Assembly (NCBI GenBank): GCA_963712115.1
Contig: CAVQGX010000046.1
Location: 89,282 to 153,281 of the forward strand
Source of the DNA: an uncultured delta proteobacterium
Lineage (GTDB): Bacteria; Desulfobacterota; Syntrophobacteria; BM002
Length of the DNA stretch: 64,000 bases
Direction: 5' to 3'
Under the pieces are notes generated by a model. That model did no database searches. It saw only the letters and a list, made by a program, of their open reading frames with translations, and was not told the origin of the DNA. This document shows positions 1 to 64,000 of the stretch, in pieces. Both the position numbers and the translations under genes were made by a program. The number at the start of each line of letters is the position of its first letter. The stretch's first letter is position 1.

Positions 1-2
1 AT

Positions 3-431
3 CCGGGCCAACAATTTCCCAGGAGATTTTTCTTTGACCGAGTTCTGGTGGATGTACCATGTTCAGCCGAGGGCACCTTACGTGCCGGTCCGAATGGAAC
101 CTTCAGACAGTCAACTTGGGCTAGCCAAAAACTAACTAGATTGCAACGTGACCTTCTCCTAGTGGCATTTGATCTGCTCAAGGTTGGCGGCACCTTGGTT
201 TATTCCACCTGCACCTATTCTCCCGATGAAAATGAAAGCGCGGTCCAGTTTTTACTAAAAACCAGGCCGGCAGAGATTCAACCCATTGAAATTGACCTGC
301 CACACAGTCCTGGTCTGGAGCAATGGAAGGATACCTCCTATGATCCCTCCATCAAATACTGCTGGCGGATCTACCCCCACCAAATCGATACAGTGGGATT
401 CTTCATGGCCAGAGTTGTTAAAGGATCCTGA
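3..431 (+). CDS. RsmB/NOP2/RsmF-family RNA m5C methyltransferase, 5'-truncated by the window edge
   Basis: Motif IV DVPCSAEG and motif VI YSTCTYSPDENE; C-terminal RIYPH..GFF. Confidence 0.9.
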   Translation, partial: PGQQFPRRFFFDRVLVDVPCSAEGTLRAGPNGTFRQSTWASQKLTRLQRDLLLVAFDLLKVGGTLVYSTCTYSPDENESAVQFLLKTRPAEIQPIEIDLPHSPGLEQWKDTSYDPSIKYCWRIYPHQIDTVGFFMARVVKGS

Positions 432-891
432 GCGAGATCATCTGTTGGGATTCTTCCGCCATCGCTTCGGCATCTCCAGAGCGGTTTTTTCCAATTATTA
501 CCTTTACAGGCGAAGGCGTACTGTATGGGTGTTTAATAAGGATGATCGCTTGAGGGATTTGGCTTCGCTGCAGGTGGAATCGGTTGGCATACCACTGCTC
601 CGCTGGGTGGGAACTCACCTCAAACCAACTTCGGTGGCATTGCAGCTCTTTGGTGCTCATGCAGACAGGAATATAGTCAGTCTGCCATCAGACCAGTTGC
701 GTGATCTGGTTAAAAGCAAAGAAATCAAGAGTGAATTCGCCGGCAGTCCAGGTTATGTCATTGTCGCCAGCAACTCTGTAATCATTGGTTGCGCTCTCTA
801 CTTACCCGGCCGGCTTATCTCCCAGTTCCCCCGACATATGTTTACATCTCAGACCTGGGAATATGTTCTGCAAGACAGGGGAGATGGGTGA
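415..891 (+). CDS. Hypothetical protein, probably RsmF C-terminal / Nip7-PUA-like RNA-binding partner
   Basis: Overlaps the methyltransferase stop; RFGI..F, GIPLL and KPTS.ALQLFG pattern; start uncertain (TTG 415). Confidence 0.55.
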   Translation: MLKDPERDHLLGFFRHRFGISRAVFSNYYLYRRRRTVWVFNKDDRLRDLASLQVESVGIPLLRWVGTHLKPTSVALQLFGAHADRNIVSLPSDQLRDLVKSKEIKSEFAGSPGYVIVASNSVIIGCALYLPGRLISQFPRHMFTSQTWEYVLQDRGDG

Positions 892-937
892 GGCGTGACT
901 CGAGATGGTGGGTCCTTCTAGATAAGATGGTATGGAT

Positions 938-1228
938 TTAGGACTCAGTAACGCTCTTGGTGCTGCTTTCGCTCGTTTCCGACTTGCTACCCTTATCCTC
1001 TTTATCACCACTATCGGTAGAGCTTCTCTCCGCTTGACTGCCAGGTTTTTTCCCGGCGTAGTCGGTTACATACCAGCCATTGCCCTTAAGGTGAAAACTG
1101 TTCAAAGAGATAAGCTTCTTCAGATTCCCTTTACAGTGCGGACAATCAGTCAAGGGAGGATCAGAGAATTTTTGCAATGCTTCAGTTGTCTGGTGACATC
1201 TTCCGCACTCGTACTCATAAATAGGCAC
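938..1228 (-). CDS. FmdB-family zinc-ribbon protein
   Basis: MPIYEYECGRC...CPHC...FHLKGNGWYVTDY; GGAGG RBS. Confidence 0.9.
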   Translation of the reverse strand: MPIYEYECGRCHQTTEALQKFSDPPLTDCPHCKGNLKKLISLNSFHLKGNGWYVTDYAGKKPGSQAERSSTDSGDKEDKGSKSETSESSTKSVTES

Positions 1229-1309
1229 TTTTAATCACCTCCAACAATCATGTCGAATATGCGACCAGGTTCACAACCTGATTTTTATATAATCAGCTTC
1301 CGTAGTTTG

Positions 1310-1849
1310 TCAAGTGGGAGCAGCGAGAGAGTGATCTTTGAGTTGTTCCATGAACTGGTAGCCACGGTAGACTTCCAGAACGTAATCCAGGTGAGGAATT
1401 CTCAGACTGCCGAGTACCCTTTGGGTGATCTCATGAACCCTCATTTCCTCTTGCTGACGCTCCGGGGGTTCAGCATCGAAGCGTTGGAGAAATTTACAGA
1501 AACGAACAATGTGAACCAATTCGTGAGTAACCACATAGACACCGAGAGGAAGCAGTTTCACCCTTTCATCCCGTTCTACTGCCGCCATTATGTTTTGGTC
1601 TTGCAGACAGATCTTGAAGTAATCATAATGCCGTTGCCTGGAAAGGTCGTGGTCGGGTTTGCCACTGTAGCGGGTGATCTGGGCAAAGGCATGGTCTGCT
1701 ACCTCATCCGGGCTGAGCTCAGCAAGAGTGCGGATATCGTAGCGCACATGTTTCCACTGGGCGGTGGAAATCTTGAAATGATTGGCCGTCACATCCTCAG
1801 CAACTTCCACCGCCTGAGAGACCACCTGGATTTCTGCTGGGCTGAACAT
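1310..1849 (-). CDS. Hypothetical protein with HExxH zincin-like motif
   Basis: VVTHELVH plus downstream EE; in series with neighbouring minus-strand genes. Confidence 0.7.
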   Translation of the reverse strand: MFSPAEIQVVSQAVEVAEDVTANHFKISTAQWKHVRYDIRTLAELSPDEVADHAFAQITRYSGKPDHDLSRQRHYDYFKICLQDQNIMAAVERDERVKLLPLGVYVVTHELVHIVRFCKFLQRFDAEPPERQQEEMRVHEITQRVLGSLRIPHLDYVLEVYRGYQFMEQLKDHSLAAPT

Positions 1850-1859
1850 GACCGTTAGC

Positions 1860-2177
1860 CTACTTGCCCTCAGCTGCTATTACCTCTTCCACCCATCCCA
1901 TAGCGGCAATCATTGCCGGAAATCCTACCGTAGTCAGAGCCAGCAGCAAGGCATGATAGATTTCTGCGGTGGAAGCTCCCTGCTCAAGGGCTTTACGGGC
2001 ATGAGACTTCACAGCCCCCGGAGAGACCGCACCTACAGCGATTCCCAAATTAATCAAATACCGTGTCTTGGCATCCAGAGGTCCGGCTGATTGGCACTTG
2101 GCTCCCAACTGTTCATAGAGTTTGGCAATGTCGGGATACTGACTCTCAAATTTCTTGAATGGCTTAGGCAAGTACAT
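1860..2177 (-). CDS. Carboxymuconolactone decarboxylase (CMD/AhpD-like) family protein
   Basis: GPLDAKTRYLINLGIA...SHARKALEQGAS..EI...GFP; AAAGGAG RBS. Confidence 0.85.
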   Translation of the reverse strand: MYLPKPFKKFESQYPDIAKLYEQLGAKCQSAGPLDAKTRYLINLGIAVGAVSPGAVKSHARKALEQGASTAEIYHALLLALTTVGFPAMIAAMGWVEEVIAAEGK

Positions 2178-2274
2178 TATTATCTCCTTTCGTTGTACGC
2201 ATAGCGCAGAGCGCCAAGCGCATAGCGGTAATCCATTTTAGGTTTTACGCTCCGCGCTATGCCCTTTGCGTCTA

Positions 2275-3048
2275 TCACTCCGGCCAAACTGGCCCCCTTT
2301 TTTCCAAGAAAGAGGCCATACCTTCCCGAGCTACTGGCATCACCCCGTTAACCGAAATAACCTCACTGGCGTAGGCATAGGCCAGCCTTTCAGACATCTC
2401 AATCTGTCGGTAAAAGGCCTCCTTTCCTACTCCGAGGACTGTTCGGCTAAACTGGCAAATATGCTCAGCCAGTTTTTTTACAGTTTCATCGAGCTCCTCT
2501 GTTGGCACTACCCTGTTGACTAGTCCAAACTGTAACGCTTCTTGAGCTGAGATGAACTCCCCGGTGAACAGCATCTCTAGGGCTTTTTTCCGACCCACTA
2601 CTCGACTCAAAGGCACCATTGGCGTTGTACAAAAGAATCCTATCTTCACTCCAGGGGTGGCGAAGCGCGCATCCTCGGTGGCAACCGCCAAATCACATGC
2701 CGCCACTAGTTGACAGCCGGCAGCGGTGGCAATTCCATGCACAGCCGCAATTACCGGTTGCGGAATCTCGCGCAGCAAGAGCATCATGTTCATACAGGTT
2801 GCGAAAATTTTACGATATTCATTCAGTCCACCATCTGCGAGTTCTTTCAGGTCATGCCCGGCTGAAAACACCGGACCGCTACCTCTGAGGATCACTACCC
2901 TCACCTCTTGGCGTCTCGCCAGATCTTTGAGAGCATGGCCCATCTCCTCTAGAGTGTTTAGGGACAGAGCGTTCCTCTTTTCCGGCCGGTTCAGAAGGAT
3001 ATTACTTATACGACCGTCAGTTTGGACCTGGATGTCCTTGTAATTCAT
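2275..3048 (-). CDS. Enoyl-CoA hydratase/isomerase (crotonase) family
   Basis: LNRPEKRNAL, FSAGHDL, ATAAGCQLVAACD. Confidence 0.9.
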   Translation of the reverse strand: MNYKDIQVQTDGRISNILLNRPEKRNALSLNTLEEMGHALKDLARRQEVRVVILRGSGPVFSAGHDLKELADGGLNEYRKIFATCMNMMLLLREIPQPVIAAVHGIATAAGCQLVAACDLAVATEDARFATPGVKIGFFCTTPMVPLSRVVGRKKALEMLFTGEFISAQEALQFGLVNRVVPTEELDETVKKLAEHICQFSRTVLGVGKEAFYRQIEMSERLAYAYASEVISVNGVMPVAREGMASFLEKRGPVWPE

Positions 3049-3205
3049 TGCTACTCCTGTTCGCTGTGGTCAGTTGTAGTTTCACTTCGTTCACCTTTTG
3101 GAGCGTGGTGCTTGGCGCATGGAGTTTTCGTTTTAGCCCTATGCTCCATGCCCCATGCTCTATGCTCTATGCCGTTTACACAACAGACAACTGACCTCCT
3201 AGATG

Positions 3206-3484
3206 TTATTTTCCTCTGATTGCAGTTAGATATTTAATGATTATCTCCGCCTCTTCGTCGCTTATCCGATCACCAGCACGGGCTTTCATCCTCATCACCG
3301 TCTGTCGCCATTCCTCCCCACTTTTGCTCATGCTCAAAGGCTTGTCGTAGGGATGGCACATAGAACAACGGTTTTCAAAAAGGGCTTTAGCATCACTATC
3401 CGCTGCTTTTATGTCCGCCGCCTGAATCAAGCTAAATGCAACCAACGGAACTAGGAACAATCCAATTTTCAATAAACTTCTCAT
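3206..3484 (-). CDS. Small monoheme c-type cytochrome
   Basis: Signal peptide, CSMCH heme motif, WRQTVMRM candidate axial Met. Confidence 0.8.
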   Translation of the reverse strand: MRSLLKIGLFLVPLVAFSLIQAADIKAADSDAKALFENRCSMCHPYDKPLSMSKSGEEWRQTVMRMKARAGDRISDEEAEIIIKYLTAIRGK

Positions 3485-3572
3485 TACAAATCCTCCTGCT
3501 TTAGGAATCTAAGGTGGTGCGGTCCGACAGAGACCACCGTCCGGTTGACATGGATAGAGTTTGCTGGTCTTT

Positions 3573-5156
3573 TTATGGAATAGCCAACAGTTGCACAGAA
3601 TTAACGTTGGCAAGATCCATAAGGTCTTCCATGGTCTTTTCGTCCACCGGGCTATCAACCCTGAGGAGCAGAACATTCTCTCCCGTTTCAATGATCTGGC
3701 CGGCTTTCCACATTGAGATATTGATATTGTGCTTGCCAAAGCAGGTGCCGATGCTCCCGAACGTCCCGGGCACATCTTCATTGTAAATGAGCACCAGATT
3801 TCCCCTCATGTCTGCCTCTAGAGAAATGTCATTGAAACGAACGAGCCTAGGTTCCTTTTTTCCAAACAACGTTCCCGAGGCCGATGTTTCTTCAGCCGTA
3901 CTCCTCACCCGAATGGTAATAAGATTCAGGTAATCCTGGGCCTCCTCACTCCGGGAATCCTTGACAAAAATCCCCCTTTCCCTGGCCAGAATCGGAGCGT
4001 TCACATAGTTTACCTCGTGTTGGAGGATAGGCTCCAAAAGCCCTTTCAGGGCTGACAGGGTGATAGGTGCTGTGTCCAGCTGAGCAACACCGCCCATGTA
4101 TTCGATGGTCACCTCTTTCATGGCGCCCTGAGTTGTCTGTCCCAGAAAAGACCCTAATCTCTCAGCCAATGTGAGGTAATGGCAAATCTCGCTCATAAGT
4201 TCGCAGGTTATCTGGGGAGTATTTACCGCATTACGAATGCCCCCAGCGAGAAGAAACTCTTTTATCTGCTCGGCCACGGACACGGCCACATTCTCTTGGG
4301 CTTCACCGGTGGAGGCCCCTAGATGGGGAGTGCAGATCACTTGATCTAATTTGAGAAGTGGATGGTCCCCGGGCGGTTCTTGTTCAAACACATCGAGGGC
4401 TGCCCCTGCTACCTTGCCATTGGAAATTGCCTCATATAGGTCCTGCTCGCTGACAATGCCGCCCCGGGCGCAGTTAATTATCATGACACCGTCCTTCATT
4501 TTGGCGAAGGCCTCACGGTTGAGCAGTCCCTTTGTCTCCCTGGTGAGAGGTGTGTGTACGCTTATGTAGTCTGAGCTCTGGAAAAGCCGATCTAAATCAA
4601 CGGGAACAACCCCCAGTTTCTGAATGGTCTCAGGCTCCATGTGGGGGTCGTAGGCAATCACTTGCATCCGCAACCCTAGGGCACGTTCGGCCACAATCCG
4701 TCCGATGCGGCCGATGCCCATTATTCCCAAGGTTTTGCGGAATACTTCTTGTCCAAGAAATCTCTTTTTTTCCCATTTTCCGGTTTTCATAGAAGTGGTG
4801 GCTTGATGGATATTCCTGGACAGGGCCATAAGCATGGCTATGGAGTGTTCGGCCGTGGTAATCACATTTCCATCAGGGGTGTTCATTACCACAATACCTC
4901 GTTTGCTCGCCGCCGGGATATCTACGTTATCCAGCCCTATTCCGGCTCGACCAATTACTCTTAGCCTCCCAGCCGCCGCAATTAGCTCCGAAGTCACCTT
5001 GGTGCCACTCCTGATGATTAGTGCCTCAGCATCACTGATAGCACTCTTGAGATCTTCCGGAGAAAGCCCGGGTTTGAATTCCACCTCGAATTCAGGGACA
5101 CTGCTTAGCAGATCAATCCCTTTCTGAGCGAGGTTGTCACTAATAAGGATTTTCAT
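3573..5156 (-). CDS. serA: D-3-phosphoglycerate dehydrogenase (long form with ASB and ACT domains)
   Basis: GRAGIGLDNVD, GIGRIG, TPHLGAST; 527 aa. Confidence 0.95.
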   Translation of the reverse strand: MKILISDNLAQKGIDLLSSVPEFEVEFKPGLSPEDLKSAISDAEALIIRSGTKVTSELIAAAGRLRVIGRAGIGLDNVDIPAASKRGIVVMNTPDGNVITTAEHSIAMLMALSRNIHQATTSMKTGKWEKKRFLGQEVFRKTLGIMGIGRIGRIVAERALGLRMQVIAYDPHMEPETIQKLGVVPVDLDRLFQSSDYISVHTPLTRETKGLLNREAFAKMKDGVMIINCARGGIVSEQDLYEAISNGKVAGAALDVFEQEPPGDHPLLKLDQVICTPHLGASTGEAQENVAVSVAEQIKEFLLAGGIRNAVNTPQITCELMSEICHYLTLAERLGSFLGQTTQGAMKEVTIEYMGGVAQLDTAPITLSALKGLLEPILQHEVNYVNAPILARERGIFVKDSRSEEAQDYLNLITIRVRSTAEETSASGTLFGKKEPRLVRFNDISLEADMRGNLVLIYNEDVPGTFGSIGTCFGKHNINISMWKAGQIIETGENVLLLRVDSPVDEKTMEDLMDLANVNSVQLLAIP

Positions 5157-5297
5157 TTAATTTTGTCCTCCTGAAACTCTAATTTAATTTTTTCAAGAAT
5201 AGCTTAGTTAAGCGAATATATACCTCCCAGACTGTTCCTAAGATGATTGTCCGTAGCCTAACTAGCTAATCTTGAGAGCGCAAGAAAAAAGTGGTCA

Positions 5298-5957
5298 TTA
5301 TGTCTCAAAGCTTGTCTCCAGCTTTGGCGAGCCTAGCCGACGTCGCATCACATAAACAAGAAGGTAAACAAAAGGCGTATCTAGTAAGGCGATCCCCACT
5401 TTTACAACCCATTGTCCCAATATGAGTGGCATCACCGGCATGGAACCATAGAAAGCAATGGTAATGAACACCACACTGTCCAATAATTGGGAGACAATCG
5501 TAGAGGCATTGTTCCGCAACCATAGAAATCGTTCGGTAGTCACTCGCTTCCAGAAATGGAAGGCCCAGACATCATGATACTGACTGAAGAGATAGGCGGT
5601 TAGACTGGCTACCATTATTCGGGCGCTACTCCCAAGGATGGTCTGGTATGATTGCTGATGGGGCCAGAAAGAGGCTGGAGGCCATACAATACTTGCGGTT
5701 GTCAGGACAAAGACTAGCACCAGAGTAATAAACCCGCCCATAACCACTGTCTGAGCCTGCTCTTTACCCCAGATCTCACTGATGACATCCGTGATCAGGA
5801 AGGTGAGGCAATAGGCTAACACCCCGGCCGGAACAACTAGTGATCCCACCGCAATAATTTTGCTTGCCATCACAGCAGCAAGCACCAAGCTCCCGGCATA
5901 AATGCAAGCCAGTAGAGCCAGGTATTTTAGCCCTCGCTGCGAATCATTCGATGTCAT
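5298..5957 (-). CDS. yhhQ: Queuosine precursor transporter (YhhQ/Vut_1)
   Basis: TFLITDVISEIWG, LWLRNNASTIVSQLLDS, DTPFVY; coupled to queF. Confidence 0.9.
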   Translation of the reverse strand: MTSNDSQRGLKYLALLACIYAGSLVLAAVMASKIIAVGSLVVPAGVLAYCLTFLITDVISEIWGKEQAQTVVMGGFITLVLVFVLTTASIVWPPASFWPHQQSYQTILGSSARIMVASLTAYLFSQYHDVWAFHFWKRVTTERFLWLRNNASTIVSQLLDSVVFITIAFYGSMPVMPLILGQWVVKVGIALLDTPFVYLLVYVMRRRLGSPKLETSFET

Positions 5958-6354
5958 GAGCTTTATGCTCCACCCTTACAGTCAACCCTATCCCACCTCT
6001 GGGATTCATTTCACTTTCCACCTCCATCCAGCGGGGACGGCATATTTCGACCAGATCGTCGAGGATGCGATTGGCCATATCCTCAGCGAACATGCCACTT
6101 TGCCTATAACTGAAAAGATACAGCTTCAGTGATTTGGACTCCAGACATTGACGATAGGGGATATAGGTTATGGTTATTCGGTAAAAGTCGGGTTGACCGG
6201 TGATTGGACACAAACTGGTCAATTCACTGGTGGTGAAAGTCACCTTGTAGCCCCGATCCGGATGGGGGTTGTCAAAAGTCTCCAATAGCTTTGGATTCAC
6301 TTCGTATTCATACTTGGTCTCACCACTGCCAAGATGCCGGAAGTTATCAGTCAT
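5944..6354 (-). CDS. queF: preQ1 synthase (7-cyano-7-deazaguanine reductase, single T-fold type)
   Basis: ELTSLCPITGQPDF, ESKSLKLYL, PRGGI. Confidence 0.93.
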   Translation of the reverse strand: MTDNFRHLGSGETKYEYEVNPKLLETFDNPHPDRGYKVTFTTSELTSLCPITGQPDFYRITITYIPYRQCLESKSLKLYLFSYRQSGMFAEDMANRILDDLVEICRPRWMEVESEMNPRGGIGLTVRVEHKAHDIE

Positions 6355-6390
6355 CGTTCTTTCCCCCAAATCTGTAAGACATCAAAAGCT

Positions 6391-6610
6391 CACCACAGAG
6401 ACTCACGGGAGAAAAATCCGAAATCCGAATATCTAAATCCGAAACAAACTCGAATTTCCGAAATCCAAATGACCAAAACACCGGACCTGTCTCTTTGGGT
6501 AGTCATGTTTTGAACATTTGAGCATTCGGATTTTAGATTTGTTTCGTGCTTCGGATTTAGGATTTAGGATTTTGAGTGTACACCCCCTATGTAATCTCTG
6601 TGTTTTCTCC
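6391..6610. repeat. Nested inverted short-tandem-repeat hairpin (outer CACAGAG-type arms, inner AAATCCG heptamer arms)
   Basis: aaatccgaaatccgaatatctaaatccgaaacaaa ... tttgtttcgtgcttcggatttaggatttaggatttt; near-identical family at 33702-33930. Confidence 0.8.
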
Positions 6611-6709
6611 GTTAGGAATAACCGAATTTTAGAACCTTTTCTCCTGATGAGCAAGGATGTTCGCAGGCAAGGAAATATTTGTTGGCAATTTTAAGTTCAC
6701 AAATGTTAA

Positions 6710-6908
6710 CCTGGATGTTTCATGAATTCACGCCTTGGCGTGACTGCGACCACGGATATGGCCGTTCTTCCTGTCGTCCTCGGGTGTCGGTCCCTGCGAC
6801 GTACCGTTCAGGTACGCCTCGGCACCAATCCCGCGGTACCGCGGGACGGTTGCCAGGTGAAACGCCCATCTTCGCGGTCTCGCGACAGTAATTCATGAAA
6901 CATCCGGG
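6710..6908. mobile_element. MITE-like element, family A
   Basis: TIRs CCTGGATGTTTCATGAATT / AATTCATGAAACATCCGGG; reverse-complement homolog at 36268-36439; no real ORF. Confidence 0.8.
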
Positions 6909-6922
6909 TGGGCTGCTTATCG

Positions 6923-6948
6923 CTTTAATGAACGACTGTTCATTAAAG
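6923..6948. promoter_or_regulatory. Palindromic operator (candidate second TetR/FadR site)
   Basis: CTTTAATGAAC-gact-GTTCATTAAAG perfect 11-bp inverted repeat. Confidence 0.55.
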
Positions 6949-7047
6949 AAATTCTCTTTTTGCCCTCTTAGGTGAAACTAAAACATTTGATTTTTTAAGC
7001 CACAAATGCAAGTAACCACATTATTTATTTTCACAAATACAAAATCG

Positions 7048-7104
7048 TTGACATCTTGGCGAGGCAAAATGTATAATAGCTTTAATGAATGAACGTTCAT
7101 TCAT
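7048..7104 (+). promoter_or_regulatory. Sigma70 promoter with adjacent TetR/FadR operator
   Basis: TTGACA (7048)-18 bp-TATAAT (7072); perfect palindrome ATGAATGAACGTTCATTCAT 7085-7104. Confidence 0.8.
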
Positions 7105-7162
7105 AAATTAACTGGTCATACAGTAAATCCCTCCAAGAGTAGATTTGCTGAGGTTTCTGCTT

Positions 7163-7753
7163 ATGGGGCGAGTAAAAGAAACCAACGACAAGCGCGACCG
7201 GATTATGAATGCGGCCATAGCCTCCTTTGCTAAGCGCGGATATCACCAAGCAACAATTGCTGATGTGGCCCGAGAAGCGGGAGTGGCTGCTGGAACTATC
7301 TATCTCTATTTCAAGAACAAAGATGACCTCCTCGTCAGCATCTTCGAGGAGAAAGTCCAAGGGTTTATCCAAGAATTCCATCGACGGTTGAGCCAAGAAG
7401 AGAATGCAGAGGTCAAACTGAGAAAGCTTGTCCACCTCCACCTCTTCGAGATGCAGAATCATCCTGATCTTGCAGCAGTTTTTCAACTCGAACTCCGCCA
7501 GAGTCGTCATTTTATGAGCGCTTACCCAAAGACGGACCTCAAGGTTTATTTCGACCTCATTGGGGACATTATCGAGGAGGGGCAGCAGCAGGGGCTGTTT
7601 CGCAAAGATCTCTACTTGAGTGCCGTTAAAAAGGCCTTTTTTGGGGCTTTGGATGAAACGGTCACCTCATGGTTGTTGGCCGGTAAAAACTATGATCTCA
7701 GCCAGATGGCGGATCCAGTGGCCGATTTGTTTGTCCGAGGATTCAGGGAGTAG
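7163..7753 (+). CDS. TetR-family fatty-acid degradation repressor (Bacillus FadR/YsiA-like)
   Basis: HTH IADVAREAGVAAGTIYLYFKNKDDLL; QLELRQS, FFGALDE. Confidence 0.88.
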   Translation: MGRVKETNDKRDRIMNAAIASFAKRGYHQATIADVAREAGVAAGTIYLYFKNKDDLLVSIFEEKVQGFIQEFHRRLSQEENAEVKLRKLVHLHLFEMQNHPDLAAVFQLELRQSRHFMSAYPKTDLKVYFDLIGDIIEEGQQQGLFRKDLYLSAVKKAFFGALDETVTSWLLAGKNYDLSQMADPVADLFVRGFRE

Positions 7754-7888
7754 CCCTCTTTAGCTGTCAGCCATCAGCTGTCAGCAAGAAGGCAGAAAAC
7801 TTGCATGACTAACAGGGGATTCTTTCGGACTATTCATATCATAGTTTTTCCTGAAGGCTGAACGCTGATCGCCGCGAAGGAGACAAAA

Positions 7889-9748
7889 ATGGCAAATTCA
7901 GTGGTGGACAAAAGAGATGTCAAATTCGTGCTCTATGAGCAACTCGACATCGAACAACTGAGCAACACCGCCAAATATGCAGAGTATTCCAAGGAAATGT
8001 ACGATATGGTCCTAGAGCAGGCATGGAAATTGGCGGAAAATGAAATGGAGCCCGCTAATAGTAAGGGCGACCGGGATGGCTGCGTCTGGGAAGACGGCAA
8101 GGTGAGGGTTCCTGAGTCCTTTCATCGTCCTTATCAGATGTACCGAGAAGGTGGTTGGCTCCCCATCTCAGAAGATGTGGAAGCGGGTGGCCAGGGTTTC
8201 CCGGTGGTCATGGGATTGTCAGCCGTCGAAGCCTTCGGCGCCGCGAACTTAGCTCTTTTTTTGTACCCCGGCCTTACGCATGGGGCAGCAAGGCTGCTTG
8301 AGGTCTATGGAACCGAGACGCAAAAGCGCAATTTCATGGACAAACTATACAGCGGCGAGTGGTGCGGTACCATGTGCCTCACTGAACCTCAGGCTGGAAG
8401 CGATGTTGGCGCCTCTCGCACCAAGGCAGTCCCTAATCAGGACGGCTCTTATAGCATCTCCGGCACAAAAATCTTTATCTCCTGTGGCGAACATGACCTA
8501 ACAGAAAATATAGTCCACATGGTGCTGGCCCGGATCGAAGGTGCCCCCCCTGGGACCAAAGGTCTCTCTCTGTTCATTATTCCCAAACTACGCCCAGAAA
8601 ACGGACAACTGGTGGATAACGATGTTAATTGCGGCGGTATCGAGCACAAGATGGGAATTCACGGCTCCTCCACCTGCACTTTGAACTTTGGCGAGAATAA
8701 CAACTGCACCGGCTACCTTTTGGGCATAGAAAACCAAGGAATGCGCATAATGTTTCAGATGATGAACGAGTCCAGACTCTTTATAGGGATGCAGGGCCAG
8801 AGCCATGCCAGCGCCGCCTTCCTGTATGCTCTGCAGTACGCCAAAGAGAGGACCCAAGGTTCCGATGTCAGCCGGTTAAAGGATCCCTCTGCGCCCAAAG
8901 TGGCCATCATCAATCATCCCGATGTGCGGCGGATGCTCATGTTTATGAAGTCTGTAACAGAAGGGTTGCGGGCTCTACTATATTATGTAGGCTTTTGCGA
9001 AGACATGGTCCGTTCCACCGAAAGCGACGAGGAGAAAGAGAAGTATCAGGACTTTATTGATATCCTCATCCCGGTCTGCAAGGCCTACGGCAGCGACATG
9101 GGATTCAGGGTTTGTGAAACCGCTATCCAGGTACTCGGTGGCTATGGCTATTGCCAGGAACATCCGGTGGAGCAATTTTTGCGAGACTGCAAAATCGCTT
9201 CTATTTATGAGGGTACCAACGGAATACAGGCCTTGGACTTAGTAGGTCGCAAGTTGGTGGTCAAGAGAGGACAGCTTTTCAAACGACTTATAGGGGAAAC
9301 CGAAGACTTCCTTAAGTGGGCCCGTAAAAATTTTGAACTGCGGGAACTAGTGGCCACCTTCGAAGCTGCCCGGGAGCAACTCATTCAAGTGACCAAGTAC
9401 TTTGGTCTCAAAGGAATGACTGCAGACTATGTCGTACCCCTTCTTTATGCTACTCCCTATTTGGAATTGTTTGGGGATGTTGCCGTGGGGTTTATGCTCC
9501 TGTGGCAGGCGCTCATCGCCCACAGGCGTCTGCAGGAGATCTATGTTGATGCAGGAGCCAAAGATGGAGAATCGCAGAAGGAGGTCTTGGCCACAAACCG
9601 TAGCGCTGCCTTTTATCGAGGCAAGGTAGCTTCAGCTGAATTCTTCATTACTAATGTCCTCTCTCTGTCTAGGGGCAAGGCCAAAGCAATTATGAGCGGG
9701 CAGCGGGCAGCAGTTGACATCCCAGAGGAGTCATTCGCTCTGAGCTGA
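7889..9748 (+). CDS. Acyl-CoA dehydrogenase (long type)
   Basis: GTMCLTEPQAGSD, GTKIFIS, QVLGGYGY, IYEGTNGIQ. Confidence 0.93.
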   Translation: MANSVVDKRDVKFVLYEQLDIEQLSNTAKYAEYSKEMYDMVLEQAWKLAENEMEPANSKGDRDGCVWEDGKVRVPESFHRPYQMYREGGWLPISEDVEAGGQGFPVVMGLSAVEAFGAANLALFLYPGLTHGAARLLEVYGTETQKRNFMDKLYSGEWCGTMCLTEPQAGSDVGASRTKAVPNQDGSYSISGTKIFISCGEHDLTENIVHMVLARIEGAPPGTKGLSLFIIPKLRPENGQLVDNDVNCGGIEHKMGIHGSSTCTLNFGENNNCTGYLLGIENQGMRIMFQMMNESRLFIGMQGQSHASAAFLYALQYAKERTQGSDVSRLKDPSAPKVAIINHPDVRRMLMFMKSVTEGLRALLYYVGFCEDMVRSTESDEEKEKYQDFIDILIPVCKAYGSDMGFRVCETAIQVLGGYGYCQEHPVEQFLRDCKIASIYEGTNGIQALDLVGRKLVVKRGQLFKRLIGETEDFLKWARKNFELRELVATFEAAREQLIQVTKYFGLKGMTADYVVPLLYATPYLELFGDVAVGFMLLWQALIAHRRLQEIYVDAGAKDGESQKEVLATNRSAAFYRGKVASAEFFITNVLSLSRGKAKAIMSGQRAAVDIPEESFALS

Positions 9749-9940
9749 AAAATAGCAACGGGGTTGTATTAACCACAAAGAGCACGAAGGTATCTAATTG
9801 CAGATTGCAGAATCTCCCAGTTCCAACTTTTGTCAATCTAGAATCTCAGATGCCAAATCTACAATCTCAAATCTAAAATCTCCTTTTGTGTCCTTCGTGG
9901 TGTGATACTTGCCTTTGTTCTCTAATTAAGGAGTCAAGAT

Positions 9941-11176
9941 ATGAAAGCACGAGAAGTGGTCCTGGTGGATGGCATTCGCACAGCCTTCGGTAGGGCCGGA
10001 GAAAAAGGATTCTTTTGGCACACTCGCGCCGATGACATGGTGGTGAAAGTAATCCGCGAGCTTCTCCGCCGCAATCCTCAGGTTACACCTGACATGGTGG
10101 AGGAGAATGTCTGGGGAGCCACAACTCAAGAGGGAGATCAGGGCCTTACCCTCGGGAGAACCTCCGCCATACTCGCCGGACTTTCTGAGAAATGCGCTGG
10201 TGCTTCCATAGATCGTATGTGCGCCGGAGGCATGACAGCTGTCACCACTGCCGCTTCAGAGATCGCTCTGGGCGCTTTTGATATCGCCATAGCAGGTGGT
10301 GTTGAGCATATGGGTCATCACCCCATGGGCGCCACCGCGGATCCCAATCCTAGATTTCTAGTGGATCGGCTGGTTTCGGAAGATGCAATAGTCATGGGAA
10401 AAACAGCCGAGAATCTTCACGACATGTTCCCTGAAATAACCAAGGAGATGGCGGATGAATACGCCATGCTCTCCCAGCAAAAGACTGGCAAGGCTTATAA
10501 AGAGGGCAGAATCAAAAAAATGATTGTCCCCATGACAGTCTATACCCCTGAGGGTTGGGTGGTAGCGGATCGTGACCAACAACCTCGTCCCGATACCACC
10601 AAGGAGGGCTTACAGGACCTGCAAACGCCCTTCCGTTCTATGGGGAAGGTTACGCCCGGCAATGCCTCAGGTCTCAATGACGGTGCCTGTGGTGTTCTGC
10701 TCATGTCCGCTGATAAAGCTAAAGAATTGGACCTTCAGCCCAAGATGCGTCTAGTGGCATTCACCTACGCTGGGGTCCGAGCCGAAGTCATGGGATTAGG
10801 GCCCATCCCGGCCACCCATAAGGTTTTCAAGATCTCAGGTTTGAGCATGGAAGATATCGATTTTATAGAACTCAATGAAGCCTTCGCCGTTCAGTGCATT
10901 GCTTTCATGCAGGAATTCAAACTTAAATGGCCTGATGAACCGCGGTTGAACCCATGGGGAGGAGCCATTGCCTTCGGACACCCTCTGGCCTCTTCTGGCC
11001 CCCGTTTGATGATTCACCTTATGCACGAGTTCGCTGCAAATCCCAAAGCTAAGTACGGGCTGGCCACAATGTGTGTGGGCCTAGGTCAAGGGGGTTCAGT
11101 AATTTGGGAAAATCTCCAAGGTAACGGCAAGAAAACACCTACGAAAAAGGCTGCAACCAAGAGGAAAAAGAAGTAA
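9941..11176 (+). CDS. fadA: 3-ketoacyl-CoA thiolase
   Basis: DRMCAGG, NEAF, GHPLASSG, MCVGLGQG. Confidence 0.9.
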   Translation: MKAREVVLVDGIRTAFGRAGEKGFFWHTRADDMVVKVIRELLRRNPQVTPDMVEENVWGATTQEGDQGLTLGRTSAILAGLSEKCAGASIDRMCAGGMTAVTTAASEIALGAFDIAIAGGVEHMGHHPMGATADPNPRFLVDRLVSEDAIVMGKTAENLHDMFPEITKEMADEYAMLSQQKTGKAYKEGRIKKMIVPMTVYTPEGWVVADRDQQPRPDTTKEGLQDLQTPFRSMGKVTPGNASGLNDGACGVLLMSADKAKELDLQPKMRLVAFTYAGVRAEVMGLGPIPATHKVFKISGLSMEDIDFIELNEAFAVQCIAFMQEFKLKWPDEPRLNPWGGAIAFGHPLASSGPRLMIHLMHEFAANPKAKYGLATMCVGLGQGGSVIWENLQGNGKKTPTKKAATKRKKK

Positions 11177-11277
11177 TCGGTTTAGTCAGTTTGGTCGGTT
11201 TGGCCAGTTTAGTCAGTTGACCGGCTTAACTGGCATAACAGGCTCAACCGGCCAACCTAATTGGTAAGGAGAAAACC

Positions 11278-13323
11278 ATGGCCAAAATAGTCACTCAGTT
11301 TTATCCGCGCTTCTATGAGTCCAGAGTGGGTAAGATTGCGCTGCTTACCATGGACAACGGAGAAGATTACAAGAAACCAACCACTTTTGACGAGGAGGCA
11401 CTAAATTCTCTAAACAAGGCCCTGGACTTCATTCAGAGGGAACCTGATGTCAAAGGTCTTTTACTCACGGGAAAGCTGTACATTTTCGCCGCCGGCGCCG
11501 ATCTTACCCAGATACCTTTCATCAATACTTTTGAGCAGGGAAAAGCAATTGGACAGTTTGGCCATGCAACCTTCAAGAGAATAATGGAAGTGCCTTACCC
11601 CACAGTGGCAGCGATAAACGGTGCTGCCCTCGGCGGTGGGTTGGAGATATCACTTTACTGCGATTACCGAACAATTTCCAAGGGTGTCACTGCCATAGCC
11701 TTCCCCGAGTGTTTTTTGGGTCTCATTCCTGGCTGGGGTGGTTCCACTTTGGCACCCCGGTTGATTGGCCCAGAGAAGGCGCTGGAACTGATCATCTATA
11801 ATCCCCTTAACCAAAATCGCATGATCAAAGGGTTCCAGGCTTTCGAGATGGGGCTGGCAGACCGCTTATTTGATACTGCTGAGTTCCTGGACGATTCTAT
11901 TCGTTTTCTGGAAGGGATCATAGATGGCAGCGAGAAGGTTGAGCCTAAACCGGCTGACTCCAGCAATCTAAAATCGCTCCTGGGAAAAGCCCGTAGTTTT
12001 GTGGACAGCAAGGTTCATGGTGCCGCCATTGCTCCTTATAGAGCCCTGGAATTGATCGAGGGCGCATTCAGCTGGGACGTAGATCAGGGATTCGCCGAGG
12101 AAGATAAAGCCCTAGGCGACCTCATCAAAAGCCGCCAATGTAAGGCCAGTGTATATTCCTTTGATTTGGTTCAGCGACGGGCCAAGCGTCCTGCAGGAGT
12201 TCCAAAAGTAGAGCCCCTGAAAGTTGCCAAAATCGGGATCATCGGGGCGGGTCTCATGGCCTCCCAACTGGCCCTTTTATTCCTCCGACGCTACGAGATA
12301 CCTGTGGTGATGAAAGACATCAAGCAGGAATTTGTTGACAAGGGCATTGGATACATCCGGGCGGAACTGGATAAACTGGTGGAAAAAGGAAGGTTGCTCG
12401 AGGCCAAAGCACGCTACCTTTTCACCCTGGTGAAGGGTACTCTCGATTGGACCGATTTTGCCGACTGTGACTTCGTCATCGAGGCGGTTTTTGAGCAGAT
12501 GCAGGTAAAACAGCAGGTATTTGCCGAGGCCGAGGAGGTAGTCTCATCTAATTGCATCCTTGCCACCAACACCTCTAGCCTTTCTATAACAGCCATGGCC
12601 TCGAAGCTCAGACATCCTGAGAGGGTGGTAGGACTTCACTTTTTCAACCCTGTTGCAGTGCTGCCGCTGGTAGAGATAATCCCCGGAGGCAAAACAAACG
12701 ACGTCACTCTTGCCACCACTTTCTCCGTTGCCAAGCAACTGAGGAAGACTGCAATACGAGTGAAGGATTCTGCTGGATTTCTGGTCAATCGCATTCTGAC
12801 CAAAATGCTGGTGGACTGTCTCGATATGGTTGATGAGGGAGCTGATTTTCAATTTGTTGATGAGGTCGCGCTCAGCCTGGGGTTGCCCATGGCACCTTTT
12901 GAACTGTTGGGGTTTGTCGGACCGGCCGTAGCAGCTCATGTGCAACAGACCTTGAACCGCGCTTTCGGACCTCAACGCTTTCCCATTAACGAGAATTTGA
13001 AGCGAATGGTTGACGCTAATATCCCGGGGATCTATGTGGGTGAGCCTCCAAACCTTAGATTAAATCCGGCACTAAAGGATTTATGGCAGAAAAAGGGAGA
13101 AAAGGATTTCCGCAAAGAGGAGATCATCGAGCGTGTCCTTACCAGCCTTACCCGCGAGATTGATCTCATCCTGGAGGAGAAAGTCGTGGGAGACACCAGG
13201 GACGTGGATTTAGCCATGATCATGGGCGCGGGCTGGCCATTCTTCATGGGTGGGGTAACCATGTACCTTGATTTGGCGGGGTATACACCCAAGGTGTTGC
13301 AGAAGGTGTTCTTTACTTTCTAG
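11278..13323 (+). CDS. fadB: Enoyl-CoA hydratase / 3-hydroxyacyl-CoA dehydrogenase multifunctional subunit
   Basis: Crotonase N-terminus (FAAGADL, GGGLE) plus GAGLMA, TNTSSL, HFFNP. Confidence 0.88.
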   Translation: MAKIVTQFYPRFYESRVGKIALLTMDNGEDYKKPTTFDEEALNSLNKALDFIQREPDVKGLLLTGKLYIFAAGADLTQIPFINTFEQGKAIGQFGHATFKRIMEVPYPTVAAINGAALGGGLEISLYCDYRTISKGVTAIAFPECFLGLIPGWGGSTLAPRLIGPEKALELIIYNPLNQNRMIKGFQAFEMGLADRLFDTAEFLDDSIRFLEGIIDGSEKVEPKPADSSNLKSLLGKARSFVDSKVHGAAIAPYRALELIEGAFSWDVDQGFAEEDKALGDLIKSRQCKASVYSFDLVQRRAKRPAGVPKVEPLKVAKIGIIGAGLMASQLALLFLRRYEIPVVMKDIKQEFVDKGIGYIRAELDKLVEKGRLLEAKARYLFTLVKGTLDWTDFADCDFVIEAVFEQMQVKQQVFAEAEEVVSSNCILATNTSSLSITAMASKLRHPERVVGLHFFNPVAVLPLVEIIPGGKTNDVTLATTFSVAKQLRKTAIRVKDSAGFLVNRILTKMLVDCLDMVDEGADFQFVDEVALSLGLPMAPFELLGFVGPAVAAHVQQTLNRAFGPQRFPINENLKRMVDANIPGIYVGEPPNLRLNPALKDLWQKKGEKDFRKEEIIERVLTSLTREIDLILEEKVVGDTRDVDLAMIMGAGWPFFMGGVTMYLDLAGYTPKVLQKVFFTF

Positions 13324-13831
13324 AGGGACTGCCTCGTACACAAACGCGGGGTCCTGCCACTAGGCACTAGGAACTATGCACTAAGCACTACAACTCAGAA
13401 CGAGGAATTGGTAACTCTTAATATTAAATTCGAACTTTCAAGCACACAAAAAATCCCGAGCAACAGATTTGGGATGTGTTCTATGTGATGTGAGATTCAA
13501 CATTTCTCTCTGGATTTCGTATCCCAGATCTCACATCCATCTTGGGGTTGTCTCAGATTTTTCTGCGAGTTCCGCTTTCTTGCCCTTGGTGCCTAGTGCT
13601 TACTCCCTAGTGCCTAGTAGAAATCCCTGCCTGCTGCGGGCTGTCTAGCATCCTCTCCACAAATAATCGTTGAAAATCCATCGGCTATATGCTAAAAATC
13701 TCACATTTATTCTCTGGGTATCCCCATTAGTTGAAAAAGAACGGATTCCATGTTAGAAGTCCGAGGTGCGGCTTTCGTGTTACACTAGCTTTATCTCTAT
13801 TAAATCAGCATTTTAAGCGGATAAGGGGAGG

Positions 13832-15010
13832 ATGGCGATGAAAAAGAGTTGGATTCTTATTGTCCCATGTTTGGTGATTGGCTTGGTATTTTCACCTTCA
13901 GCCTGGTGCAAGTCCGATACCATCAAGATCGGTATCAACGCCCCCATGACTGGTGATATCCCCAAAGTGGGAGAAGGCACAAAGTTCGCAGCCCAAATGT
14001 GGCTCGAAGACATCAATAAAGCCGGGGGGCTTCAAGTTGGAAAGAAAAAGTACAAGGTAGAATTGGTCATTGAAGACAACGAGTCCAAGGCTGAGTCTGC
14101 GGTAAAAGCTGCTACCAAAATGATTGTCGAGGACGAAGTTCTGGCTATTGTCGGGCCTCAGTCCTCCAAGCAGGCGGTACCTGCAGGCTCTGTGGCCAAC
14201 GCCTACAAAACACCGATGATTAGCCCGTGGTCAACAAATCCGGATACTACCAAAGGTCGTCCTTTTGTTTTCCGTGGCTGCTTCCTCGATCCCTTTCAAG
14301 GGCCGGTTTTGGCCAATTTCATCACCCAGGAGTTCCTGTTCACTAAAGCCGCGGTTTTGTATGACGTGGCAAGTGACTACCCCAAGGGATTGGCCGAGTT
14401 CTTTAGAGAGGCCTGGGAAAAGCTCCATGGCCCGGGCTCTGTGGTGGCCTATGAAAGTTTCACCACCAAAGACACCGACTTCAGTTCCCAGTTGACCAAG
14501 ATCATTCGCTCAGGAGCCGAAGTACTGTTCACCCCCCAGTATTACAATGAGGTGGCTTTGATCGTGCAGCAGGCCCATGAACTGGGGTGGAACAAACCCA
14601 TCGTGGGCAGCGACAGCTGGGGTTCGGCCGAGACGGTCACCCTCTGCGGCAAAGACTGTTACGGCCTCTTCTTCAGCACCCATTATGCTGCCGCCGGTGC
14701 TACAGGGGCCACCAAGGCTTTCATCGATCGTTACAACAAGACCTACGGCTACGTGCCTGACGATGTTGGCGCCTTGACCTGGGACTCAATTCGCATTGTT
14801 CAAAGGGCCATTGAGAATTGTGGAGAGATTACCGGCAAGATTGAGAAGGACCGCCAGTGTGTTCGTGACGCCCTGGCCAAGATCAGGGAATTCGACGGCA
14901 TTACCGGCAAGATGACCTTCACCGAAGAGGGCGACCCACTTAAGTGTGCCGTTGTTGTTAGGATAAGCGATAAGGGGGAGTTCGAATTTTACAAATCTGT
15001 CTGCCCGTAG
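13832..15010 (+). CDS. livK: Branched-chain amino acid ABC transporter substrate-binding protein
   Basis: Signal peptide, IKIGINAPMTG, DTDFSSQLTKI; first gene of liv operon. Confidence 0.85.
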   Translation: MAMKKSWILIVPCLVIGLVFSPSAWCKSDTIKIGINAPMTGDIPKVGEGTKFAAQMWLEDINKAGGLQVGKKKYKVELVIEDNESKAESAVKAATKMIVEDEVLAIVGPQSSKQAVPAGSVANAYKTPMISPWSTNPDTTKGRPFVFRGCFLDPFQGPVLANFITQEFLFTKAAVLYDVASDYPKGLAEFFREAWEKLHGPGSVVAYESFTTKDTDFSSQLTKIIRSGAEVLFTPQYYNEVALIVQQAHELGWNKPIVGSDSWGSAETVTLCGKDCYGLFFSTHYAAAGATGATKAFIDRYNKTYGYVPDDVGALTWDSIRIVQRAIENCGEITGKIEKDRQCVRDALAKIREFDGITGKMTFTEEGDPLKCAVVVRISDKGEFEFYKSVCP

Positions 15011-15074
15011 ACTGGAGTCCGAGCTTAGCCTAGTGGGCACTAACTCCGGTGATTAAAATTAGATTGAAGTAAGC

Positions 15075-15110
15075 GGGCCAGGGCTAAGAGCCCTGGCCTC
15101 GTTTTCTTTA
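15075..15110 (+). terminator. Hairpin with T-rich tail after livK
   Basis: GGCCAGGGCT-aag-AGCCCTGGCC then gttttcttt. Confidence 0.6.
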
Positions 15111-15297
15111 AAGATCAAGGGAACATTTCACGCCTCTCCTCGCCTTTTCCTTGTTGAATCAGATAGTACGTTTGACAGGGTAGGCCCTTTTACCCCACGT
15201 CGCAGACAGTGAGCTGTAGCAGCCGCTTGGGCCCCGGAATGCTGAGGGAATAGGGTTTCGGGGGGATGTGGGATGTTTCAAACAAGGAGCGCATGCG

Positions 15298-16221
15298 GTG
15301 ACATTTTTCCTGCAAAACCTAGTCAACGCTCTTCAATGGGGTAGTTTCTACGCCTTGATCGCCCTGGGTTACTCCATGGTTTATGGCGTCCTGATGCTCT
15401 TTAATTTTGCCCATGGCGATATTTTTATGGTGGGAGCGTACATAGGTTTCGGGGTTGCAACCGGGCTAGTGGCCCTGGCCTCCATGGGAGCCCTTGCCAT
15501 ACCCCATTGGTTGATTCTGGTATTGACCATCCTCATTTCCATGTTTTTGACTTCCTTCGTGGGCATGATTGTGGAGCGGGTGGGCTATAGGCCCCTGCGA
15601 GATGCCCCTAGGGCCTCCGCTGCAATTACCGGCTTGATGATCGGCATCATATTGGAGACCGGAAACCTGGCCCTTCTGGGCGCCCAACGGATAAGTTTTC
15701 CTACCTTGGTCAAGTCAACCACTTACAACCTGGGTGGGGTGTTCGTCACCAATAAGAAGATCATGATCGTTGTTGTCTCCATTGCCCTCATGTATGCTCT
15801 TCATCTGTTCGTCCGCAAGACCCGGTGGGGAATGGCCATGCGCGCCATGGCCTTTGACTTTGTTGTTGTTCCCCTCCTGGGAGTGCCCATAAACAACATT
15901 GCCCGCCTGACGTTTGCCATCGGTTCGGCGCTGGCAGCCGTGGCAGGAATACTCTTTGGTGTGGCCTATCCTGTCCTCGACCCTTACATGGGGATTATCT
16001 TCGGCTGGAAGGCCTTTGTGGCTGCCATTCTGGGAGGTAGGGGCTCCATTCTCGGGGCTTGCTTGGCCGGCTTTCTCCTCGGATTCATTGAGATCTTTGT
16101 AGCCATGATCTTCCCGTCCACTTTAAGGGATTTCATCGCTTATTCTATAATTCTGCTGATTTTGGCCTTCAGGCCCCATGGCTTTTTCGGAGAGCCCTAC
16201 AGTGCCCGCCTGAGGTTGTAA
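15298..16221 (+). CDS. livH: BCAA ABC permease
   Basis: YALIALGYSMVYG..FNFAHGD, KAFVAAILGG; GTG start after AAGGAG. Confidence 0.9.
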   Translation: MTFFLQNLVNALQWGSFYALIALGYSMVYGVLMLFNFAHGDIFMVGAYIGFGVATGLVALASMGALAIPHWLILVLTILISMFLTSFVGMIVERVGYRPLRDAPRASAAITGLMIGIILETGNLALLGAQRISFPTLVKSTTYNLGGVFVTNKKIMIVVVSIALMYALHLFVRKTRWGMAMRAMAFDFVVVPLLGVPINNIARLTFAIGSALAAVAGILFGVAYPVLDPYMGIIFGWKAFVAAILGGRGSILGACLAGFLLGFIEIFVAMIFPSTLRDFIAYSIILLILAFRPHGFFGEPYSARLRL

Positions 16222-16269
16222 TATAGAACCTGTATCAAAATGGGGATGTAACTACGGAATAACTAGGAA

Positions 16270-17568
16270 GTGGTTGTGAAAATAAACAACTCCCTTTCGC
16301 CTGGAAACAAGACGCTCGCAAACCGCATCCGGGATTCCTTTGCCCAGGCTCCCCTGTTGGCCTGGCTATGTGGCATTCTGGGTGCCGTCTTGCTTGAACG
16401 CTTTCTGGGAGACCCGCTCACGGAACTCTTGGGCCTGCCTAAAATCCCCGCCCTTTTTGGCGCCGTAACTATTCTCAAGAAACCTCAGCTTATTCCCGGC
16501 ACCGTCGCCTTTCTGTTCCTAATATATGTAGTACCCGTAATTGTCGTCCCGAGGCTGTTTGGTTCAATGCTGAATAGGTTAGTGGGCTGGCTTTTCCATC
16601 TGTCCCCAACTGTTTCTGTGGCTATCCACCTCGGCCTGTTATACGGAATCTTAAGTTTGTGGGCTGACATAAGCGGTTACCGGCTTCTCACCCTTAAACT
16701 CACTTTAATTGCGGTCATCGTCACCTTGAGCCTCAACGTGATCAATGGTTATATGGGAGAGTTCTCATGTTCCCACCCAGGGTTTCTCGCCCTGGGCGCC
16801 TACACTGCCTCGATCTTCACCCTCCTTTTCTTTGTTGACGACAAAGTGTTCGGAGCTGCACTTCTCCCTGAGTTCCTAGGCCCCTTCTTGTTTCCTCTCG
16901 CATTGATCTTGGGCGGAGTCGTCGCTGCCATCGGTGCCATTGCTATTGCTATCCCGTCTTTCAGGACAAGGGGTGACTATCTGGCAATCATCTCCCTGGC
17001 TTTTATGTTTATCGTCAAAAGTGTGATTGAGAACCTGGAATTCGTTCGAGGGCCCCGTGGCTTGGGCAGCCAACCAAATTATGTCGATCTGCCTACGGTG
17101 TTCATTTGGACCGTGGCCGCCGTGTGGATTATCAACAATTTTGTTCGCTCCACCACAGGAAAGGCCCTCAATGCGGTTAGGGACGACGAAATGGCGGCCG
17201 ATGCCATGACCGTCAACACCAGACGCACCAAAATAGTGGCCTTCCTTTTCGCCGCCTTTTGGGCCGGTGTTGCAGGTGGGCTGTTTGCTCACGTGCTGAG
17301 GTATGTCAATCCAGGAACTTTCGGTATCCAGAAACTCGCTGAAGTCTTGGCCATGGTCTATTTTGGAGGACTCAATTCCGTCTACGGTTCCATTGTCGGC
17401 GCTGTGAGCTTGAGCCTTCTCGGTGAGGCTTTGCGGCCATTGGAAATATTCAAATGGATCATCATTCCGCTCCTATTGATACTAGTTATGATTTTCAGGC
17501 CCACTGGCTTGATTGCTTTTAAAGACTTCGATGTGATGAAGCTGATTAGACCGAAGGGAATGAGTTAA
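16270..17568 (+). CDS. livM: BCAA ABC permease with N-terminal extension
   Basis: SLNVINGYMGEFS, RTRGDYLAI, AVRDDEMAA. Confidence 0.88.
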   Translation: MVVKINNSLSPGNKTLANRIRDSFAQAPLLAWLCGILGAVLLERFLGDPLTELLGLPKIPALFGAVTILKKPQLIPGTVAFLFLIYVVPVIVVPRLFGSMLNRLVGWLFHLSPTVSVAIHLGLLYGILSLWADISGYRLLTLKLTLIAVIVTLSLNVINGYMGEFSCSHPGFLALGAYTASIFTLLFFVDDKVFGAALLPEFLGPFLFPLALILGGVVAAIGAIAIAIPSFRTRGDYLAIISLAFMFIVKSVIENLEFVRGPRGLGSQPNYVDLPTVFIWTVAAVWIINNFVRSTTGKALNAVRDDEMAADAMTVNTRRTKIVAFLFAAFWAGVAGGLFAHVLRYVNPGTFGIQKLAEVLAMVYFGGLNSVYGSIVGAVSLSLLGEALRPLEIFKWIIIPLLLILVMIFRPTGLIAFKDFDVMKLIRPKGMS

Positions 17569-17758
17569 TAAATGGAGTATTGGAGTGTTGGAGTAATGGA
17601 GTGTTGGAAGAATTTCAGATCTCGAGAAATTTTTTATCTCATTACTCCAGTACTCCACTACTCCATCACTCCAGTGCTGTCGTGGTCGGCTGAAAGACAA
17701 ACCCGTCAAACCTCCTCTTTCGGAGATACGGAGACGTAGGGTAGAGACTGGATACAAC

Positions 17759-18529
17759 ATGCCATTGCTGCAGATTAATAATATGAGCCACGATTTCGGC
17801 GGGCTAAGGGCTGTAAATAACTACAACCTTGAGGTCGAACCCGGCCAAATCAGGGGACTGATCGGGCCTAATGGCGCGGGTAAGACCACCATCTTCAATC
17901 TCATAAGTGGCATCTACCGGCCAACCGAGGGCGATATCCTGCTGAATGGCAAATCCCTCGTCGGTCTCAAACCTTATCAGATCGCCGCCATGGGTCTCGG
18001 CAGGACTTTTCAGAACCTCCGTCTGTGGCGACACATGACTGTCCTCGATCATGTAAAAATGGCCCGTTACTCAAAAATAAAATACGGACTGCTTGGAGCC
18101 TTTTTCGGCACACCAAAACGGAGAAGAGAAGAAGCAGAGATAGAAGAGAAAGCATACAGTCTGTTAAAACTGGTGGGTGTGGCTGATCTCGCAGATCAGG
18201 TAATTCTCAATCTCCCCTATGGGGCCCAGCGAAGGGTGGAGATGGCCAGAGCTCTCGCCACAGAGCCAAAGATATTGTTTCTTGATGAGCCTACTGCGGG
18301 AATGAATCCTGAAGAACTCAAGCAGATGATGGAAATTATCCGGCGAATCCACAGGGAATTGGGACTGGCGATCTTTCTCATCGAACACCGGCTAAAAGTG
18401 GTCATGGAACTCTGTGAGATCATTCAGACCCTGGTTTTCGGTGAGGTCATCGCCGAGGGTTCTTCTGAGGAGATCCAAAACGATCCTAAGGTGATAGAAG
18501 CCTATTTGGGCAAGGAGACGATTCTCTGA
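17759..18529 (+). CDS. livG: BCAA ABC ATP-binding protein
   Basis: GPNGAGKTT, LPYGAQRRVE, LDEPTAG. Confidence 0.92.
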   Translation: MPLLQINNMSHDFGGLRAVNNYNLEVEPGQIRGLIGPNGAGKTTIFNLISGIYRPTEGDILLNGKSLVGLKPYQIAAMGLGRTFQNLRLWRHMTVLDHVKMARYSKIKYGLLGAFFGTPKRRREEAEIEEKAYSLLKLVGVADLADQVILNLPYGAQRRVEMARALATEPKILFLDEPTAGMNPEELKQMMEIIRRIHRELGLAIFLIEHRLKVVMELCEIIQTLVFGEVIAEGSSEEIQNDPKVIEAYLGKETIL

Positions 18530-19245
18530 TGTTGGTGGTGGAAAACCTGAGGGTCTCCTATGGCAGGATTCGGGCCCTCCACGGCATAAACTTCAATGTT
18601 GATGAGGGCGAAATAGTATGTATTATCGGCGCCAATGGTGCCGGAAAGAGCACCACCTTGCGCGCCATCTCCAGGATGATCCCTGTTGAACCGGGTACCA
18701 GGATGAGCTACAAGAACGAAGACCTGCTCAAATATCCCGCCGATAGGGTGGTTAGTAAGCTTGGCATATCCCACGTCCCCGAAGGAAGGCGCATTCTTGA
18801 CAACTTGACGGTCATGGAAAACCTGAAACTTGCCACCTACGCCAGAAAAGACGGCACTGGCAAAATCGGGGAAGATCTGGAGAAGCTATTTTCCATTTTC
18901 CCCCGGCTTGAAGAGAGGCGAAACCAAAAGGGCGGAACCTTGAGTGGTGGTGAGCAGCAGATGCTGGCAATCGGCAGAGCTTTCATGAGTGGAAGGAATG
19001 TGATGTTGCTCGACGAACCCTCCATGGGTCTGGCGCCTTTGCTGATGTTGCATATGTTCGAAGCTCTCCAGGAGATAAACAGGGAGGGTGGGACCACCAT
19101 TCTTCTGGTTGAGCAGAATGCCCGACTGGCACTTCAGTTTGCCCAGAGAGGGTACGTGCTGGAGCACGGGAATATGGTGCTTGAAGGCAGATCTGAGGAG
19201 CTTCTTGACGACCCGGAAGTAAAGAAAGCCTATTTAGGAGGTTAG
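18529..19245 (+). CDS. livF: BCAA ABC ATP-binding protein
   Basis: GANGAGKST, LSGGEQQM, LDEPSMGLAP. Confidence 0.92.
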   Translation: MLVVENLRVSYGRIRALHGINFNVDEGEIVCIIGANGAGKSTTLRAISRMIPVEPGTRMSYKNEDLLKYPADRVVSKLGISHVPEGRRILDNLTVMENLKLATYARKDGTGKIGEDLEKLFSIFPRLEERRNQKGGTLSGGEQQMLAIGRAFMSGRNVMLLDEPSMGLAPLLMLHMFEALQEINREGGTTILLVEQNARLALQFAQRGYVLEHGNMVLEGRSEELLDDPEVKKAYLGG

Positions 19246-19432
19246 CCGGTCTAGCCGGTTATGCCTGTCAAATTGGCTAACTGGCCAAACCTGCTAAACA
19301 GGCTAAACCGATTGACCAGTTTACTGGTAAGATATAAGGAACACTCAGCTCAGCAAAGAGAAGGAAAAGAGTGCTATGTGATTCAAAAATTTTTTTTAGA
19401 CCTTAGCGATCGCGGCTGCCTGCTTGAAAACA

Positions 19433-20584
19433 CTAGAGTGCCCCTATAAGGCGGGCGATGACAATGCGCATTACCTCTGAGGTTCCCTCACCAATCTCCA
19501 AGAGCTTCTGGTCCCGATAAAACCGCTCCACGTCATATTCCTTCATGAGTCCATAGCCGCCATGCAATTGCACTGCATGATTGGCGCAGCGGCTCATCAT
19601 CTCGGAACAATACAGCTTGGCCATGGCAGCCTCTTTGGTGAGCGGCTTGCCATTGTCTTTGAGCCAGCAGGCCTTGTAGAGAAGGATCCTGGCCAATTCT
19701 ATTTCAGTGGCCATATCGGCAAGTTTAAACGCATTTACCTGAAACTGCGAAATGGGACGGTTGAACTGAACTCGCTCCTTGGCATACTGTAGCGCCCGGT
19801 CGTAGCAGCCCTGAGCTCCGCCTAAACCCATAGCGGCTATGGAGAGCCGACCGCCGTCCAGGGTCTTGAGCATCTGGTGAAATCCCTCTCCCCTTTTGCC
19901 CAAAAGGTTCTCCTTGGGAACCCGGCAATCCTCGAAGTAGAGTTCACTGGTGTTTGAAGCCCGCCAGACCATTTTCCCTTTCATTTCTCTGGCCTCATAG
20001 CCTGGCGCACCGTTTTCCACCAGAATACAGCTAAGCTCGTTCTTGCCATCCTCCCGGATTCCGGTTTTAGCTAGAACAGTGACGCCGAGGGAGATTTCCG
20101 ATGAGGCATTGGTGATAAAGATTTTACTTCCATTAATGACCCATTCGTTTCCGTCCAAGACAGCTGTTGTCTGAGTATTGCCTGCGTCAGAACCGGCATT
20201 GGCCTCTGTAAGGCCAAAACCCCATAGTGCCTCGCCACTACAGAGCCTAGGGAGATACTTCCGTTTCTGTTCTTCGGTGCCAAATTCATAAATGGGACTG
20301 CTTCCCAGAGAATTTGCTGCTGCCACTGTTGCCGCCTGCGAGCCATCTACTCGGGCTAGTTCCTCAACCGCAATGATATATCCAAGATGGTCAAGTCCCT
20401 GACCGCCGTATTCCTCGGAAATCACCATACCGAAAAGACCCAAGCTGCCCATGGCCCGAGTTAGCTCTACAGAAAATTCTTCCCGCTCATCCAGATCCCG
20501 TGCCAAGGGTTGGATCTCCTTGATACTAAAATTGCGCACCGAGTTTCGCAGAATCTCATGTTCGGTTGACAGACTGAAATCCAT
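19433..20584 (-). CDS. Acyl-CoA dehydrogenase (short/branched chain, isovaleryl-CoA-like by context)
   Basis: FGLTEANAGSD, QLHGGYG, IGEGTSE. Confidence 0.9.
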   Translation of the reverse strand: MDFSLSTEHEILRNSVRNFSIKEIQPLARDLDEREEFSVELTRAMGSLGLFGMVISEEYGGQGLDHLGYIIAVEELARVDGSQAATVAAANSLGSSPIYEFGTEEQKRKYLPRLCSGEALWGFGLTEANAGSDAGNTQTTAVLDGNEWVINGSKIFITNASSEISLGVTVLAKTGIREDGKNELSCILVENGAPGYEAREMKGKMVWRASNTSELYFEDCRVPKENLLGKRGEGFHQMLKTLDGGRLSIAAMGLGGAQGCYDRALQYAKERVQFNRPISQFQVNAFKLADMATEIELARILLYKACWLKDNGKPLTKEAAMAKLYCSEMMSRCANHAVQLHGGYGLMKEYDVERFYRDQKLLEIGEGTSEVMRIVIARLIGAL

Positions 20585-20746
20585 GGTATCTCCTCACCAT
20601 GATGAAATGAATAGAATCGAATGGTTGCAAGAATTTTTCCTTGCAAAGCACCCTAGACCGGCTATGATGACATTATATTAGGTACGCACACTCTAACGAA
20701 ACAATAATTGGAATTTTGTTTATTTTTCCCTTGATGGAGAATAGCG

Positions 20747-21445
20747 ATGACTCAAGGTAACGACGACCAGTCAACTCGAGATCCATCCTTTTCTAAGCCT
20801 TTTTATGGCCAGGATCCGCATGAGATAGATTTTTTGGAGGGCATCAGCCGAAGTTCGGAACATGACCTAGAGCCGGAAGAACCAATCGGTGTTGGTGAAC
20901 GGATTAAAAAGCTGCGTGAACTCAAGAAACTTTCCCTCAAAGATGTAGCACAAAGAAGCGGCATCTCTGAACAGATGCTTGAGAGCATTGAAGCCGACGC
21001 TACCGCTCCTCCCCTGGGAACCCTAACAAAACTGGCTCGTGCCTTGGAAATGAAAATGGGCTATTTGCTCACAGCTGGCGAGCCCAAGCCGTTTGTGATC
21101 ACCCGCAAGGATGAAAGAAAGCCAGTGAGCCGACACGCAGCTGAACAGCAAAGTAAATATGGCTATTCATACCTGTCTCTGTCCCCCGGGATGCGAGACC
21201 GCAACATGGAACCGTTCCTAGTGACCCTATCGCCCACATTAGAGGAAGTTCCTGGTTCAGTTCATGAGGGCGAGGAGTTCATCTACGTACTGGAAGGTGA
21301 GATGGAGGTAATAATTGGCGAACATCGTGAGGTACTCTATCCGGGCGATACCATCTATTACCACTCATCCATACCTCACGTGGTCAAATGTCACCAAGAA
21401 AAACCAACCCGCATTTTAGCGGTTCTGTTTGCGGAAACGAAATGA
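20747..21445 (+). CDS. XRE-family HTH-cupin transcriptional regulator
   Basis: N-terminal HTH (SLKDVAQRSGIS), cupin HEGEEFIYVLEG. Confidence 0.88.
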   Translation: MTQGNDDQSTRDPSFSKPFYGQDPHEIDFLEGISRSSEHDLEPEEPIGVGERIKKLRELKKLSLKDVAQRSGISEQMLESIEADATAPPLGTLTKLARALEMKMGYLLTAGEPKPFVITRKDERKPVSRHAAEQQSKYGYSYLSLSPGMRDRNMEPFLVTLSPTLEEVPGSVHEGEEFIYVLEGEMEVIIGEHREVLYPGDTIYYHSSIPHVVKCHQEKPTRILAVLFAETK

Positions 21446-21544
21446 TCGCAAAGCGCATGCCGCTTTGCTCCAGCTAACAGCGGACAGCAGACAGCTAGCA
21501 GTTTCCTTTTATCTGCAGCCGGCTGCATGCTGCCTGCTGACTCC

Positions 21545-22570
21545 TCAGGTTACTTCCCGGATCCCCGTCGGTTCCTTGGGCACTCGGCCCGTATGCACCG
21601 TCTCGGAACGCAGTTGCCGACCAAGTATTTTCTCCATGGCCCGGCCAACTTCTAAAAGCCGATCTACATCAACCCCGGTATCGATCCCCATTTCATCCAT
21701 CATAACCACCATGTCTTCCACAGAGACCAAGCCAGTTATAGTGGGGTCCTGATAGTAATAAACACCCGTTCCTGCCACCGGGACACCATCAACGAAATTT
21801 GCCGGTTGACCTCCGGTTCCTCCCAGGGTGCCTTCAAAATGTGTAATACCAGTTTGCAGGGCGGCTAATACATTGGCCAGGCCCCAGCCTCTTGTGGTAT
21901 GAAAGTGGGCCACGTGCAGCTTAGGATCTGGTAAGGCGTCCAACACCATGCTGTAATAATCATACACCTTGTTGGGTGAGGCAGAGCCGTCATGATCCGC
22001 GTGTTCAATATCATCCGCTCCAATGTCCAACCACCTGCGGGTAAATTCAAGAGCCTTTTTGGTGTCAGTGGGTCCTTCTATGGGGCAACCCCAAATGGTA
22101 CTCACCGTTCCGCATACGGTTAGGCCGTTGTCGTGGGCTAGCTGGATATATTTCTCTGCCATCTTCCAGTAGTCTTCGAGAGAGAGACCAGAATTAACTT
22201 TGTGGTGCGATTCACTGGTGGAGACCATCATGAGAATGCGGTCCGGCCCAAAACCTTTCTGTCGAGAGGCCACAGCTCTCTCAACCGCCCTCTCCCTTAT
22301 AGTGATCGCTGTCGTTTCAACATCCTTGATGTGATCGGCAATGAGTTTACTCGTGTAGAGAAGCTCCATGAGATCATCTGCGTCAGCGAACTGCGGCATG
22401 CCTTTGGGGTTACCGAAGTTCGTCACCTCGACCCGCTTGAACCCTGCGAGAATTAGTTGCTCTGCCAGCCAGAGCTTGGCCCTGGTAGGAATAAACTTCT
22501 CTTCGTGCTGAAGCCCATCTCGCACACTGATATCGCCAATTACCACTTTAGAGGGGTATTTCAGGCTCAT
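21545..22570 (-). CDS. HMG-CoA lyase-like DRE-TIM metalloenzyme
   Basis: VRDGLQHE, HFHTTRG, GIDTGVD; GGQP in place of GGCP. Confidence 0.8.
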   Translation of the reverse strand: MSLKYPSKVVIGDISVRDGLQHEEKFIPTRAKLWLAEQLILAGFKRVEVTNFGNPKGMPQFADADDLMELLYTSKLIADHIKDVETTAITIRERAVERAVASRQKGFGPDRILMMVSTSESHHKVNSGLSLEDYWKMAEKYIQLAHDNGLTVCGTVSTIWGCPIEGPTDTKKALEFTRRWLDIGADDIEHADHDGSASPNKVYDYYSMVLDALPDPKLHVAHFHTTRGWGLANVLAALQTGITHFEGTLGGTGGQPANFVDGVPVAGTGVYYYQDPTITGLVSVEDMVVMMDEMGIDTGVDVDRLLEVGRAMEKILGRQLRSETVHTGRVPKEPTGIREVT

Positions 22571-22745
22571 TGAGTCTCCTTTCCATTGTCATCAAACCGT
22601 GAAGAAAGAATTCAACCACAAAGGTCACAAAGAACACAAAGAGGGTTCTTTAGTGAATATGATAATCACTCGATCTCTTAACTGAGGCTACTATTATTTT
22701 CTTTGTGCTCTTCGTGTCCTTCGTGGTGAACTCTCGACTGGTATG

Positions 22746-24362
22746 TCAAAAACGAAAATTGCCGAAAGTACTCTCAGGAATGGGCCTCAGAAGGCTAACT
22801 TCCAAGGCGAGAGCTAGTGCATCGCGAATTTCACTAAAGAAAAGCACGCGGTCGTTAAAAAGTCTGGCACCACAGTAAAAGGGGTGAGCTTCGAACTCAT
22901 ATTTTTTTAGCAGTTCGTCCTTGAAGGAGGCAGCCTCTGCTTCAGTCATCTCTTGGCCATCGGTTTGACGCTTTCTCTTTTCGAGGCTAAGCAGAACTTC
23001 AGCGGCAGAACGTCCCGACATTACTGAAGTTCTGGCCCGCATAGTGGAGAAAAGTAAATGAGGCCGATATGCCCGGCCACACATCCCATAGTTGGCTGCA
23101 CCATTGTCCGGGCCTATAACCAGCTGTATTCTTGGCACTCTAGCGTTGGAAACTGCTCGCACCATGTCTGCACCGTATTTGCCAATGCCGCCGTGCTCCG
23201 CCTCAGATCCAACCATATAGCCAGGTGAATTCTGCACAAATAGGAGGGGTATCTTTTCCATGCTGCAGCGGACAATGAATTCAGTTGCTTTGCGCGCCGC
23301 TTCTACAAAAATGATGCCGGAATCATTGGCGGCCACTACTCCCACGGGAATTCCTTTGATTCTGATCTTACCGGTTACAATCTTATCTCCTCGACCTGGA
23401 GCATAGTCACCCTTGTATCCCAGCAATCCCACCCCATCAGCAAAGCATTCAATAATGCCACCAACGTCGATGGCCTGGTGAACTCTAGCAGGCATCAGCT
23501 CGTAGATGCGCTCCTCGTTTACAGCCGGGGGTACCTCTTCCCAACGCCGACAATGTATCTTCTGAAGATGCTCCTGAGACAAAATCTCCCGAACTCTCTC
23601 TATCCCTTCAATTTGATCCTTGCATAGATGGTCTGCACCTCCAGATATTCTGGCATGCACCCCTGCACCCCCCAGGGCCTCGGCGTCGATCTCCTCGCCG
23701 ATTGCAGCCTTGACTAGTGGCGGACCGCCCAGGAAAGAATAGGCAAGATCTTCTATCATTACCGCTTCATCGGCCATGAAAACGATATAGGCGCCGCCCG
23801 CTGTATTACCGCCGGTGCTCAAGGTAATCTGTTTCAATCCCATAGCCGACATTCGGGCCATATTGTAAAACATGGAGCCAAAGTGACCGTCATCTGGAAA
23901 AACATCGGCCTGCATAGGCAGGAAAGCCCCACCAGAGTCTGCTATGTAGACACAATTGAGGCCACACTGCTCAGCTATGGCCTGGGCCCGCATGTGTTTT
24001 TTCAGAGTGATGGGAAAATAGGTTCCCGCCTTAACCCTGCTGTCATTGGCAAATATCATACTCCAGTTACCATGAATCTTGCCAAGACCTGTAACCAAGC
24101 CACCGCACGGCACGTCCCTTACGCCACCAGGGTAGTCCATGCCGAAACCGGCAATCACCCCTAGCTCAAAAAAATCTGTACCAGGATCGATGAGGGCCTG
24201 GACTAGTTCACGTACCGGTTTTTTTCCCTGTTTGGCCAACCGGGCGATGGCTCGCTCCCCTCCTGGGTTGACGGCCTGCTGAATGCGCTGGGCCAAATGC
24301 TCTTCTTCCTCAAGCCAATGATCTCTGTTTATTTTTCCCTGGCTATGATGGTCTTCTTGCAT
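22746..24362 (-). CDS. Acyl-CoA carboxylase carboxyltransferase (methylcrotonyl-CoA carboxylase beta-like)
   Basis: DSGGAFLP.Q, TAGGAY, GAANYGMCGRAY, FGNFRF end. Confidence 0.88.
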   Translation of the reverse strand: MQEDHHSQGKINRDHWLEEEEHLAQRIQQAVNPGGERAIARLAKQGKKPVRELVQALIDPGTDFFELGVIAGFGMDYPGGVRDVPCGGLVTGLGKIHGNWSMIFANDSRVKAGTYFPITLKKHMRAQAIAEQCGLNCVYIADSGGAFLPMQADVFPDDGHFGSMFYNMARMSAMGLKQITLSTGGNTAGGAYIVFMADEAVMIEDLAYSFLGGPPLVKAAIGEEIDAEALGGAGVHARISGGADHLCKDQIEGIERVREILSQEHLQKIHCRRWEEVPPAVNEERIYELMPARVHQAIDVGGIIECFADGVGLLGYKGDYAPGRGDKIVTGKIRIKGIPVGVVAANDSGIIFVEAARKATEFIVRCSMEKIPLLFVQNSPGYMVGSEAEHGGIGKYGADMVRAVSNARVPRIQLVIGPDNGAANYGMCGRAYRPHLLFSTMRARTSVMSGRSAAEVLLSLEKRKRQTDGQEMTEAEAASFKDELLKKYEFEAHPFYCGARLFNDRVLFFSEIRDALALALEVSLLRPIPESTFGNFRF

Positions 24363-24464
24363 CTTGTTGCATCCTTTACTAACTGTCCTCTGTCCTCCGC
24401 CCTCTGACCCTCGTCTCGCCCGTCTCGCCGCAGACGCTATGCGCTAAGCGCCATGCGGCTGACT

Positions 24465-25247
24465 CTACCGTCCTTTATAAACAGGAAGCCTCTTTTGTTG
24501 GAATGCCTTAAGGCCTTCTATTCGATCTTCCGTTGGAATGCATGTTTCATAGGCACTGGCTTCAATTGCCAATCCTGTGTGAAGCTCCACATCTTGCCCC
24601 TTGTTGATAGCAAACTTAGCCTGTGCCACAGCAATGGGGCCGGCTTTGGCAATCTCGCCGGCCAGCTCCAGGCAAACTGCCATGAGCTTGTCCCTTGCCG
24701 CGATCCGGTTCACCAGCCCCTTGGCCAATGCCTCCTGAGCCGTAAGTTGCCTCCCTGTGTAAATGAGTTCTTTGGCCAGGGGAATTCCTATGAGCCGCGG
24801 TAGACGCTGAGTGCCTCCGGCTCCAGGTATGATGGCGAAGCGCGTTTCCGTAAGCCCCAGAGTGGCATCATCCACGGCTACCCTCAAATCGCAAGCCAGT
24901 GCAAGCTCTGTGCCGCCACCTAGGGCAAATCCATTGATGGCGGCAATTACCGGCAGTGGTAACTCCTCGATCTTGATTAACAACCTGCGAATGGCAGAGA
25001 GGAAGCTGCGCACTTCGGTTTCAGACATGGATAGCCGTTCTTTGAGGTCCGCGCCCGCGCAAAAAGCCTTGTCGCCACCTCCGGTGATTAGCAGCACTCG
25101 CAGATCTTCCTGCAACCGCGCTTCATCTATAGCTAGTTCCAACTCCTGTAGAAGTTTGGAATCCAAGGCATTTCGCACCTCGGGTCGATTGAGAGTGAGA
25201 ATCAGCAAAGGCGGCCGATGCTCTATGAGAAGTACTTGATCAGACAT
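24465..25247 (-). CDS. Enoyl-CoA hydratase (methylglutaconyl-CoA hydratase-like)
   Basis: FCAGADLKER, GGGTELAL, PGAGGTQRLPR. Confidence 0.88.
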   Translation of the reverse strand: MSDQVLLIEHRPPLLILTLNRPEVRNALDSKLLQELELAIDEARLQEDLRVLLITGGGDKAFCAGADLKERLSMSETEVRSFLSAIRRLLIKIEELPLPVIAAINGFALGGGTELALACDLRVAVDDATLGLTETRFAIIPGAGGTQRLPRLIGIPLAKELIYTGRQLTAQEALAKGLVNRIAARDKLMAVCLELAGEIAKAGPIAVAQAKFAINKGQDVELHTGLAIEASAYETCIPTEDRIEGLKAFQQKRLPVYKGR

Positions 25248-25470
25248 AGAATTGCTCTCCTTTGAACTGCCGTGAAGTCATAGCTCATTGAAAACTAAAT
25301 TATGGCCGCAACATCTGGCAAAATAAAGCAATGTCTGTGGATTAATGTATACCCTAACTCCCTTTACAATCAAGATTTTTTCAACATTAATGAAATAATG
25401 ACGGCCTTGATTCCAAACAACAAGTACAGTCACAAAGTACAACATTGTTGATCCCCTAAAAACTCACTAA

Positions 25471-25600
25471 TGATACGGCACAGTAAAAAGCGCCAGATGC
25501 AAGGCGCGCGAATCTTTGGGAATGAGGCGTACTACAGGTACGCCGCAATGACTAAAGATGAAGCGCAACACAGCAGATGGACTTTTTACGAAGCCGTCAA
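25471..25600. mobile_element. MITE-like palindromic element, family B
   Basis: Imperfect TIRs (acggcacagtaaaaag / ctttttacgaagccgtc) and central GAGGCGTAC-N5-GTACGCCGCA. Confidence 0.65.
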
Positions 25601-25705
25601 CATTTATTAGCTAAAACCTGCAGAGAAGACATACTGAAATCATAGCTTTTGCGTTGAAAATCCTTAGCTCCGTATTATTTTTTCGGTACGTACCGGCTCC
25701 ACATT

Positions 25706-25876
25706 ATGGCGCTTCAACTTTTCAATCGCCACCAAGCGGTGGTGATGAGCATAATGACCCTGCCCCGAGAAGAAAGCAAAGACTGGTTGGTGGTTATTAG
25801 GCTCAAGGTAAAAGATGGAACCGCTGTTGTCGACGACCTGAGAAAGGCCGGTTTACAAGTGAGTTATGCGGGTTAG
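25706..25876 (+). pseudogene. Short ORF resembling the C-terminal part of an ACT domain
   Basis: VMSIMT...VVIRLKVKDGTAVVDDLRKAGLQV; no evident RBS or N-terminal strand. Confidence 0.35.
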
Positions 25877-26020
25877 CCTTGGCCTAGATATTTTCTATTC
25901 CAATTTTTCCGGAAATATTCTATGCTGTGGCACGTGAAAGTTATTTTTATCTCTTACTTTCTCTTCAGCTCTTTTTTTCGACGCGAATACTCGCCGCTAA
26001 GATCGGAGTGATAGCAGGTC

Positions 26021-26548
26021 ATGGCGCAGGTTATGTGGAAAGACATTGTATGGACGGGTGAGGACAGAGAACTAGGTATCAAGGAGCTTCTAACTATCCT
26101 CAAAGGCTACGGCCCCATGGAGGTGCTCCAATTTGAAAAGCCCAACCATTACAAGGGCAAGATTAGCTTGTGGTTGGACGAAAAAGGGATCAAGCACATA
26201 ACTCTATATCATCTGGAAGTCCTGGGCGAAAGGCGCAAGGGCGCGGGTAGGAAAGCTCTGCAACACCTACACAAAATATTTGGTGGCTCCGTCCACGTGG
26301 AAGATCCAGGCGAAACGGTATCTTCGGAGGAGAAGGCGGGCGGCATACATGTGCGCCAGCCAAACCAAGAAAGCGCCCTGTTTTGGATCAAGATGTTTAA
26401 AGAGAATCTCGTTCAGACGGTGGAAGGCGATCTCATGAACCTAGATGATAATACCTCCCCCCGTGATCTGGATAAGCTGAGATACAAGTTTTCAACCGAA
26501 CTCGAGGATGCTCCGCAAGCTACCTCTTTAGAGTACAATTCATCCTGA
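26021..26548 (+). CDS. Hypothetical protein with GNAT motif-A-like segment
   Basis: LYHLEVLGERRKGAGRKAL ... FW.KM. Confidence 0.6.
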   Translation: MAQVMWKDIVWTGEDRELGIKELLTILKGYGPMEVLQFEKPNHYKGKISLWLDEKGIKHITLYHLEVLGERRKGAGRKALQHLHKIFGGSVHVEDPGETVSSEEKAGGIHVRQPNQESALFWIKMFKENLVQTVEGDLMNLDDNTSPRDLDKLRYKFSTELEDAPQATSLEYNSS

Positions 26549-26764
26549 CGGCTGATATGTCATAAGCCTTTCGCGCTGCTCCCTCCTCTGCGCCTTTGTG
26601 GGTGGTAGGTAATAGCGAAAGCCACCGCACTCAAATACCCTTATGGTTCCATCAACTGCTAGGCCGCAGCTCTGCTCAGGCTGCCCTCCAATAATTGAGT
26701 TAGTCTGATGCTTGCAGTTGTAGCACTCCTTGTAACGGCAGCGGCTATCTCTAGGGGCGCTCAT
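26540..26764 (-). CDS. Small Cys-rich hypothetical protein
   Basis: Strong AAAGGAGG RBS; five Cys including CYNCKH. Confidence 0.55.
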   Translation of the reverse strand: MSAPRDSRCRYKECYNCKHQTNSIIGGQPEQSCGLAVDGTIRVFECGGFRYYLPPTKAQRREQRERLMTYQPSG

Positions 26765-27080
26765 AGGGGTCCTCCTTTCCCATCAAGGGTTTCATAATGT
26801 AATCGGACCGGGTATTTGCGCGCAGCAATGCAGCTTTCTGGGAGGAACGGCGTGGAGAGATGATCATCCAATAATAAGCTTTGGCCATCTCTAAGGAATT
26901 AATGGTAGGTTTGGGGCACGATCAAAATGCCTGCGCTTCAATTTTAATTTTATAGGTTCATTTCCCAAATGGCAAAGTCTTTTTTTGAGGTTTTTGTCTT
27001 TAAAAGAGACTTAGCTGCTTGTCACCAACTTATCTGGAGAGTAAGGTTATGTCTGTTTTTCGCTAAGCGCATAGCGTTAA

Positions 27081-27242
27081 TAAGTGTCCATCCGGAAACA
27101 CAATAATCTCCTCCCCCTTGACGGGGGAGGATTGAGGTGGGGGTGATGAAATAATAAGTATTTTGACCTTGTATTGTTTCCCCCTCCCCTTTATCCCCTC
27201 CCGCCAGGGGAGGGGAAATGGAGCTCTCCGGATGGGCTCTAA
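27081..27242. mobile_element. MITE/REP-like element, family C
   Basis: TIRs TAAGTGTCCATCCGGA / TCCGGATGGGCTCTAA enclosing C-rich/G-rich palindromes (CTCCCCC..GGGGAG, CCCCTCCC..GGGGAGGGG). Confidence 0.65.
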
Positions 27243-27316
27243 TGAGTGTTCATCTGGAGTTTGAGAATGTCATTGCTGACAGACCAATGCTGAGAGATGA
27301 ACGCTGGAATATAAGT

Positions 27317-28738
27317 ATGGTTGAGTTAAAAAAAGGAACTGAAATCGAACTGGTGGTGGAAAACCTTTCCTTCGGCGGCAAAGGTTTGGCTCGAGTTGAT
27401 GGCTTCGTCGTCTTTATCGATCGCACCATCCCCGGTCAGCGAGTCCTGGTTCGAATTACTCGCAAGAAACCTTCTTATGCTGAGGCCAGGGTACTAGAGG
27501 TATTAGAAGATTCACCTCAGGCCATTACTCCACGGTGCAGCCACTTTGGAACTTGCGGCGGTTGTCTGTGGCAAAACCTTCCTTACGAAGAACAACTCAA
27601 GGTTAAAAGAAATCTCGTCTGGGAGTGTCTGGACCACATTGGTGGGCTTTCCCATGATGTGGTCCTGCCAACCCTCCCCTCTCCACAAATCTTCTACTAT
27701 CGCAATAAGATGGAATTCTCCTTTGCGCCCCGCCGCTGGTTATTGCCAGAGGAAATAGATCTCGACCAGTTGGCAAAACCTCGCAATTTCGCTCTCGGCC
27801 TGCATGTTAAGGGGTTCTATAACCGGGTGTTGGATATTGAGGAATGCCACCTGCAAAGTCCCTTAAGTGTAGCCATTCTTAAACGGGTGCGGCAGTTTGC
27901 CTTAACCTCAGGGCTTCCACCTTACAATACCCTCGACCACACGGGTTTTTGGCGTTTTCTGGTAGTGCGAGACAGCAAGCACACCGGACAAATACTGGTA
28001 GAGCTTATCACCGCATCTAACCGCAGCGGCTCCACAGAGATAGAACAGCTTTCCTCGGTGCTCCTGGCCGAGATCCCTGAAATAACTACCTTAGTGCATA
28101 GTGTTAGCGCTAAGAAAGCACAAATAGCTAGTGCAGATACCCGTAAAGTAATCTTGGGCCCGGGTTATATTGAAGAGAGGCTCGGTGACTTCCAGTTTCG
28201 CATTTCCTCAGGAGCCTTTTTCCAGACCAATAGCCAAGCAAGCAAGATCCTTCTGGATCAGGTATTAGCAGGCTGCGCTCTCACCGGTTCTGAAGTTGTT
28301 TGGGATCTCTACTGTGGTACCGGGACTATGGCCATTGGGGTGGCAAATGGAGCCCGAAATGTTATCGGCTTTGAACTAATTGAGGAAGCCTTGGCTGATG
28401 CCAGGACCAATGCCAGATTAAATGGCGTTGATAACTGCGGTTTCGTTCTTGGTGATTTGAAGGGTTTATTTGCCGACCTATCTTCTCTCATTGAGCGGTA
28501 CGGTAGTCCAGACGTAGTAGTGACTGATCCACCCAGAGCAGGCATGCACCCTTCTGTGGTAAAACAGCTTGCGGCCCTGGCCCCGCCAAAAATTGTCTCT
28601 GTTTCTTGTAACCCTGCCACTTTAGCCCGGGATTTAAAAATGCTCATGGAGAAATATCGCCTCATCCGGGTGCAGCCCGTGGATATGTTTCCCCACACCC
28701 CCCATATCGAAGCGGTGGCTGTTTTAGAGAAGAGGTAG
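27317..28738 (+). CDS. rlmD: 23S rRNA m5U1939 methyltransferase
   Basis: TRAM domain, CSHFGTCGGC Fe-S motif, DLYCGTG, DPPRAG, SCNPATLARD, DMFPHT. Confidence 0.92.
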   Translation: MVELKKGTEIELVVENLSFGGKGLARVDGFVVFIDRTIPGQRVLVRITRKKPSYAEARVLEVLEDSPQAITPRCSHFGTCGGCLWQNLPYEEQLKVKRNLVWECLDHIGGLSHDVVLPTLPSPQIFYYRNKMEFSFAPRRWLLPEEIDLDQLAKPRNFALGLHVKGFYNRVLDIEECHLQSPLSVAILKRVRQFALTSGLPPYNTLDHTGFWRFLVVRDSKHTGQILVELITASNRSGSTEIEQLSSVLLAEIPEITTLVHSVSAKKAQIASADTRKVILGPGYIEERLGDFQFRISSGAFFQTNSQASKILLDQVLAGCALTGSEVVWDLYCGTGTMAIGVANGARNVIGFELIEEALADARTNARLNGVDNCGFVLGDLKGLFADLSSLIERYGSPDVVVTDPPRAGMHPSVVKQLAALAPPKIVSVSCNPATLARDLKMLMEKYRLIRVQPVDMFPHTPHIEAVAVLEKR

Positions 28739-28890
28739 ATTGGCCTTTTGTATTGGGAAGACCTGTTAACTAGGAACACTAAGCACTAGGCACTGAGGAG
28801 AAAAATACTTGATTAATATTAGCAAGTTGGAGTTATCTTGTTTGATCAGACAATCATATGCTATGCGCTAGGCGCTTTGCGCTTAGCGGC

Positions 28891-30795
28891 CTATGCATCT
28901 ATTTCGTGGACGAATACAGCGTTTTCCTGGATGAAGGCATAGCGCCGGGCAGGTTCGCGACCGAAAAGAGTCTCAAAGGCTTCGTTTGTCCGTGCACCAT
29001 CTTCCACAGTCACCTGGAGAGCCCTTCTGGTTTTGGGGTCCATGGTGGTTGTTTTGAGCTCCGCCGCATTCATCTCTCCGAGGCCTTTAAATCTTTGGAT
29101 GGAGACCTCTTTGGCAGTATAATTCACCAGCAGCTTCTCTTTGTCCTCCTCACTGTATACGTAATGAAAACGCTTTTTTTTATTTTCCTTGGTCTGAATT
29201 CTATAGAGAGGCGGCTGGGCCAAGTAAATATGCCCCTTTTCGATCAGTTCTCGCATATAGCGATAGAAAAAAGTAAGGAGAAGGGTGGATATGTGAAAGC
29301 CATCAACGTCCGCATCGCAATTAATGAAAATCTTGCCATAACGCAACCGACTGTAGTCGAAATAATCCCCTACCCCTGTGCCAATACACCTGCTGAGTGC
29401 TTGGATTTCTTTGTTTTTCCTAATTTTGTCTGCACTGGCCTGTTCCACATTTAAAATTTTACCTCGCAAGGGAAGCACCGCCTGAAAGCGGCGGTCACGA
29501 GCCTGCTTGCTCGAACCGCCGGCGGAATCGCCCTCCACAATGAACAACTCGGTTTCATCCACCCGGTTTGAGGTACAGTCGGCCAGTTTGCCCGGCATAG
29601 TAAGGCGACCGGTTGCGCTCTTGCGCCGCACACTCTGACGAGCCTGGCGCGAAGCCTCCCTGGCCTGGGTTGCCAGTACTATCCTGTCAACTATGGCCTC
29701 GGCAGCGGTACGATTGTGGAAAAGATAGTTTTCGAAACCGTCCTTGACCACCGTCTCCACTTGAGGTTGTATGTCTGAGTTGAGTCGCTCCTTAGTCTGT
29801 CCTTGAAATTCCAGGTCCCCAGAGACAAAAATACTTAGCACTGCCACCAACCCTTCTCGGACATCTTCCCCGGTGATCCCCTTTATCTTCTTTAGCTGAT
29901 TGTTTTGCCGTGACATGTATTCACGGACTGCCCGGGTAAGTCCATGACGGAAACCATTCTCATGGGAGCCGCCACCGCTGGTGTAAACAGAGTTGGCATA
30001 GGAGTAAAGAGCCCTGTCAGTGGTGGTTGTCCACCACAGGACCGTTTCCAACCGCAGATCGTTGTCGTAGTCAAAATAAAAGGGTGCCTCGGTGATAACC
30101 TCCTTATCCTTTACTAAATCCTCAATATAATCTCTAATACCCCGGTCGAAGTAAAATTTATCCACCGTACCGTTGATCTGGTCATTCACGACAATAGTCA
30201 AACCTCGGGTAAGAAAGGCTTTGGCCTTGGCCTGTTCCTTGATTATTTTGGGACTGAAAACAACATCTTTGAAGATGTCAGGATCCGGTCGAAACACCAC
30301 TGTTGTTCCACGTTTTGTGGTGGGGCCAAGGTCCTGCAGCTTACTCTTCCGCTTACCCCGGGCGAAATTCTGCTGCCACTCCACCCCGTCCCGTCTGGAG
30401 TAAACCTCCATAAATTCGCTCAGAGCATTTACCACCGAAATACCCACTCCGTGGAGCCCTCCGGAGATCTTATAGCTCTTGGTTGAAAACTTCCCCCCGG
30501 AGTGCAGAGAGGTCATGATGGTCTCTAAAGTGTTCTTTCGTGACTGGGGGTGCTTGTCTACCGGGATACCCCGGCCGTTGTCGGTGACCTCTATGCTGTT
30601 GTCTGCACCGATGGTGATATTAATTCGGTCACAATGGCCATTAAGTGCTTCATCCACTGCATTGTCCAGGGCCTCTGTGAACAGATGGTGCAGACCGGTA
30701 GTCGAGGTATTGCCGATGAACATTCCCGGTCGCAGCCGCACGGGTGCCAGCCCTTTAAGTACCTGAATGTCCCTTCCGGTGTAAGTGCTCTCCAT
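28891..30795 (-). CDS. parE: Type IIA topoisomerase subunit B (ParE-like)
   Basis: GHKL EALDNAVDE, GGLHGVG; TOPRIM EGDSAGG, PLRGK, DADVDG; 634 aa, no proteobacterial GyrB insertion. Confidence 0.8.
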   Translation of the reverse strand: MESTYTGRDIQVLKGLAPVRLRPGMFIGNTSTTGLHHLFTEALDNAVDEALNGHCDRINITIGADNSIEVTDNGRGIPVDKHPQSRKNTLETIMTSLHSGGKFSTKSYKISGGLHGVGISVVNALSEFMEVYSRRDGVEWQQNFARGKRKSKLQDLGPTTKRGTTVVFRPDPDIFKDVVFSPKIIKEQAKAKAFLTRGLTIVVNDQINGTVDKFYFDRGIRDYIEDLVKDKEVITEAPFYFDYDNDLRLETVLWWTTTTDRALYSYANSVYTSGGGSHENGFRHGLTRAVREYMSRQNNQLKKIKGITGEDVREGLVAVLSIFVSGDLEFQGQTKERLNSDIQPQVETVVKDGFENYLFHNRTAAEAIVDRIVLATQAREASRQARQSVRRKSATGRLTMPGKLADCTSNRVDETELFIVEGDSAGGSSKQARDRRFQAVLPLRGKILNVEQASADKIRKNKEIQALSRCIGTGVGDYFDYSRLRYGKIFINCDADVDGFHISTLLLTFFYRYMRELIEKGHIYLAQPPLYRIQTKENKKKRFHYVYSEEDKEKLLVNYTAKEVSIQRFKGLGEMNAAELKTTTMDPKTRRALQVTVEDGARTNEAFETLFGREPARRYAFIQENAVFVHEIDA

Positions 30796-31155
30796 TATCT
30801 CCTCCGGCTATGGGAGAACTTTCCCTAGCCGTAATTTACTCAGACTAAATTTAAGTTTAAACTTTGATTTACAAATGTCAAATAAATTCCACATATTTTG
30901 TTTACAAAATCAGCAAATTACGCTTCTTCAACATTCTTATCTCACTCTCCGCCTCACCGATTCTGCGTGTCTCTCACTCAATTACATCAACCGCATTCAT
31001 TTGGCCGACACAGAAGCCGCCCCTACAGTCATTATTTGTGACCGCTCTCATTCTCCTCTGGCTCGTCTCGCCATTCTCGCAGTTTCCCTTGTGCCTTGCG
31101 CCCTGCGCCTTGTGCCCCTAACTATGCCTCAGATCTACCTGCTGTCTGCTGCCTG

Positions 31156-33567
31156 CTAAGTATTCTGCATCTCGCCCTCAGCCTGCTCCGAATCACCATC
31201 ATTTTCAAGCCCAGCCAGTTCCTCCTTTGTGGGTTTTAGCTGCACCTTCTCGATCCCGCCCCGAATTACCGCACCCTTGGCACCACGATTGTAGATGGGC
31301 ATTTCTGCCACAGCCATTTCTTTTTCCTTTCCCTTCTTGTTCCGGACTATAAGGAAATCGTCTTGATTCACCATAAAGAAATCCTTTACACCCGGTGGAT
31401 CGGGCTTAATGAGCCTGATCCCGCGGCCAGCTCCCGCCAAGACATTCACCTGCCCCATTGGCGTAACCAGGACCCTACGGTTGGTGGCTATGGCCAGGAG
31501 TGGTCTTTCCACTGGACGCACACCAGCTACTTCATCACCAGAGCGAAGCCGAATCAGGGTTCGTCCGGCTCTAGCACTGGGATCCTTCAGACTGCTGCGC
31601 TCGAAACAAAACCCCATTCCCTGGCGGGTTACCACCAGACAAAGGGGTGGAGGTGATTCTGGCGATACCCCCTTGCCAGGTTCTGCATCCTTACCCAGGT
31701 CAGGAAAAAACGTCAGTTGCCCTGGTTCAGCTTGACCATCACCTGTGTCTGATTGCACCATGAAAGAGATATCCAACCCAGCTCCAGGCTCAGGTTCCGC
31801 AGCTAAGGCTGCTACGATCTTTTCCTCGTCTTGAAAGTTGAAGACGGTTTGAATTGGGTCCCCATAGCCTTTCCCGGAGACATCCAGATCGTAAACACGA
31901 CTAATATAAACTTTGCCAAAATTCGAGAAGAAGGCAACCGCCTCTCTGGTGTTGGACCTTATTACGGCCTGCACCTCGTCACCTTCTTTGAGCATCTGGG
32001 TGCTTGGATCGTAGGACTTCACCCGCTTGAGCCAGCCATTTCGGGTGATCACCACATAGACATCTTCATGGATCACAAAATCTTCTTTGTCATAGGTGAG
32101 TTGCGGCCCGTCAGCGATCACAGCAGTAAGCCGCTTGTCGCCATAGGTCTTCTTCATTTCAGTGATTTCTTTTCGCACTTCCTTCCAGACCCTGGCCCGG
32201 CTGGCCAAGATAGTGTTGATCTGCTTTAGCCGCTTTTCCTTCCCGGCCAGCTCTTCCTCTATTTTACTTACCTCCAACCTTACTAGGGCGTGTAAGCGAA
32301 GATCCAGAATTGCTTTCGCCTGTTCGTCATCCAGGTCGAAACGACCCTTTAGATTGTCGTGGGCCTCCTGTCTATCCAGGGCCACACGAATAATTGCGAT
32401 TGCAGCGTCCAAATCGACAAAGATCTTGATGAAACCTAAAAGTATATGGATTCTCCTTTCCAGGCTGGCTCTCTCGAACTCTAGTTTGCCCACAATCACT
32501 TCTTTACGAAAATCAAGAAAATGATTGAGAATCTCCTTTATGGACAGCCGTTCTGGAGTCGCTGAGGGGGTCAAGCAAGTGAAGTTAAGGGGGAAGTTTA
32601 TCTCCATATCAGTGTGTTTGAACAGAAAAGTCTTTACCTTTTCGGGGTCTACTTTGCCGTCTTTTAATTCCAGCACAACTCGCACGCTTTCGGCGCTCTC
32701 GTCCTTCACGTCGTTAACCATGAGAAGCTTTTTCGAAAGGATCAACTCGGCGATTTTCTCAACCAGACGCGATTTGTTAACTGAATATGGCAGTGAAGTG
32801 ATGACCAACTGCTTCATACCCCTTTTGAGGTTTTCCACCTCGAACTCTCCCCGCACCTTAATGCTGCCTTTGCCGCGGCGGTATATCTCACTTAAATCTT
32901 TGGGCGAGGAGATAATCTGGCCGCCGGTGGGAAAATCGGGTCCCTTGATCCGAGCCATTATCTCAGCGGTGTCGGCGTCTTCGTTGCCGATCAAATTAAT
33001 CAGAGCATCACAGACCTCGCTTAGGTTGTGGGGGGGGATATTTGTGGCCATGCCCACGGCAATTCCACTAGAGCCGTTAATCAGCAGATTAGGTATCCGC
33101 GACGGCAACACGGCTGGCTCAGTAAGAGTGCCGTCGTAATTGTCTCTGAAAGCTACTGTCTGCGCCTTAAGATCAGCTAACAACTCCCCCGCAATGGCGG
33201 TAAGTTTTGCTTCCGTGTAGCGCATGGCTGCAGCGGAGTCGCCATCTAGGGAGCCGAAATTTCCTTGCCCATCCACCAGAGGATATCTGAGAGAAAAGTC
33301 TTGAGCCATTCGCACCATGGCATCGTAGACGGCAGCATCACCATGGGGGTGGTATTTTCCTATAACCTCCCCCACCACTCTGGCAGACTTCACGTGACGG
33401 GCAGCCTGCCTCGCCCCGATTGTGTCCATGGCGTAGATGATGCGCCGATGTACCGGCTTGAGACCGTCACGTACATCGGGAAGGGCTCGGGAAACAATGG
33501 TAGAAAGGGCATAGGCAAGATAGCGGGATTCAACTTCTTCATGAAGGATGGTTTGGGAAACCCCCAT
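31156..33567 (-). CDS. parC: Type IIA topoisomerase subunit A (ParC-like)
   Basis: [27 protein letters not shown] active Tyr; no canonical GyrA-box at CTD start; ATG 33567 after AAAGGAG. Confidence 0.8.
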
Positions 33568-34049
33568 AGGCAGGTTTTCTCCTTTAAAGTTTACACTAGA
33601 CAACCTCCTTTGCTGGCGACTTGTAGCACCTGCAGTCACCACTGTCAAGTCGTAGTGAGCCAGCAATTTTACAAAATTTACTATCAGAAGGTCGTCGGGA
33701 GGAAATTCGAAATCCTAAGCACTAAATCCTAAACAAATTCAAATGTCCAAAGCACAAAATCCCAAACGTTTTGAGAAAAGACGCATTGTGAACTTATTTA
33801 TGAAATCATCAATGCGGTACCCGAAATATTATCTCTTAAATATATTATTTTATACCTATTATGGTTTTGAACATTTGGTAATTCGGATTTCGCATTTGTT
33901 TCGGATTTAGGATTTAGATATTAGGATTTGAAGCCGAGATTGACGTGCAGGAGGGCTATCATATCCCATGGCCTGTTAACTTCCTGTTGAATTATCCTCG
34001 TTTTTGTTGTCTCATAGGGACAATTTAAGCCCGGCTAGGGGAGGAGATC

Positions 34050-35108
34050 ATGAAAGACCTAATAAAGCTTTTGGAAGAATTCTCTTCCTGCCCCGGACCA
34101 CCGGGGGGGGAAGAACCGGTAGCCAGTCTAATCAGAAAACATTTGAAGCCTCAGTGTCAGATTCAACGTGACGGCCTGGGCTCTCTCATCGCAGTTAAGG
34201 AAGGAACGAGGAAGCAGCCGCGCATTATGCTCACGGCCCACATGGACGAGGTGGGCTTCATGCTGCAGAATATCACCAAGGATGGTTACTTGCGGCTCCA
34301 GCCATTAGGTGGCTGGATCGCCAGCCACCTGCCTGGCCAGCGGCTATTTGTTCATGGGCGCAAAGGGTCAGTCGAGGGAATTGTAGCCTCCATACCCCCT
34401 CATTTCACCAAAGAGCAGAAAAGCGAGACAAAGGTTGAAGACCTGCTGCTCGATGTGGGTGCTGTTTCAAGAGAGCAGGTTGCCTCTTTGGGGTTACAAC
34501 TGGGGGATCTCATAACACCGGTCAGCCACTTCGCTGTTTACAACAAGAAATTTCTTGCCAATAAGGCTTGGGATGATAGGGTCGGCTGCGCGGTGCTGGT
34601 GGCTGCCATGCAAAAGCTCAAGAAACATCCAAATACTGTGGTGGCCGCGGCAACTGTACAAGAGGAAGTGGGGTCTAGGGGTGCGGTAACTGCAGTTGAG
34701 GTGGCGAAACCGCAGGCGGCCATTGTGCTTGAAGGTCCACCGGCAGATGACCTCCCGGGAGTAGCCAAGGACAGTCCCCAGGGAGCTTTGGGCAAGGGCT
34801 GCCAGATCCGCCTCTACGATCCTTCCATCATTATCCACCGTCGATTCTGGCAGTGGGTTACAGAACTCGCTCAAGCAAAAAAGATCGCTCACCAATTGGC
34901 TGTACGCCAGAGTGGAGCAACGGACGCTCGTGCCATTCATCTGGCTCAGGGTGGCATTCCCACGGTAGTGCTCGGCGTCCCGGTCCGCCACGCCCACAGC
35001 CACAGCGGCTTAATTAATTTGCAGGATGTTCAAGCCACCCTGGATCTCACATTAGCGATTCTGGAGAAACTGGACAATAAAACCCTTAAATCCCTTTTGC
35101 CAGCGTAG
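34050..35108 (+). CDS. M42-family aminopeptidase
   Basis: AHMDEVG, KAWDDRVG, VQEEVG, TDA, RHAHS. Confidence 0.9.
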   Translation: MKDLIKLLEEFSSCPGPPGGEEPVASLIRKHLKPQCQIQRDGLGSLIAVKEGTRKQPRIMLTAHMDEVGFMLQNITKDGYLRLQPLGGWIASHLPGQRLFVHGRKGSVEGIVASIPPHFTKEQKSETKVEDLLLDVGAVSREQVASLGLQLGDLITPVSHFAVYNKKFLANKAWDDRVGCAVLVAAMQKLKKHPNTVVAAATVQEEVGSRGAVTAVEVAKPQAAIVLEGPPADDLPGVAKDSPQGALGKGCQIRLYDPSIIIHRRFWQWVTELAQAKKIAHQLAVRQSGATDARAIHLAQGGIPTVVLGVPVRHAHSHSGLINLQDVQATLDLTLAILEKLDNKTLKSLLPA

Positions 35109-35251
35109 TGGATCGACACGGCGATACGGTGACCTGGCGACACGGAGATAACTTGACACTACAATGGCTTGTATTCAATCGCCGTATCTCCCCTTCTCCT
35201 TTTCCCCGCGTCACATTGCTTACCTAAAGACAGAAGGTTACGGCATCAGAT

Positions 35252-36280
35252 ATGCACAAAGATTTCGGCCTAATCTACCTAACTCACGACCTGCCCGGCA
35301 CCGGCGGTCGCATCAAAGAAAAGGTGGAAGATTTCATCGTTGAAGAGGTCCCACTTTACCAATTTTCAGACGAGGGGGGCTTCGCCTTTCTTTTCGTGGA
35401 AAAAAACAACCTTTCCAGCCTGGATCTGGTGAATGTCATACGGGAACATTTAGACCTCGAAGACCACGAGGTTGGCGTGGCGGGCTGGAAAGACAAACGT
35501 GCCATTACCCGCCAGTGGATTTCTCTTCCCCGTGAGAAAACATCTGAAGACCGATTAGCCGCGCTGACCGATAAAGGTATAAAGATCCTGCAAAAGAGAT
35601 GTCACTCCAACAAGCTCCGTATCGGACACCTTTTAGGAAACCGTTTTTCCGTTCTTATCCGAAAACCAGATCCACAAGCTGAAAATAGGGCCGCATCCAT
35701 CATCCAACGTCTGCTGATACATGGCCTTCCCAACTTTTATGGAGGTCAACGCTTCGGCGCTGGAGGTGACAATCCGCAAAAAGGCCTGGCGTTGTTACTG
35801 GGGAAATATCGTCTTCGCTCGGTGCGTAAGAGGAAACTTTTGATCAGCGCCTATAGCTCCCTCCTTTTTAACCTCACCCTGAAAGATCGCATAGAGCAGG
35901 ACCTTTTCACCAGACTACTTCCTGGCGACATTGCCAAAAAGCATGACACTGGAGGACTTTTCTTGGTCAGTGATGCGGCTAAGGAACAGCCTCGGGCAGA
36001 CCGGTTGGAGATAAGTGCCACAGGTCCCATTTGGGGAAAGAAGATGAGAAGGGCTGGGGAAGAAGCCGGTGCTCTCGAGGAAAGAATCCTCACCTCGCAG
36101 GGTTTGACACCAGATGTTTTTCACAAACAACCAGGAAGCAGGAGATCCCTTAGGGTGGTTATAAGGGAATTTACCATGCAGTCAGAGTTAGAGGGGCTGC
36201 GGTTGGAATTTTTTCTGCCTAAAGGTTCTTACGCTACTGTCTTGCTCGACGAGATAATGAAGATCAGCCCGGATGTTTGA
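35252..36280 (+). CDS. truD: tRNA pseudouridine(13) synthase
   Basis: EDFIVEE, AGWKDKRAITRQW, NFYGGQRFG, LPKGSYAT. Confidence 0.93.
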   Translation: MHKDFGLIYLTHDLPGTGGRIKEKVEDFIVEEVPLYQFSDEGGFAFLFVEKNNLSSLDLVNVIREHLDLEDHEVGVAGWKDKRAITRQWISLPREKTSEDRLAALTDKGIKILQKRCHSNKLRIGHLLGNRFSVLIRKPDPQAENRAASIIQRLLIHGLPNFYGGQRFGAGGDNPQKGLALLLGKYRLRSVRKRKLLISAYSSLLFNLTLKDRIEQDLFTRLLPGDIAKKHDTGGLFLVSDAAKEQPRADRLEISATGPIWGKKMRRAGEEAGALEERILTSQGLTPDVFHKQPGSRRSLRVVIREFTMQSELEGLRLEFFLPKGSYATVLLDEIMKISPDV

Positions 36281-36439
36281 TGAATTGCTGTCACGAGACC
36301 ACTAAGATGGGCGTGCCACCGGGCAACCGCAGGGGTTGGTCCCGAGGCGTACCTAAATGGTACGTCGCAGGGGACACCAGAGGACGCGGAAGGGCGACCA
36401 TATCCGTGGTCGCAGTAAGCGATTCATCAAACATCCGGG
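36268..36439. mobile_element. MITE-like element, family A
   Basis: Perfect 20-bp inverted repeat AGCCCGGATGTTTGATGAAT (36266-36285 / 36422-36441); homologous to 6710-6908. Confidence 0.85.
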
Positions 36440-36924
36440 CTAACGATTTCCTCAAACCTGTTCAGTTCCATGTTCTTCCTAATTTTACTCGGATGGTAAA
36501 TGCGTCCGTTGAATGCGATGTAGACACCAGCAGGCAAAACTTGCACCGCAATCACTGCAGAACCGATATTAAAGGGGGCATCGCTGACCTTTGATCTGGC
36601 GGGTTCGATCGCTCCTGTTAGTACTATAACTTTGTTTGGAATACCTATCAGCCTTTGTGCCGTTTCAATCATAGTGTCAGTACCGTGAATCACTATGACA
36701 TATTTATGGGCATCGGATGATATCTTATTAAACAAAAGCCGACGATCATCATCAGTCATATCGAGGCTATCTTTCTTAAACAAGGATTCACACTCATAGT
36801 CAAAATTAACCTGGGATTCGCTCAATGTCTGTTCCACTGTTGGCTCACCCACCTCATACTTACTCTTTTTGTCAAAATAAACCTTGTCTATCGTACCCCC
36901 TGTGGTATAGATCTTGATCTTCAT
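36427..36924 (-). CDS. Short (single-domain) asparaginase-family protein
   Basis: TTGGTIDK, HGTDTM, VLTGA, SDAPFN. Confidence 0.88.
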   Translation of the reverse strand: MKIKIYTTGGTIDKVYFDKKSKYEVGEPTVEQTLSESQVNFDYECESLFKKDSLDMTDDDRRLLFNKISSDAHKYVIVIHGTDTMIETAQRLIGIPNKVIVLTGAIEPARSKVSDAPFNIGSAVIAVQVLPAGVYIAFNGRIYHPSKIRKNMELNRFEEIVSPDV

Positions 36925-36955
36925 ATTTCTTTTCTCACTACCCTCTACCTTACAG

Positions 36956-38890
36956 TTACCAACCGCCGCCGCCGCCACCCCCGCCGCCGCCGCCGGACGA
37001 TCCTCCTCCGCCACTTCCAGAAGATGAGCCAGGTGCGGTGGAAGAAGAAGATATAGCTCCTGTAAGGGAACTACCCAGGCTGGATGCAACTCCCGTTATA
37101 CCATCCGTTCTCCAGGAATTTCCACTATACCAGTTGGGGCGGTATCTTCCCCCCACAGCACTCGCGGCCAGCACAGTGGCGAATTGCTCACTCCATTCAT
37201 GTTCCACATCTAGGGCCAAGGCATAAGGAAGGTATTTTTCGAACAGTTCCGGAGTCTTCTCTGGTGGATTCAGGATATTCAGCCGCTCTTTTTCCGCCAC
37301 CGAGAGGTAGAGCTTAAATCCCTCGATTTTGTCCATGAGCTTTCTGCCCATTAAGGTAGGGGCTTTCAACAGATGGTAAAAAATCGCGTTGATGAAAACT
37401 ATTACCACAAGAGTGATCCCGGCAAAAGGTGATACAGCGGATGAGAATGCTACCAGGCCGAAAATTTCCCCGGCGAAAAATGGTAGGGCAAAAAGCGTTA
37501 CTCCTATTGCACCAGTACCGGGAAATAAAAGGAACCCGCCTGAGCCAAGAACTGACTTCCAGGCATTTATCACCATCAAGCCCAGAAAGAAGCACCCTGC
37601 CGTCCATATTGACAACCAAAAACACATGAAGACTGCAACTGGTAAGTTCTCGGCAGTGAGAATTACCGAGGCAAGGGTCACAAATGTAATAACCAATCCG
37701 ACAATAAAATAGCTGGAGTTGAGAATAAAATACTTCTTGTTTGCCCCTTTCATTAGATACTTTTGCAGCTCCTCTAAGGCACCGCCAATCTTCTCGTGGT
37801 TTGAGTTCTTTAGTTTGATTTTGTCGCTACCGCCGAAAAGCTTCCGGGCAATTTTCACCTCACCCCCAGACAACTTGGCCTCACCACCACCTGTCCTCTT
37901 GAGGGTGAAAGTACCCGCCTCGTCTTCTTTGATGGTTAAGTAGCCCTTTACCGCCATGTTGACCACTGCCACTGCAAACAACTTGTGGTCGAGGCGGCCC
38001 AAACGCATAATCAATCGTGCCAAAGCCGGGGAAACCCATTTGGGCGGAGAAAAAAGGGGAAAAATAGTCCCCTCTGGCGGATCTTTGCCCACCTGATACC
38101 AAGCGACAAAATAGAAAAAGGTGAGCGCTAATAGCCCAATTAATGCCGCAGCTACAGCACCGTTGTCCTTCAACATATAGCTCAGTTTTTCCTCGCTAGT
38201 AGGCTGGGTTACAAAACCCTTGGGCCAGGCCACGGCTATGGTCAAACCCTCTTTGGGCATGAGTGTTCTGGTGGTAGTGAAGATAATATTGCCGTATTGG
38301 TCATAATCTGTGATGAAATCCTGACCTTTTTCTCCGAATCTCCCAGTATAGGCAGCGCTCTTGAGAACATCTGCCCCCGGAGGTAGCACCACCAGCGCCT
38401 CAACCTTTTCGATAACGAACTCCCAGCCGTTGCCGGTGACATTCCAGTAAAGCTCGTCGAAATCGTCGAAAAAACCCAGTTGACGATCTGTTTTGTAAGT
38501 GATGGTGTAGGTGTAGGTTCCAGGTTTGAGCAATACCTCTTTCTTTCCTATATACACTCTTTTGCCGTTCGAGAGCTCTTTGAAGTGGTAAGGCTCGGAA
38601 AAACCGTCGCGAAGAACCTCTAACACCTCGAAACCCACCTTGACCTTATTACCGTAACGGTCTTTGTATTTTGTCGGGAAGTCACGGTAAATGCCTCGTT
38701 TGATCTGTTGCCTGGCACAGACCACACTAATCTCTTCAGTTACGGTCATGCTGCCGTCCTGCTGCACCTGCATCCGGCTGTTGAACTCAAGTATTCTCTC
38801 CGATTGTGCTGAAAAAGTAGGTGCAACAAAACTGACGAGCAGGAGGGATAGAATTACAAACAGAAAGGATAGAAAGGTTCGTACTTTCAT
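36956..38890 (-). CDS. DUF2207 membrane protein
   Basis: DELYWNVTGNGW, FEKYLPYALAL, Gly-rich GGGGW end. Confidence 0.9.
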   Translation of the reverse strand: MKVRTFLSFLFVILSLLLVSFVAPTFSAQSERILEFNSRMQVQQDGSMTVTEEISVVCARQQIKRGIYRDFPTKYKDRYGNKVKVGFEVLEVLRDGFSEPYHFKELSNGKRVYIGKKEVLLKPGTYTYTITYKTDRQLGFFDDFDELYWNVTGNGWEFVIEKVEALVVLPPGADVLKSAAYTGRFGEKGQDFITDYDQYGNIIFTTTRTLMPKEGLTIAVAWPKGFVTQPTSEEKLSYMLKDNGAVAAALIGLLALTFFYFVAWYQVGKDPPEGTIFPLFSPPKWVSPALARLIMRLGRLDHKLFAVAVVNMAVKGYLTIKEDEAGTFTLKRTGGGEAKLSGGEVKIARKLFGGSDKIKLKNSNHEKIGGALEELQKYLMKGANKKYFILNSSYFIVGLVITFVTLASVILTAENLPVAVFMCFWLSIWTAGCFFLGLMVINAWKSVLGSGGFLLFPGTGAIGVTLFALPFFAGEIFGLVAFSSAVSPFAGITLVVIVFINAIFYHLLKAPTLMGRKLMDKIEGFKLYLSVAEKERLNILNPPEKTPELFEKYLPYALALDVEHEWSEQFATVLAASAVGGRYRPNWYSGNSWRTDGITGVASSLGSSLTGAISSSSTAPGSSSGSGGGGSSGGGGGGGGGGGW

Positions 38891-38909
38891 CAAATTCCTC
38901 CACCGGCTT

Positions 38910-39467
38910 TTATGAAAATGCCACCTTGGGCACCGCTCTCTCTGCCTCGTCCTCAATTTCAAAAAACTCAGCCTGGGTGAAATTGAAATATTTGGCAACA
39001 ATGTTACTGGGGAAAGACTCAACCTGAATGTTCAGGTTGCGCACCGTGCCGTTGTAGTAGCGGCGGGCCAATTGGATCTGCTCCTCTATCTCGGATAGTT
39101 GCTTTTGGAGGTCGAGAAAATTCTGGTTGGCCTTCAAATCAGGATATCCTTCCGCCACGGCAAACACGTTAGCCAGGGAGCGAGACAGTAGTCCCTCCAG
39201 ACGACCCTTTTCCCCCACCTCTTGTGCTTGCATGCTCTGGGTCCTGAGTTCTGTGACCTTGGTCAAAAGGTCACGTTCGTGTCCCATGTATCCCTTCACG
39301 GTTTCGACCAAATTAGGGATCAGATTGGACCGCCTCTTGAGCTGAACGTCTATGCCACTCCAACCCTCTTCCACCAGATTCCGCAGTCGTACGAACTTGT
39401 TGTAAATCAAGATCACAAAAACTATCAGAAGACCGACTAAACCTAGCACAACAACTGTTGAACTCAT
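38910..39467 (-). CDS. lemA: LemA family protein
   Basis: WSGIDVQLKRRSNLIPNLVE, YPDLKANQNF, RRYYN. Confidence 0.93.
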   Translation of the reverse strand: MSSTVVVLGLVGLLIVFVILIYNKFVRLRNLVEEGWSGIDVQLKRRSNLIPNLVETVKGYMGHERDLLTKVTELRTQSMQAQEVGEKGRLEGLLSRSLANVFAVAEGYPDLKANQNFLDLQKQLSEIEEQIQLARRYYNGTVRNLNIQVESFPSNIVAKYFNFTQAEFFEIEDEAERAVPKVAFS

Positions 39468-39566
39468 TTCATTATCCTCACACCTGTTGGTAACCTGTTT
39501 GGCTCCATGTACTCGGAGCTTATTAACGCATCTTGAAATGTTTAGGTAATAGCCCAAGTCAATAAC

Positions 39567-39582
39567 AGCAAATTATATGCCA
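39567..39582 (-). promoter_or_regulatory. Candidate sigma54 (-24/-12) promoter of lemA operon
   Basis: TGGCATATAATTTGCT on minus strand, GG-N10-GC. Confidence 0.55.
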
Positions 39583-39774
39583 CAGATTCAAAAGAAATTC
39601 TATCATCCCCTTCTTCTCATTCGTTCCTCCGCTTTTCTGCTCCTTGAAGAGATTATGAAAGTATGAAATATTTGGCTGAAATTTCACCTTATAATTGCTA
39701 GTTCATCCAAGTAGATTCCTCAGAGTTCCTCCCCCCTTGACGGAGGAGGCTAGGTCGGGGCTGAATAATTTCAG

Positions 39775-42465
39775 ATGGAAAATAGCAAGAATAGACCATC
39801 AACTACAGACCAGTGGCAACAAAGAATTATCGATTCATGGCAACCTGGCACTCTCATCCTCACCTCGGGAAGCCGGATGGCCAGACAAGTTCTACATCGC
39901 TATCGACTTCAACAAATAGAGAAGAACCACAAAAGTTGGCAGCCTTTGGAAGCCCGGAGCCTCAATGGCTGGTTGAATAAAGGCTGGCAGGATTTGTGGG
40001 AGGATGAATCCCCGGCCGGTTCTTGGCTAAGATTGCACCTTTGGCATGAAATCATTCGTAATAATCCGCCACCCGCCGAGCTACCTTTGGACCTACCTCT
40101 CTGCCAAACGCTGGACCAAACCTATGGGGTGCTTATTCGTCACCTTCTGGACCCCACCGAAGCTCAATATCCCTCGCCACTAATTTCATGGCGGCAGCAC
40201 GTATGTGGAGAATTCATTTCAGCTCTCAGAGATGTGAACCGCTGGCACCCCGCCGAGCTACCCCTGAAAATAGCTGAGGCCATCAATTCAGGTCGTCTAT
40301 CTCTGCCCAAGTATTTAATTCTCGCCGCTTTCGAAGCGGTTGCTCCTATCGAAGAGAAACTCTTCCGTGTGCTCAGCCATAAAACGGATGTGGCGGCTTT
40401 CTCACTTCCCAAAGAAAAATTTGCAAATGTCCAAGCTGTCACCCTGCCGGATCACAAGCAGGAAATTCTCTATCTTGGACAGAAGTTATTGCACTCATGT
40501 CAGGAGTTAAGACCCGGCTCCATAGGGGTTGTAGTGCCCAATTTGGAACTCTACGCCCCTGCTTTGAGAAAGACCCTAAGCACCCTCCTGGGTCAACCAT
40601 CCACTCTTCGTGAGGAAACCTTCAACATAACCCTAGGTACTCCACTTTTGGAACATCCCTTGGTGCAGGCTGCCTTGATACCCTTCAGATTGCTGGGAGA
40701 TGAGGAAAAACGTCACCTTCTGATGCAATTACTTCTTTCACCTTATTATGGAGCCTGGGCCGGGAATAGGAGGCAACTGGCCCGCCTGGACCGACACTGG
40801 CGGGAGATGACTCCTGAAGCAGATCTGGACTCCCTCTATGGCAAAGCCCATAGCAGGGAGCCCAAGTTAGTACCTTACTTATCTCCGGGAGGAACTGATC
40901 TGCTGGAGTTGTTGCTACCATTCCAACACCGCAGCTCCCTTTCGGTCGAAGGATGGAAAGACTCGCTCAATAAGCTTTGGGACCATATTCAATTTCCCGC
41001 CCTGGCTGATGAATCTGATCGAGTTGCTTTCAACCACTTGGAATCAACCTTGAACAGCCTGGTCGCCGATCTTGGTTCCTCGACCATGGATTCCCGCACA
41101 TTTCTTGCGTGGCTTCGACAGGCTCTCTCTGTAGAGACCTTTCAAGTTGCCGGTAGTGAGCAGGCCGGTGTCCAGGTTATGGGGCTAATCGAGTCTCGCG
41201 GCCTTGCCTTCCAGCGGCTATTTCTTTTGGGGATGACCTCAACTGCTTTGCCACAACCGGTAAGACCCCTTCCCTTTCTGGATTTCGAGGAGCGCAGACA
41301 AATACTGGGTGGTACCCTAAGAAGTCAGTATGAGTTTGCCCACGCCGCCTTTCAACATTTGCTGGCAACTGCCCCGGAGATTATCCTCACTAGACCCGAA
41401 GAAATCGAGGGTGAACCTGTTTCAGCCACGCCCTTCTGGCCGACGGGCTGGCAGTCTGCTACCGTAGATTTTTGGACCATACCGGATGCAGCCTGGTCCA
41501 GGGCCCGTTGGTTGCGCTCAGCCTGGAAAGGATTCATTGAGCCGCGTACGGAAGATACTGTAGGGGATCATTTAATCACACCCATTTCCTTTCCGAAATC
41601 ACTCTCGGTGAGCAGTCTGGCCGTTGCTTTCCAGTGCCCCTTCCGCTTTCTCATACAAGAGTTGCTCGAACTTAAACCATTGGCCGAACCTGTTGGCGGC
41701 CTCCGCCCCGAAGATCGAGGCCTGAGTGTTCATAATGTACTTGCCTGCATTACCCGGAAGTTACGGTCAAGGCTACAGGAAGGGAATCTCGATTGGGAGA
41801 TTGTTTTTCCCTCAGTTCAGGAATGTGTGGATGCAGTTCACGAGAAAATGGCTGCAATCCCAACCTGGCAGGTGGAACGTCGCCGTTGGTTGGGCAAGGA
41901 ATTCGGCCTGCTCAAATTATGGTTTCAGCAAGAGCTCAACCACCTCCAAGGGGGATGGCGCTGGCTGGCTGAGGAAATTCCTTTCAAGGGGTTGACCGTC
42001 GAGGGTTGGCCCACTACGCTCAATGGCCGCATCGACCGGGTTGACTTACATCCTGAGTTAGGGTTGCTCTGCTGGGATTATAAGAGCGGCTCCAGTCCTA
42101 AGTTCTCGGGAGTCTTCAGCCACCTGAGCGAACCCCAGCTGCCGGCCTACTTGCTGGCCATAGTTCAGGGTTTAGTAAAGATTCCTGGACACTCTCAACT
42201 CCATGAATATCCACTCCAGGCAGGCTATATAACTCTGAAGTCGGAAAAAGATCTCAAACTTGATCGTCTTGGGGCTGATGCCGAGCAATGGCAGGATTTG
42301 CTCGGTGTCTGGGAAAAACGTCTGGCTGAGCTCGGCCACCAACTACAGCAGGGCGTCTTCCATGCTGAACCTTTGCCTAGTGCCCAGCCGAGAGAGCGAG
42401 AGCGACTTTGTTCTTACTGCGGTCTACTTACCATCTGCGATCGTAAGAATCTTGAGGATAGATAG
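39775..42465 (+). CDS. addB: AddB-like nuclease subunit (inactive helicase fold plus PD-(D/E)xK, Fe-S Cys)
   Basis: FQCPFRF, GRIDRVD, DYKSG, CSYCGLLTIC; upstream of AddA. Confidence 0.78.
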   Translation: MENSKNRPSTTDQWQQRIIDSWQPGTLILTSGSRMARQVLHRYRLQQIEKNHKSWQPLEARSLNGWLNKGWQDLWEDESPAGSWLRLHLWHEIIRNNPPPAELPLDLPLCQTLDQTYGVLIRHLLDPTEAQYPSPLISWRQHVCGEFISALRDVNRWHPAELPLKIAEAINSGRLSLPKYLILAAFEAVAPIEEKLFRVLSHKTDVAAFSLPKEKFANVQAVTLPDHKQEILYLGQKLLHSCQELRPGSIGVVVPNLELYAPALRKTLSTLLGQPSTLREETFNITLGTPLLEHPLVQAALIPFRLLGDEEKRHLLMQLLLSPYYGAWAGNRRQLARLDRHWREMTPEADLDSLYGKAHSREPKLVPYLSPGGTDLLELLLPFQHRSSLSVEGWKDSLNKLWDHIQFPALADESDRVAFNHLESTLNSLVADLGSSTMDSRTFLAWLRQALSVETFQVAGSEQAGVQVMGLIESRGLAFQRLFLLGMTSTALPQPVRPLPFLDFEERRQILGGTLRSQYEFAHAAFQHLLATAPEIILTRPEEIEGEPVSATPFWPTGWQSATVDFWTIPDAAWSRARWLRSAWKGFIEPRTEDTVGDHLITPISFPKSLSVSSLAVAFQCPFRFLIQELLELKPLAEPVGGLRPEDRGLSVHNVLACITRKLRSRLQEGNLDWEIVFPSVQECVDAVHEKMAAIPTWQVERRRWLGKEFGLLKLWFQQELNHLQGGWRWLAEEIPFKGLTVEGWPTTLNGRIDRVDLHPELGLLCWDYKSGSSPKFSGVFSHLSEPQLPAYLLAIVQGLVKIPGHSQLHEYPLQAGYITLKSEKDLKLDRLGADAEQWQDLLGVWEKRLAELGHQLQQGVFHAEPLPSAQPRERERLCSYCGLLTICDRKNLEDR

Positions 42466-42480
42466 AAAAGAGTTTCATCC

Positions 42481-45400
42481 ATGCTGATTGATAATTTGCC
42501 AGACGAACAAACCAGAAATGCGGCGCTAGACATCCGCCGAAGCTTCCACCTGGAAGCCCCGGCAGGCTCAGGTAAAACCTGGCTACTCACCGGTCGTTTC
42601 CTCAGGCTCCTGGCAGAAATTGACCATCCCCATGAGATCGTTGCTCTCACCTTCACCAACAAAGCGGCAGGGGAGATGCGCCAGCGTATTCACGACTTTT
42701 TAAATAAAACAGCCAAGGGGGAAGCTCCACAGTACCCTCATGAGCAAATTCTCCTAGAGGCGGCGGCTGGTGCCAGAGAGCGTCAGCCGGCCCACCGCTT
42801 GCAAGCACCTGATGGCCTGCGAATCATGACCTTCCATGGCTTTTGTCTCCACCTGGTTCAACGTGCTCCCCTGGAAGCCTCGGTCCCACCCGGTTCTAAA
42901 GTGATGCCTGACGAGGAGCAACAACAACTCCGCACTAAAGTAGCCGCCAGCACAATTCAAGATTTGCTTTATCGTCCCTCTGGAGACCCTCTGAGACAGG
43001 CGGTGGAAAATCGACTTCTCAGGTTAAATAATAATTGGCTGGCTCTCAGGGACGAACTCGCTGATTTGCTGGAAAAGCGTGATCTGCTGGATGACCTTCT
43101 AACCCTCATGGGTCGCCATCCGGATAAAGAGCAGCTGGAAGAGATTTTGATCGGGAGGCTGGATCTCTTGCTCAAACTAAGACTTGATAAATGTCGTACT
43201 GCCTTTGAGTCAACCTCTCTGGGAAACAATTGGTCCAATTTTGTCGGTCATCTGCATAAACACGGCGCTGAGGCTGCACATCTTTTGCCTGAAATTTTGC
43301 CCCCTGCCGAGGGCTCGAAACTTGAAAACTGGCAAGAAATAGCCACAACCCTCACCACCCTTGAAGGAAACCCGAGAAAAAGACTAGGTCCTGCTGCCGG
43401 CTTCTACAGAGGGTTCAATAATACTGCCTGGGCGGAAACAATTCAGGAACTTTCTTCTGAAAGTTTGGAAAATTTACAGAACATCAAAAGACTCCCCCTT
43501 TTGGCCGATGGTATAGCGAATCTCGACACTCTCTATGATCTGGTCTTGGTGGTGGGGGAGGCGCTAAATCGCTACCGGTCAATCTGCCGACAACGACGTC
43601 TTTTAGACTACGTCGAATTGGAACAGGCTGCACTTCGTCTTTTTGACCAGGAAAGCCCCACGGATTTGCAGCTATTCTTAGACCGAAAAATTAAACATCT
43701 CTTGGTGGACGAATTTCAGGATACCAGCCGAAGTCAATGGCTGCTGCTTCAAAACCTATGTAGCGGCTGGCAGGCTGACTCCGCTAGGACCCTCTTTGTT
43801 GTGGGAGATCCAAAACAGTCTATTTATGCTTTCCGTAAAGCTGAGGTGTCTCTTTTCCTGGAAGCCACGAAAGGTTTACCCCTTCCGGGTCAGGACCCCT
43901 TTCCCCTGAATAGTCTCCAGCTTCTTGCCAACTTCCGTTCACATCCCCGCCTAGTTCATTGGCACAATCAGATTTTCGCTCAGACCATCATGAGTCAAGC
44001 TGATGACGAAGCCGACGAGGTGGTCCATGTTTCGGCTGAAGCTCTGGTGACACCTACTCCCGATCAGCTTTCTTTGACTATTTTCTCCTCAGAAAACCAA
44101 GTTGATCATCCCCGAGAGGCCGAAGCAGAATGGCTTGGCCAGGCGGTGCTGCAAGAATTAGAGCACCTGTCTGAGAAAGAAAAGATAGGTATTCTTCTCT
44201 TCGCCCGTACCCACCTGCCTCTCTACCTACAGGGTCTTCAAACCGCCGGCGTGGCAGTGAGGGTACAAGAGGGAGCACCACTTTTGGTGCAAAGGGAGGT
44301 TCTTCACCTGCGGCAGATCGCTCATGCCTTGGTTAGGCCTCAGGACGATTTGGCCTGGGCGGCTCTCCTCCGCGCTCCATGGTCCCAGCTCACCCTAGAC
44401 CAATTTGTCCAGGTTGCCAGCCGACCAGAACCAAGCTGGCCGGACAAGATAAAGACTTTTAAGGAAGACTTCTCAATCATGGGAAAAGTTTGGCAGGCAA
44501 TGACCAAGGCCCGCCAGCGATTGGGCCGGGCTGGTCTGGCAGAACTGGTGGAAAATGTCTGGGTTGAACTCGACGGTCCTGCGGCCGTGGCAAGCAATAG
44601 CTCCACCGCAGGTGTTGCAAATTGCCGCAGCTACCTGGACATTTTAGCTCAGGCAGAGCAAGGACTACCTGAGGACACTTTGGTTAAGGCTGAAATGTTG
44701 CTCCAGAATGCTTATGCCCCACCCGATCCGGGGGCAGCTCCTTCCCCAGTTGAACTGATGACGGTCCATCGGGCAAAGGGGTTGGAATTCGATGTAGTTT
44801 TCCTTCCTTTCCTGGACTGGAACCCATTGAGCGGTGGCCGCCTTTCTCAGCCCCCCTATATTGTGGAGAGATTACCAGGTTCCAGAGGAGAGCACCTGAT
44901 AGCAATGGCTCCGGACCGGCGGCGAGAGAAAACGGCTGGGTTGTATAAGCTGTTGCGAGATATTGGCAACAAAAAGAAACTGGCCGAAGCAAAACGGCTA
45001 TTCTACGTTGCAGTAACCCGGGCACGGAGGAGTCTCTATCTTAGTGGGGTGGTGGGGACAAGGGATGGAGAACTATCTCCCCAAAAGGATAGCCCCCTTT
45101 GGTGGCTCTGCAACCACCACCGGCTGAAGCTGTCGGAGAAGCAAGAGCTCATTGCAGAGAATAATGATTATCTTGATCTTTACTTCAATCCCCTTGTCAC
45201 CCCTAGAATTGTCCATGAAAAAGTTGGGGTCCATGTGCTCCCCGAACCTCTACCATTTTCTCCTGAGCCCTTACCCTACTCCACCCTTGCCCCGTCGCAA
45301 ATGGTAGATTGGGGTCAAGCAAATGCAGAGCACATAGAAGATCCAAACGCTAGGGCAAGGGGGGCGGTTACCCACAGGCTCATTGAACACTTATCCCATG

Positions 45401-45861
45401 GCCGGCCTCTTCCTGAGCCCGTTGCCCTGGTGGCCGCTCTCATTAGCGAAGGGGTTTCGGAGACTGCTGCAAAATCATTGGCAAATGAAATACTCAAAGA
45501 AATTCAGCTTTGCTTGCAGGAGGATTTTTTCAGCTGGCTGTTAAAGCAAGACCACCCTCAGTCCCATAGTGAATGGAGTCTAGAGGATCTGCCAGCCGCA
45601 GATAAAATCCGTACCGGCACCGTGGATCGGATAGTCTTCGATGGCAATGCATGGTGGGTCGTAGACTACAAGACCAGCCGTCCACTAGGCGGCGAGAGCG
45701 TGGATAGCTTTCTCGAGCGGGAGACCCATCGATATAGGCCGCAGCTTCATGCCTATGGAGAGATGGTGGCCAACTACTTCAAGGTAGACCTAAGTTCGGT
45801 TCGAACTGTTCTCTACTTCACCGCACTGCAACGCCAGGTCGAAGTTAAGTCCAACTCCTGA
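42481..45861 (+). CDS. addA: AddA-like UvrD helicase-nuclease
   Basis: APAGSGKT, VDEFQD, GDPKQSIYAFR, HRAKGLEF, YVAVTRA, VVDYKT. Confidence 0.85.
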   Translation: MLIDNLPDEQTRNAALDIRRSFHLEAPAGSGKTWLLTGRFLRLLAEIDHPHEIVALTFTNKAAGEMRQRIHDFLNKTAKGEAPQYPHEQILLEAAAGARERQPAHRLQAPDGLRIMTFHGFCLHLVQRAPLEASVPPGSKVMPDEEQQQLRTKVAASTIQDLLYRPSGDPLRQAVENRLLRLNNNWLALRDELADLLEKRDLLDDLLTLMGRHPDKEQLEEILIGRLDLLLKLRLDKCRTAFESTSLGNNWSNFVGHLHKHGAEAAHLLPEILPPAEGSKLENWQEIATTLTTLEGNPRKRLGPAAGFYRGFNNTAWAETIQELSSESLENLQNIKRLPLLADGIANLDTLYDLVLVVGEALNRYRSICRQRRLLDYVELEQAALRLFDQESPTDLQLFLDRKIKHLLVDEFQDTSRSQWLLLQNLCSGWQADSARTLFVVGDPKQSIYAFRKAEVSLFLEATKGLPLPGQDPFPLNSLQLLANFRSHPRLVHWHNQIFAQTIMSQADDEADEVVHVSAEALVTPTPDQLSLTIFSSENQVDHPREAEAEWLGQAVLQELEHLSEKEKIGILLFARTHLPLYLQGLQTAGVAVRVQEGAPLLVQREVLHLRQIAHALVRPQDDLAWAALLRAPWSQLTLDQFVQVASRPEPSWPDKIKTFKEDFSIMGKVWQAMTKARQRLGRAGLAELVENVWVELDGPAAVASNSSTAGVANCRSYLDILAQAEQGLPEDTLVKAEMLLQNAYAPPDPGAAPSPVELMTVHRAKGLEFDVVFLPFLDWNPLSGGRLSQPPYIVERLPGSRGEHLIAMAPDRRREKTAGLYKLLRDIGNKKKLAEAKRLFYVAVTRARRSLYLSGVVGTRDGELSPQKDSPLWWLCNHHRLKLSEKQELIAENNDYLDLYFNPLVTPRIVHEKVGVHVLPEPLPFSPEPLPYSTLAPSQMVDWGQANAEHIEDPNARARGAVTHRLIEHLSHGRPLPEPVALVAALISEGVSETAAKSLANEILKEIQLCLQEDFFSWLLKQDHPQSHSEWSLEDLPAADKIRTGTVDRIVFDGNAWWVVDYKTSRPLGGESVDSFLERETHRYRPQLHAYGEMVANYFKVDLSSVRTVLYFTALQRQVEVKSNS

Positions 45862-46054
45862 ATATTGCATTAAATTGTCCATTCTCCTAAAACCAATATC
45901 CCCTCATCCAATCAACTATTTATCAATTTAAAATCATCACCAAAAAATTACCCATTTCTTCCGGGTATTAAATGGGTAATTTTCCCAAAACATATCACGG
46001 TAAAAAATGGGTAAAAATTGGAATATTTAGTGAATAGTGCCTAGTGCCTAGTGC

Positions 46055-47326
46055 TTAGTTTTCCACGGAGGTTTCAATGCTCAGGAGCTTGGCGCCCTGC
46101 TTCAGGATAAATTCACCATTTATGGTCTCCCAAATCCAACCGGAATTTCCGTACCCTCCTACGGGCTTGCCAACGAAGGCCCCTTGCCATGACTCCGAAC
46201 GCGGCTGATTCACGGCTATGGTCCCAAAGACCCCAAATTTCATCTCCTCTACCGGGTGGCAATAGGGTTCTCCCACCAGTTCTTCCCCAACCTTCAGGGC
46301 CTCTTGCTCATCCCCGTAGATTGAAGCTCTCAGGCCGTAGCGGTTATCCCGAGCCAAACGAATCGCTTCTTCAGTGGTAGAGAAAGATTGAATAAAAGAA
46401 ACCGGGCCAAAGGTCTCATCTTGCATGCCCAGCATATCATGGGTGGCATCGACCACCACTGTTGGATGGACCAGATTGCCTTCAATTGTCCCACCGAGAA
46501 CGATACGGGCTCCGCGAGCCTCTGCATCCTTTAGCTGAGCTTTGATATTGGCAATTGCTCTAGCGCTTGCCACAGGCCCCATCTGGGTGGCTGGATCTTC
46601 AGGATTGCCCAGCTTTATCGAGCGACTGAGTTCCAGAAATATCTGCAAAAACTCTTCATGGATCGACTCATGGAGATAAACACGCTCGGGGGCGGTGCAG
46701 GTCTGACCAGCATAGATATATTTGGATTCGGCCAGCTCCTGGGCTGCAGCCACTAGGTCACTTCCAGGGAGCACTATGAAAGGATCTTTGCCTGGTCCTT
46801 CGAAGACAAACTTTTTCCCATAATGCTTAATAGAATCTTCATAACGGCCAGCATAAGCATCTGTGCCAAACAGACAGATTGCCGGGGTTTGGGGATCTGC
46901 TATGGCATGCTCAATAAAAGTCTTACCATCTGCATAGTCAAAACTGATGGCATCTCCAAAAATGGGCTGGTAAACTGATTCGGTAAAACTGGCGATCTCG
47001 GAGCCCCGCGAGGCAAACTTAACCCGTACCCGGTTTCCAACCAAATAAATGGAGACTATGGCAGTATTGAGCCAAGCGCTGCCGTTGTAAGGCAAGATTA
47101 GGGCGACTTCTTGCCCAGGGCCACACAGGGGTTGCCTGGCAGCAAAAGTAGGTATCATTGCCTCAAAACCCTTTAAGTTCCTCAGATTGACATCCACTTC
47201 TATACTGCATTCTCGATAGGTGAAACCGGTGTCCCGGATGGCAATCAAAATAAGTTCATCCCGCTTCTCCTTTATCTTTGCTCTCAAACGGTGCACCCGT
47301 TCCAGTCTCTCCTCGATTCCCACCAT
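46055..47326 (-). CDS. Divergent aldehyde dehydrogenase-family protein
   Basis: AGQTC catalytic Cys, ETFGPV, YGLRA; N-terminally short. Confidence 0.8.
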   Translation of the reverse strand: MVGIEERLERVHRLRAKIKEKRDELILIAIRDTGFTYRECSIEVDVNLRNLKGFEAMIPTFAARQPLCGPGQEVALILPYNGSAWLNTAIVSIYLVGNRVRVKFASRGSEIASFTESVYQPIFGDAISFDYADGKTFIEHAIADPQTPAICLFGTDAYAGRYEDSIKHYGKKFVFEGPGKDPFIVLPGSDLVAAAQELAESKYIYAGQTCTAPERVYLHESIHEEFLQIFLELSRSIKLGNPEDPATQMGPVASARAIANIKAQLKDAEARGARIVLGGTIEGNLVHPTVVVDATHDMLGMQDETFGPVSFIQSFSTTEEAIRLARDNRYGLRASIYGDEQEALKVGEELVGEPYCHPVEEMKFGVFGTIAVNQPRSESWQGAFVGKPVGGYGNSGWIWETINGEFILKQGAKLLSIETSVEN

Positions 47327-47686
47327 TTTGTTTACCTCGCCAATTAAAATACATAAGCAAACTTTGGACTATTATCTTATACTGTTGTATTTGTTTGTCA
47401 TCATAAACTTTTATTGCTGCCCGCTGCCCCCTGCGAGCTGTCAGCTGAATACCCTCTTGCTTTTTTCAAGGAGGCCATTATTTTATAGAGCGGTCAGCTT
47501 TCTGATAAATGTCTAAAATGAACTAAAATTTTCAAAATGCCTAAAGTTCTTAAGTAGAGAATTGCTTAAGAAGTCTATTTATGAGCATCTTTGCCCTGTT
47601 GGTGTAAAATTCCCTGACCGTTCGAAGCTTCTTTTTTTACTGAAAGCTGATAGCTGACAGTTATTACTAAGGGCTATTACTAAGGG

Positions 47687-48091
47687 ATGGAGAAAAAGAT
47701 GGAAGAAGAGAAAGTCTATTTCAAGGTGGGCGATGAGGTCTGGCGTAAAGGAGGGTATTTTTACCAGAGAAGTACCATTACAGCTATGGATGGCGATAAG
47801 GTGACCTTAGGAAATAAACAGAGCACCATCGACGAGCTTCTGCCAGTTTCGGTTTTTAAGGTTCCCGAGGCGATTGAGGGGTTAACTTATGAAACCCACA
47901 TTTACGATTATCTTGTATTTAGAACCTACTCCAGCAACCGGGTGACTGATATGGGTAACCGAGAGAAGGCTGAGGGTCTGTATGTGGAGAAACCGGTGTG
48001 CGACAATTACCGGCGTCAGCATTTTCCCGGGCACCCGGCGGGAAAGGCTGATGTTTTGAGGTTGCTTGCTGAGCTTGAGGCACAGACCTAG
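47687..48091 (+). CDS. Hypothetical protein
   Basis: Protein-like 134-aa ORF filling the spacer, FKVGDEV start; co-oriented with downstream genes. Confidence 0.6.
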   Translation: MEKKMEEEKVYFKVGDEVWRKGGYFYQRSTITAMDGDKVTLGNKQSTIDELLPVSVFKVPEAIEGLTYETHIYDYLVFRTYSSNRVTDMGNREKAEGLYVEKPVCDNYRRQHFPGHPAGKADVLRLLAELEAQT

Positions 48092-48171
48092 AATACAGCA
48101 GGCAGCTAGCAGCGGACAGTATTGTCTAATATGCAAGATCTCCCCATCAACCAGAATCGAGGCCGTGGTAA

Positions 48172-49338
48172 ATGATCAGAGCCGAGGTAAAAAAAATAGA
48201 AAATTGGATTAGGGAAGTACGCCGTGATTTCCACAAGCATCCGGAACCGCGGTTCAAGGAAACACGCACGGCCGCGGAAATAGCAGAACACCTACATAGT
48301 ATTGGCCTCGAGGTCAAGACCGGTGTGGGCGGCACTGGGGTGGTGGGCTTGCTTCGTGGTGCTTCTCCCGGCAAGACCTTCGCTATCCGGGCCGATATGG
48401 ACGCCCTGCCAATTGCAGAAGAGACCGGTGCCGATTACGCCTCATGTAATCCTGGTTTTATGCACGCCTGTGGCCATGATGCTCACATGGCCATGGCTCT
48501 AGGCACGGCCCGGGCGCTGGCCTCGTCCTCTGGACCTATAAGCGGCCAAGTCAAATTTATTTTCCAACCTGGAGAAGAAGGTGGACACGGCGCCAGAGAG
48601 ATGATTTCCGACGGAGTTCTAGAGAACCCTAAAGTGGACACTATAGTGGCAGCTCATGTTGCTCCCCTCATACCATTCGGCACGGTGGGCATCTATCTGA
48701 GAGAAGCTTGCGCCTCTGCAGACGCCTTTTACATCAAGATCACCGGCAAGGGCGCCCATGCAGCCTATCCCCACTTGAGCCAGGACCCGGTGTTGGGAGG
48801 TGCTCATTTAATTACCGCTATTCAGTCTATAGTGAGTCGCAACACCGATCCCAGTCGGGGTCTAGTTGTCAGTGTCACCCAGGTTCAGGCTGGTACTGCC
48901 ACCAATGTCATTCCCGAAGAAATAATGATTGCAGGCACGATTCGGGCTCTCAACGATGATGTGCGTAGGCATGCCATGAAGAGATTAGAGGAAATGGCGA
49001 TCTCTATCTGCCAGGCTCATGACCTTCGTAGCCAAGTTAGCTACGGTGACGGATACCCCATTATGAGAAATCACGAGCCCATTAGCCGCTTCGTTGCCGA
49101 AGCAGCCAGCGAAATGCTTGGAGAGGATAAAGTGATCATCCGCCAACCTAAATTCGGCAGCGAAGACTTTGCTTATTTTCTGGCACGCTGCCCTGGAGCC
49201 GGCTATGAACTCGGGTGTTCCAATGAGGCCAAGGGCATAACCAACATGCTGCACACCCCTCAGTTTGAAATTGACGAAGATGTATTGCCCCTTGGCGTTG
49301 AGCTCTACCTCCGCTTAATAGAAAAGTATTTTCAATAG
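48172..49338 (+). CDS. M20D amidohydrolase
   Basis: RADMDALP, MHACGHD, FQPGEE, SEDF. Confidence 0.92.
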   Translation: MIRAEVKKIENWIREVRRDFHKHPEPRFKETRTAAEIAEHLHSIGLEVKTGVGGTGVVGLLRGASPGKTFAIRADMDALPIAEETGADYASCNPGFMHACGHDAHMAMALGTARALASSSGPISGQVKFIFQPGEEGGHGAREMISDGVLENPKVDTIVAAHVAPLIPFGTVGIYLREACASADAFYIKITGKGAHAAYPHLSQDPVLGGAHLITAIQSIVSRNTDPSRGLVVSVTQVQAGTATNVIPEEIMIAGTIRALNDDVRRHAMKRLEEMAISICQAHDLRSQVSYGDGYPIMRNHEPISRFVAEAASEMLGEDKVIIRQPKFGSEDFAYFLARCPGAGYELGCSNEAKGITNMLHTPQFEIDEDVLPLGVELYLRLIEKYFQ

Positions 49339-49388
49339 CTTACAGCTGTCAGCCGTCAGCCATAGTAAATAAGACAAGGAGGGGCACC

Positions 49389-49742
49389 ATGAAAGATTTC
49401 AAGAAGCTAAAGGTGTGGGAGAAGGCTCATCGTCTGACTTTGGATGTTTATCAAACGTCCGCAACCTTTCCGCGAGAAGAGTTATACGGCCTAACTAGTC
49501 AAATTAGACGTTCATGTTTATCAATTCCAACCAACATAGCTGAAGGTTGCGGCAGGTGTAGCGACACAGACTTTGCTCGCTTCTTGCAAATCTCTATGGG
49601 TTCATCGAGCGAAGTCGAATACCTTCTAATCCTCAGTAGAGACTTGCAGATATTAACCAATGATGACTACGAGACACTCAGCGACGACGTTATCCAAATA
49701 AAGCGCATGCTTACCTCACTCATCAAAACCTTGAGAAGCTGA
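49389..49742 (+). CDS. Four-helix-bundle protein (23S rRNA IVS / bAvd-like family)
   Basis: KLKVWEKAH, FPREELYGLTSQIRRS..SIPTNIAEG.GR; AAGGAGG RBS; flanked by inverted heptamer repeats. Confidence 0.92.
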   Translation: MKDFKKLKVWEKAHRLTLDVYQTSATFPREELYGLTSQIRRSCLSIPTNIAEGCGRCSDTDFARFLQISMGSSSEVEYLLILSRDLQILTNDDYETLSDDVIQIKRMLTSLIKTLRS

Positions 49743-49773
49743 TAGCTGATCGCTGACGGCTGATAGCTAAAAT

Positions 49774-51754
49774 ATGATTTCATTTGACAAAGTAAGTAAA
49801 TCCTTTGCCAAGCAAGACATTCTGCAGAACTGTTCCTTTCAGCTAAATGCTGGGGAGCGGGTGGGCATTATAGGAGCGAATGGTTCAGGTAAAAGCACGG
49901 TCTTCAAACTCCTCCTAGGCCTTGAACATCCTGATCAAGGTCAGATTTCCAAACCCAAGAATCTTCGTCTGGGATATTTACCTCAAGACGTCCTGCAATT
50001 TAGTGGTAAGACGGTCCTAGCTCAGGTCATGGATGTGGCAGAAGAAGTCCTGACAATCGAGAGAGAGCTCTCTTTGCTGGCCGACCTATTGGAAAAACCC
50101 CTGCCTGGAGCAGAGTTGGCCCATGCAGCTCAGCGCCAGAGCCGGCTGCTCGAAGAATATGAGAGGCTGGGTGGCTATGATCTCGAGGCCAGGGCCCGCA
50201 AGGTGCTCGGCGGCCTTGGCTTTGACTGAAGACGATATGCATAAGCCGGTTGAAGAGATGAGTGGCGGCTGGGCCATGCGAGTTGCCTTAGCCCGAATCC
50301 TCCTGGCAGAGCCAGATCTAATATTGCTCGACGAGCCCACCAACCATCTTGACCTGGACTCACTCATTTGGCTCGAGGACTATCTTGTTCAGACCCCGTC
50401 TTCACTTATGCTTGTTTCCCACGATCGGGTGTTTCTGGATAATGTTGTCCATAAACTCCTAGAATTGGAAAATGGACAGATAACCTCATACCCGGGAGAT
50501 TTCCAACATTACCTGGCAGAAAAGGAAAAAAAGATACAAAGCCAATGGTCTGCCTACAATAATCAGCAAGAGCAGATTCGTCAGGTAAAAAGGTTTATAG
50601 ATCGCAATCGAGCTCGCAAAGATCGGGCCCGCCAGGTACAAGGCCGCATTAAAATGCTGGACAAAATGGCCCTGATCAAACCGCCCACCTCCCCTGATCG
50701 CTTTTCCTTTACCTTCCCACCCCCGTCTCGTGCACCAAAGGTAGTGCTGGAACTGAAGAAAATTACCAAGAGCTATGGAGAGCAGGCTGTTTTCAGCGAT
50801 ATGGACCTTACCATCCAGCGAGGGGACCGGGTTGCACTTCTTGGTCCCAACGGAACAGGCAAGACCACCCTGGTCAAATTAATGGCAGGAGTACTTGACC
50901 CAGACAGCGGCCAACTGTCGCTCGGCAGTGGTGTTAGTATCGCCTATTTCGCCCAGCAGCAACTGGAGCTTCTCAATCCGCAGCAAACCGTGCTGGAATC
51001 CCTCAGTTCTATGGCCGGAGACATGGGTCAGGGTCAGCTGCGAAACCTTCTAGGCGGTTTCCTTTTCCGCAACCAGGAGGTGGACAAGCGTGTTTCGGTT
51101 CTCAGCGGCGGCGAGCGTAGCCGACTTCTCCTCTGTCAAATCCTGGTGCAGCAGGCAAACTTGCTCTTGTTGGATGAGCCCAATAACCACCTGGATATTC
51201 AAGGTCGCCGCGTTCTGGAAGAGGCTTTACAAGCATACAGAGGTACTATCTGTCTGGTGAGTCACGACCGCCACCTGATTAATGCTGTGGCAAATAAAGT
51301 TCTAGTAATTACAGAGGGGAAGGCAGAGACATTTCCTGGTAATTACGATGATTTTCAGGCGATCTGGAAAAAGCGCCTCCAAACTCCAGAGCTCGAGACC
51401 CAACCACCTTCGGACCAGAGTGGAACCACTATAGTTTCCAGGAAAAACAAAGAGCAAAAGAGATTGGAAGCCGCCTGGCGGAACGAACTCTCCCGCATGA
51501 AAGCACCACTTGCCCAACGAATGGAAAACTTGGAACAGACCATCGAGGGAATAACCTGCCGATTAGAGGAATTAAACCATCTTCTGGCGCAACCAGACAT
51601 CTATGAAAATGGTACTGACATAAAGCAACTGAATCGTGAATACACAGAGCTGAAAAGGTTCTTAGAGGAGCACAACCGGCAATGGGAGGAGACTGCTATA
51701 GAAATGGAAGCACTGGAGGAGTCCTTTTGGCAAGACAAGACACTTGTGAATTAA
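49774..51754 (+). pseudogene. ABC-F family ATPase split by a +1 frameshift near 50224
   Basis: ORF1 Walker A GANGSGKS ends LGGLGFD*; +1 frame continues TEDDM..MSGGW..LDEPTNHLD and a second ABC domain. Confidence 0.85.
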
Positions 51755-52116
51755 CAGTGACAGAGATTTGGAACAGAGAAAAGAAGGTGGCAAAACTTTA
51801 TCATTAAATTCAATTTGACCCATGATTTTCCCCTTGGTATGTTAATTTTTAGGCTCGTCCTCTCTAGACAGAGTCTGCCCATGCCTGATATCGTTTGAAA
51901 AGCAGAGAAAATGAAAAAAATCCTATCCTCTTGGAGGATTGGGATCGCAGAAAATTTTTCAATATCCTTCTAAAGAAGTTTGGCAATTAGTGGTTCCCTC
52001 TAACGATGTCTTAGCAGTGGCACAGCCTTTTTCATACATCAGGACAAAGCTCGGGTGGTAACCGAGGTAACCGAGAGCATCCCTACTAAATAATAAAGCT
52101 CCGATCCACATTTCTT

Positions 52117-53676
52117 ATGAAAAACCTCGATAAAGTGAATAATTCATTCATCCAGTCAGAAACCAAGCGAGACCTCCTCATTCTGCTTCTTCTCTCTGCG
52201 GCTCTAAAGATCTCAATATCTTTATTCACCAAGGTGATCAACCACGACGGAGTGCTTTACATCACAGCGGCGCAAAAGCTCGCTGCAGGGTCTTTTAAGG
52301 AGGCACTAGACATTCATGGAATGCCCCTCTACCCCCTATTCATAGTTCTAACACACTATGTTGTCCCAAATTGGGTAGCAGCCGCACGTCTTGTCTCAGT
52401 CGTAGCTTCGATTCTGACTATCATCCCTCTTTACCTTCTCACAAAAGAGATCTTCTCCCGTAAGGCTGCTCTGTGGGCCTGTGCTGCTTTTGCGCTGCTA
52501 CCTTTATCGAACCACTTGTCAGTTGAGATTATTCGTGACCCCCTATTCCTTTTCTTCCTTGCATGGGCTACCTACTTTGCTATTCTTGCTATAAATTCAA
52601 AGAGATTATTGCACTTCTTGCTGAGTTCTCTTTTTTGCTCCTTTTCCATTTTTTTCAGGATCGAAGGTCTAGTTTTGTACTTGTTTTACCTTCTTTTCAT
52701 CCTCCACCTGTTTTTACGGAGATCACAGGAGAGAAGAAATCTGCTTAAAGGTATATCGATATACATCGCTCCTACCCTTTTACTATTCATTATAAGTTCA
52801 TTTATATTTCCAGTAGGGTGGTCGTCAACTTTCACAAATAGTGCAATCATTTTAGAGATAAGGAGATTCTTGAATCTGGGGTTCCTAGAAAATTACAAAT
52901 TAATCTACAATCAACTAATAAAATTTGAATCCACAACGCCGAATAGAGCAAATGTCCAAAATTTCATCGAAATCGTTATACATTACATGCCCATAATTTA
53001 TTTGTTTGGACTGCTACATAGCTTCATCAAAGCACTTTTTCCAATATACCTCATACCGCTGGTAGTGGGATTCTGGCATGCGAGAAATCGGAATAGTGCC
53101 TTTATACTTTTGTTGGCGGGTTGTTATCTCTTGATGTCTTACTATTATTTAATAAGAATGGATTCTGTTCGAGTGAGATTTTTGCTCACGCCTGCCTTTC
53201 TATTGCATCCTTGGATTGGATTTGGAATAGACCGACTTTACACTTATGTAAAAGGTTCATCCAGGCGACGCCTGTTCACAATCTTACTTGTAATCTTTTT
53301 CGCACTACTGCCCGCTTACAGATCTTTGAAAATCATCTGGAAACAAGACACCGTCCTTCTAGAAGCTGGCAAGTGGATCGCAGCCGTCCCGCAGTTTCAA
53401 GCAGCAGAAATCATTACCACCGACAGAAGAGTCGCATTTTACGCAGGTCGCGGAGCAGACTTTGTCTTTTACCCAAAATCAGATTACTCCGAGATGGAAA
53501 CATTTGCCGCAAAAGAGGAAATGGATCTCCTGATCGTTAAGACGTCCAAAAAAAAGAAAAATCAGACTCCTCGCTTTAAAAAGTATAGAAAAGTTGAGGA
53601 ATTCGTAGGAGTGAAAGACATTGTTAGCATCTACTGTTCTCCCAGACTTTACGGAACAGTTAAAGGTAAAATATGA
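52117..53676 (+). CDS. GT39/ArnT-like membrane glycosyltransferase
   Basis: INHDGVLY, PLYP, IIRDP, RIEG; many TM segments; AT-richer than neighbours. Confidence 0.7.
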   Translation: MKNLDKVNNSFIQSETKRDLLILLLLSAALKISISLFTKVINHDGVLYITAAQKLAAGSFKEALDIHGMPLYPLFIVLTHYVVPNWVAAARLVSVVASILTIIPLYLLTKEIFSRKAALWACAAFALLPLSNHLSVEIIRDPLFLFFLAWATYFAILAINSKRLLHFLLSSLFCSFSIFFRIEGLVLYLFYLLFILHLFLRRSQERRNLLKGISIYIAPTLLLFIISSFIFPVGWSSTFTNSAIILEIRRFLNLGFLENYKLIYNQLIKFESTTPNRANVQNFIEIVIHYMPIIYLFGLLHSFIKALFPIYLIPLVVGFWHARNRNSAFILLLAGCYLLMSYYYLIRMDSVRVRFLLTPAFLLHPWIGFGIDRLYTYVKGSSRRRLFTILLVIFFALLPAYRSLKIIWKQDTVLLEAGKWIAAVPQFQAAEIITTDRRVAFYAGRGADFVFYPKSDYSEMETFAAKEEMDLLIVKTSKKKKNQTPRFKKYRKVEEFVGVKDIVSIYCSPRLYGTVKGKI

Positions 53677-53822
53677 TGATCGAAAATACAAACTGACTTT
53701 TCTTCTTTAAAGATTTGCCAAGGGAGGCACTCGCGCCTCTTCCCAGACATGCAACGTCCTACGCTGGCGATTAGCTTAATGATCTTGACAGCAAAACCTC
53801 TAACTGCTAGAAATCATTGACA

Positions 53823-53915
53823 GGAGGGATGGCCGAGAGGTTGAAGGCGGCGGTCTTGAAAACCGTTGTCCCGTGATGAGCGGGACCGGGGGTTCGAATC
53901 CCTCTCCCTCCGCCA
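53823..53915 (+). tRNA. tRNA-Ser(UGA)
   Basis: GGAGGGA/TCCCTCC acceptor stem, anticodon loop CT-TGA-AA, long variable arm, GGTTCGAATCC, G73-CCA; upstream TTGACA 53785. Confidence 0.95.
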
Positions 53916-54036
53916 CTGCCAACTGGCAGCCGGCAGGAGGCAGCTAGCAGCGAAGGGATCTGACCCAATTGTAATTTAGATTAATATTCGGTTCGTCGGC
54001 TGAGAGCTGACCGCTGAAGGCTAATAGCTAAAAACC

Positions 54037-54130
54037 GGAGAGATGGCCGAGTTGGCTGAAGGCGCTCGCCTGCTAAGCGAGTGTAGGGTGAAAAGCTCTA
54101 CCGAGGGTTCGAATCCCTCTCTCTCCGCCA
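54037..54130 (+). tRNA. tRNA-Ser(GCU), probable integration site
   Basis: GGAGAGA/TCTCTCC acceptor stem, CT-GCT-AA loop, long variable arm, CCA end. Confidence 0.95.
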
Positions 54131-54142
54131 TTTCAATAACTT

Positions 54143-54170
54143 AGCCCAGGTTAATCCTGGGCTTTTTTAT
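54143..54170 (+). terminator. Intrinsic terminator after tRNAs
   Basis: AGCCCAGG-ttaat-CCTGGGCT-TTTTT. Confidence 0.8.
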
Positions 54171-54185
54171 TCTCTTTACCTTCCT

Positions 54186-55199
54186 CTAGTGTGCCACTTT
54201 GCCGTTTAAAATTCTCACAACCTCGTACACACTCGCCTCGATGGAGTGCAAATAACTCTCCGTGGTGGCCTGCCTCCGGTGGCGTAGAAGTTTCTGGATT
54301 TGCTTCATGGAAGCCTTGCCAGAATCATTCAAAAGGCTTGAGACATGGTGCCGGATCGCATGAAAGCCAAAAGGCTTTACTCCTGACCTCTTGCAAAGCT
54401 TTCCCATCATGTAACGCAATTGATGGCCACTGAATTGGAACACGTGAGGACTTGTCTTGTCTCTCCGCTTCCAGCGATTATGAAGCACATTATGGAGAGT
54501 GTCATTCATGGGAAGATAATCTTCCTGTAATTCACCGCCCCTACGCTTCCTAGTATAAAGTCTCACCCAGCGTTGCTCAAAGTTCACATCCTCCCAAGTT
54601 AGTCTTACGACCTCACTCCTGCGTGCTAAAAGATGGTAAAGCGCATCCAGAAAGTCCCTCTCATCCACGGTAGCTGCTATCCGCACTTTGTCAATGTCCT
54701 CAGGAGGTGGAACATAAGGTCGATACGGTTCTTCTGGATACTTCTCTATGGGATCGCATGGGTTTCTGCCTTCTATGACCTCCTGGCGGAGGCCCCAGTT
54801 GTAAAGTGCCTTTAGATCACGGAGATCCCTGTTCGCAGTCTTGGCACCATTTCTTGCCGCCCTAACATTTAGATAATCGCTGATCTGTTTAGTAGTAATT
54901 ATCGCAACTGGGACGTCAGCGCCCAAAGAAGCCAAAAATGACCGATAAACAAAAGCCTTTTGCCGAACAGTATTAAGTCTCATCCGCGCTTTTATGTCAT
55001 CAAGATACGCTGTCGCCAACTCCTGAAAGGAGGGCATAGGGATCTCTTTTGGCGGAAGGGCGTTTAACTCTTGTCGCTTCTTGGCCTCCCATAGCACCGC
55101 TGCTCGCCTGGTCTGAAAGCCTTCTTTTTTGATCCGTTCGCCCTGGTGCTGGAACTTGGACACCCACCATCCTCGATTTTTGCTCTTCCAGACGCCCAT
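54186..55199 (-). CDS. Tyrosine recombinase/integrase
   Basis: Arm-binding N-terminus (KEGFQTRRAA), ARRSE, HAIRH, LRH...TTESY. Confidence 0.92.
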   Translation of the reverse strand: MGVWKSKNRGWWVSKFQHQGERIKKEGFQTRRAAVLWEAKKRQELNALPPKEIPMPSFQELATAYLDDIKARMRLNTVRQKAFVYRSFLASLGADVPVAIITTKQISDYLNVRAARNGAKTANRDLRDLKALYNWGLRQEVIEGRNPCDPIEKYPEEPYRPYVPPPEDIDKVRIAATVDERDFLDALYHLLARRSEVVRLTWEDVNFEQRWVRLYTRKRRGGELQEDYLPMNDTLHNVLHNRWKRRDKTSPHVFQFSGHQLRYMMGKLCKRSGVKPFGFHAIRHHVSSLLNDSGKASMKQIQKLLRHRRQATTESYLHSIEASVYEVVRILNGKVAH

Positions 55200-55371
55200 A
55201 GTTACCCCTTTCCTTCAAATAGGCCAAAACGTCATCCACATCGAATCTCGCACCACGAAGGTCACGGCCTACTCCTATGAAGAAATGCGGATACTCTCGC
55301 CAGACCTTACGCAAAAGACTGATGCTACATTTGAGCTCTTTCGCAAGGCCCTCTGCATCAACTATGGACAT
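55000..55371 (-). CDS. Excisionase-like HTH protein (tail overlaps int)
   Basis: AEGLAKELKCSISLLRK...RFDVDDVLAYL; immediately upstream of int. Confidence 0.6.
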   Translation of the reverse strand: MSIVDAEGLAKELKCSISLLRKVWREYPHFFIGVGRDLRGARFDVDDVLAYLKERGNYGRLEEQKSRMVGVQVPAPGRTDQKRRLSDQASSGAMGGQEATRVKRPSAKRDPYALLSGVGDSVS

Positions 55372-55463
55372 AATTCCTTATTCCATAATAAATGTCCACC
55401 TATCAGCTTCTTATGGATATTGTCGCTAAACTTATCCGAACGCATCTTTGTGTATTTCCTCAT
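55362..55463 (-). CDS. 33-aa ORF coupled to xis
   Basis: AAGGAGGT RBS; 3' end overlaps the xis start. Confidence 0.35.
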   Translation of the reverse strand: MRKYTKMRSDKFSDNIHKKLIGGHLLWNKELCP

Positions 55464-56247
55464 TCGAAAAACCTCCTTACAAGAAACCTTGGACAAAAAA
55501 ATCTGAACAAATACCTTTGCTTCTGCACAATGGCTTCTAGGTTAATAGAAATATAGTCAAATAACACTCTAGAGGATTTAGGTAGTCCATAATTTTTGAG
55601 TCCTATCTTACTAGCTCCAATTTCTTCCTTGACTGTTTACCTGAGCTGGATCGAAACTTCTTACCCTTTGTAACTCTGGTAACACTTTCATCTTTTACTT
55701 TAAATTTCAATGTTTTATTACGCTTCATACCGGTAACTCCTTGGGTAACTCTGTGGGACTTTCCAGCTTTTACCGGAGTTACCATGTTCTCTGAGTTACC
55801 AAAGTTACCAGAGTTACCACTTATATACTCCCCGTACCTTTTCTTCTTTACCTCACCACTCTTATACATAGTAAATAGAAGTTTTTTGGTGGCACCATGG
55901 TTTCTTCCCAGGTGCTTAGCTATTTTTTTAGGAGTAAGTGGTTCATCTGCATCTCGTAATAGATCAAGGACTTCTTGGCGCTCTTTACTTCTCTCGAAGT
56001 CCTCGGCATTGCCAAGCAGGTGCCAAGTAAATGTAGCTTGATCAAATTTTAGAGCTACTTCTTTCTCTTCTACGTCTCTACCAGTGATAGATAAAACTGC
56101 ATCAGCCCTCATCCTCCCCTTTTGGAGAATTAAAATCGTATCCGCCGCTGCGTTGAGGCCTAATGTCCCGCTCACAGAGTCAAACACATCTTCAGCAGGC
56201 TCTTTCCTAAGATGATGTACTGGAATGACCCCTTAAATCTGCACAAA

Positions 56248-57066
56248 TCAGAGCAAGCTGATGAGAGCGTCCTGAGAGGGGTTCTGGGTTGATTTCAGCA
56301 TAGACTCATATTCATTCGGAGGACAATAGCCAATAGCAGAATGAAGCCGCTTTTGGTTGTAAACGTCATCGATAAAATAAGGAATTCTTCTTTGCACATC
56401 TTCCATGGTGCGATATTCCCAAAGATGCACTTCCTCCGATTTTAGGGTTTTCATAAAACTTTCAACATAAGCATTATCAAAGGGGTTGCCTTTGCGGCTC
56501 ATGCTTATTTGAAACCGATAAAACTCGAGCTCTTTGATATAATCTTTGGACGCATATTGCACACCGCGATCGGAATGATGAATGCAGCCCGGAGCTGGAT
56601 TGCGCTGGTCAATGGCCATGCGTAAAGCAGAAAGTGTCAGCTCCGTATCCAGATTGCGTGAGAGCGCATAGCCAATGGCCTTTCTGGAATATACGTCCAG
56701 AATGACCGCCAGGTACATAAAACATACCATGATATGGATGTACGTAATATCAGCCACCCACAACTGGTTTATACCATCCACTGTGCGATCCTGGATCAGG
56801 TTGGGATAAACCCTAAAATTGTGGTTGCTATCGGTTGTGCAGATCCATTTACGCTTGCGCGGTCGACAGCTCCAGCCCTTCTCACGCATGATCCGGGCAA
56901 CTTTCTTGTGGTTGATGATCCAGCCTTCGCGTTGAAGCTGTTTGGTTACCCGGCGATATCCGTACCGGGGAAAGTCCAGGCACATTTGCTCCATACGCTT
57001 AATCAGTGCTTGATCAGAAGGCTTTTTCTTCGGCTTATAATAATATGTTCGTCTGGGCAGTTTCAT
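56248..57066 (-). CDS. IS3 transposase OrfB (DDE)
   Basis: YGYRRV, WVADITY, HHSDRGVQY, DNAYVESF. Confidence 0.95.
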   Translation of the reverse strand: MKLPRRTYYYKPKKKPSDQALIKRMEQMCLDFPRYGYRRVTKQLQREGWIINHKKVARIMREKGWSCRPRKRKWICTTDSNHNFRVYPNLIQDRTVDGINQLWVADITYIHIMVCFMYLAVILDVYSRKAIGYALSRNLDTELTLSALRMAIDQRNPAPGCIHHSDRGVQYASKDYIKELEFYRFQISMSRKGNPFDNAYVESFMKTLKSEEVHLWEYRTMEDVQRRIPYFIDDVYNQKRLHSAIGYCPPNEYESMLKSTQNPSQDALISLL

Positions 57067-57413
57067 CAGTTCGCACCCCCTTTCAACACTTTGGATGAGG
57101 GCGCGGTTTTCGGTAATGAACTTTGCTTTTTCTCGGCTTGTTTGAGGCTGTTGCGTACAGCTTTTTTTAAGAATTCATTTTCCAGTGTGACTTTGCCCAA
57201 CAGCCTCTCAAGTTCCCGGACGCGAGCTTCCAGTTCGGCTTCCCGGGATGGCTCCGGATCCAGCTTGCCGTCGGCATACTGTTTTTTCCAGGTGTAAAGC
57301 TGTCCGGAAGCGATGTTATAACGCCGGCACAGTTCAGCAGGGCCGGCAGTCTCACTGAGCAACTGCTCAACGACCGATCTTTTAAAATCTTGAGTGAACC
57401 GTCTTCGTTTCAT
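57066..57413 (-). CDS. IS3 transposase OrfA
   Basis: HTH plus leucine zipper ending ENEFLKKA; A7G slippery site 57161-57168. Confidence 0.92.
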   Translation of the reverse strand: MKRRRFTQDFKRSVVEQLLSETAGPAELCRRYNIASGQLYTWKKQYADGKLDPEPSREAELEARVRELERLLGKVTLENEFLKKAVRNSLKQAEKKQSSLPKTAPSSKVLKGGAN

Positions 57414-58926
57414 CTCGGGGTCCTTTCGCCTTCCTTCGGGAGGCTGTAACCCTCTCTTAACACTCAACTACTTTTTGTGCAATCGAAGGGGTTCACTCCA
57501 TACTACCAATACAGACAGTTGATACTCCTCTGCCAATTCCTTAAATCCTTCGAGTGCGAGATAATCTTCCAATTGGAGATTCCCGTGTTTCCTGGGACGG
57601 TGTCTAATCCTAGCTAGGGTGTCCACGATTACCAGCTTAATATGCGGGTGTTGTTTGATCCATTTCTTAAAATGATCAATTCCTCCCTCATCTACCTTAG
57701 GCCATGAAGTGTATAGATAAAGATCATTAGGTGCAGGTGCTCCCTGCAGTACCTTCTCTAAACGTTGCTTGAGTCGTTTAAAATTGTCCTCCAAGGACAA
57801 GTAGATAACACTACCTCGCACAACATCTACCTTTCCCAGGGCTTTGTTTCCAATAGTAATGGCCACAGCAAGATTGAGTGCTGCAAACGACTTCCCCATC
57901 TTTGGCTTGCCGCATAAAAGGGTTAACCCTTCGGGCAGTATACCTGGGACGACCCAGTATGGCTCTTTTAACTCTTTGGCCATGAGTTCGGCAGCTGTAT
58001 ATCCTTTCGGTTGTTCTCTTTTTCTCGCTTCAATATATGCTTTTCCTGGCGGATACTTCCATGCAGATTCAATCTTGCGGAGTGCCTCTTCTTCTGGAAA
58101 TGGCGGACTGCAGTTTGCAGCCGCCTTTATCACCAAAACATAGGCTTCATCTTTCGACATTTTCTTGGCCCGGAGTTGGCAGGCATACCTAAAAAGCTCT
58201 ATATCCCTTCGACCTTCAGGAACACCTTCCAGTATTTCTGTAGGGTCTACTCTGGAATGGGATTTAAATAGATCTTCATGTCTTGGACCTTCAAGTTCAT
58301 CCAAAAGCCATTTAGGGCATGGAGCAATTGCCACAGTTTTGGGATCACTTGAGAGTGCCCACCTGTACCTCCTTCCAGATACATGCAAACTCGGAGGGGC
58401 AACGATATAACCACCATCAGCTTTAACGTCCACTCCCTGCCTAATACTCGCCTTGCTCTTAATCACACTCCCTGGATGAGCAAAAATGATATGGTGACCT
58501 CCACCGCCCGTAATGGTCTCAGCAGTGTCAGGGAGCTCATCATGCTGCTGTTCTAGCTCAAGTAATGAATCCTCGCCGCCATGTCTTGAATCAATGTCCA
58601 GGACCAATAGCCCAGATTCTTGGCCGGTGACTACACCCACATTTGCATCAGGCCACTTTTCCCACCATTTCCTGATGAAAGAGCGATAAGTTGTCGCATC
58701 TTTATGCCCGTTCTTCGTACGAGGATGCTTACCAATGCTCTTACAGTCCTTCTTTTTGCACGAGCAACCGTTCTTGGTGGGGGTGTGCAATGGAAACACA
58801 GGCCAACCTCGTGCAGCATAAGAAAGTGCTGACTTAAGCGGTCTTTTATCTTTGGTATTCATTGCAATTCACCTTGAATGAGCTATGGCCTGTTGCGATA
58901 CCCGATAAGCAATCTCTGATTCTCAA

Positions 58927-59139
58927 TTACTTGCTGCTCACATCTAACTTTTCGGCCAAGCGTTGCAGCTCTCTCTCAATCGCTCGTGGGATCTCCTTCT
59001 TACCAGTCAGCCACCTTGACACAAGAGGTTGAGAGACATTGAAGTAGAGAGCAAGGAGATCCTGAGTGACTCCATGCTTCTTAAAAGCTGATTTTGTCCT
59101 GTGCGGTTTCGGTTTCAGTACTTCTAGTTCTTTGATCAT
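58927..59139 (-). CDS. Cro/XRE-like HTH protein
   Basis: VTQDLLALYFNVSQPLVSRWLTG; AAAGGAGG RBS. Confidence 0.8.
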   Translation of the reverse strand: MIKELEVLKPKPHRTKSAFKKHGVTQDLLALYFNVSQPLVSRWLTGKKEIPRAIERELQRLAEKLDVSSK

Positions 59140-59930
59140 GGCAGTTGCCTCCTTTCCTTTATGCCGCTCTCTAGGCGGCTAAGTCATGACTTTGACTTCT
59201 ATTGAAGTCCATGCTATACAAAAAAGAGCTGGGGTTGCGGAGCCTCTTCGAGAGAAAAAAGCTCCGAAACTTTAGTTTTCAGCGAAAGCCGCTCTGGGTT
59301 GCCAGCCATGGGGAGCGGCTTTTGCATTATGATTACTATCCTATCACTTCTAAGTAATGCTTCAACTTCAAAATCTACGTGGTCATTTGCGACGATAGGT
59401 CGCACCTAGTCTAACAACTCAAGCTAAGTAGTATGCTATCTCGGCAGCGTTTCGATTATGCTACCCCAATAGACAAAATCTCATTCTCCTCCGGTGCTCT
59501 CGCCTCGACAACTGACAAAATATTGTGCCAATTTAGATACCAGCAAAAGTGTGAATTAAGGGATGTAATAGCCACTCTGCTCCCTCCATTTTGCGCCAGC
59601 CGTTTAATCTCAGAAATGGTGGTTTTTCGTATTGACGGGATCCGAATCGCTACTGTAGTCTTATCTGTATAAGAGTATAGTTAAGAACAGGGTAAGGTAC
59701 TCTACTTTCTATTATGATTCGGTTCCCCTGCGGTCTTGATGATTGGTAGATATTTTCTGAATCAACACTTACAAACGGGGACCCTTCCTTGGAACGGTGT
59801 GCCGCATCGGTTAACCCGAAGCGCCTAAAGGACCAACAGGGACCTCATCTAGTTACGAAGGGTTCAAGACAGTCTGCCAACATCACTTCCGCAGGGGCTT
59901 TTTTGTCGGAGCTTCGGCTCCGCTTTTTTG

Positions 59931-60050
59931 TTGGCATCGGGTTTGCGTTAAGGGTGCCTGGTATTAGTATTCTGTTCCGCTTCACACATCTCCTTATCTT
60001 TAATAAGCCTCCACCGACCGAGTGCGGATGGTTGGTGGGGGTTCTTTTTT
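59931..60050 (+). ncRNA. Candidate sigma54-dependent small RNA with its promoter
   Basis: TTGGCATCGGGTTTGC (GG-N10-GC), no ORF, CATCTCCTT, terminator CCTCCACCGACC/GGTTGGTGGGGG plus T-tract. Confidence 0.45.
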
Positions 60051-60070
60051 CTTCCATTTTCAACTTCACC

Positions 60071-60160
60071 TATGCTAAGTTACTTCTTGGACAGAGAGCC
60101 TTCTCTGTCCGGTGCCCCGACCCCCAGCTGCTAAGTGCCCCGGTTGCTGGGGGTTTTTTG
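60071..60160 (+). ncRNA. Candidate small RNA unit
   Basis: TGcTAAGTT extended -10, hairpin GGACAGAGA/TCTCTGTCC, GTGCCCC x2, terminator plus T-tract. Confidence 0.45.
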
Positions 60161-60577
60161 TTGTGATGCAGTCTCACTTGGCACCTTTCCATATCTTGTG
60201 CCAGAGTGAAACCCAGCAGAGCGTAGTGTGTAATGTAAAATCTTGTGGCGTCGACAGGTTGTTGAGAACCAGCATCAGTTTAGTGGATCTGAGTATGAAT
60301 TTGCTTGATTTCCATGGACATTCTTGAGATATTTAATTCGCAACATTTAATCTAGACGGTTCCTTGCTTCGCCAGCAACGGTTGGGGCATTCGGTTACCG
60401 ACGGCGCCAATTCAGTATTCACCTTCCATATCCTCTACAGAAAATCGCCTCAACTTAAGATTGCCATTAAGAGTTTTGTTGGACAGATTCCGGAAAAATT
60501 GATCTGAATGATTTGCTACTTGTACTCCGATAAGTCTTAAAAAATCTCAATTCGGCACCAAGGGAGGGCAAGGCATC

Positions 60578-61798
60578 ATGAAGGTTTATCTTATTACTCA
60601 GGAGGGGCTGAGAGGCGAGAGGATTTTTCTATTAGAAAGTCGCGTCACCATTGGTCGGGCAACAGAGAATGATATTCATTTGACTGAACACTCTGTCTCA
60701 AGGCAGCACGCTGTGGTCTACCTCACAGAAGGGGAGCCCATCGTGGAAGACCTCGACAGTTCTAACGGGACCTTTGTCAACGAGGAACAGGTGAAAAAAG
60801 CGGTCCTGAAGAGCGGAGACGCACTCCGGGTCGGAAAGGTGACGTTTCGGTTCCTTCAAGAAGAAGTTGTAGAAAAGCAAATCGACATCAAGGACACTCA
60901 GGTATTCGAACTGACGGATATAGCGAGTACTTCGGATGAGGAAACCTTACCCCTGAGATCCAGAAGAGTTGTCGGTACCATATCTAAAATCCCAGTGTTT
61001 TCTAGCCTCAGTGAGGAAGGCCTTGAGCAACTCTGTAAGGGAGCAAGATTAGTAGTTTTTGATAAAGGCAAAACAATCATCCGGCACGGTGATTGGGCGA
61101 ATTGTTTATTTGTCATTTTGGATGGCAAGGTTCGAATCTTCACCTACGATCACCAAGGAAAAGATGTTACTTTGCGCTTTCTTTCGGAAAATCATTTTTT
61201 TGGTGAAAGTTCTTTTATTACTGGGCGCCCCAGCACTGCCATGGTTCAAGCAGCAGAGGAGACCCTCCTTTGCAAACTGGATTTCGAGGCTATTCGGGGG
61301 ATAATCCAAGAGTTTCCAATCGTTAAGGGCATACTGGAACAGTATCACCGAGAACGTGACAAGGAGGCGCAAGGCAAAAAGAAGGCAGCCGGCTTTGAAC
61401 AACGGGGCCATCCCCGCTACGAGCTAAGGCTTGCTGTAAATTTCTCTATTTCTCCTAGCTCAAAAGTTTCAGCTCGGTTTCAAGGAAAGACTTTTAAGGC
61501 AGTTAGCTCTGATATTTCAAATGCTGGAGTCCGAATAAAGGTAAAGGATCGAATTCTTCTTGATCTCCCTGTAGGTGGCGATCTCCGTCTGGAGATTACT
61601 TTGCCAAAGCTTTCGGAGCCCATTCGGTGCATCGGAACTCTCCTCCATATTATTGAGGCGAAGGAAGTCAAAGGAACAATCTATCTAGGCATTGAATTCT
61701 CCGAAATATTGGCCGAGGATCTGAAAGAGCTAGAGCATTTCCTTTACACATCGCCCACTACCAGAATAAAAAATCCTAAATACGGTGAGTTAAACTAA
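60578..61798 (+). CDS. FHA + cyclic-nucleotide-binding + PilZ domain protein
   Basis: FHA GR..SRQH..SSNGT; cNMP FFGE; PilZ RGHPR and DISNAG. Confidence 0.85.
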   Translation: MKVYLITQEGLRGERIFLLESRVTIGRATENDIHLTEHSVSRQHAVVYLTEGEPIVEDLDSSNGTFVNEEQVKKAVLKSGDALRVGKVTFRFLQEEVVEKQIDIKDTQVFELTDIASTSDEETLPLRSRRVVGTISKIPVFSSLSEEGLEQLCKGARLVVFDKGKTIIRHGDWANCLFVILDGKVRIFTYDHQGKDVTLRFLSENHFFGESSFITGRPSTAMVQAAEETLLCKLDFEAIRGIIQEFPIVKGILEQYHRERDKEAQGKKKAAGFEQRGHPRYELRLAVNFSISPSSKVSARFQGKTFKAVSSDISNAGVRIKVKDRILLDLPVGGDLRLEITLPKLSEPIRCIGTLLHIIEAKEVKGTIYLGIEFSEILAEDLKELEHFLYTSPTTRIKNPKYGELN

Positions 61799-62200
61799 AC
61801 TCCCTCGATCCTGATATTTATTCTAGGGTATATATATCGAGACTTATATTATAACTCCTCCCACTATTTCGGGAGGAGTTTGCATATCATACTTTAATCC
61901 ACACTTTTCCTCTTAAGATCCAGCTACTATATGTAGTGTTGAATGAGTAGAGGTATTAGCCACTCCTGCCCACAGTCGGGCTCTTCACTTGCCCAACACT
62001 ACTGCGGAGCTTCGCCTCTGTTTTTTCTTTTGCCAACTCTCCATTCGAATTAGAGTCTCTTAGCAATTATCAACCTAGACCAATCAATTCTAGCCTGGAT
62101 GCTTCACCCCTCCGTGCTGCCTCAGCTGAGTAAATTTCTTGATGAACCTGTAACCTTTTTCGCCCTCCATTCGATTAATAAGTATGAAAGGAGAAGAAAA

Positions 62201-62494
62201 ATGAAAAACATCGGTAAGATTATAATAGCCGCTCTTTTGGCAATGTCTCTGGTCGTTTGGGCGTCTCCATCGGAGGCACGGAATGGCCAGTATCGCTCTG
62301 GTCACAGAAACTACTACAAAAATGGTCCCAGGAACCAGAGGTTTGACGGATACCAGCATAATTATCCGAGCCAGCGTTATGACCATTACGGATATGACTA
62401 TAAACCACGCGACTGCCGTAATAGTCACTACTCTAATTTTGGGCTTTACCTCTCGCCCAACAGAACAAGAATCCAGATCAGATTCGGCTTTTGA
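62201..62494 (+). CDS. Small secreted low-complexity protein
   Basis: AAAGGAG RBS, signal peptide ending SEA, Y/H/N/R-rich body. Confidence 0.7.
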   Translation: MKNIGKIIIAALLAMSLVVWASPSEARNGQYRSGHRNYYKNGPRNQRFDGYQHNYPSQRYDHYGYDYKPRDCRNSHYSNFGLYLSPNRTRIQIRFGF

Positions 62495-62640
62495 TGCTGC
62501 CCAAGCGGTGAGGATAATGTTTGCTCCAGATTTTTCATTTTGCAGGCAGGAGGTTAAACATGACTCTCTGAGGTTATGATTTTTGCAAGAACAACGCGGA
62601 GCTTCGGCTCCGCTTTTTTCTATTTCAGCTCAAACACCTT

Positions 62641-62749
62641 TATGGTAAGTTTCTTGACGGTAGGGCGTTGCCCCTAGCCCCGGTAAAACCCTACCAAGTG
62701 CCCCCATTGGCCTCAACTGGACTGGTCAGTGGGGGCTTTTTCTTTTTTT
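62641..62749 (+). ncRNA. Candidate small RNA unit
   Basis: TGgTAAGTT extended -10, stem GGTAGGG/CCCTACC, AGTGCCCCC, terminator plus T-tract. Confidence 0.45.
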
Positions 62750-62787
62750 CTTGTATTAACTTATCTCTTCCGTTATATATCATATCA

Positions 62788-62876
62788 ATTGGGTGGGAAT
62801 TGTGGCCTGCTTCTCCCACCCAAGACTCCTTCCCACCCCCATCGGATATCCTGGCTTCGGTGGGGGTTTTCTTTTT
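62788..62876 (+). ncRNA. Candidate small RNA unit with anti-SD linker
   Basis: Stem TTGGGTGGGA/TCCCACCCAA, linker GACTCCTTCCC, terminator ACCCCCATCGG/TCGGTGGGGGT plus T-tract. Confidence 0.45.
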
Positions 62877-63145
62877 CACCCCTCCAGGCTGCATCTCATT
62901 TGACACAGCCCATTTCATTATCGTATTATGAAATCAGTTCGAGTTCCTACTCTCACTCGCTTTTTGACCGACAATCTTTCAGAACCGCACAGACCTATCA
63001 AAACAAGCAAGGAATTTCTGGCCAGGTGCATAAGTCCGTCCATCGTTGGGAGTTTATTACCTAACCCTACTTTTTAGTTAGGTCTCATTTCAGTGGAGAT
63101 TTATGTCTGTCTCCATCTATAGGACTAGGCAAAAGGAGTATACCT

Positions 63146-63283
63146 GTGGAAGAAAAAAGAATAACTGAACTCCTGGAAGAGATTGTGTTCAATACGGCAT
63201 ACATAGATACTAAGGTCGTCAATGCGATAGAGGAGACAGAAGACCTTCTGAAACAGATATTAGCAGTTCTAGGGAAGCGGTAG
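63146..63283 (+). CDS. 45-aa helical hypothetical protein
   Basis: AAAAGGAG RBS, GTG start, amphipathic sequence; below ORF-track cutoff. Confidence 0.5.
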   Translation: MEEKRITELLEEIVFNTAYIDTKVVNAIEETEDLLKQILAVLGKR

Positions 63284-63490
63284 ACTCTTTTGTTTAAGCC
63301 TGTAATGAAACGTCTGATTCGTACTCATTTGCTTTTTCCTTAAAATTCCTTGCGTATTCTCGGCTTTGCTCAATTTCCTGCTCTCACTCGCTCCTTGAGC
63401 GACAACCTTATAGTCGGTCCCAACTAGTTATTCATTTTTCAAAGAACACGGCATAGGCCGGAGAAGGAAATAGACTCCAATTAAAGAGGT

Positions 63491-63781
63491 ATGATTATGA
63501 CCAAGCTCGAGAAACGACAGTGCTTCAGAACCGTAGCCGCATGGCCTGCTACAATGATTACCCCGCAAGGCTTCCAGGAGGGCGAAACTGTAGACATCAG
63601 TCCGGACGGAGCGTTTGTCCGTTGCCCAAAACCACTTCAGCCTGGAGAGAGGCTTTCTCTGATTGTCACATCTCCTAATAACTATCAGTTTCAATATTCC
63701 GCTCAGGTTGTCTGGTCTTGTACTCCTCGTCAAAATGATGAGAAAATACCTCGTGGCATGGGGGTTATGTTCATATTCTAG
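63491..63781 (+). CDS. Single-domain PilZ protein
   Basis: EKRQCFR (RxxxR), DISPDG (DxSxxG), VVW, GMGVMF. Confidence 0.85.
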   Translation: MIMTKLEKRQCFRTVAAWPATMITPQGFQEGETVDISPDGAFVRCPKPLQPGERLSLIVTSPNNYQFQYSAQVVWSCTPRQNDEKIPRGMGVMFIF

Positions 63782-63823
63782 TGCAACCTAGCCCCACACT
63801 AGCAACCCAATTCAAAGATAGAG

Positions 63824-63973
63824 ATGGCTACATCCCTTGATCCTAACGAAATCAAACGAGTCAAACTCCACTACGTCAAATGCTCCAAGTGCAAAGTCAA
63901 TCTGATGATTAGGCCAACTGAGAATGTATGTCCTGTTTGTGGGAGTAAGCTGCCAAAACCTGTGAAGCGTTGA
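63824..63973 (+). CDS. 49-aa zinc-ribbon protein
   Basis: CSKC...CPVCG; below ORF-track cutoff. Confidence 0.55.
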   Translation: MATSLDPNEIKRVKLHYVKCSKCKVNLMIRPTENVCPVCGSKLPKPVKR

Positions 63974-64000
63974 AAGACGACTATATCTTGTGCCAGACTA

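Follow-up and report, generated by a model that had tools for sequence, protein, structure and literature searches.

An apparent intervening-sequence-type hairpin cassette carrying a four-helix-bundle gene in an operon junction of an uncultured delta proteobacterium

The 64,000-nt stretch of DNA analysed here (the window; assembly GCA_963712115.1, contig CAVQGX010000046.1) holds a small four-helix-bundle gene enclosed by two complementary arrays of tandem heptamers, and this locus is probably an intervening sequence (IVS)-type hairpin cassette that occupies a junction between operon genes rather than a site in 23S rRNA. Since the same layout is found around most relatives of the gene, in many phyla, the insert seems to be self-contained and widespread, of a type seemingly described so far only within rRNA genes and present here in operon junctions. 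The features of the locus are as follows.

48172..49338, + strand: upstream host gene, M20/M25/M40 amidohydrolase (Peptidase_M20, E 1.1e-40; TIGR01891, 382.9 bits against a cut-off of 153.75)
49336-49338, + strand: TAG stop codon of the upstream gene, 5 nt 5' of the 5' arm
49344..49360, + strand: 5' arm, 2.7 tandem heptamers of AGCNGTC type, pairing with 49752-49768
49361..49388, + strand: leader with a Shine-Dalgarno-like GGAGGGGCAC motif immediately 5' of the ATG, read in the sequence
49389..49742, + strand: four-helix-bundle gene (23S rRNA IVS protein / S23p family), 117 aa, from the ORF list and profiles
49737..49768, + strand: 3' array, 4.6 tandem heptamers of AGCTGAT type (Tandem Repeats Finder, period 7), holding the TGA of the gene
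49774..51754, + strand: downstream host gene, ABC-F ATPase, its ATG 5 nt 3' of the 3' arm

The protein clearly belongs to PF05635 (E 8.4e-39, 132.5 bits against a cut-off of 33.8, residues 5-110 on profile positions 1-106) and to TIGR02436 (132.8 bits against a cut-off of 24), exceeding the curated cut-offs over the whole domain, and its nearest solved structures by sequence are 2GSC (XCC0516; 5 chains in the entry; E 9e-19) and 2RLD (E 1.5e-9). A AAAGGGGCAC-type motif, related to that of the window leader, precedes the start codon of many paralogues. The original prediction had placed the gene between arms complementary at 16 of 17 positions, the other pair being G-U, and this was borne out by reading of the sequence: the 5' arm, 49344-49360 (a period-7 array of 2.7 copies at 49343-49361 according to Tandem Repeats Finder), faces the last 17 nt of the 3' array, 49752-49768, with 16 Watson-Crick pairs and one G-U pair (G opposite T). 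The stop codon, said to lie inside the right arm, is indeed within the 3' heptamer array (49740-49742), though 10 nt 5' of the stretch that pairs. Folding of 49330-49780 as RNA gave a 17-bp terminal stem in both the MFE and the centroid structures (-124.7 kcal/mol, z -2.36), so that the element has, like an IVS, complementary termini predicted to enclose it. Arms and gene together fill the whole gap between the amidohydrolase and ABC-F genes. The ABC-F gene itself reads as two overlapping ORFs (49774..50229 and 50123..51754), and one base in it, at 50227, is absent from the contigs of related organisms.

The association between arms and gene family was evaluated by means of an arm score, defined as the inverted complementarity of one flank against the other, with a threshold of at least 14, the score of the window locus. 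The window's own genome has 14 PF05635 matches, of which 11 score at least 14 and 12 at least 12, with a repeat unit that is different in each copy. Random 315-bp segments of this genome never reached 14 (0/600), and four of 600 reached 12. Of the 15 inverted pairs of tandem arrays in the genome with a loop of 350-520 nt, 9 enclose a gene of this family. Among relatives, 22 of 29 scorable loci were at or above the threshold. A cross-phyla set of 80 loci (75 scorable), in which related loci were searched with a six-sequence alignment, was drawn from Bacteroidota, Chloroflexota, Planctomycetota, Nitrospirota, Acidobacteriota, Desulfobacterota, Gemmatimonadota, Actinobacteria, Proteobacteria, Firmicutes and archaea; 47 of the 75 reached 14, against 1/137 control windows taken 900 bp away within these loci. 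A control search also recovered the family in Bacteroides thetaiotaomicron. Scores below 14 were thus obtained for 28/75 loci of other phyla, 7/29 of relatives and 3/14 of the own genome. The enrichment of arms around family members, put forward as a check of the original prediction, is clear. It also bears on the possibility that two adjacent arrays of a repeat-rich genome are complementary by chance, the gene being an ordinary resident. Heptamer arrays are indeed very common in this genome and the stem is merely 17 bp, but the random segments and shifted windows, set against the counts for family members, refute this reading, which we regard as extremely improbable.

The position of the arms relative to the neighbouring genes was equally regular. 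In a layout set of 38 loci from other phyla, the distance from the upstream stop to the 5' arm had a median of 3 nt (31/37 within -11..+25), that from the gene stop to the 3' arm a median of about 7 nt, with frequent overlap, and that from the 3' arm to the next start a median of 18 nt. The gene was co-directional with both neighbours in 41 of 58 other-phyla loci and opposite to both in 3. These observations, with arms that adjoin the stop of the preceding gene and the start of the following one, agree with the earlier proposal that arms and ORF form a cassette between operon genes. Genes of a second family named in that proposal, GxxExxY (PF13366), are surrounded by the same arm layout as PF05635 genes.

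The heptamer family of the window cassette recurs in three other places in the window, all of which had been predicted, one as an empty hairpin and two as lone arms, and all of which are present in the sequence.

7761..7872, no strand assigned: arms-only hairpin with a loop of about 65 nt, inverted pair 7761-7785 / 7851-7872 (Tandem Repeats Finder rows 7762-7785 and 7851-7872)
47640..47661, no strand assigned: lone array, from the sequence
53999..54030, no strand assigned: lone array immediately 5' of tRNA-Ser, from the sequence and a tRNA search

A tRNA-linked phage-type integrase is encoded at 54186..55199. The description of the arms as a window-wide element was, however, both too narrow and too wide. 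It was too narrow in that such hairpins occur genome-wide, with a total of 2115 period-7 arrays in 274 canonical families, and too wide in that ordinary genes (rplR, lspA, and ndhG-like, mraY-like, glnA-like and plsY-like genes) are bracketed by inverted heptamer arrays too. With 2115 arrays for 14 family genes, the arms are not exclusive to PF05635 genes. Array density and family gene count were correlated across 20 relatives (Spearman 0.71), which is not independent evidence because one family carries both traits.

This abundance raises the question of whether the arms belong to the host, the genus being rich in intergenic heptamer hairpins that have a host role, and the genes inserting into, or surviving best in, their loops. 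The number of arrays, the excess of inverted over direct adjacent pairs (209 against 26) and the bracketing of housekeeping genes are in favour of it, as is the polarity shared by short empty hairpins and cassettes, the 5' arm being AG-rich in 124 versus 28 of 176 hairpins and in 59 versus 11 of 80 cassettes. Arms also remain at the orthologous junction in relatives devoid of the gene (see below). By contrast, in the 58 full loci of other phyla, tandem repeats cluster at the two ends of the gene (coverage of 25% in the 100 nt before and 21% in the 100 nt after) and are rare elsewhere (0-4% in bins more than 200 nt off). The closest homologues (50-63% identity), from records of Desulfobaccales, Melioribacter, Pirellulaceae, Gemmatimonadaceae and Anaerolineae, have window-like arms of the TCAGC/TTAGC type, with the stop within the 3' array in 4/6 loci shown. 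Finally, sister genomes can have different arm families at one junction, so the arms were exchanged together with what they enclose. On these three grounds (repeats concentrated at the ends, an arm family shared by homologues, and differences between sisters), arms belonging to the site were dropped as a first reading, and host ownership of the arms now appears unlikely. A one-to-one match between protein lineages and arm units was also rejected: arm k-mer sharing followed protein identity in a Mantel test (r 0.17, reached by 0/2000 permutations), but the correlation is weak, with a mean identity of 0.45 for proteins sharing arm 6-mers and 0.44 for the others.

Comparison of the amidohydrolase/ABC-F junction between genomes, another check proposed at the outset, revealed patchy occupancy. 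The gene is present only in G000, the genome of the window, and in G015 (G-numbers denote the genomes compared), which stand in different clades of the flank tree, and G014, G004 and G010, which lack it, retain the 3' array and a short 5' arm. Compared with G014 and G004, G010 has the inner part of this empty junction in inverted orientation. At a second junction, G000 and G014 alone have the gene, the two arms are joined directly in G004, and arm stubs are left in G016 and G007. The expectation that empty hairpins are left after loss of the ORF is thus supported by arms-only sites where relatives lack the gene, including the joined arms of G004. Two independent gains at the window junction are parsimonious on the tree; repeated loss is at least as likely, because arm remnants occur at both junctions. 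The best reading is that the unit, arms included, is inherited and transferred as a whole and often lost, leaving arms-only hairpins or stubs.

From a mechanistic point of view, the unit comprises a 5' heptamer array, a short leader that brings a ribosome-binding site of its own, the ORF for the four-helix-bundle protein and a reverse-complement 3' array holding the stop. It would most likely be co-transcribed with its neighbours, because no recognisable promoter or terminator was detected (49000-50000 contains neither a sigma-70-like promoter on the + strand nor a terminator-like site). The arms could then pair in the transcript and shut the insert into a stem, which would make the host stop and the next host start adjacent again. 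By analogy with the 23S elements of the S23p family, this stem may be a substrate of RNase III. Such a layout may benefit the host junction, and the protein may have a part in it. RNase III genes were found in 9/12 same-genus genomes and in 8/8 other relatives searched, and no RNase III domain (PF14622 and PF00636 searched) was detected in G000, the assembly of which is 94.4% complete.

The link to 23S rRNA, also part of the original prediction, proved to be direct. One locus (L101), from a relative of the same class (genome G024), proved to be a 23S rRNA gene (Rfam LSU, 2534.6 bits) with the family ORF between tandem-8-mer arms, score 23, and there the cassette architecture is that of a true 23S rRNA intervening sequence. 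This was the case for one of the 123 family loci examined, and a BLAST search with a relative's 23S flanks gave no match in the other 122. Known 23S intervening sequences are inserted in helices 9, 25 or 45, whereas the window element is flanked by the M20 amidohydrolase and ABC-F genes. In the helix 45 IVS of Coxiella burnetii, as the relevant passages of the published account describe it, RNase III cuts in the middle of a 28-bp terminal stem, and the loop holds an S23p ORF preceded by 2-3 tandem GACAGAT heptamers (Warrier et al. 2016, PMC4990558). The Leptospira IVS is likewise a 23S IVS with an S23p ORF, according to works cited in those passages (PMC4990558). The window element resembles the Coxiella element as described there in the protein family of the loop, the terminal stem and the tandem heptamers 5' of the ORF, and differs from it by a shorter stem of 17 bp (PMC4990558). 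It also differs from 23S intervening sequences in lying between protein-coding genes, in that both arms are tandem arrays and in that these abut stop and start codons.

One component of the original prediction was not supported, namely pairing of the arms at the RNA level, with possible excision of the loop. In the 80 loci, sense-strand arm mismatches comprised 46 G-U, 42 A-C and 106 others, for 2016 Watson-Crick pairs, and a test of G-U against A-C revealed no sense-strand G-U excess and no RNA-specific signal. This counts against the RNA model, because selection on a sense-strand RNA stem is expected to give such a bias. The missing RNase III domain in G000, the bracketing of ordinary genes, the loci that score below 14 and the shortness of the stem likewise weigh against the cassette reading. 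The prediction as a whole is partly supported, as regards the cassette, the arms-only sites, the 23S IVS link and the GxxExxY genes. A quite unlikely explanation is that the arms act at the DNA level only, as a cruciform or hairpin serving recombination or template switching, or acted on by a trans-acting enzyme that would insert, invert or delete the loop, with RNA pairing as a by-product. In addition to the lack of G-U bias, the inversion at the empty junction of G010, the directly joined arms at the second site of G004 and the occupation of the same junctions in non-sister genomes fit this explanation, and the two strands have, by symmetry, identical arm polarity. On the other hand, the strong co-orientation with neighbours (41 versus 3) speaks against it, as does the flush fit to stop and start codons, which points to transcript-level constraints. 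Furthermore, no recombinase was linked to the cassettes, the genome lacks any RVT_1 domain match, and the 23S rRNA relatives are processed as RNA in the account cited above (PMC4990558, passages on the IVS).

Four public sequence runs contained two single-contig joints that skip the ORF, 49352>49746 (X4) and 49359>49741 (X1). With 85% likeness and membership in a very-high-depth repeat family, these may stem from other hairpins. RNA-library contigs from one study span 49336-49759 at about 94% identity, which proves neither transcription nor ends. At most 35% of the sampled words occurred in any public run, all of this material consisted of contigs, and none of it was used as evidence.

Several known systems share part of this architecture. 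The arrays of the genome are intergenic 7-nt tandem units with many families per genome, as in STRR, the short tandemly repeated heptamers of cyanobacteria, and they share with STRR and other heptamer-rich genomes this multiplicity of sequence families and a patchy phylogenetic spread. No Photo_RC match was found in the genome, which is therefore not that of a photosynthetic cyanobacterium. Heptamer direct repeats before start codons have been described in Beggiatoaceae, Cyanobacteria and Bacteroidetes; as presented in the pertinent part of that work, these are direct repeats, whereas the window arrays form inverted pairs around a specific gene family (PMC4679880). The protein shares the four-helix-bundle fold family of the DGR Avd proteins, and its weak matches (bAvd 21.6 bits, DivGenRetAVD 23.2 bits) fall below the curated cut-offs (40 and 80 bits), which places it outside these families; nor was there a reverse transcriptase beside the window gene or an RVT_1 match in the genome. 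MITEs and integron cassettes are also small units with inverted ends or hairpin sites, present or absent at junctions, and the arms-only forms resemble non-autonomous derivatives. However, arm sequence differs among the 14 own copies, so that there is no common terminal repeat, and no target-site duplication was visible at 49339-49343 / 49769-49773. Integron attC sites lie on one side of the cassette only and require an integron integrase.

On a wider and more speculative view, to which we give little credence at present, hairpin elements armed with tandem heptamer arrays would form a very large class, hitherto unrecognised, of which S23p genes, and perhaps GxxExxY/PDDEXK_3 genes, are the "loaded" autonomous members. 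The arms-only hairpins and lone arrays that heptamer-rich genomes contain in their thousands would have arisen from these as non-autonomous or decayed derivatives, the protein would bind the arrays or help to copy them, and 23S intervening sequences would be rare landings in rRNA.

The PF05635 family is among the commonest small bacterial genes of "unknown function", and it was named after its 23S rRNA context, yet a single locus in 123 was found there. No paper on inverted tandem-repeat arms around this family outside rRNA was found in a search of sources other than subscription journals and database family notes. If the cassette architecture holds family-wide, it would make these genes part of a defined genetic unit with testable arms, leader and stop in the array, and trace some of the intergenic heptamer arrays, so far unexplained, to a concrete source. 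The locus is also a natural system in which an insert is housed within an operon and, by its placement, may leave the adjacent genes unharmed. Such an architecture would further account for family genes between unrelated operon genes, including those of cas operons. Eighteen 23S_rRNA_IVP genes have been recorded in cas loci, one of which, in Pleurocapsa, separates cmr3 from cmr2, with gaps of 86 nt and 6 nt to these neighbours (Zhang et al. 2013, PMC3936711). This was read as a functional association with CRISPR-Cas, and flanking repeats are unmentioned in the passages of that paper that deal with these genes. The position between operon genes described there is the same as in the window (PMC3936711), where the neighbours are, by contrast, unrelated housekeeping genes.

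The four-helix-bundle gene of the window was indeed found in the loop of a hairpin of inverted heptamer arrays, within the junction between two host genes:

ends 49338: upstream gene, M20 amidohydrolase
between the amidohydrolase end and the 5' arm: spacer of five bases
49344-49360: 5' arm, 2.7 heptamers (Tandem Repeats Finder)
between the 5' arm and the ORF: leader of 28 nt, with a GGAGGGGCAC motif
49389..49742, + strand: four-helix-bundle ORF, 117 aa (ORF list, PF05635, TIGR02436)
49737-49768: 3' array, 4.6 heptamers, containing the TGA stop of the ORF (Tandem Repeats Finder)
starts 49774: downstream gene, ABC-F ATPase, its ATG five bases past the 3' array

The ORF, both arrays and the pairing of the 5' arm with the end of the 3' array, which spans 17 nt with 16 Watson-Crick pairs and one G-U, were confirmed as originally predicted, and the remaining arm-family sites named in that prediction are present in the window sequence. 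Folding of 49330-49780 as RNA (-124.7 kcal/mol, z -2.36) gives the 17-nt stem in the minimum-energy structure and again in the centroid structure, and a simple scan of 49000-50000 detected neither a promoter-like site on the + strand nor a terminator-like site. The ORF matched PF05635 (E 8.4e-39, 132.5 bits, cut-off 33.8) and TIGR02436 (132.8 bits, cut-off 24) over their full length; the nearest solved structures by sequence were 2GSC (XCC0516, five chains in the entry; E 9e-19) and also 2RLD. The ABC-F gene (49774-51754) is split into two overlapping ORFs, 49774..50229 and 50123..51754, and one base at 50227 is missing in two public contig sets from related organisms (82.7 of 93.5 depth in X1, 70.8 of 70.8 in X2), which points to a frameshift, or else an assembly error, in the window.

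Period-7 arrays are common in the window's own genome (4.9 Mb, 70 contigs, 48.9% G+C, 94.4% complete), with 2115 arrays in 274 canonical unit families and adjacent arrays of like unit inverted in 209 cases versus direct in 26, mostly at gaps below 100 nt, so that a control was needed for arm scores. To score a segment, the 260-nt flanks on its two sides were compared, and the value of their best ungapped run of complementarity was taken (match +1, mismatch -2). The window gene scored 14, a value reached by none of 600 random 315-bp segments of the same genome (12 was reached by four), and chance is excluded as the source of its arms. PF05635 matched this genome 14 times, with an internal stop in three copies and at least three others partial; 11 of the 14 scored at least 14 and 12 at least 12, their arms being tandem 7-9-mers whose unit differs from locus to locus. 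Genome-wide, inverted pairs whose loops measure 120-1600 nt formed 377 clusters, 102 of them with tandem-array arms, and where such array pairs had loops of 350-520 nt, the family was enclosed in 9/15.

The same architecture was encountered well beyond this genome. When one locus was fetched from each of 40 related genomes, 22 of the 29 scorable loci had an arm score of at least 14. A wider sample, in which one genome per species was scanned with a six-protein alignment, yielded 80 loci from Bacteroidota, Chloroflexota, Planctomycetota, Nitrospirota, Acidobacteriota, Desulfobacterota, Gemmatimonadota, Actinobacteria, Proteobacteria, Firmicutes and archaea; among its 75 scorable loci, 47 scored at least 14 and 55 at least 12, versus 1/137 and 6/137, respectively, for windows shifted by 900 bp in these loci. 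The enrichment of arms around family members, proposed earlier as a check, was found at all three levels. In the 58 full-length loci of this sample, tandem-repeat coverage was 25% for the 100 nt preceding the gene, 21% for the 100 nt following it, and 0-4% per bin more than 200 nt away; in these genomes the arrays thus belong to the two ends of the gene rather than to the genome as a whole.

One locus links this architecture directly to ribosomal RNA. In a genome of the same class, a four-helix-bundle ORF with tandem-8-mer arms (score 23; L101, G024:C79:2111-5434) lies in a 23S rRNA gene (Rfam LSU, 2534.6 bits) and represents a genuine 23S rRNA intervening sequence (IVS); among 123 family loci, it alone matched this 23S sequence. 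The Coxiella IVS is described as a 428-nt element whose 28-bp terminal stem is cut by RNase III at mid-stem, with an S23p ORF in the loop and two or three tandem GACAGAT heptamers 5' of the ORF, in strain-variable number (Warrier et al., 2016, PMC4990558). Eighteen genes of the family are reported in cas loci, for example between cmr3 and cmr2, and were interpreted there as a functional association (Zhang et al., 2013, PMC3936711). Our literature search returned no description of this family being flanked by inverted tandem-repeat arms at sites other than rRNA. Models of the DGR protein Avd matched the window ORF below their cut-offs. The reverse transcriptase domain RVT_1 was not found in the window's genome assembly, which makes an Avd-like role with a retroelement unlikely here. 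Photo_RC was not found in this assembly (94.4% complete) either.

The arms appear to travel with the gene, as judged from sequence comparison. The closest homologues of the window protein (50-63% identity), in records of Desulfobaccales, Melioribacter, Pirellulaceae, Gemmatimonadaceae and Anaerolineae, have TCAGC/TTAGC-type arms like those of the window, with the stop inside the 3' array in 4/6 loci shown; across 48 loci, the sharing of arm 6-mers correlated with protein identity, a small effect overall (Mantel r 0.17, reached by 0/2000 permutations). The amidohydrolase/ABC-F pair is syntenic throughout the genus and family, with a gap of 435 nt in the window's genome (G000), 93 nt in G014, G004 and G010, 171 nt in G007 and G012, 210 nt in G017, 310 nt in G001, and 78-542 nt in other genera. 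G015 carries this gene at the junction too, preceded by a 5' arm of heptamers and a leader of similar kind, on a contig that ends within the gene; a different repeat element precedes its ABC-F gene. The flank tree groups G000 with G012, G007 and G010, and G015 with G004, G014, G001 and G017. The gene-less junctions of G014, G004 and G010 retain a short 5' arm together with the 3' array, and are empty sites with arm remnants of the kind anticipated for relatives. Within them, the innermost ~45 nt of G010 (L018) run in the opposite orientation to those of G014 (L021) and G004 (L020), as recombination between inverted arms would produce. A second cassette (contig C18, 8195-8660) is common only to G000 and G014; at its junction, two arms are joined directly in G004, the sister of G014, and arm stubs occur in G016 and G007 and other arrays in other genomes. 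The next junction along holds an arms-only hairpin in G000, another family member in G012 and G010, and arms-only hairpins of the window's arm family in G007 and G016. These comparisons indicate a turnover of cassettes and hairpins at junctions, in which loss leaves arms behind; distributions limited to two genomes may reflect repeated loss or repeated gain.

Layout was measured in 38 wider-sample loci having arms. The median distance is 3 nt between the upstream stop and the 5' arm (31/37 within -11 to +25), about 7 nt between the cassette stop and the 3' arm, with frequent overlap, and 18 nt between the 3' arm and the start of the next gene; leaders are about 46 nt long, and a AAAGGGGCAC-type motif immediately precedes the ATG in many paralogues. 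Among 58 loci, the gene is oriented like both neighbours in 41, opposite to both in three and mixed in 12, with no downstream ORF called in two. The window locus is probably an IVS-type cassette in an operon junction. Such a cassette would be transcribed together with the neighbouring genes, the stem of its paired arms would close the insert off and, by analogy with IVSs, might be cut by RNase III, the whole being inherited, transferred and lost as one unit. The original prediction of an IVS-like or mobile cassette is supported in its anatomy and loss pattern, and its RNA mechanism is putative. Arm mismatches on the sense strand (46 G-U, 42 A-C and 106 other, against 2016 Watson-Crick pairs) have no G-U bias, which speaks against the RNA part of this model, as does the search for RNase III (PF14622, PF00636) in the G000 assembly, 94.4% complete, which found no match; the enzyme is present in 9/12 same-genus genomes and in most of the relatives that were searched. 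It is rather improbable that the arms act purely at the DNA level. The 5' arms are G- and AG-rich (G 31%, C 16%; AG ahead of CT in 59 of 80 cassette loci, behind in 11, tied in 10), and the 176 short arms-only hairpins of G000 share this polarity (124 vs 28, 24 ties). The 3' arm is C- and CT-rich, and by symmetry the arm polarity is equal on both strands.

The inverted-array bracket is not exclusive to this family in G000: among 40 other bracketed ORFs scanned, 35 had a Pfam match, mostly to ordinary families such as signal peptidase II, NADH dehydrogenase subunits, MraY-like transferase, glutamine synthetase and PlsY. Ribosomal protein L18 (rplR, contig C33:131141-131732) is bracketed by inverted AGCNATC arrays of the window's arm family. 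A reading in which the hairpins belong to the host and trap the gene is regarded as unlikely. An arms-only hairpin adjoins the bracketed rplR.

Genes of a second family, PF13366 (GxxExxY/PDDEXK_3), show a cassette layout like that of the four-helix-bundle genes. The five copies in G000 had flank scores of 14, 12, 11, 11 and 9, with tandem-repeat arms in those scoring 14 and 12 and in one of the 11s. Three cassette-like loci lie outside the window:

C46:9416-9766: PF13366 gene
C31:229316-229666: PF13366 gene
C31:167808-168158: PF13366 gene

In relatives (L211-L238), 15/23 scored at least 12 and 11/23 at least 14, versus 0/39 shifted controls, and inverted arms at GxxExxY genes, also suggested for checking, were thereby recovered. 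The higher-scoring arms mostly belong to one related family with CGCAGAG / CACGAAG-type units, which also forms the arms-only hairpin in the 171-nt amidohydrolase/ABC-F junction of G007 and G012.

A separate MITE-like family, unrelated to the heptamer arms, has conserved ~20-nt terminal repeats of TAGCCCGGATATTTCATGAAT type and loops of 200-400 nt, with many copies in G000 and throughout the genus (e.g., L006 2433-2660). Further inverted 7-8-mer array pairs of other units were listed by Tandem Repeats Finder in the window at 13358-13618, 6414-6572, 17573-17675 and 21477-21539. A lone arm-family array (53999 on) immediately precedes tRNA-Ser(gct) (54037-54130), which is followed by a phage-type integrase gene (54186..55199, - strand); together, at 53999-55199, they form the usual signature of an island border.
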